IMG/VR virus record: IMGVR_UViG_3300024999_000343
Coordinates: 1-26,511 of that record
DNA: 26,511 nucleotides
Direction: 5' to 3' (one strand)
Source: a virus
Taxonomy: Duplodnaviria; Caudoviricetes
Numbering within the stretch: the stretch's first letter is position 1; every line of letters starts with the position of its first letter. Below the pieces are notes generated by a model that saw only the letters and a program-made list of their open reading frames with translations, ran no database searches and was not told the origin of the DNA. Positions 1 through 26,511 of this stretch are shown here, one piece after another. The position numbers and the translations under genes were made by a program.

Positions 1-621
1 AGTACTAGGAAAATTCCCACCTTGCACAATATTCGTCACACTCATATTTTCTTGCTTTTGATTCCATAAAGTCTGCAAATCAGTTGTGCGTTGGTATGTT
101 GTTGCGGATGGGGAGAGTTCTAGTTGAGCACCCCAAAGCCAAAAAGTTTTAGATGTATCAATATTTAATAAACCTGTATAAATAGCTAATAATATTGAAT
201 TACCATCTGCACTTGCAGTAAATGTTTTCTTTACAGAAATACGCACCCATTGTCCTGCAATTGTTGAAACTATAAGATTTTCTGCTTCTTGCATTGTGCC
301 TGTTCCACGTACCCTGATTGTAAAGTTAAATTGTGTGTCAGCATAAACCCATAATGAAATAGTAAATATTTTTGAAGTTATAGAACCTACAGCAAACGTA
401 CAATTTACACTTGAACCAACACCACTTCCAAGAACTTTATCCGCAGTTAATTCACCATTTGGTGCTGTCTTGTCATTTGAAACTATAGTAGTATCTGTCT
501 TTATCCACACACTATTACTAAAATCCTCACTCCACTTCAACAAATTCCTCTGTCGAATTGGAGCATAATGAGCAACTAATCCGTTTTGAATAAGACGTTT
601 TGGTTTTAAAGGAAGTGCCAT
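1..621 (-). CDS. virion fibre/spike protein with carbohydrate-binding-like domain (partial, runs off the window)
   Basis: Not in the ORF track. GGAGG SD, ATG at 621, frame open to position 1: MALPLKPKRLIQNGLVAHYAPIRQRNLLKWSEDFSNSVW...TAPNGELTADK...WLWGAQLE. The NLL..SEDF / APxG..TAD / WGAQLE pattern is common in phage fibre beta-sandwich domains. Confidence 0.75.
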   Translation of the reverse strand, partial: MALPLKPKRLIQNGLVAHYAPIRQRNLLKWSEDFSNSVWIKTDTTIVSNDKTAPNGELTADKVLGSGVGSSVNCTFAVGSITSKIFTISLWVYADTQFNFTIRVRGTGTMQEAENLIVSTIAGQWVRISVKKTFTASADGNSILLAIYTGLLNIDTSKTFWLWGAQLELSPSATTYQRTTDLQTLWNQKQENMSVTNIVQGGNFPST

Positions 622-632
622 GATAACACCTC

Positions 633-2063
633 CTAAACTTTCAGAATCAAAGTCAATGTTCTATCTGCTGTTTGATTGACTGCTGAACCTGATGTTCCAC
701 TTCTAATTTTTAAATATCTAATAGGTGCTAAAGCCAAAGCATTTACATCAATTGCATTTATTACATTTGCTGTTGCAGTAAGATTACTTCCAGGTTCAGT
801 TACTTCTAAACCATTGGCTTTTATATCTTTATATGTTCCTCCAGAAGTAGAACTACCTTGGAAAGTTAATCCAGCAGCAGTCCATTCAGACGGCATTTCT
901 ATTGCTGCTAATTGATAACCTTCGAGGTCTATTTCTGTTGAAAGAGGTGTACCTGAAGTTATAGTAGCAGTTTTTATAGTTGTTCTATTTGTTATATTAG
1001 TATTTAATGTTCCTGCTAATAATGCTCTAACTGCTTCTAATTTTGCTTCTGTTGAAAAATCTTTACCATTTAAAGTAGTTAATGCTGTTTCAATACCATC
1101 TACATGAGATATGATAGTATCTTGCTTTGCTGAAGTTGATGCACCTGTAGCTAAAGAATTTAAAATTTCATACTTACTACCATTTTCTACATTTATAGTA
1201 TCTACTCCACCACTAAAAACAATATTTTCAGTTGTTACTTCAACAACACCTGTATTACTTGTACTACATGTAAATTCATCTAAAGCATTAATTTCTGTTG
1301 CTACTAATGTTGCAGTATTTTTAGTATCATCTACAGCAAAATTATCTCCACCACCAGAGAAAGTTGCTGATTCTGCCAATGTTAATAAATCTAATCCTGT
1401 ACCACTTGCAACAGCATCAACTAATAAAGTTTCGCTATTAATTAATGTAGCAATATCACCTGCTGTACTACCATTTTCTGCTAATGTAATAGTTATAGCT
1501 TTTTCTACTATAACAAAAGATAATGTGCTTGTACCTGCTACAACTTCTATAGTATAGTCATTTCCATCAATACCATTTTCTACAACTTCTAAATTAACTG
1601 TTCCATCTGTACCTGTACCTATACTTGCTATAGCTGCATCTCCAGAATCAGTACCTAATGAAACTACAATTGTAGAATCTGTTAATATAGCTGATAAATC
1701 AGAATCAGCAGAATCTCCCTCTACTATTTCAATATCATATACATTTCCAATTACACCTTCATCTATATACGATACTACAATTTCACTTGTACCTTCACCT
1801 ATCGTTGCTGTAGCTTTTGCACCAGCTAAAGCAGGAGTAAATGTTATAGTATCAGCAGTATTAGAAACAATTGTTTTAAAATATTCTTTATCTTCTGTGG
1901 TAAATTTTACTATTGAATTAGCAAACATATTGGTAATAAATTCTTTATTTGTATCTACAATAGTTGTTTTTGTTCCACTTGTGCTAACACCCATTATTGT
2001 TTCTACTTTTGCAATACCTGATTCCATGTCTATATATTTTGCTAGTAAATCAAATGTATTCAT
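633..2063 (-). CDS. structural protein (probable head decoration/fibre) with nested repeat domains
   Basis: 476 aa, T/G/S/A-rich beta protein directly after the major capsid gene. GGAGG SD. Internal repeats ending in FSGG; C-terminal beta-sandwich-like region. Confidence 0.6.
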   Translation of the reverse strand: MNTFDLLAKYIDMESGIAKVETIMGVSTSGTKTTIVDTNKEFITNMFANSIVKFTTEDKEYFKTIVSNTADTITFTPALAGAKATATIGEGTSEIVVSYIDEGVIGNVYDIEIVEGDSADSDLSAILTDSTIVVSLGTDSGDAAIASIGTGTDGTVNLEVVENGIDGNDYTIEVVAGTSTLSFVIVEKAITITLAENGSTAGDIATLINSETLLVDAVASGTGLDLLTLAESATFSGGGDNFAVDDTKNTATLVATEINALDEFTCSTSNTGVVEVTTENIVFSGGVDTINVENGSKYEILNSLATGASTSAKQDTIISHVDGIETALTTLNGKDFSTEAKLEAVRALLAGTLNTNITNRTTIKTATITSGTPLSTEIDLEGYQLAAIEMPSEWTAAGLTFQGSSTSGGTYKDIKANGLEVTEPGSNLTATANVINAIDVNALALAPIRYLKIRSGTSGSAVNQTADRTLTLILKV

Positions 2064-2100
2064 ATCTTACCTCCCTTGCTTAAATTTAAATTTAAAAAAT

Positions 2101-2127
2101 AAAAAGAGAGTATATTTCAACTCTCTT
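2101..2127 (-). terminator. intrinsic terminator after major capsid gene
   Basis: Minus strand AAGAGAGT-loop-ACTCTCTTTTT. Confidence 0.75.
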
Positions 2128-2137
2128 AAATATTTAA

Positions 2138-3295
2138 TTAACCAGTTACACCATAGATAGAAGCATGTTTCTTAGGATTGCGAATTTCCAAACCACATTC
2201 AGTAATATACTGTTCTTTGATACCATCTTCATCATTATCTTGAAGATTAGTTTCAAGTTTAGTATCTCTACCTTTTAACGGACGATATTTTACTTCTTTA
2301 ACATCAAGAACAACACCATTATATGTAGAATCATTTAAAATTCTGTCATAAACAATATTTAAAATACCAAACGGAGAAATGTATTGGAATACAGATAATC
2401 CGTATTTCTTTGCTTCTTGATTAATTTGAAGTTTACCTAATGCCCAACCATTGATAACAGAAAGTAATGTAGCATCTGCAAAAAGCATTTTCTCATCATT
2501 ACCATAAAGAAAAGCATTTTTACATAAATTCTGCTCAAAATTAGCTTGTGTCAATGTACCGTTGGCATTATATATGTTTTCTGTTGCAAAAGATAAAATA
2601 CCACCTGTTGCTCTAGCTACATAAGTACCAGAAGTATCTAATTTCTTCTGTCCAAAATAAAATGCTCTACCAATATCAATCAAGTGTTGAATACCAGCTT
2701 TATTTCTCTGATAAGCTAATTCATCTACTCCACCATAAACAGAAGTAGCTTTAGCAGTACCAGAAATACCAAAAGGTGTTTTGAAGATTTGAGTATAGTT
2801 AAATTTATCTTCTACTTCAGTAGTTTTAGCAACTCTAGTACCAGAAAATTCCTGACTAACATTACCAACAATTAATACTACAGCATTATCAGCAATAATA
2901 GCAGCCGTAGTAGTGCCATATGCCCTAGTCACAGTAATTTCGTTCACGTTGTCACCATCAGGATTTAATGCAGTTACAATCATATTTTCATTAGTAGCTA
3001 CAGCATTAACAATATCACCTATTGCAAAAATAGTACCATCATCAAAAATCAATTTTGTTACATCAGCAGCAGCATTGCCAGCCATATTTAATTGTGTTTT
3101 TCTACCAACTAAATCATCTTCTAACCAATGAAATTTAGGATTGGTAGCATCTTCCTTCATAGTTTTTACTTGCTTTAAAAGTGAAATAAAAGGTGTTTCA
3201 GTCGGAGATAGAGTTGCGATTACGTTACTCATATCTATAATTTGTTTTGCAGTTACAATGTTTGCGGTTGTTAATACTCCATTAATATTTCCCAT
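2138..3295 (-). CDS. major capsid protein (HK97 fold, SU10/DUF5309-like)
   Basis: 385 aa. SPTETPFISLL, FHWLED, NYTQIFK and C-terminal ECGLEIRNPKKHA motifs; follows the scaffold and is followed by a terminator. Confidence 0.88.
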   Translation of the reverse strand: MGNINGVLTTANIVTAKQIIDMSNVIATLSPTETPFISLLKQVKTMKEDATNPKFHWLEDDLVGRKTQLNMAGNAAADVTKLIFDDGTIFAIGDIVNAVATNENMIVTALNPDGDNVNEITVTRAYGTTTAAIIADNAVVLIVGNVSQEFSGTRVAKTTEVEDKFNYTQIFKTPFGISGTAKATSVYGGVDELAYQRNKAGIQHLIDIGRAFYFGQKKLDTSGTYVARATGGILSFATENIYNANGTLTQANFEQNLCKNAFLYGNDEKMLFADATLLSVINGWALGKLQINQEAKKYGLSVFQYISPFGILNIVYDRILNDSTYNGVVLDVKEVKYRPLKGRDTKLETNLQDNDEDGIKEQYITECGLEIRNPKKHASIYGVTG

Positions 3296-3332
3296 GTTTA
3301 AATATTCCCCCTATAATTTTTATTTTTTATTT

Positions 3333-4166
3333 TTAAAATATATTTTTTCTACCAGCATTGAATATTCCTTCAATAATCAATTCTTCTGGTGTTTTACTAC
3401 CATTATTCTGTTTTGATTGTTTCATATTGTTATTTGTATTTACACTTTGCTTACTTTTCATATTTTCAAGTATTTCTTTTTGTGTTTCATTCTTTACTTG
3501 TTTTACAAGTTTAGATGTTGACTTAGGATATAATTCTTGGCAAGCCATTTTTAATATACGTTTAGATTCTGATAAATTAGGATTACCTAATTCAAAAGCA
3601 ATTTCTTTTGCCTTAATAAACATATCAGCTAAACCTTTTTCATCAGAAATTTCAGAATAATCTTTAGATAATTCTTGTAAATTATTTTGCAATTGCATGT
3701 CTGCTTTTTCTTGTTGAATTGGTGCTAAAGCCTGTTGTACAAAATATTGAATTACAGATGCAGGGTCTTCAGTCATAGCTTGAAAAATAGCATCTGATAC
3801 TTCTTGTTGTGATTTAACTGGTTGTTGTTGTTGACTATTATTTTGTTGTTGTGGTTGTCTTGATTGATGAAATGCTTTTTCAAGATTTTTATAACCTTTA
3901 ACTAAATCATCAACACTTTTAAATTTACCAGCTAATTTTTCATTAGTAGTAGAATTATCTTCTACTTCTACTTCCTCTTCAGTAGAATTATCTTGTTCTT
4001 CCTGACCAGTTTCATCATCTTGAAATTGTTGGTCATTATTAACTTCTACTTCAACTTCCTCATTTACACTAGATTGAGAATCACCTGCCATGTCACTAAA
4101 TACTTCTTGTCCAGTAGGGGAAGTAGTAACATCGGTTATAGGTTCTCCTAATCCTAAAAAACTCAT
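3333..4166 (-). CDS. capsid scaffolding protein
   Basis: Acidic N-terminus, LAGKFKSVDDLVKGYKNLEK motif, helical body; lies between portal and MCP. Confidence 0.8.
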   Translation of the reverse strand: MSFLGLGEPITDVTTSPTGQEVFSDMAGDSQSSVNEEVEVEVNNDQQFQDDETGQEEQDNSTEEEVEVEDNSTTNEKLAGKFKSVDDLVKGYKNLEKAFHQSRQPQQQNNSQQQQPVKSQQEVSDAIFQAMTEDPASVIQYFVQQALAPIQQEKADMQLQNNLQELSKDYSEISDEKGLADMFIKAKEIAFELGNPNLSESKRILKMACQELYPKSTSKLVKQVKNETQKEILENMKSKQSVNTNNNMKQSKQNNGSKTPEELIIEGIFNAGRKNIF

Positions 4167-4209
4167 AATATAAACCTCCTATTATTTTTTATATATATTA
4201 ACTATGTAG

Positions 4210-4425
4210 TTAATCTTCAGAATCTAAAATAAAATTAATTTGTTCTATAATACTTTTATATGCTTCAAGTTTTGCACGATTAAATATTATATTTTCTAAT
4301 TTACATGTAGCTAATTCATTCATATAATAATCTTTCATCTGATTAATATATGCTTCCATTAACTTCCATCCATCATTTTCAAGCATATTGGAAATATTAT
4401 ATCTATCTTCTTTACTATATTCCAT
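4210..4425 (-). CDS. small helical protein between portal and scaffold (Bbp19-like position)
   Basis: 71 aa, 'LENDGWKLME' pattern, GGAG SD, synteny. Confidence 0.55.
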   Translation of the reverse strand: MEYSKEDRYNISNMLENDGWKLMEAYINQMKDYYMNELATCKLENIIFNRAKLEAYKSIIEQINFILDSED

Positions 4426-4440
4426 ATAATTACTCCATTC

Positions 4441-6336
4441 CTATTCAGGTAATAAACCTTGTCCTTCCATAATTGAACGATTTAATCCACCACTTGCATT
4501 TGCTGAAAAGTTTTCAGTATTTTGCATACCCATTAATTGATTCATTAAATCTGGTGGTAATTGCATATCATTTTGAGGTAAAGTATTTTCAGGTAAAGTT
4601 TGTTCATTAGGTGGTACTGGTACTTGTTGCATTTGTTTTGCTTTTACTTCTTCTTCTGTGGGAATTAATTCTTCAATATTTTGCATATCAAATGCTTGGA
4701 AAATAAGTTTCATTAAATATAATTTCTTTTCAGGAAATGCTTGGAATATTGGGTCTGTATTAGATATTTGATATAATTGCAATAATCTTTGTTTATATGC
4801 TTCTTTATTAGCTAATGGTTCTACACTTGAACCCATTGCAATACAATCAAATTCCCCTTGTATTTCGTCTGGATTAATATTTACCCAATCATCACCTTTA
4901 ATATTAGAAATTCTTAATACTCTTTCAGTATCTAAAAATTGTTGATTTAATTGCATCATCTTTCTAGCAATATTAACTAGTAAATCTTTTTCAATAGAAG
5001 TAATAATTTCTTTAAATCTAATTGAAGCATTTGAATCTTTAGTCATTGTACCTGTTGCTGTATCTCTGGAAGATGTTCCCATTATCACTGATTGAGCCCC
5101 GGTTGCATCCATGATATCCTGTTTCACCGTTTCTTCTTGATTAAACATTTGAGGTGATACATTTTGAACGCCAATTTCTTCTATATCATCCATCTCATTT
5201 ACAGGAATTAAACCATTTGGACGCCATGTCAAATCTTTTTTACTTATACCTGAACCTTTTTTATATTTAAACATTCTACGATTTGACATAGCAGCATAGT
5301 CAATTCGCATATTTCTATATGTGTTTAATTCATCAATTAAAGGTTCAATTCTATCCATAACACCTTTGCCATAAAATTCACCTGGGATTGAGTCATATCT
5401 TGACATATCATATGGTTTCTTTTTATGCCAGTATGGATTTTCTTCATCTTTTGCTATATAACTTCTTTCAATAATAATTACATGTCTATTATCTTCCCAA
5501 TAGTGAATAACTTCATATAAATCATCTTCAGAATTTGGAGAAGAATTATTTATAGCAATTCCTATAGATGCCATTCTTTCTTGTTTAGGTTTATTATATG
5601 AATTAGAAGAAGTTATTTTTTTCCAATCAACAACATATATTTCACTATCATGTTTCTTTTGTATTTCTGATTTTGTTTCATATGTGATATGTCCACACCA
5701 TCTTGCTGTATCAATATCTTCTGCATATGGGTCTACAAAGAAATTTAACAAATCAACAAAATATACATCAGGGTCATCATATAGAATTTCTTTAGTTTTA
5801 ACAGGTTGATATCTTTGAATTGGTTGTCTAGTAACTTCATCAACAAATGGCTGATTAGTTTCTTCATCAATAATATCAACTAATTGTTTTTTAATTATAT
5901 TTCTTGTATCATACTTCCATCCTGTATAAGCGATAGTTGTTCCATATATACATAAAGTTTTTAATCCTTCTGCAAACTTAGAACGTAAATTCATTCGCTC
6001 ATTCATTTGATAATCTAATAAAACTTGATTATTTGTTGCAAAATTGTAGTCGTTAACTTCCCTATCCTTCACTGTGATATAAGGTCTTGCAGAAAATAAT
6101 GTTTCTACTAACCTCGGCAAAATTGTCGCTACTTGAATATAAGCATACGGAATAGAAATATTGCTAGTAGTTGTTATTTGTTTTTGTGTTGCAGGGTCAA
6201 TAATAGCATCAACATAGTTATTATACATTTGATAGAATCTTTCCCATTTATCTTTGTAATTATTAACTACATTTTGTTCTGATAATATAATTCTATTCAT
6301 ATATTTATTTAAATTTTTTTGATTAGGTTTTGCTAT
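4441..6336 (-). CDS. portal protein (P22/SU10-like); start probably ATA at 6336 (first ATG at 6300)
   Basis: FFVDP, PGEFYGKG and TATG motifs; directly after TerL. AAGGGAGG lies 8 nt before an in-frame ATA, while the ATG at 6300 has no SD. Confidence 0.88.
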   Translation of the reverse strand: MAKPNQKNLNKYMNRIILSEQNVVNNYKDKWERFYQMYNNYVDAIIDPATQKQITTTSNISIPYAYIQVATILPRLVETLFSARPYITVKDREVNDYNFATNNQVLLDYQMNERMNLRSKFAEGLKTLCIYGTTIAYTGWKYDTRNIIKKQLVDIIDEETNQPFVDEVTRQPIQRYQPVKTKEILYDDPDVYFVDLLNFFVDPYAEDIDTARWCGHITYETKSEIQKKHDSEIYVVDWKKITSSNSYNKPKQERMASIGIAINNSSPNSEDDLYEVIHYWEDNRHVIIIERSYIAKDEENPYWHKKKPYDMSRYDSIPGEFYGKGVMDRIEPLIDELNTYRNMRIDYAAMSNRRMFKYKKGSGISKKDLTWRPNGLIPVNEMDDIEEIGVQNVSPQMFNQEETVKQDIMDATGAQSVIMGTSSRDTATGTMTKDSNASIRFKEIITSIEKDLLVNIARKMMQLNQQFLDTERVLRISNIKGDDWVNINPDEIQGEFDCIAMGSSVEPLANKEAYKQRLLQLYQISNTDPIFQAFPEKKLYLMKLIFQAFDMQNIEELIPTEEEVKAKQMQQVPVPPNEQTLPENTLPQNDMQLPPDLMNQLMGMQNTENFSANASGGLNRSIMEGQGLLPE

Positions 6337-6352
6337 GATTTAAACCTCCCTT

Positions 6353-8077
6353 CTAATAGCCTGTCCTTGAATTAACTGGTCTATATTCTTCATAATCATC
6401 TATTTCATTTGCTTCATCTGGATTATAGTATTTTTGTGAATCAACATAAGCACATATAGCCAGCGATAGCACTCTATCATCATGTTTTAGAGATTGTGCT
6501 TGTGGTTTACCTTTATCATCATAGACAAAAGTAATAAATTCTTCTATTGTTTCTTTGCAATTTATTTTTATTAAATCATCTCTAAACATACGAATAAGAT
6601 TATCAATAATTAATTTTCTATTGTTTTGCATAGTACGCCAACCATATTCTTGAATAGTTTTATTGCTTACGCTATCAACATTTTCTTTTCGTTTATAGAT
6701 GTTTTTATAAATTGGTTTAAGTGAGGATAAGAAACTACCACCAGAAGTATTATTTAATTCTGGAACAACTAATGCACGATTGTAAAATCTTGCTAACATT
6801 TCAATTTCTTTAGCAAATAAGTCAGGGTCAATATGTCCATGAAATTGTGCAACTTGTTCTTTGTTTTTCCTATTTAAAACATCTGCACATGAATAGTCAC
6901 CATGTTTTAAACCTTCAGCAGTATCTACAGATATTATGTATTCTTGTCCATCAATAGGAAATTCCCATATAGATAGATAACCTTTTTTACTAGAATTAAA
7001 TTGTACTCTTTTATTTACTTCAATTATATTACCTTTTTTTAAAGGATTTTTACATTTATTATTTTTGTAATATTCACATTTATTATGATTAAAAACAGGT
7101 CTACCAGATGATAAAAATGCTTCATTATCATTTGATGGATATTCTTGTTTAAACTTTTCTTCATCACCATTACAATTATTCTTAATACACCATCTACGCC
7201 ATTTTAATTGTTCAGGAGATAAATTATATGCTTTTTGAAGCTCAATTTCTTCATCAGTTAATTTTAATACTTCACCTTCATCTAATTCCATTTGATAATC
7301 TTTGTGTTCAAACCATGCAAAAAATAAAGGTATAAAATCATTTAATCCTTTTTTGGCATTAGTATATAATTCATAAAAATAATCACCTATACCATTTGCA
7401 GTAGATTCAACGATAATTATTGAATTTTTAGAATATGGTACTGATTGTAATAATCCTAACATTGTTTCTTTTGGTGAAGGCATAAAAGCTAATTCAGATA
7501 CGTGTAAATAGTGAATAGTATTTGAACGTCCTGCACCAGAACCTTTAGCTGTAATCATTCTCATTTTAGAACGTAAACCTGGATTTTCTTGTTTCTCTTT
7601 TACTTCTTTTGTTGGATTTTCAAATATTAATTGTTGTGAATTATTTGATTTAACCATAGGACGCATTTCATCAGGTAATTCATCTAAAAACAATTTAGAC
7701 ATATTAAATAAGTTAGTTGTGGATTCTTCTAAGTGTGCTATAATTGTTGTATTAATGTTTTCCTGTGTTGAAGTTAAATGAAATAATTTACCTTCTGTAT
7801 ATGTTGAAGCGCCCTCTTGTCTAGCTTTAAGGATTACTAATCTAACTGGTTTATTTAAACTACGTTGTTTTTCAATTATTTTATCTAATTTAATTTGAAT
7901 TGAATTTAGTTTAAATTTTTTTAATTCACCTTCTTTAGTGCGTATTTTTAAATTTTTATAAGCATAAAAAGGGAATTCAGTTAATGATTTTTGTATAATA
8001 TCTGCTTCAGTTAAACCTTTTTTTTGCTCTGATTTAGTTATTTTTAACTTGTGTTGCTCTGATTTTTTAATAGTTAT
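6353..8077 (-). CDS. terL: terminase large subunit, extended 125 codons beyond the ORF track; probable ATA start
   Basis: The frame is open from 7702 up to a TGA at 8087-8089. The extension contains the ATPase motif ILKARQEGAST. Downstream are LHVSE (Walker B), VESTANG and the nuclease motifs VDTAEG/HDDRV. Confidence 0.93.
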   Translation of the reverse strand: MTIKKSEQHKLKITKSEQKKGLTEADIIQKSLTEFPFYAYKNLKIRTKEGELKKFKLNSIQIKLDKIIEKQRSLNKPVRLVILKARQEGASTYTEGKLFHLTSTQENINTTIIAHLEESTTNLFNMSKLFLDELPDEMRPMVKSNNSQQLIFENPTKEVKEKQENPGLRSKMRMITAKGSGAGRSNTIHYLHVSELAFMPSPKETMLGLLQSVPYSKNSIIIVESTANGIGDYFYELYTNAKKGLNDFIPLFFAWFEHKDYQMELDEGEVLKLTDEEIELQKAYNLSPEQLKWRRWCIKNNCNGDEEKFKQEYPSNDNEAFLSSGRPVFNHNKCEYYKNNKCKNPLKKGNIIEVNKRVQFNSSKKGYLSIWEFPIDGQEYIISVDTAEGLKHGDYSCADVLNRKNKEQVAQFHGHIDPDLFAKEIEMLARFYNRALVVPELNNTSGGSFLSSLKPIYKNIYKRKENVDSVSNKTIQEYGWRTMQNNRKLIIDNLIRMFRDDLIKINCKETIEEFITFVYDDKGKPQAQSLKHDDRVLSLAICAYVDSQKYYNPDEANEIDDYEEYRPVNSRTGY

Positions 8078-8214
8078 TTTATATGTTCACCTCTTTTTCT
8101 TTTCTCTTCTAAGAGATATTCACGTTGCTTTGCTTTACGTTGTTTTTTAGTTGTATGTTTGCTTGTTATTGAATAGTTTAATTCATTTAATAATTTGTCA
8201 ATTTTACTAGACAT
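8074..8214 (-). CDS. 46-aa basic protein upstream of terL
   Basis: AGGAG SD and ATG; MSSKIDKLLNELNYSITSKHTTKKQRKAKQREYLLEEKRKRGEHIK*. The stop overlaps the proposed terL start (ATAA). Confidence 0.65.
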   Translation of the reverse strand: MSSKIDKLLNELNYSITSKHTTKKQRKAKQREYLLEEKRKRGEHIK

Positions 8215-8340
8215 TATAGCAACTCCTGTTTATATATTGATTATTTGACATTACACTTAGTGTTAAAAACATAGTAAAATCAATGGTTTAGAGTATATTG
8301 GCAATTTTATATATGTACTCTGATAGCCATATATTATATT

Positions 8341-8471
8341 TGTGGGTGTGGGGGTACGTTTGGGGATACCCCCTTCCGTTATAACGTAATTCCGTAATAA
8401 CGAAACAACGTAATTTTACCACAATTTTACTAACTTTCCACAATTTTCATTAACATTTATCACACAATTTT
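8341..8471. other. candidate DNA packaging/genome-end region
   Basis: GC island (GGGTGTGGGGGTACGTTTGGGGATACCCCC) in the terS-terL gap, followed by short repeats (CACAATTTT x3) and a local switch from G-rich to C-rich on the + strand. Confidence 0.4.
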
Positions 8472-8596
8472 AACATACTTTGGGTGTTCAAGTGTCCAAG
8501 TATTAGCTATGAAAGTACAATGTGTATTCACAACCCTAGCCTTATGTAACTATAAACTTACCCGTTCAATTATAAGCGAAACTAATTATATACGGA

Positions 8597-8624
8597 ACTT
8601 CCGATAATAAATATTATGTAAACT
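8597..8624 (+). other. dif: dif-like XerC/XerD recombination site
   Basis: ACTTCCGATAA-TAAATA-TTATGTAAACT. The right arm is identical to the B. subtilis dif as I recall it (ACTTCCTAGAATATATATTATGTAAACT), with 11-6-11 layout. Confidence 0.85.
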
Positions 8625-8797
8625 AGAGAACTACCAACAAACCCTTATAGAATCAATGGTACAAGGTTTATAATATAATTTACGCTGTATTATTCGGAAC
8701 TTATGCTAACAATTATATAAATACTATTATCTCAGCGAAATTCACATAGTATTTCTATAGATAGAATAACATGATAAAACGAAAATTTTATTCAAAC

Positions 8798-9244
8798 TTA
8801 ATCATCTTCATCATTAACAAAGTATTCAATATCTTCAACTACTTCGCCCATACTTGCCATATATTCTTTATATTCTTGATGTTCTTTTAAATGCTTCTCA
8901 ATACCGTTATTCACATTAACATTAATATCTTTCTTCTGTGAATACAAACCAATCATTTCAAAATATAACTTTTGATGATTGTAACTACCTTCTTTAGCCT
9001 TCTTTTTTAATGAATCTATAATAGGAAACAATTCATCACATAGTAAATCATTAACAGTATTTTTCATAACTTCCATAAATCTTGGTTTTCTAATCATTTC
9101 ATAGTAATAAGTTCTACTAACATCTGCCAATTTTGCCTTTTCTGTGTGAGTTTTTCCAAAATTATCAGGATTTTGTAAAACTTTCAATAAACGTAACTCA
9201 GCAGGAGTCACATTTTCACCGTCTGTTACAGTTAACTTTCCCAT
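8798..9244 (-). CDS. terS: terminase small subunit (N-terminal HTH)
   Basis: HTH 'HTEKAKLADVSRTYYYE' and 'AKEGSYNHQKLYFEMIG' pattern; upstream of terL. Start re-set to the ATG at 9244 after AGGTGA. Confidence 0.75.
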   Translation of the reverse strand: MGKLTVTDGENVTPAELRLLKVLQNPDNFGKTHTEKAKLADVSRTYYYEMIRKPRFMEVMKNTVNDLLCDELFPIIDSLKKKAKEGSYNHQKLYFEMIGLYSQKKDINVNVNNGIEKHLKEHQEYKEYMASMGEVVEDIEYFVNDEDD

Positions 9245-9471
9245 CCTTTCACCTACTTTCAAAATACCAAACAAATATCAAACACTTACAAAACCCTTAC
9301 ATATCAATTACTTAGCATTAATTTCTACATCACATAGTATTCAATACTACATATCCTTTAGCATAGTAAAGTGTTAAAATACTGTATCAAAATGATACAC
9401 TTTTCCCCTAATTTTTACCTAACATTTACCCTATTTTAACGTCAAACTACCATATATGTAGTATGATAAAT

Positions 9472-9666
9472 TTATTCACTTACCTCCACTTTATCAATCC
9501 TATTCACCATAAACCAACCATAAGCATCATTTTCCAATACTTCCATACTATCCTTTAAATCAACTACTTCATTTTCTAACTCACTAACTTTATCCTTTAA
9601 CTTTTTAACTTCATCAAATAATTGATAAACAATTCCACTTAACGCATCACACATATTATTCTTCAT
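9472..9666 (-). CDS. hypothetical coiled-coil protein
   Basis: 64 aa, heptad pattern, GAGG SD. Confidence 0.6.
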   Translation of the reverse strand: MKNNMCDALSGIVYQLFDEVKKLKDKVSELENEVVDLKDSMEVLENDAYGWFMVNRIDKVEVSE

Positions 9667-9973
9667 CCTCTTCCGATAAATTACCTATTAAAATAACTAA
9701 ATCATCTTTGAATATTTCTTGTGCTTCAATACTTCCAAAACTTCTTATAATAGTATATACACCATTATTATCTTTATTTTTAATACATATAGCTTCATCT
9801 GTTCTTGTAATCTTCAATATATCACCTTTAATATATGTACTTTTTAAAAATTTAACTTTTGTTTCTTCAATACTATAATTATCAATAAATTTATCTCTTG
9901 ATTTAGTTTCATTAAAATACTTTAATTCATCTTCACACATATCTATACCTTCTCCTTCTCTCTCTCTCCACAT
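9656..9973 (-). CDS. hypothetical protein
   Basis: ORF in the co-directional cluster, overlapping its neighbours. Confidence 0.6.
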   Translation of the reverse strand: MWREREGEGIDMCEDELKYFNETKSRDKFIDNYSIEETKVKFLKSTYIKGDILKITRTDEAICIKNKDNNGVYTIIRSFGSIEAQEIFKDDLVILIGNLSEEDEE

Positions 9974-10140
9974 TAATCAATCCTCAAACAATTATTCTCA
10001 CCACATCGAGGACATACACTATCTCTATCATCATCAAAACTTAATAATCCACCATGTTCCTTGACTAATTCAACTAAACTATCTAAATCGTCTGTATCTC
10101 CAGAATCATAAATATTACACTTAAAACAATACGCATACAT
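9973..10140 (-). CDS. small zinc-ribbon-like protein
   Basis: GGAGG SD before ATG at 10140; CFKC...CPRC. Confidence 0.65.
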   Translation of the reverse strand: MYAYCFKCNIYDSGDTDDLDSLVELVKEHGGLLSFDDDRDSVCPRCGENNCLRID

Positions 10141-10157
10141 AATAATTCCTCCAATAT

Positions 10158-10186
10158 AAAAAGTAGGCACTAAAAAGCACCTACTT
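10158..10186 (-). terminator. intrinsic terminator
   Basis: AAGTAGGTGCT-loop-AGTGCCTACTTTTT. Confidence 0.65.
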
Positions 10187-10197
10187 CCATTTTATTC

Positions 10198-11022
10198 TTA
10201 TCCTTTATTATAATATATTATATTATCTTTTATATCACTCATATCACTTTCAAATGTAACCTTAATTCTATCATCCAAACTACAATCATAAATTGTTTTA
10301 ATAAATCCCATTACCTCACTAAAATCAAAATCATCCATCTCAATTTGAAATTTCTTATTATTCATTAAAAAGTACAGCATTTCATCTAATTCACATGTTT
10401 CAATAATATCCTTTTTATCAAAAAGTATTTTAAATTGAATCTCTTCATATACACTTCTGATTATTTTAACACTATCACTTACATATACTTCACCATATTT
10501 ATTATTTCTTCCAAGAAAACATATAGCATCTTCAATATCTTCTATATGAATATCATTATAATTTCTACTGTCATTTAATTCTTTTAACATACACCTTATA
10601 TTAGGCTTAACTTTTTCCATTAACTTTGTATTATCTTTTATTAATATTGAATTATCTTTCATTAATTCATCATTCTGCTTTTCATAAGCATCCAATAAAT
10701 CTAATACCTTTTCAATAGGTACTCTCTTGTCAATCTTACTAATAATTTCTTTCAATTTATTATATTCTTTTTCCCATATATCATTATGTTCTTTAAATTT
10801 TACAACATCATCAATGATATAATCTATAACACCATCATAAGAACAACTTTTAAATTTATTATCACAAACATATTCTGAACTTTTACAAAATAATCTATGT
10901 TCATGTTTTCTTTTAATTTTTTCATATTCATTTAATCTTGCTTTCAACTCTTCAATTTCTTTTTCTAATGCTTGTTTATTATTCTCTAACATATTAATCT
11001 TCCATCCTGTTTGATATTTCAT
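10198..11022 (-). CDS. hypothetical coiled-coil protein
   Basis: 274 aa, GGGAG SD, coiled-coil segments. Confidence 0.65.
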   Translation of the reverse strand: MKYQTGWKINMLENNKQALEKEIEELKARLNEYEKIKRKHEHRLFCKSSEYVCDNKFKSCSYDGVIDYIIDDVVKFKEHNDIWEKEYNKLKEIISKIDKRVPIEKVLDLLDAYEKQNDELMKDNSILIKDNTKLMEKVKPNIRCMLKELNDSRNYNDIHIEDIEDAICFLGRNNKYGEVYVSDSVKIIRSVYEEIQFKILFDKKDIIETCELDEMLYFLMNNKKFQIEMDDFDFSEVMGFIKTIYDCSLDDRIKVTFESDMSDIKDNIIYYNKG

Positions 11023-11048
11023 AATTATATCTCCCTTTTCTATTTAAT

Positions 11049-11246
11049 TTAAAAATACATAATCCTATTCATTTCACAATAAGCCTTCAATTTATCCTCT
11101 GTCCTATACCATTTTTCTTGTTCAATGCAAAAAGGTATAACTTTTATAATACAACCATATGTAATATATAATTTGTTATATCCTTCCATAAAACTAAATG
11201 ATTCTTTCCAAAACCATATGAAATTCTTAATGAATCTTATAATCAT
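11049..11246 (-). CDS. hypothetical protein
   Basis: 65 aa, AAGG SD. Confidence 0.55.
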   Translation of the reverse strand: MIIRFIKNFIWFWKESFSFMEGYNKLYITYGCIIKVIPFCIEQEKWYRTEDKLKAYCEMNRIMYF

Positions 11247-11264
11247 ATTTATATTACCTTTCTA

Positions 11265-11786
11265 TTATATATTTCTAACTAAAACACGTTCACCCATTTC
11301 ATTTATCTCTTCACACAAAGTATCTCTATTAACTAACAATCCAACTGAAGAATAAACATATCTACCATTAATATAATTTCCACATTTTTTCTTCCTAAAT
11401 CTACCACTATCTTTATTTTCACTAATCCATTGCTGTAACTCCTTCACAGGAATAATATATAAAATATTAACTTTATCAAAAAAATAAAACAAGTAATCAG
11501 CTTCAGTATAAATCAAACATCCTTCTGTACCTTTATTATCATTAGAAATAAGTTCCAAGAAAAAATTTCCTGTGTGATAGTAAGTGTCACACTTTATTTC
11601 AATACTGACATTCTTCCCTTTATGAAATTGTACAATATAATCAATATCTTTTTTCTGATAATCTCTATCATCTGACACATCAATCACATTTTTAACACTT
11701 TCTCTACTCATTAGCCAATCATAAACTATATTTTCACCTTTTTTACCTACCTTTATCGAATCAGCAAAATTATGTTGTATGCTCAT
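11265..11786 (-). CDS. PD-(D/E)XK-family nuclease-like protein
   Basis: GKKGE...DIDY...IEIKCD...NFFLE motif pattern. Confidence 0.65.
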   Translation of the reverse strand: MSIQHNFADSIKVGKKGENIVYDWLMSRESVKNVIDVSDDRDYQKKDIDYIVQFHKGKNVSIEIKCDTYYHTGNFFLELISNDNKGTEGCLIYTEADYLFYFFDKVNILYIIPVKELQQWISENKDSGRFRKKKCGNYINGRYVYSSVGLLVNRDTLCEEINEMGERVLVRNI

Positions 11787-12245
11787 TTATTCCTCCCTCT
11801 GCAAATAAAAAGAAGCCAACGCAATAGCATCAGCTTCATCTTCACTTACTTCAATTCCATATAATTCTTTAACTTTTAATTGAGTGTTAAATTTTTGTTC
11901 TTTACGTTTACGCCCTTTAATACCTAATCCACTTCGCCATTTAGTAGGTTCGATTATAAAAAATTTTAATTCAAATTCATGTAGAATGTTTATAATAGAA
12001 CCTTGAAGTTGACATAATTGCTTTAATGTTAAAACATTATTTTGATATTGTGTATCCTCAAACAACACTATTTCAGGTTTATGTAGTATGATACTTTGTT
12101 TGATTAATTCACTCATTAACTTAATTCTTTTTATGTAGTTTAATTCTTCATTAACTTCTAATTTACCAAATGTAACTAATTCTTTATTATTGAATACTGA
12201 ATAACCTGTTATTTTTGTTGCTTGGTCATATGAACAAATTTTTAT
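11787..12245 (-). CDS. RuvC-like Holliday junction resolvase; probable ATA start at 12245 (alternative ATG at 12260)
   Basis: KICSYDQATKITGYSVF, VLFED, PTKWR and DEADAIA motifs. GGAGG lies 8 nt before the ATA. The ORF-track N-terminus (12374) runs through a terminator. Confidence 0.8.
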   Translation of the reverse strand: MKICSYDQATKITGYSVFNNKELVTFGKLEVNEELNYIKRIKLMSELIKQSIILHKPEIVLFEDTQYQNNVLTLKQLCQLQGSIINILHEFELKFFIIEPTKWRSGLGIKGRKRKEQKFNTQLKVKELYGIEVSEDEADAIALASFYLQREE

Positions 12246-12264
12246 TTTATTTTCCTCCATCCTA

Positions 12265-12292
12265 TTGACATTCTTATATTTTGTGATATACT
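12265..12292 (+). promoter_or_regulatory. sigmaA-type promoter, antisense to the early genes
   Basis: TTGACA-16-TATACT with extended TG. Confidence 0.5.
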
Positions 12293-12332
12293 TACAATGA
12301 GATATTATTGACTTTTTGCAAAAAAAACACAT

Positions 12333-12358
12333 AAAAAAACTACTCATTAAAGAGTAGC
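12333..12358 (-). terminator. intrinsic terminator
   Basis: GCTACTC-loop-GAGTAGTTTTTTT. Confidence 0.7.
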
Positions 12359-12508
12359 TATATAAATCCCACATAATATTAAATTTGTACTTAAAAATAA
12401 TATAAAACTTCTTTTATTTGATTTAATTTCTTCAACCTGCATTTTTATTTTCATCATTTCAGGAGATAAAAAAGGTACATCAAATTTTTTCATATCTAAA
12501 TGTTTCAT
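12347..12508 (-). CDS. 53-aa protein with hydrophobic C-terminus
   Basis: Not in the ORF track. GGAGG 8 nt before ATG; MKHLDMKKFDVPFLSPEMMKIKMQVEEIKSNKRSFILFLSTNLILCGIYIATL*. Confidence 0.6.
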   Translation of the reverse strand: MKHLDMKKFDVPFLSPEMMKIKMQVEEIKSNKRSFILFLSTNLILCGIYIATL

Positions 12509-12871
12509 TTAATTTTCCTCCGTAATACTATTGCCACGTTCTATAAGAAAATCTTGCACTCTTCTAACTTCTAAAATATCTTCAATAGAGAATATAACTA
12601 TATCATCCGCAAAAAAATCATATTCAAATATATTTTCATTAATACCTAAGATTCTTGCATCTACACTGTTCTTAGTATAATTCTTAATAATTCCTAAAAT
12701 ATCAGCATCATCCATAATTGAAATTTCTTCTTCAACGAAAAGAGCAGTTTTTAAAGTTTTTTCAACTTCCACCACTTCTTCATCAGTAAGATTAATATTT
12801 TTTACCAAATAAACTGTTTCATCTTCAAAAATTCTACCTTCTGGATTGTTTTTATTTAACCAATTTTTCAT
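12509..12871 (-). CDS. hypothetical acidic protein
   Basis: 120 aa, AAGGAG SD, own promoter upstream. Confidence 0.7.
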   Translation of the reverse strand: MKNWLNKNNPEGRIFEDETVYLVKNINLTDEEVVEVEKTLKTALFVEEEISIMDDADILGIIKNYTKNSVDARILGINENIFEYDFFADDIVIFSIEDILEVRRVQDFLIERGNSITEEN

Positions 12872-12912
12872 AATTCATTCTCCTTTTCTCAATTAATTAT
12901 TTTATTAATCTT

Positions 12913-12941
12913 ATCTTACTACATACTTAAAACAATGTCAA
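12913..12941 (-). promoter_or_regulatory. sigmaA-type promoter
   Basis: TTGACA-17-TAAGAT. Confidence 0.6.
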
Positions 12942-12990
12942 CATATATTTTGATAGATTATTATATTTATTTTCTTGATTGAGAAAAAGA

Positions 12991-13012
12991 AAAAACTACT
13001 CTTAGGAGTAGC
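12991..13012 (-). terminator. intrinsic terminator
   Basis: GCTACTC-CTAA-GAGTAGTTTTT; same stem as 12333-12358. Confidence 0.7.
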
Positions 13013-13177
13013 TTAATATACTTCACTAATTTTAATTTCTATATTATGCAAGTCTACACATGGTCTATATGTTCTAATTCTTCTCAATACGTTGTCTATG
13101 TCATTCGCTCTTCTTTTGCTCATGTAAAATTCTAAATTACATTCTGTCACTACAATTTTAACTTTTTCAATTTTCAT
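13013..13177 (-). CDS. hypothetical protein (54 aa)
   Basis: AAGGTGG SD before ATG at 13177; flanked by a promoter and a terminator. Confidence 0.6.
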   Translation of the reverse strand: MKIEKVKIVVTECNLEFYMSKRRANDIDNVLRRIRTYRPCVDLHNIEIKISEVY

Positions 13178-13214
13178 ATTGTCAACCACCTTTTCAATTA
13201 GTTTTATTATTTCA

Positions 13215-13243
13215 ATAATAACATTTGAATAATTAGTTGTCAA
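13215..13243 (-). promoter_or_regulatory. sigmaA-type promoter
   Basis: TTGACA-17-TATTAT with extended TG. Confidence 0.6.
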
Positions 13244-13260
13244 CAATTATTTTTTCTTTT

Positions 13261-13428
13261 CTATCCAAATCTACTCTTCCATTCATCAATATCAATTCCC
13301 ATTGTTTCTTTCAATGCTATTTTCAATTCTTCAATAACATCTATACCTTCATAAAATTCACTCAAATCACATACTTCTCTACCACAACAATCAATACAAT
13401 CTATGTCTTGATTCCCACAAGGTGACAA
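13261..13428 (-). CDS. 55-aa Cys-rich acidic protein
   Basis: TTG start after AAGGATGTGA; MSPCGNQDIDCIDCCGREVCDLSEFYEGIDVIEELKIALKETMGIDIDEWKSRFG*. Confidence 0.5.
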   Translation of the reverse strand: MSPCGNQDIDCIDCCGREVCDLSEFYEGIDVIEELKIALKETMGIDIDEWKSRFG

Positions 13429-13770
13429 TTTTCATATCACATCCTTTCCTCGGCAAAGTCCCCCTCTCTTAAACCTAACAATAACAATACTTTTGATTAA
13501 AATTTACCTCTAAATTAGCCAAAATCTGTCCACCCTCTCCACAGCTACAGGATGGCTAAATCTAACCACCCTTTCCACTGGTCTTTTAAACGCAAATTTA
13601 AGCCTAAATAAGACACTTAAATTATCTCTACCTAAACTTATACCTTTTAAAAATTATCTCTTAATCTAGCCTTAAAATTTCGCATTTTTACGCATAGCAA
13701 AAACTACTATAAACCTACTAATATTAATACTTTATAGACATAATTAAAAATAATTAATTTTTAGCTTATT

Positions 13771-14136
13771 TCACCACTTACCATCCTTATAATCCTGCAT
13801 CATTTTATCTTTTTCTTCTTCTGTCATATTGCCATTTAATTTCTTTCTGAATATTTGTAAGTTAAATTTTTCATCTTCATTAATTTCTCTTGTTTCTTGA
13901 CATTCTACTACTAATTTATCAATATTATTTTTTACTTCTATACAAATTTCTGTTATCTTATCATGTTCTTCCAATATTTTACTATTATCTTTCATCATTG
14001 ATTGTAAAATATAATTATTAACTAATATACAATTATTGTTAATTAACATGTATACTTCTAATTCTTTTTGCTTTTGATTCAATTTTTCAATTATTTTATC
14101 CTTCTTGCCAAATCCAAAATATTCTAATATTTTCAT
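13771..14136 (-). CDS. hypothetical protein
   Basis: 121 aa, AGGAGG SD. Confidence 0.7.
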   Translation of the reverse strand: MKILEYFGFGKKDKIIEKLNQKQKELEVYMLINNNCILVNNYILQSMMKDNSKILEEHDKITEICIEVKNNIDKLVVECQETREINEDEKFNLQIFRKKLNGNMTEEEKDKMMQDYKDGKW

Positions 14137-14137
14137 A

Positions 14138-14650
14138 TCATCCTCCTATTAAAAAATCAAATTCTTCTTTTAATTTATTAATAGACTTTTCTATAGTTCC
14201 AGGATAAATTTCATTTAAATCTTTTTTCAACATATGAGTAAAATAATATTTAACTGTCCTTTCAAAATCAAAATCAAAATCACGTAAAATTGTAAACATT
14301 TCTAATTCTTTATCATTCATATAATGTTTAATTTGATAATATTTTACCATATCTATTTTCTTAGTTTTATTTTCAACTGGTTTAAAATAATCTTCATCAA
14401 ATACTATTTTTTCTGGTATAATTCCTTGCAATTTTTGAATATGTTTTTTCAACTCAAATTCTTGTTCCTTTATTTCATACTCAGTAAATTCATTAGGATT
14501 AAATTTTAAAGTATTAAATAAATGATGTCTAATTGTTTTATCATAATCACAATCAAAATAAACAAACTTTTCTAATAAACCTAAAAAACCCTTTTCACTA
14601 TCATTTAAATCATTCCTACCTTTTAATTCTTCAATTTTCTTATTAATCAT
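14138..14650 (-). CDS. hypothetical protein
   Basis: AGGAGG SD before ATG at 14650 (MINKKIEELK). Confidence 0.7.
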   Translation of the reverse strand: MINKKIEELKGRNDLNDSEKGFLGLLEKFVYFDCDYDKTIRHHLFNTLKFNPNEFTEYEIKEQEFELKKHIQKLQGIIPEKIVFDEDYFKPVENKTKKIDMVKYYQIKHYMNDKELEMFTILRDFDFDFERTVKYYFTHMLKKDLNEIYPGTIEKSINKLKEEFDFLIGG

Positions 14651-14859
14651 ATTAAATTCCTCCTGTTTAAATTTATTGAGAAAGGTGTTACTACTAAGCA
14701 TATAGCCTTTTGTACGGAATAAACGTGTACACAATCCCTTACACCTTTCTCCTATTCCTTTTAAGAATCAATTTCATATGCTCTAAACCATTATAAAATA
14801 ATACTTTATTGGATATATTTTTCCACCAATGTGTAAATATATCCAATTTTTTTCAGGTA

Positions 14860-17496
14860 TTATTTAAATGCTTGCAAAAAGTTTTCTTTGTGTCCTTTGT
14901 AAAGAGCATTTAATAAATCTAATTTTCTTTGACATTCTTCAAATTCATCACTTAGCAATATTTTTACAACTGTTTCAATTTTAACCTTGTATTTTTTTAC
15001 TTGATACATTCCATCAGATATAACATCATCAATAGAATTATATTTTTCTTTCTTATCTATTTTACTATACTTTTCCATAAGTTTATATGTTGCTTCAATT
15101 GCTTTAATAGAATTTGACATTTTTACAACATTTTCAATAATACCTTTTACTTGTCTATCTTTTGCTTTACTTGTATCTACATCTTTTAAAAGTTTACTAT
15201 TATTCATAGTGATAGTATTTTTCCATTTTGCATCAGGTAAATTATCCATTGCATCAAACAAATAATCCATAGCTGTATCATAATGTTTAGTAGTTATTTT
15301 TTCATTTTGTGATACATATTTAAAGAAATCAGGTTTTTCTTTGCGTAACAATCCACTATCATATAAATATTTAATTTGTTCTGATATATCAATATCATAT
15401 AACCTCTTAGCACTATCTATAGATATCTCTGACAAAATTGTACAAATATCTATACAATTTAATAACTTATCTAAGTCTTTATTATTTTTATTTTTAATCC
15501 TATGCCAATACTCACTTAAAAATAGTGCTCCTAAATTAACTACTGTGCCTATATTGAATTGTGATTTTGCAAGGATATTGTCAATCTTAGCATGGTCACT
15601 AGAATTTACTGCATATGGTACAGGAGATTTAGCTACATTATTTACACAAACACGATAATTTGATTCATCACTTTTTATGTAACATTTTCTTGCTAATTCT
15701 AATAATTTACAATTGGAAAATAATACTAAATTATCACTATCAAGGTCTTGACCTGATAAGATTCGACAAATAGGGAAGTTTATAGAATTTACATAAATGA
15801 TATTATCACTCATTACAAAATAATCTTCAATGAATTTAACTTTCTTATTTTTCACTATCAATACATTAGATTGAGCAGTATGTGGATTTCTAAAGCCAAC
15901 ATATTCACAATTAAAATCATGCAATGTAGTATAAATTTCATTATCCTTTAATATCATTTTACTTTCCCATTCCTTAAAATTAAGGATACCTTTTTCAACT
16001 GGTAGTTGTCTTATAGCATGATATAATAATTCCTTACCGTTTCCAAGGATTGTACAGTAATCACCATTCAGTCTAATTTTACCTTTTTTAACGTGATTTA
16101 CATAATTATGAATATCTTTTGTTCTTTTGTTTTTGAATAAATCTAAATTAACTATATTCTTATTCTTCATATATAAATCAACTAACATATTGTTGCAATT
16201 TATATTATTTGCATTTTGCTTTAAATATTCAATATATGTATCATCATTATTTTTTAATTCCATTACATATTCACATTCAAAGAAACTTAAATCTTTCATA
16301 TCACTATATGAGATAGGCATACTGTTTAGCATCTGGTATGAAGTCTGTTGTAAAATATTATCTTCATAATCTCTACCTCTTTTTGATTCTTTATCATATT
16401 TAACAACACCAAATTGATTATTTTCTTTTTTAACTTTTTCTTTCCAATGTTTCCACATTTTAGGTTTACTACCTTTTATATCAGAAAATTTTAAGGCTTT
16501 CAATGATGCAGGAGTTAATATCATATGTATTTCACTAGCTAACATTGGTTCATTGAACATATTATTTATTTTCCATGTGTCAAAATCAATATCATCAGGA
16601 CAATTATCTCTAAGAAACTTTTGAATATCACATGCAAAAGCACAACATTTTGCCATATGTTGACGTAATAATTGCATTGTTTTACCTTCTGGAAAATATT
16701 CCAATTGTAGCAAACCTTCACCATCAAAAATATCATTTTCCATCATATAGTTATCTACTGGATTACTAACTAACTTACCTTCTTCATCCTTCTCAACTAC
16801 ATTACAATCAATAGGAAATATAGATTTAACATCATCAACAATAAGAATATTATCAGGATTAATTTTAATAAAATAATCTACACTTGAAGAAACTAAACTT
16901 TCATAGGCTAATAATGAAGGGAAATCACAATCATCTCTATCATCTAAATTCATTCCTAACCTTGCCCATTTAATCATTTCATATCTCATTGATTCCTTTA
17001 TAAAAAGTACCTGAGAAGTGCGACTTTTTGCACTACTCCGTTTGTAAACAGTATACCTTACTTTTTTACCTTCAATTTCTAATTCAAATCCATCTACATA
17101 TAATTTTTCTCTTAAATCGTCAATACTAATACTTTCCCAATCATCTTTACTTTTGAAGAATTCAATTCTAATATCCTCTTTATTTTTCTTTTTTATTGAT
17201 TTTGCTATGTCTTTTCCTGATTTAATACCTTTCCTGAATTTCACATTTATTATATCATTTGTCATTACTTTATTATATCTTTTGCTATCAAATGTTTTAA
17301 GTCCTGTTTCCTTTAATTTTACTAATTCTGAAGAATGAGGAAACATACCAACAAATGAAGTATGTAATTCTTTTTTCTCTGTGACTATTTTACCATTTTC
17401 ATCAATAATATAATTCTCTCTATTCATATTCTCATATAAATCTGCACCTTCAATAGACATAATATAAACATTATTATTTTTATTTTCTTTTTTCAT
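14860..17496 (-). CDS. YonO-like / RdRP-like single-subunit double-psi-barrel RNA polymerase
   Basis: 878 aa. Motifs YKRSSAKSR, IFDGEG, LLRQHMAKC, GFRNPH and LSGQDLDSD (DxDGD-type metal loop), followed by IG..VN and SIDSAKR. Confidence 0.82.
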   Translation of the reverse strand: MKKENKNNNVYIMSIEGADLYENMNRENYIIDENGKIVTEKKELHTSFVGMFPHSSELVKLKETGLKTFDSKRYNKVMTNDIINVKFRKGIKSGKDIAKSIKKKNKEDIRIEFFKSKDDWESISIDDLREKLYVDGFELEIEGKKVRYTVYKRSSAKSRTSQVLFIKESMRYEMIKWARLGMNLDDRDDCDFPSLLAYESLVSSSVDYFIKINPDNILIVDDVKSIFPIDCNVVEKDEEGKLVSNPVDNYMMENDIFDGEGLLQLEYFPEGKTMQLLRQHMAKCCAFACDIQKFLRDNCPDDIDFDTWKINNMFNEPMLASEIHMILTPASLKALKFSDIKGSKPKMWKHWKEKVKKENNQFGVVKYDKESKRGRDYEDNILQQTSYQMLNSMPISYSDMKDLSFFECEYVMELKNNDDTYIEYLKQNANNINCNNMLVDLYMKNKNIVNLDLFKNKRTKDIHNYVNHVKKGKIRLNGDYCTILGNGKELLYHAIRQLPVEKGILNFKEWESKMILKDNEIYTTLHDFNCEYVGFRNPHTAQSNVLIVKNKKVKFIEDYFVMSDNIIYVNSINFPICRILSGQDLDSDNLVLFSNCKLLELARKCYIKSDESNYRVCVNNVAKSPVPYAVNSSDHAKIDNILAKSQFNIGTVVNLGALFLSEYWHRIKNKNNKDLDKLLNCIDICTILSEISIDSAKRLYDIDISEQIKYLYDSGLLRKEKPDFFKYVSQNEKITTKHYDTAMDYLFDAMDNLPDAKWKNTITMNNSKLLKDVDTSKAKDRQVKGIIENVVKMSNSIKAIEATYKLMEKYSKIDKKEKYNSIDDVISDGMYQVKKYKVKIETVVKILLSDEFEECQRKLDLLNALYKGHKENFLQAFK

Positions 17497-17533
17497 AATA
17501 TAATCATCATCCCTTCGTCATTTTATTTTTTAT

Positions 17534-18808
17534 TTAAAATTTTCCACGATACCTTTTGACAATTCTATTTTCATCAATACAACTTTGACACCAATCATCT
17601 ACATCAGTAACTTCAGTATAGTATTCTTTGCAAATAATACATTTTTTTGCTTCTACTTTTTCTTCTCCCCAAATACTATTAATATCAATTTCATCATTAT
17701 CCCAAATATCTAATTCATCATTTTGTTCTTGCTTTTGTAAATATTCTTGAGTTATTTTTAAACTTTCAGGAACAATATCATCAGGATTCATTTGTTCTTC
17801 TTCTTCTTCATATTGATTAGCACCATATAAATCATTAATACCTTCAACTATTTCTGCATCTTCTTTTTCTATTCTTTTCTTTTTATCCTTTTTGCTTTCT
17901 TTATATTGCAATTCTTTATATTTTTCGTTTTCTGCTTTTAATTTTTCAATTTCTTCTTTGAGCAAATTATTTTCTAATTCTTTTTTAGTTAAACCATTAA
18001 TCTTTTGTTTTGTACTTCTCTTTTGATTAGATTTAGTTTTATCTGTTGGTATTAATCCTTGTGCATCAACTATATATTTTACTTGACTATTAAATGATTT
18101 TTCATCCTCATATAAACCAACAAATGTACTACAATAATGTTTATCAGGAGTAAGATAATCATTGCAATATCTAATTAAATTTAAATCATCTTGGAGTATC
18201 TTATTATATCTTTGAATACTTTTAGAATCAGTTATTAATGATTTTAATTTACTTTGAGTAATAAATCCAAAATTTGCTTCATTTTGCATTACTCTTCTAC
18301 AAGCAATATAATATCTAACCAAAGCAAATTTATTTAAACTTACACCTTTTATATGTTCAAATATTTTATCAATATCAATATTATCAATCTGAATAAATTG
18401 ATTTTTAGGTTTAGTTAATCCAATGTAAAATATAAAATCTATATTTTTAATATCATCAATTGTAATTAAATTATAATAAATATCTCTTAATTCAGTAATA
18501 TAAAATTCTTCTATGATATAATCTTTTTTATCTTTTATATCTTTATATTTATATTTATATTTTTTACTCATTAAAGATTTAATTGCTTCTTTAATAGTTT
18601 TAACTATTGTTCTATCTATTCTGCTATCTTTACGCATATAATCAATTAACATTTTAATAGAACATATACTTCTTGAAGTAGCATTATTAAAATTTCTATG
18701 TAATAAAGCAAGTATAGTTAATTCTTCATTACTTATATCCTTACTATCATAACAACTATGTGGTAAAATAATAAAACTTTTTTCTTTTTTCTCTAAATTC
18801 TCACTCAT
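17534..18808 (-). CDS. putative replication initiator (possible winged-helix N-terminus, coiled coil, C-terminal CxxC..CxxC)
   Basis: N-terminal 'FIILP...ISNEELTILALL...SIKML...IKEAIKSL' pattern resembles wHTH initiators. Adjacent to the iteron array. GGAGG SD before ATG at 18808. Confidence 0.5.
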   Translation of the reverse strand: MSENLEKKEKSFIILPHSCYDSKDISNEELTILALLHRNFNNATSRSICSIKMLIDYMRKDSRIDRTIVKTIKEAIKSLMSKKYKYKYKDIKDKKDYIIEEFYITELRDIYYNLITIDDIKNIDFIFYIGLTKPKNQFIQIDNIDIDKIFEHIKGVSLNKFALVRYYIACRRVMQNEANFGFITQSKLKSLITDSKSIQRYNKILQDDLNLIRYCNDYLTPDKHYCSTFVGLYEDEKSFNSQVKYIVDAQGLIPTDKTKSNQKRSTKQKINGLTKKELENNLLKEEIEKLKAENEKYKELQYKESKKDKKKRIEKEDAEIVEGINDLYGANQYEEEEEQMNPDDIVPESLKITQEYLQKQEQNDELDIWDNDEIDINSIWGEEKVEAKKCIICKEYYTEVTDVDDWCQSCIDENRIVKRYRGKF

Positions 18809-18823
18809 AATTATAACCTCCAT

Positions 18824-19012
18824 TTATTTATTATATTTATTTTTTAATTCTAATAACTCATTCAAAGCATTGATAAATTTATCTGATTTAACAAATGAAT
18901 ATCCTGTACCTTTATCATCATTATATTTGTAATATCTAAATCCTAAAAATGATAAAGCATCAGCTAAATATTTTTTATATATCACACGATAATTATTATT
19001 ATCATCTTTCAT
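18824..19012 (-). CDS. small DUF5659-like protein
   Basis: VIYKKYLADALSFLGF...YSF...F..AL pattern; AGGAGG SD. Confidence 0.5.
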   Translation of the reverse strand: MKDDNNNYRVIYKKYLADALSFLGFRYYKYNDDKGTGYSFVKSDKFINALNELLELKNKYNK

Positions 19013-19073
19013 AATTATCCTCCTAATTTTATTTATAAATCATAAAATGATTGCTTTAGCAATTATGAATATA

Positions 19074-19279
19074 TCTTTATATTATTTTATTCTTTATACT
19101 ATTTTATTCTTTATACTATTTAGTTCTTTATACACTCTGGAAGTATACACATTTTGTGTTGTGTAATTTTATTATGCAGTACACATTTTGTGTTATAAAA
19201 ATTGATTCTCCTATACACATTTTGTGTTATAAAAGTCAAATATGATGATTTTCATATCACATTTTGTGTATAGGAGAAT
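19074..19279. repeat. putative replication origin: AT-rich 17-bp tandem repeats plus palindromic iterons
   Basis: TCTTTATA(C/T)TATTTTAT x3.5 at 19074-19133; CACATTTTGTGT x4 at 19148, 19182, 19216 and 19258; 15-bp inverted repeat 19205-19219/19265-19279. Confidence 0.75.
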
Positions 19280-19285
19280 TTAATT

Positions 19286-19456
19286 TTATTTTGGTGTAAT
19301 ATCCTTTAAATCTTTTTGTAATTGTTCATTGTTCACAAAATAAAATATTAAATATCTCCTATCCCTCCTATCTCTATCAATAGAATATATTCTATGTCCT
19401 TTGTCTAATAAATAATTAGCATCATTAAAATTTCTAATTACTTGTGTAGTTTTCAT
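19286..19456 (-). CDS. small DUF5659-like protein
   Basis: ANYLLDKGHRI...LIFYFVNNEQLQKDL pattern. Confidence 0.55.
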   Translation of the reverse strand: MKTTQVIRNFNDANYLLDKGHRIYSIDRDRRDRRYLIFYFVNNEQLQKDLKDITPK

Positions 19457-19480
19457 AATACCATCCCTTCTCATTATTAA

Positions 19481-19540
19481 TTTTTACTAGCATACTACTA
19501 ATCACAATTATATTAACAATTTGTAGTATGCTAGTAAAAA
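19481..19540. repeat. perfect 18-bp inverted repeat
   Basis: TTTTTACTAGCATACTAC-24 nt-GTAGTATGCTAGTAAAAA. Confidence 0.8.
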
Positions 19541-19542
19541 AT

Positions 19543-19806
19543 TTAATTTAAATACAATTGTGATTTTACAAATACCAATTCATTTTCATTGCTAAATTTT
19601 TGATGTAATATAATTCTTTGTTCTTGTGATAGCATAGAATACATAAAATCAAATTGTTTTGCATACATACTATCAATTTGTTGTCCATGTTCTATTAGTA
19701 TACGTTGCCTTTGAAATAATTTTTCAAACATTTTTAATTCTTGTTTAATTTCATCATTATTCTTGATAAGCATTTTTAAATCATTTTTCATTTTTTCATA
19801 ACTCAT
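19543..19806 (-). CDS. hypothetical helical protein
   Basis: GGAGG SD before ATG at 19806. Confidence 0.65.
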   Translation of the reverse strand: MSYEKMKNDLKMLIKNNDEIKQELKMFEKLFQRQRILIEHGQQIDSMYAKQFDFMYSMLSQEQRIILHQKFSNENELVFVKSQLYLN

Positions 19807-19915
19807 AATATCTTCCTCCAATTAGTTTTATAATTTGTTCCCTACTTACTTAGACACATAAATTTTAAAAAAGTTCCATAAAATTATTTTTATTTTTTTT
19901 CATACTTCTAAACGT

Positions 19916-19944
19916 ATTGTAACATATTCAAAATTTCATGTCAA
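19916..19944 (-). promoter_or_regulatory. sigmaA-type promoter
   Basis: TTGACA-17-TACAAT with extended TG. Confidence 0.7.
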
Positions 19945-20017
19945 GCATTTTTATATTTGTATTTTGTCACTCATATATACTTTTCATAATTAGATATATA
20001 AATTTCCATACAACTTT

Positions 20018-20046
20018 ATTGTAACATATTTTTTCCAATTTGTCAA
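20018..20046 (-). promoter_or_regulatory. sigmaA-type promoter (tandem copy)
   Basis: TTGACA-17-TACAAT; shares AATATGTTACAAT with the 19916 promoter. Confidence 0.7.
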
Positions 20047-20190
20047 TACAATTATTTTTACAATCTTAAAAATCCATCAAAAATATCAAAATTTCCAAAA
20101 ATTGACACATGCTCTAAACCCTTAATTTATAAGCATTTAGAAAAATGAAAATCATGATAAAATCTCAGTTTCATTCAAACTTTAAACACC

Positions 20191-20226
20191 AAAACAACCA
20201 AGATAATTTTCACTTGGTTGTTTTTT
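20191..20226. terminator. bidirectional-type intrinsic terminator
   Basis: AAAACAACCAAG-loop-CTTGGTTGTTTTTT. Confidence 0.7.
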
Positions 20227-20231
20227 GATTA

Positions 20232-20501
20232 TTAAATTGCATTTCCTAAAAATCCCAATATACATTCGCTACAGATTTCGACTTCATTACTATATCCTGT
20301 TGATTCTCTCACACTATAAATTGTATTTGCATAGTCACTAAGATTTAGTGATTTACCACACTTATAGCATGTAGATTTATTTCTAAACATTTGAGCATAA
20401 TCTATATCAGGTATATCAGGTATATCATCAAGAGTTAATTCAAATTCATTATCACTGACAGCGACAACAGCAACAGCAGGGAATTTATATATTTTTGCCA
20501 T
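20232..20501 (-). CDS. hypothetical zinc-finger-like protein
   Basis: CYKC...CSEC; GGAG SD before ATG at 20501. Confidence 0.6.
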   Translation of the reverse strand: MAKIYKFPAVAVVAVSDNEFELTLDDIPDIPDIDYAQMFRNKSTCYKCGKSLNLSDYANTIYSVRESTGYSNEVEICSECILGFLGNAI

Positions 20502-20502
20502 A

Positions 20503-20829
20503 TTATTTATCTCCATCTATGATTATTTTTGTACCATCATTACAAAGAAAAACAAATTGCCCACCAAAATCATCATCAGGTAAAATATTAATTTCATAAT
20601 CATTCATATATATCTGTCTAATATCATCTAACTTAATTGCAAATTGATAATCAGTTTCACCAGCTTCTTCATAGAAATGAATCGTATTATCTGCAAAATG
20701 AGCAATAGTGGCTGATTCAAAACAAGTTACTACATTTGCATATTTAGTATTCAAGTTGATACCAATACTACAACAATTAAATCTACTTTCAAATACTTCA
20801 ACAAATTCTTCAGTTGTTAATTTATTCAT
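20503..20829 (-). CDS. hypothetical protein
   Basis: 108 aa, GGAGG SD. Confidence 0.7.
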   Translation of the reverse strand: MNKLTTEEFVEVFESRFNCCSIGINLNTKYANVVTCFESATIAHFADNTIHFYEEAGETDYQFAIKLDDIRQIYMNDYEINILPDDDFGGQFVFLCNDGTKIIIDGDK

Positions 20830-20884
20830 TTATAATAACCTCCGTTTTTTGGTTTATTTTTCTTGGTATATATTTTCTATGTGT

Positions 20885-20914
20885 AGAATACCATATATTC
20901 ATCATATGTGTCAA
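20885..20914 (-). promoter_or_regulatory. sigmaA-type promoter
   Basis: TTGACA-18-TATTCT with extended TG. Confidence 0.5.
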
Positions 20915-20948
20915 TATGTTTTTTTGTGATTATGATAATTTTTTAAAC

Positions 20949-20983
20949 AAAAAAATAACCTGCTATGTAAATTAGCAAGTTAT
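20949..20983 (-). terminator. intrinsic terminator
   Basis: ATAACTTGCTA-loop-TAGCAGGTTATTTTTT. Confidence 0.7.
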
Positions 20984-21378
20984 AAATACATACTTTTCAA
21001 TTCTTCTTTAATATTATCTAATAAAGGTATTTGAAAATCTATAAGCATATTAACTAATACAGATATAACACCTTGAAATTTTAAATCTTCCGAAGGATGA
21101 TAAAATTTCACCTGATGCTTATACTCAAATTCAAAAAACTTATATATCTCTATTTTTGTTCTATCTTCTGAAATCATATAGTCACGCAAATCTGATTCAA
21201 GAACATAGTAACTTTTCCATACTTTGTGAGATTGAATTTTCTCATCTCTAAGTATTCTTCTAGTTTGTTCTTCTGATTTTTTTATAATTTTTGCAATTTC
21301 TGGTACAGTAAAAAATGTTTCAAATTTACTTCTAGTTTCTAATTCTTCTTTGCTAAGATTTATAATATGATATTTCAT
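20980..21378 (-). CDS. excisionase-like HTH DNA-binding protein
   Basis: FTVPEIAKIIKKSEEQTRRILRDEKIQSHKVWKSYYVLESDLRDYM (MerR/HTH_17-type pattern). Confidence 0.75.
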   Translation of the reverse strand: MKYHIINLSKEELETRSKFETFFTVPEIAKIIKKSEEQTRRILRDEKIQSHKVWKSYYVLESDLRDYMISEDRTKIEIYKFFEFEYKHQVKFYHPSEDLKFQGVISVLVNMLIDFQIPLLDNIKEELKSMYL

Positions 21379-21416
21379 TTACTATCATCACCTTTTAAAA
21401 TTTTATTAATATAATA

Positions 21417-21445
21417 ATAATACACTATGTTTTTATATTTGTCAA
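21417..21445 (-). promoter_or_regulatory. sigmaA-type promoter
   Basis: TTGACA-17-TATTAT; a second candidate TTGCAT-18-TATAAT lies at 21474-21503. Confidence 0.55.
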
Positions 21446-21550
21446 TAAGTATTTTGTGTAGTATTAAAATTTCATTATATCATATTTTGGCGAATTTATG
21501 CAATAAAAAAACTACATAAAAATAAATGTAGTTTAATAGAAGGAAGTATA

Positions 21551-21579
21551 TTGTTTATAACAAAAAGTAATGTTAAAAT
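21551..21579 (+). promoter_or_regulatory. sigmaA-type promoter for the HTH gene leader
   Basis: TTGTTT-17-TAAAAT with extended TG. Confidence 0.5.
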
Positions 21580-21591
21580 TATTGCTAATTA

Positions 21592-21677
21592 AATGCAAAA
21601 GCCACCTCACTTCCCTGCAAAAGAATTAGGTGACTTTATCCTCAGTAGATGTTTTCATCTACCTGCTTTGCTTTTGT
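21592..21677 (-). ncRNA. candidate antisense (counter-transcribed) small RNA
   Basis: Promoter at 21684-21711; hairpin GTAGATG-AAAA-CATCTAC; final stem AAAGTCACCT...AGGTGGCTTTT, which pairs fully (G-U) only on the minus strand. Confidence 0.5.
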
Positions 21678-21683
21678 CTTTTT

Positions 21684-21711
21684 ATTATAGCAAAAACAGA
21701 TAGCTTGTCAA
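21684..21711 (-). promoter_or_regulatory. sigmaA-type promoter
   Basis: TTGACA-16-TATAAT with extended TG. Confidence 0.65.
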
Positions 21712-21759
21712 TACCTCTACTTTTATTATATATAAAAATTATTTTTGGAGGTATTTACA

Positions 21760-22440
21760 ATGGGACAAGCTATGAAAAAGCTAGAAAATATCTATGAAAA
21801 TCATAGAAATTCTATAGAAATTCCACACGTATATAATAATCAAGATAATGATGATTATGATTATTTAAAGATTATTAAAGCTAAAAGTAATGCTTTAAAG
21901 TTATATTTAACTAGAAACAATATAGAAAACATAGAAGAGGTGAATGATGTGACTTTGCATCTTGTTGAAAAAGTAGAAAACAAATTTCTTTCTATAGAAG
22001 AAGCATCTAAATATCTAAATTGTAATCCAAGAACAATAAGAAACCGCATAAATAAAGATGGTATGCCTTATGTTATGGATGGAAATAAGAAATTAGTTTC
22101 TATAGAAAACCTTGATTTATGGAAAAATGGTAAGCCTGACAGTATAGAAAATACTATAGAAACTGTGGATAACTCTAATGTAGAAGAATATATTCCTATG
22201 CCTATAGAAAATTATGTTACAAAGGATGAATTAAATTCTTATACTTTAGCTTTAAAAGATTTTACCGAAGCTATTAATTTGATTCGTGAAGAGGTGTCGG
22301 AAATAAAGACAGCTCAAATTGCAATTCAAGAAGAAAAACTATTAGAACGTATTAAAGAATTAAATGAAAAACTAGAAGAAATAAAACAAAAGAAAATTCC
22401 ATTCTATAAAAAATGGAAAAAATTACTATTCAAAAATTAA
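21760..22440 (+). CDS. HTH_17-type DNA-binding protein with C-terminal coiled coil
   Basis: LSIEEASKYLNCNPRTIRNRINKDG; C-terminal KIPFYKKWKKLLF; GGAGG SD before ATG at 21760. Confidence 0.75.
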   Translation: MGQAMKKLENIYENHRNSIEIPHVYNNQDNDDYDYLKIIKAKSNALKLYLTRNNIENIEEVNDVTLHLVEKVENKFLSIEEASKYLNCNPRTIRNRINKDGMPYVMDGNKKLVSIENLDLWKNGKPDSIENTIETVDNSNVEEYIPMPIENYVTKDELNSYTLALKDFTEAINLIREEVSEIKTAQIAIQEEKLLERIKELNEKLEEIKQKKIPFYKKWKKLLFKN

Positions 22441-22495
22441 TTCTATTATTTTTCGACACGACATAGAATTAAACATACAAAAAAACAGAAGGGAA

Positions 22496-22762
22496 GTGAT
22501 ACAAATTAGTAGATATAACTTTCATCTTAATGAAGAATATGATAATGATATTATTGAATTTATTAAGAATCATAAGAATCAATCAAGAATAATTAGAGAT
22601 ATGTTACGCCTTGCATATCAAGCTATGAAGTCAATTCCTACACCAATTCCTACACCAAAAACACATACTAAAATTGATACGCAAAAAACACATACGCCTA
22701 TTGTCCCTGAAAAAAAGAAGCCTCCCAATGATAAAATCAAATGGAAGATTCCTGTCAATTAA
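22496..22762 (+). CDS. ribbon-helix-helix-like (ParR/StbB-like) protein
   Basis: RYNFHLNEEYDNDIIEFIK...QSRIIRDMLR beta-alpha-alpha pattern, then a P/T/K-rich tail. Start uncertain (GTG 22496 or ATT 22505). Confidence 0.5.
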   Translation: MIQISRYNFHLNEEYDNDIIEFIKNHKNQSRIIRDMLRLAYQAMKSIPTPIPTPKTHTKIDTQKTHTPIVPEKKKPPNDKIKWKIPVN

Positions 22763-22865
22763 TATTTTATTTTTCCATAAATTACAATTTAATATTGGTA
22801 TATTTCTGCCTTTACCCAGCATATATTTTATATTATAAAATAACATTAGATTTTTTCTACTCTCT

Positions 22866-22894
22866 GGCAGGATAAACACTATCTTGCTTTTTTT
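22866..22894 (+). terminator. intrinsic terminator
   Basis: GGCAGGATA-AACAC-TATCTTGCT-TTTTTT. Confidence 0.7.
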
Positions 22895-22897
22895 ATG

Positions 22898-22963
22898 CTA
22901 ATAAACACCTAAAATTCTAGCTACTGTATCAATTAAAGCTATTCCTGCTAAAAATAATGGCAT
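22898..22963 (-). CDS. 21-aa hydrophobic peptide
   Basis: AGGAGG 8 nt before ATG; MPLFLAGIALIDTVARILGVY*. Confidence 0.6.
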   Translation of the reverse strand: MPLFLAGIALIDTVARILGVY

Positions 22964-22996
22964 GTTCATTACCTCCTGTTGTTTTATTGATGATGT

Positions 22997-23026
22997 TATT
23001 ATGCTCCGTACCGATTTAAATTATTC
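22997..23026 (-). promoter_or_regulatory. sigmaG-type (forespore) promoter
   Basis: GAATA-18-CATAATA matches the B. subtilis sigmaG consensus GHATA-N17/18-CATAHTA. Confidence 0.6.
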
Positions 23027-23142
23027 ACAAAGAAGGTGTAAATTTATGGATTTTTTAAACCATATTTTTAACTATGGTGAATTAATTTGTGTTTTATCTC
23101 TTATCTATTTCATATATAAAAAAATTAAGTAGGAGTGATACA

Positions 23143-23445
23143 ATGAAAAAAATTATAACTTCTACTATATTTATATCATCTATATTTATATTTCCTTCAA
23201 TGGGATTTTGCTATAATAATGAATTAAGTACAGCTTTTAATAATGGTATTATGCCAATTTTAATAGATATTGGAAAAGTAATATTCTCCTGTTCTGTTGT
23301 ATATGGAAGTTATTACATTATGAGGAAACAATATGTAGTAGGAATAGACAGTATAAAATGGGCAGCTATAGGATTTATTTCTCTTAGGTTATGTCAAGGA
23401 TTTACTAATTTAGTTGACAGTATTGCTAATGGATTGAAATTTTAG
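23143..23445 (+). CDS. membrane protein with TrbC/VirB2 pilin-like topology
   Basis: AGGAGTGA SD; N-terminal signal-like segment plus two hydrophobic helices separated by 'MRKQYVVGIDSIKWAAIG'. Confidence 0.55.
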   Translation: MKKIITSTIFISSIFIFPSMGFCYNNELSTAFNNGIMPILIDIGKVIFSCSVVYGSYYIMRKQYVVGIDSIKWAAIGFISLRLCQGFTNLVDSIANGLKF

Positions 23446-23456
23446 GAAGTGATAAT

Positions 23457-23681
23457 ATGCTAGTTGAAATTAGTGATTATCTTTCAGGAAAAATTTATGA
23501 TTTAATACTACCTAAATTTTCATTTATTACAATTTTTGATGTTGGTTGTTGTATCTGTCTTTGTGTGACAGTATTATCTTGCTATATGGTCATTATGAAT
23601 AGAAAGAAATATGCTAATTATCTATATTACTCTTGTATGTTTTATACTATCTTCAGATTAATGTCAGTTATATTTGTCTAG
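23457..23681 (+). CDS. small two-TM membrane protein
   Basis: 74 aa, two hydrophobic segments around NRKK. Confidence 0.65.
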   Translation: MLVEISDYLSGKIYDLILPKFSFITIFDVGCCICLCVTVLSCYMVIMNRKKYANYLYYSCMFYTIFRLMSVIFV

Positions 23682-23684
23682 GAG

Positions 23685-25973
23685 GTGATACCATTTTTTA
23701 AAATAGAATCATCTAATTATTCCCACATTCAGATTATACCAGATATTTCAGTTGAAAATGGATTGAAGAATATAAAACTTATTCAGTCCATTTATTCTAC
23801 TATATATAAAGATTTATTTAGCAGAATTAGTTTTAAAAATGGAAAAATTATTTATACTAAAAAACAATATATTTCTTATTATATAGTATTTACTAATAAT
23901 AAAATATCTTTTCACATGTGCTTACCTTCCGAAACAATTGATTTTATTTCAAATAGATATATACAAACATTTCCAAACATAACAATATTATCTTCAAATA
24001 ATCCTTTGGATATTTTAAATTTAAATAGGACAACGCAATTTAACCTTATCCAAAAAGAAGAAAATTTCAAGTCATTGAATTGTGATATGCGAAGCGAAAA
24101 TCCAATTCCTGCTCTCTTATCTATTTCTAAAGACATTAAAGAAAATGACATTGTTATATTTGAAATTAATTTGTCTACATTGGATGAATTTGCAAAAGAA
24201 TTATTAGAGAATCAGAAACTAAAATATGTTAAATCTACCAATAAATTTCCTAATAAAACTATCGTAGATAAAATATTTTCTATAATACCAATTACATTAG
24301 ATGTTATATTTGCAATTTTTGATATACTGTTTTCTATGAAAAATAATGATGATAGTATATCAAAAAAACCATCTTTTTCTAGTTATACTAATCAGAAAAT
24401 TACTTATGATTTATTTGATGCAATGATTAGAGTATTTGTTCAATCAAATGATTTAGTCAAACAAGAACAAATTGGTAAATCAATTGAAGTTTGTCTTAGA
24501 GATATTTCAGGTGATAATGAATTAATGATAGGCAAAAAATTACAACCAAAAAATACTAAAGTAAAATTTAACTATGTTAAAAATATATATTCAGCTAAAG
24601 AAATCGCTGTATTCATGCAATTGCCTACTAGATATTATCAACAGGAATATTCAATTATTGAAAGTATTGATACTAAAGAAATGAATTTACCGAAACAATT
24701 ATTTGAAAATGGAATACCAATTGGTGAAGTAAAGTATAAAGGTGTCGTGAAAACTGCATCTTGGAATATAAAGGATAAAGATGTTACTTCACTTCCATTG
24801 GCAATTTTTGGGATGCAAGGTGCAGGGAAAAGTGAATATATAACAAACTATGCTATTTCATGTGTAGAAAATAATCAAAGTCTATTTGTTTTAGATGGGA
24901 TAAAGAATTGTGAGTTGTCAGAAAATATAATAAATAATTTACCTGAAAATTTTAACAAAATATGTATATTAGATTTTTCTGATACAGATTATATTTTTGG
25001 ATTAAATTGGGATGAAATTAAGAATAGCAAGATTGACAATAAAAGTAAGATGTATATATCAAATCAGATTACACAACAATTGATATTGTTTCTTGATTCT
25101 CTTGTTGATGATAATGTACAAAAATTAAGTCCAAGAATGAAAAGATTTCTTACTTCTGCTGGTTTGCTAGTTTTCAGTTTGCCTAATACTACTATATTAG
25201 ATGTATTGAATTGCCTTATTGACATTGATAAAAGACATAAATTCATAAAACAATCAAAATTAACTAAGAATAGTAAGATTGTTCAAGACTTAAATATGCT
25301 AGATAAAAATGGTGATACGAATATTCCAGATGTGAAAGGTATTATTGATAGGTTAGATTTACTTTTAGGTGATTATCTATTATCAAATTTGTTTTCTATG
25401 CAAGCAAATAAAAATATTAATTTTAAATATTTTGCAGAAAATGGATATGTTGTTGTTTGTAAAATGCCACAAGTGAATATGTCAGATAAAACAATTGATA
25501 GTATTATGACATTTTTAATTTCAAAGATATGGTTATCTCATTTGACTAAAATAAATAATGATATAATAAGCAATGTAATAATAGATGAAATTCATAGGTA
25601 TCCTACAGCTAGAAAATTGCTTGACAATATAAGGGAAATGAGAAAATATGGATTAAAATATGTTTTTTCTGCACATAAACCAAGTGATTTTAAAGATTTA
25701 CTTATAACTCTTAAATCTGCTGGAAGTAGTTATATGTTATTTAATACCAGTAAAGAGAATTTGAAATTGTTTGAGGAAGAATTAAATCCTTTTTCGATTG
25801 AAGAATGTATGAATACTAAAAAATATCATGCTAAATGTATTGTAAATTATGATAAGCAATACTGTGTATTTGATGCAAAAATAATACCTCCAATATTAAA
25901 GAAAAGTATAGATAGAAGTTACATTTATAAAGAATGTCAGAAAAAATATGGTGTTAAAAATAACTCTTTTTAG
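23685..25973 (+). CDS. FtsK/HerA-superfamily (VirD4/VirB4-like) P-loop ATPase
   Basis: Walker A GMQGAGKS, VLDG, Walker B IIDEIH, EMRKYG, FSAH; hydrophobic segment around aa 197-217. Confidence 0.8.
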   Translation: MIPFFKIESSNYSHIQIIPDISVENGLKNIKLIQSIYSTIYKDLFSRISFKNGKIIYTKKQYISYYIVFTNNKISFHMCLPSETIDFISNRYIQTFPNITILSSNNPLDILNLNRTTQFNLIQKEENFKSLNCDMRSENPIPALLSISKDIKENDIVIFEINLSTLDEFAKELLENQKLKYVKSTNKFPNKTIVDKIFSIIPITLDVIFAIFDILFSMKNNDDSISKKPSFSSYTNQKITYDLFDAMIRVFVQSNDLVKQEQIGKSIEVCLRDISGDNELMIGKKLQPKNTKVKFNYVKNIYSAKEIAVFMQLPTRYYQQEYSIIESIDTKEMNLPKQLFENGIPIGEVKYKGVVKTASWNIKDKDVTSLPLAIFGMQGAGKSEYITNYAISCVENNQSLFVLDGIKNCELSENIINNLPENFNKICILDFSDTDYIFGLNWDEIKNSKIDNKSKMYISNQITQQLILFLDSLVDDNVQKLSPRMKRFLTSAGLLVFSLPNTTILDVLNCLIDIDKRHKFIKQSKLTKNSKIVQDLNMLDKNGDTNIPDVKGIIDRLDLLLGDYLLSNLFSMQANKNINFKYFAENGYVVVCKMPQVNMSDKTIDSIMTFLISKIWLSHLTKINNDIISNVIIDEIHRYPTARKLLDNIREMRKYGLKYVFSAHKPSDFKDLLITLKSAGSSYMLFNTSKENLKLFEEELNPFSIEECMNTKKYHAKCIVNYDKQYCVFDAKIIPPILKKSIDRSYIYKECQKKYGVKNNSF

Positions 25974-25986
25974 GGTTATTTTTTTT
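25956..25986. terminator. bidirectional intrinsic terminator between convergent genes
   Basis: AAAAATAACTCT-TTTT-AGGGTTATTTTTT. Confidence 0.7.
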
Positions 25987-26007
25987 ATAACTTCTATCAT
26001 TATTAAT

Positions 26008-26400
26008 CTACTTCACTAAAAATTCCTTCGCTTTTTCAGTAATAATATTTTCTACTTCTTTAACTACTTTTGCTTTTGTATCAGATACTTTTGCTTCAAC
26101 ATAACTTCTTATCATATTTTCATCAATAGGAAGTTTCTTGCTTTTAAAAATTTCTGCAATAGTATTTACAGCACTTTCTTTTTTCATATTATTTGACATA
26201 TCAGAGAATTCTTGATTAATTGCTTTTATTACATTTTCAATAATAGTTTCTTTTAATTTATTTTGTTCAGTAGAAGTTTGAATATTAATTAAATCTTTCT
26301 TACTATTGATAAAAGTAACTATTGCTTTCCCTGCAAATGCTATAAATGCTGAAATTATAGTAGCTACTGCTAATGCTAATTGACTATAAATATCTTCCAT
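26008..26400 (-). CDS. phage holin (LL-H-like)
   Basis: Single N-terminal TM, then 'VIKAINQ...KKESA...IRSYVEAKV' pattern. Confidence 0.72.
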   Translation of the reverse strand: MEDIYSQLALAVATIISAFIAFAGKAIVTFINSKKDLINIQTSTEQNKLKETIIENVIKAINQEFSDMSNNMKKESAVNTIAEIFKSKKLPIDENMIRSYVEAKVSDTKAKVVKEVENIITEKAKEFLVK

Positions 26401-26424
26401 AATAACATCTCTCCTATTTTAAAT

Positions 26425-26511
26425 TTATTGTACGTCAAATGATACTCCCATATCTCGTAATTTTTGGAATAGATATTCACATAATTCATAATTCTTTTCT
26501 TTTTTAGATTT
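26425..26511 (-). CDS. C-terminus of a gene upstream of the holin (partial)
   Basis: Open frame KSKKEKNYELCEYLFQKLRDMGVSFDVQ*. Confidence 0.45.
   Translation of the reverse strand, partial: KSKKEKNYELCEYLFQKLRDMGVSFDVQ

Follow-up and report, generated by a model that had tools for sequence, protein, structure and literature searches.

A pilin-like and VirB4-like gene cassette shared by phages and plasmids of spore-forming bacteria, with a possible role during host sporulation

Introduction

What use could a phage make of a pilin-like membrane protein and a large ATPase, encoded side by side with no relaxase gene in evidence? The question is raised by a locus in a 26,511-nt stretch of a caudoviral record (IMG/VR IMGVR_UViG_3300024999_000343; hereafter the window). 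The initial annotation described a VirD4/HerA-like ATPase with two small membrane proteins and proposed a translocase that moves a plasmid prophage across the sporulation septum or between cells. The entry of phage genomes into endospores has so far been only partly explained, and a 2026 paper implicated host-like segregation genes and Spo0A boxes in it (PMC12991052).

Results

Organization of the cassette

The genes of the cassette (Table 1) are tightly packed, with gaps of 11 nt between the 100-aa and 74-aa genes and of 3 nt between the 74-aa and ATPase genes. The ATPase stop codon lies 34 nt from that of a convergent holin gene, in an interval with a hairpin and T-run (-10.5 kcal/mol on the + strand, -6.5 on the - strand) that is absent from the list given by a strict terminator scan. 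The tight three-gene operon, as first described, is borne out by these reading frames and gaps, with the hairpin as its probable bidirectional terminator, except that the operon has a fourth gene, a 28-aa ORF which, like a divergent 21-aa ORF, had been overlooked. The 28-aa ORF has an RBS and is conserved in loci L006, L016 and L030, with similar short ORFs in L020, L026 and L066. For the 100-aa gene, an ATG start with an RBS agrees with homologue lengths of 99–101 aa. An RHH/ParR-like gene does precede the operon, but 283 nt, including a conserved terminator, intervene between its end and the first cassette gene.

Table 1. Coordinates of the features of the cassette region and of one context site in the window.
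Feature	Position	Strand	Basis
dif-like 28-bp site (context, outside the cassette)	8597–8624	+	exact match to an XerD-arm motif
Spo0A box (0A box) without mismatch, 44 nt ahead of the RHH-like gene	22452–22458	-	motif match; weak
RHH/ParR-like small DNA-binding protein gene, 88 aa, SPP1 gp31 slot	22496–22762	+	slot profile
SigmaE-type promoter match	22798–22827	+	13/13 match, shuffle p 0.005
Intrinsic-terminator-like hairpin with T-run	22866–22895	+	-9.9 kcal/mol; stem kept in L006, L016, L030
Hydrophobic micropeptide gene, 21 aa, unannotated, strong RBS, divergent from the cassette	22898–22963	-	recurrence across loci
SigmaF/sigmaG (forespore)-type promoter aimed at the micropeptide; -35 at 23022–23026, -10 at 22997–23003, 18-nt spacer	22997–23026	-	pattern match
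ORF of 28 aa, unannotated, short hydrophobic stretch and basic tail, first operon gene	23046–23132	+	RBS and conservation
VirB2/TrbC pilin-like membrane protein gene, 100 aa, SPP1 gp31.1 slot	23143–23445	+	slot profile
Second two-helix membrane protein gene, 74 aa, SPP1 gp31.2 slot	23457–23681	+	slot profile
VirB4-like ATPase gene, 762 aa, phrog_5156, homologue of SPP1 gp32/SPO1 gp27.4	23685–25973	+	homology and model
Hairpin with T-runs, probable bidirectional terminator, interval between ATPase and convergent holin genes	25959–25990 (ends approximate)		folding energy

The small proteins were placed using slot profiles built without window-like rows and with SPP1 among the members. In each case the profile put the window protein first of 632 window segments, with E 0.003 for the 100-aa protein (18 distant slot members), E 2.5e-6 for the 74-aa protein (11 distant members) and E 0.005 for the RHH-like protein (20 slot genes from other loci), so that a small DNA-binding gene and two small membrane genes lie upstream of the ATPase gene in the SPP1 order. 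In the pilin slot, 5/21 members matched the T4SS_pilin profile and 3/21 the TrbC profile at E up to 0.05, one of them above the curated cut-off; the 100-aa window protein itself matched neither. An Atlas score of 0.88 for this protein as pilin-like was taken as a lead only. Its model is a helical hairpin, with which Foldseek returned nothing at E up to 0.001. The 74-aa slot showed a weak similarity to the pilin slot in a profile-profile comparison (probability 78%, E 1.8e-5, 50 columns), and no match of the 74-aa protein to VirB3 was obtained in Pfam, PDB sequences or Atlas. Each of the two small proteins has the look of a pilin-type membrane hairpin, and for the 74-aa protein a paralogue of the pilin and a VirB3-like anchor are the two candidates. 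The 88-aa protein gave no RHH match in Pfam, and we infer its RHH fold.

A VirB4-like ATPase

The window ATPase matched phrog_5156 (E 8e-116), SPO1 gp27.4 (E 9e-24) and SPP1 gp32 (tblastn E 1e-11, 99% coverage, about 22% identity); searches by sequence gave no PDB match at E up to 1 and no family-level match, VirB4 included, in Pfam and NCBIfam. The model (pLDDT 84) has a soluble alpha/beta domain over the N-terminal ~330 residues, and the C-terminal part is a RecA-like motor of the VirB4 type in which the Walker A and B motifs are intact, K382 and E635 being present in 126/126 homologues. All ten top Foldseek rows were chains of the R388 T4SS (TrwK/VirB4 or the inner-membrane complex; 857–894 columns, E 9e-16 to 1e-11), whereas HerA and TrwB aligned to the C-terminal half only. 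In the VIA structure comparison, Thermoanaerobacter VirB4 (PDB 4ag5) ranked first (Z 26.8, rmsd 3.7, 336 aligned) in a tie with DndH-C (Z 26.2), and the HerA motor domain reached Z 24.1 over residues 329–739 only. TrwK was the sole VIA-listed row covering residues 7–746, and the full-length alignments, to TrwK alone and made with the whole model, gave TM 0.26–0.34 and rmsd 12–17. The ATPase has no hydrophobic segment before residue 193 that would correspond to the N-terminal transmembrane anchor of VirD4/TrwB, and the operon holds no nuclease partner gene for a HerA-type system. On these models the protein best resembles a full-length VirB4, rather than the VirD4 or HerA proposed initially.

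The order VirB2-VirB3-VirB4 is canonical in T4SSs, and the window resembles this core (R388 TrwL/M/K; 4ag5) in having a pilin-like gene, a small membrane gene and a VirB4-fold ATPase gene; unlike in the T4SS core, no VirB6, VirB8, coupling protein or relaxase was found, and the second small protein resembles the pilin slot, with no VirB3 match obtained. As a minimal set of pilin-like protein and ATPase, the cassette may be analogous to the crenarchaeal Ced system of DNA import, in which pilin-like membrane proteins and a VirB4/HerA-type ATPase move DNA without a relaxase; Ced differs in its large membrane protein and in its location on archaeal chromosomes.

Genome context

Comparison with a related genome, near-identical over the window and rated complete by CheckV (100%; G001, about 39.3–39.4 kb) showed that the window covers only ~26.5 kb of a genome of that size. 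Neither the window nor G001 yielded a relaxase, integrase, ParM or ParA, either as a Pfam or PHROG match or in profile searches of 469 six-frame segments (best E 0.19–0.64), Replic_Relax being searched with its own profile and other relaxase families through Pfam alone. The best values for ParM and ParA in G001 were E 0.19 and E 0.56, so that no motor gene of a ParMRC or ParABS system was found, and Pfam and PHROG scans gave no VirB6, VirB8 or coupling protein. The complete gene set of a conjugative T4SS (relaxase, coupling protein and VirB6/VirB8) was accordingly not found in G001, and the absences noted at first for the window hold for the complete relative as well.

Two further elements of the initial annotation were recovered, namely iteron-like repeats at 19146–19289 and a site that we take to be dif-like from an XerD-arm motif. 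This site shows 3 differences to one in the genome G002 and 5 to the single site in one Bacillaceae genome; the exact 28-mer was found in 0/5 genomes at 3 mismatches and a relaxed pattern in 1/5, and none of the matches listed has a contig end at the site. The genome has traits of a phage-plasmid (circular, no integrase found, iteron-like repeats, dif-like site), yet lytic phages carry the cassette too, and a dif site can also serve integration through host Xer (PMC2731167). A sigma70-type promoter scan of the window was uninformative (74 sites vs 83 expected).

Relatives and distribution

By sequence comparison, the cassette is a homologue of SPP1 gp31–gp32 and of an operon of SPO1 and 0305phi8-36, and is not new; the module was already in print in 2012 and 2018. 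A translocon had been proposed for SPP1 gp31/31.1/31.2/32 and GBK2 genes 29–32, genes 31.2 and 32 being reported as non-essential for lytic growth (Godinho 2018, PMC6316719), and a ‘DNA translocation operon’ had been described in 0305phi8-36 (orf200–207) and SPO1 (gp27.3, 27.4, 27.9), its deletion in 0305phi8-36 giving no plaque phenotype (Pathria 2012, PMC3357382). The window shares with SPP1 a gene order in which a small DNA-binding gene and two small membrane genes are followed by the large ATPase gene, as well as an antisense micro-ORF, and differs from it in the extra 28-aa gene, the gap with promoter and terminator after the RHH gene, SU10/P22-type head genes and the lack of a detected integrase. 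With SPO1 and 0305phi8-36 it shares a homologous ATPase, but a Replic_Relax/MobC relaxase and an actin-like gene also belong to their loci, and G001 yielded neither.

ATPase matches were nearly confined to elements of spore formers. In phage records, which include GenBank and RefSeq duplicates, 99/102 were named after spore-forming genera, two were D6E (host not given) and one was a Microcystis record; all 52/52 plasmid records came from spore-forming genera. As a control, SPP1 gp32 matched no Listeria or Enterococcus phage, whereas the neighbouring gp34.1 matched 16 and 11, respectively. The Microcystis record was rejected as an exception on account of its resemblance to a Basilisk-type phage: its ATPase and the Basilisk one (a Bacillus phage) share 50% identity, and the record has the micropeptide with a by-eye match to a forespore-type promoter, as well as SleB annotated nearby. 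Among 401 sampled genomes, 25 matched the ATPase, five of them near full length, including G344, which belongs to another family, and G325, which is without the small genes; at this level the link to sporulation was uninformative, with spoIVA in 5/5 near-full-length genomes but also in 322/401 sampled. In a quick ATPase tree (SH-aLRT support alone, skewed composition) the window falls in a mostly clostridial part. The loci counted here are related to one another in this tree and not independent.

The restriction to spore-former elements that the initial annotation set out for checking is thus largely upheld, but its second half, a tie to integrase-less plasmid prophages, fails. SPP1 and SPO1 are lytic, an integrase was present in the flank of 8/34 loci, and G002 has one elsewhere. 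In relatives at 63% and 82% ATPase identity a tyrosine integrase lies directly upstream of the cassette, which does not fit a cassette occupying the integrase slot beside the holin; that it replaces the integrase is ruled out by these relatives with both.

The relaxase tally bears on a cell-to-cell transfer device spreading phage or plasmid genomes, for example in biofilms, as proposed for 0305phi8-36 in a paper whose main text never uses the word ‘spore’ (PMC3357382). Homology to the T4SS core and presence on plasmids fit such a device, as do the Replic_Relax genes located after the ATPase gene in SPO1 (E 3e-12) and Tsamsa and one of weak similarity on pCLD. These three are the only Replic_Relax-like genes among 34 loci (flanks 0.5–8 kb), and no relaxase-like gene was found in the other 31/34 or in the whole of G001 or G002; 44/52 plasmid records were typed non-mobilizable. 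The reading of the initial annotation as a relaxase-less module is supported by these counts, the cassettes clearly not always accompanying full T4SS or relaxase genes. Transfer between cells, which would also leave the absence from phages of non-spore formers and the forespore-type promoter described below unexplained, is quite unlikely.

It is highly improbable that the cassette is cargo left from a decaying conjugative element. In phiCp-D the ATPase gene is split in two pieces, and L036 (a genome match) is without the small genes; however, the Walker residues are invariant across the homologues, the family comprises 484 clusters at 50% identity with E 1e-30 or better, and the genes stand in the same order from Clostridia through to Bacillus.

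A divergent micropeptide and sporulation-type promoters

An equivalent of the 21-aa micropeptide gene was present in 19/35 loci, against ~2 expected (background 0.064 per slot), and was not found in 16/35 at the thresholds used. SPP1 is among the 19, with an antisense micro-ORF of 17 aa that is absent from the annotation of its record. The forespore-type promoter of the window matched the pattern at 12/12 positions, a score reached by 0/300 shuffles, with consensus -35 and -10 elements and a spacer within 17–18 nt, and scores of at least 11 were obtained at 13/19 micropeptide loci vs 3/37 background micro-ORFs. The final sigmaF/sigmaG pattern was fitted by eye to Table S6 of PMC3789822, all promoter patterns being set by eye after the sequence had been seen.

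For the cassette itself, a sporulation-type promoter is weakly supported. The region ahead of the first operon gene scored 10.4 on average vs 10.0 in shuffles, like 18 other window genes, and scores of at least 12 occurred in 1/30 loci vs 0.9 expected. Four close loci have the sigmaE-type match at an unchanged spacing; outside the four closest it is not clear, and in most distant ones it was not seen. A perfect 0A box (motif as in PMC12991052) occurs also in L006 and L016, making 3/30 loci vs 0.8 expected, all three close relatives. As general features of the cassette, a sigmaE promoter and a Spo0A box were both set aside as weak beyond the closest relatives. Of the sporulation-type promoters initially claimed, a forespore-type one does adjoin the cassette, but evidence for one driving it is weak.

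The terminator lies ~40 nt downstream of the sigmaE-type match, and transcription from this match could either yield an antisense RNA of ~60 nt against the micropeptide mRNA or continue into the cassette. In type I toxin-antitoxin pairs an antisense RNA overlaps the 3' end of the toxin mRNA, and the short + strand RNA could overlap that of the micropeptide mRNA in the same way. On one reading the micropeptide would be a separate gene travelling along, such as a type I toxin-like addiction gene, beside a cassette with a vegetative membrane function (superinfection exclusion, receptor masking or an aid to DNA entry). HerA-type ATPases do occur in defence systems, and SPP1 genes 31–32 are placed under the early promoter PE5 in PMC6316719. 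Exclusion, however, need not be confined to spore formers, and distant loci do not retain the promoter-terminator pair; we regard this combination as unlikely.

Discussion

The reading we tentatively prefer, at somewhat below even chance, is that the cassette works during host sporulation and helps phage DNA into the forespore, whereby the spore would come to carry the phage. It is suggested by the VirB4-like fold, by the spore-forming hosts and by a micropeptide with a forespore-type promoter, as well as by ParM in the flank of 11/34 loci (a ParA tally of 6/34 was discarded because the ParM profile is matched by one of its seeds too, which leaves L033 and L059 as the specific cases). Dispensability for plaque growth in SPP1 and 0305phi8-36 points the same way, as does the formation of virospores by SPO1 (PMC12991052).

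In the proposed mechanism, a hexameric ATPase would be tethered at the membrane by the small proteins, perhaps aided by its own hydrophobic segment 193–211, and would move its proposed substrate, DNA, into the forespore. The RHH protein may control the locus or label phage DNA, the part that ParR plays where ParM comes before it. The micropeptide would be made in the forespore once the phage genome is there, and could mark or regulate the machine from that side. A bolder version, in which phages and plasmids of spore formers, lytic phages included, share a relaxase-independent VirB2/VirB4 pump that moves DNA across the sporulation septum, with the ATPase and pilin-like subunits on the mother-cell side and the micropeptide made in the forespore, is doubtful as a whole.

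Several observations argue against these proposals. The searches turned up neither a VirB6/VirB8-type channel protein nor a relaxase, and in conjugation the DNA-coupling ATPase is a protein other than VirB4. The early promoter of the SPP1 genes and the weak promoter evidence for the cassette itself speak against expression in sporulation. The micropeptide is divergent and was found in only part of the loci, its tie to the machine being presumed. The cassette is also present in integrating phages, to which the chromosome offers a way into the spore, and the relatedness of the loci and the setting of promoter patterns by eye weaken the counts.

A sporulation-stage cassette might also handle protein and not DNA, a VirB4-driven complex of pilin and membrane proteins altering spore formation, surface or germination to the advantage of the phage. 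VirB4 with VirB2 forms the pilus-assembly core of T4SSs, host restriction and the forespore-type promoter fit this role equally, and most loci are without a relaxase. M23 peptidase-like genes lie inside the cassettes of L027 and L028 (by eye), and MMB025 has a ‘metallo-endopeptidase’. The frequent adjacency of ParM/ParA partition genes points instead to DNA handling, and the open-access literature searched gave neither a sporulation role or phenotype of the module nor a mention of the micropeptide. Protein handling is possible, though we give it a low probability.

The module is a large family with members in the model phages SPP1 and SPO1, is not needed in plaque assays and has no known role. 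The present locus adds its persistence on a phage genome rated complete in which neither a relaxase nor an integrase nor a Par gene was found. Concrete grounds for testing the module in sporulating cells come from the micropeptide and its conserved forespore-type promoter, and SPP1invmir is an existing SPP1 mutant with a disrupted locus. If true, a two-compartment VirB2/VirB4 pump would supply the active mechanism so far missing for the entrapment of phages in spores.

Cassette layout and the carrying phage

The four cassette ORFs were present as described in the initial annotation, with intergenic gaps of 11 and 3 nt and a probable terminator between the ATPase and the convergent holin gene, but two further small genes (28 and 21 aa) had been overlooked. 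The RHH-like gene does precede the operon, but the two are 283 nt apart, and this gap holds a match to a sigmaE-type promoter as well as a conserved terminator. The module is real and conserved, and the cassette is a new copy within an already described family: Godinho et al. 2018 (PMC6316719) describe gp31, gp31.1, gp31.2 and gp32 of SPP1, note a resemblance to TrwB/VirB4/FtsK, put forward a translocon and report 31.2 and 32 as non-essential.

Features of the window and of compared loci
Feature	Location	Strand	Remark
Terminase-large ORF	6353-7702		449 aa; motor part seems short
Terminase large-small interval	7703-8240	-	AT-rich, coding-like
dif-like site	8597-8624		upstream of terminase genes
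dif-like site, G002	L011 about 7208-7235	-	
Segment matching both G001 ends	13338-13475		
878-aa protein, DLDSD motif	14860-17496	-	phrog_8308; weak matches to phage "RNA-dependent RNA polymerase" (E 1e-7)
Iteron-like repeats	19146-19289		three repeats, 34-nt spacing, plus one inverted copy; upstream of 62-aa and 429-aa genes
21-aa hydrophobic ORF (micropeptide)	22898-22963	-	divergent from cassette
28-aa ORF	23046-23132	+	first gene of operon
Holin	26040-26400		
SPO1 pilin-like gene, apparently gp29.1	L002 2421-2867		upstream of ParM, not adjoining ATPase
tRNA-like stretch	L016 about 2080-2170		integrase-RHH interval
tRNA-like stretch	L030 about 6450-6560		integrase-RHH interval
1221-aa protein	L005 12721-16386, outside window	-	LPD38 domain match

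Family profile matches (SU10-type major capsid, portal, terminase, RuvC, holin) identified a tailed phage. The near-identical IMG/VR record G001 (39,414 nt, CheckV 100%) was identical to the window at 99.99-100%, and one window segment matched both its ends, implying a circle of ~39.3 kb; its remaining portion carries genes for adaptor and tail-type proteins and for an amidase endolysin. Profiles for integrase, Replic_Relax relaxase, ParM and ParA detected none of these in G001 (469 segments; best E 0.19-0.64), and the same integrase profile did detect one in the related record G002 (E 2e-35). The public runs best covering the window are labelled groundwater metagenomes, with no RNA runs among them. 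Over the holin gene, runs X1 and X2 gave short, much deeper contigs with several differences; the gene is therefore shared with a related element of greater abundance.

The dif-like site and the iteron-like repeats, probably origin iterons, are real sequence features, but do not prove a plasmid prophage, since dif is also used for phage integration (PMC2731167). The dif-like site could serve dimer resolution or host-Xer integration. G002, which keeps the site, carries an integrase too. The cassette, an RNA polymerase-like gene and an HTH pair are common to the window and G002; the tail and lysis genes past the cassette differ between G002 and G001, and L030 has those of G002 type. The 878-aa protein, which is reminiscent of YonO-type phage RNA polymerase, here belongs to a phage of 39 kb whose head genes are of SU10/P22 type. 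The start of the terminase large subunit may lie further upstream, or the subunit may be split; the LPD38 protein is probably an ejected internal virion protein.

The ATPase and the small membrane proteins

The ATPase was assigned to phrog_5156 and is homologous along its length to SPP1 gp32 and SPO1 gp27.4, in a family of 484 clusters (50% identity) at E 1e-30; a quick tree placed it inside a well-supported 16-row group of mostly clostridial loci. Walker residues were unchanged in 126/126 sequences, and it is very improbable that the cassette is a remnant. For the structural model (pLDDT 84), the top ten Foldseek rows were R388 T4SS chains over 857-894 columns, with low TM-scores. The VirD4/HerA type first assigned was not supported as the closest one: HerA and TrwB aligned to the motor half only, and the VIA ranking placed Thermoanaerobacter VirB4 first (Z 26.8), tied with DndH-C, with HerA at 24.1 and TrwB at 23.3. 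VirB4-like is the best label, the N-terminal domain being a candidate for that type. An N-terminal membrane anchor was absent from both sequence and model; residues 193-211 are hydrophobic and poorly modelled.

Slot profiles, built from equivalent genes of distant loci with window-like rows left out, each put the window's own gene first among 632 segments. Pilin-slot members matched TrbC (3/21) or T4SS_pilin (5/21), and the gene is labelled TrbC/VirB2 in C. botulinum plasmid records; the window's protein matched neither profile. The second membrane protein was weakly similar to the pilin slot and gave no VirB3 match, and may therefore be a pilin paralogue or anchor. In SPO1 the pilin-like gene appears to lie apart from the ATPase.

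Distribution and sporulation signals

Phage matches were named after spore-forming genera in 99 of 102 records (duplicates included), the others being D6E (two, host not given) and Microcystis phage MaeS (one). All 52 plasmid matches came from such genera, 44 of them typed non-mobilizable. SPP1 gp32 had no matches in Listeria or Enterococcus phages, in which the control gp34.1 had 16 and 11. The MaeS ATPase clusters with that of Bacillus phage Basilisk (50% identity), and the MaeS record (L070, MT362618.1) contains the micropeptide, a forespore-type promoter match and an annotated SleB; it resembles a Basilisk-type Bacillus phage, and Microcystis may be the wrong host. A genome-level sporulation test was uninformative because spoIVA was already present in 322/401 sampled genomes.

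Among 34 loci chosen by us from the matches (flanks 0.5-8 kb; profiles seeded partly from the same loci), a relaxase-like gene lay near the cassette in 3, ParM in 11 and integrase in 8, the integrase profile missing the annotated one of D6E. Integrase-less phages are thus not the limit, although the phage and plasmid matches came almost only from spore-former elements. The module is independent of lifestyle, and the argument that the cassette takes the integrase's place in a plasmid prophage therefore falls; in the close relatives L016 and L030 an integrase even adjoins it. The tRNA-like stretches there, found by eye in short frames, are probably attP.

In 19 of 35 loci (two of the 35 proved not to be full cassettes) the ATPase is preceded, at a distance of 150-1500 nt, by an antisense hydrophobic micro-ORF that has an RBS, against ~2 expected from background; six further candidates, outside thresholds or locus set, were seen by eye. 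A forespore sigmaF/sigmaG pattern of at least 11/12 preceded 13 of the 19, compared with 3 of 37 background micro-ORFs, in loci that share ancestry and so are not independent counts. An initial forespore pattern, before adjustment to reference promoters, gave shuffle p <=0.03 in 7/14 loci. Patterns were set by eye against the reference promoters that Saujet et al. 2013 (PMC3789822) list in their Tables S6 and S7. A sporulation-type promoter match is present at the micropeptide, but the cassette's own 13/13 sigmaE-type match and Spo0A box are confined mainly to the window and its closest relatives, with little enrichment elsewhere; support for sporulation control of the cassette itself is weaker.

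Possible role of the module

In structure the module looks like a membrane-bound motor of VirB4 type whose subunits resemble pilins; given the range of hosts and the forespore promoter, it would act while the host sporulates. An exclusion-type role in vegetative cells is unlikely; the SPP1 module is placed under early promoter PE5 in Godinho et al. 2018 (PMC6316719). Transfer between cells ranks below exclusion; Pathria et al. 2012 (PMC3357382) propose it in biofilms for the version in 0305phi8-36 and SPO1, which has a relaxase, whereas no Replic_Relax relaxase was detected in G001. Deletion of that version caused no plaque defect, and this dispensability, with the frequent linkage to partition genes, suggests that the benefit to the phage would be entry of its genome into the spore; entrapment of SPO1 in spores is described in Magalie et al. 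2026 (PMC12991052).

A sporulation-stage membrane motor bringing the phage genome into the spore is accordingly only our tentative preference. No channel protein was evident for such a motor, and VirB4 is not normally the coupler of DNA. A protein-handling role in sporulation, which would share the timing, is rather unlikely, ranking above exclusion. The forespore-type micropeptide lets the question of the module's role be tested directly in SPP1 and SPO1.
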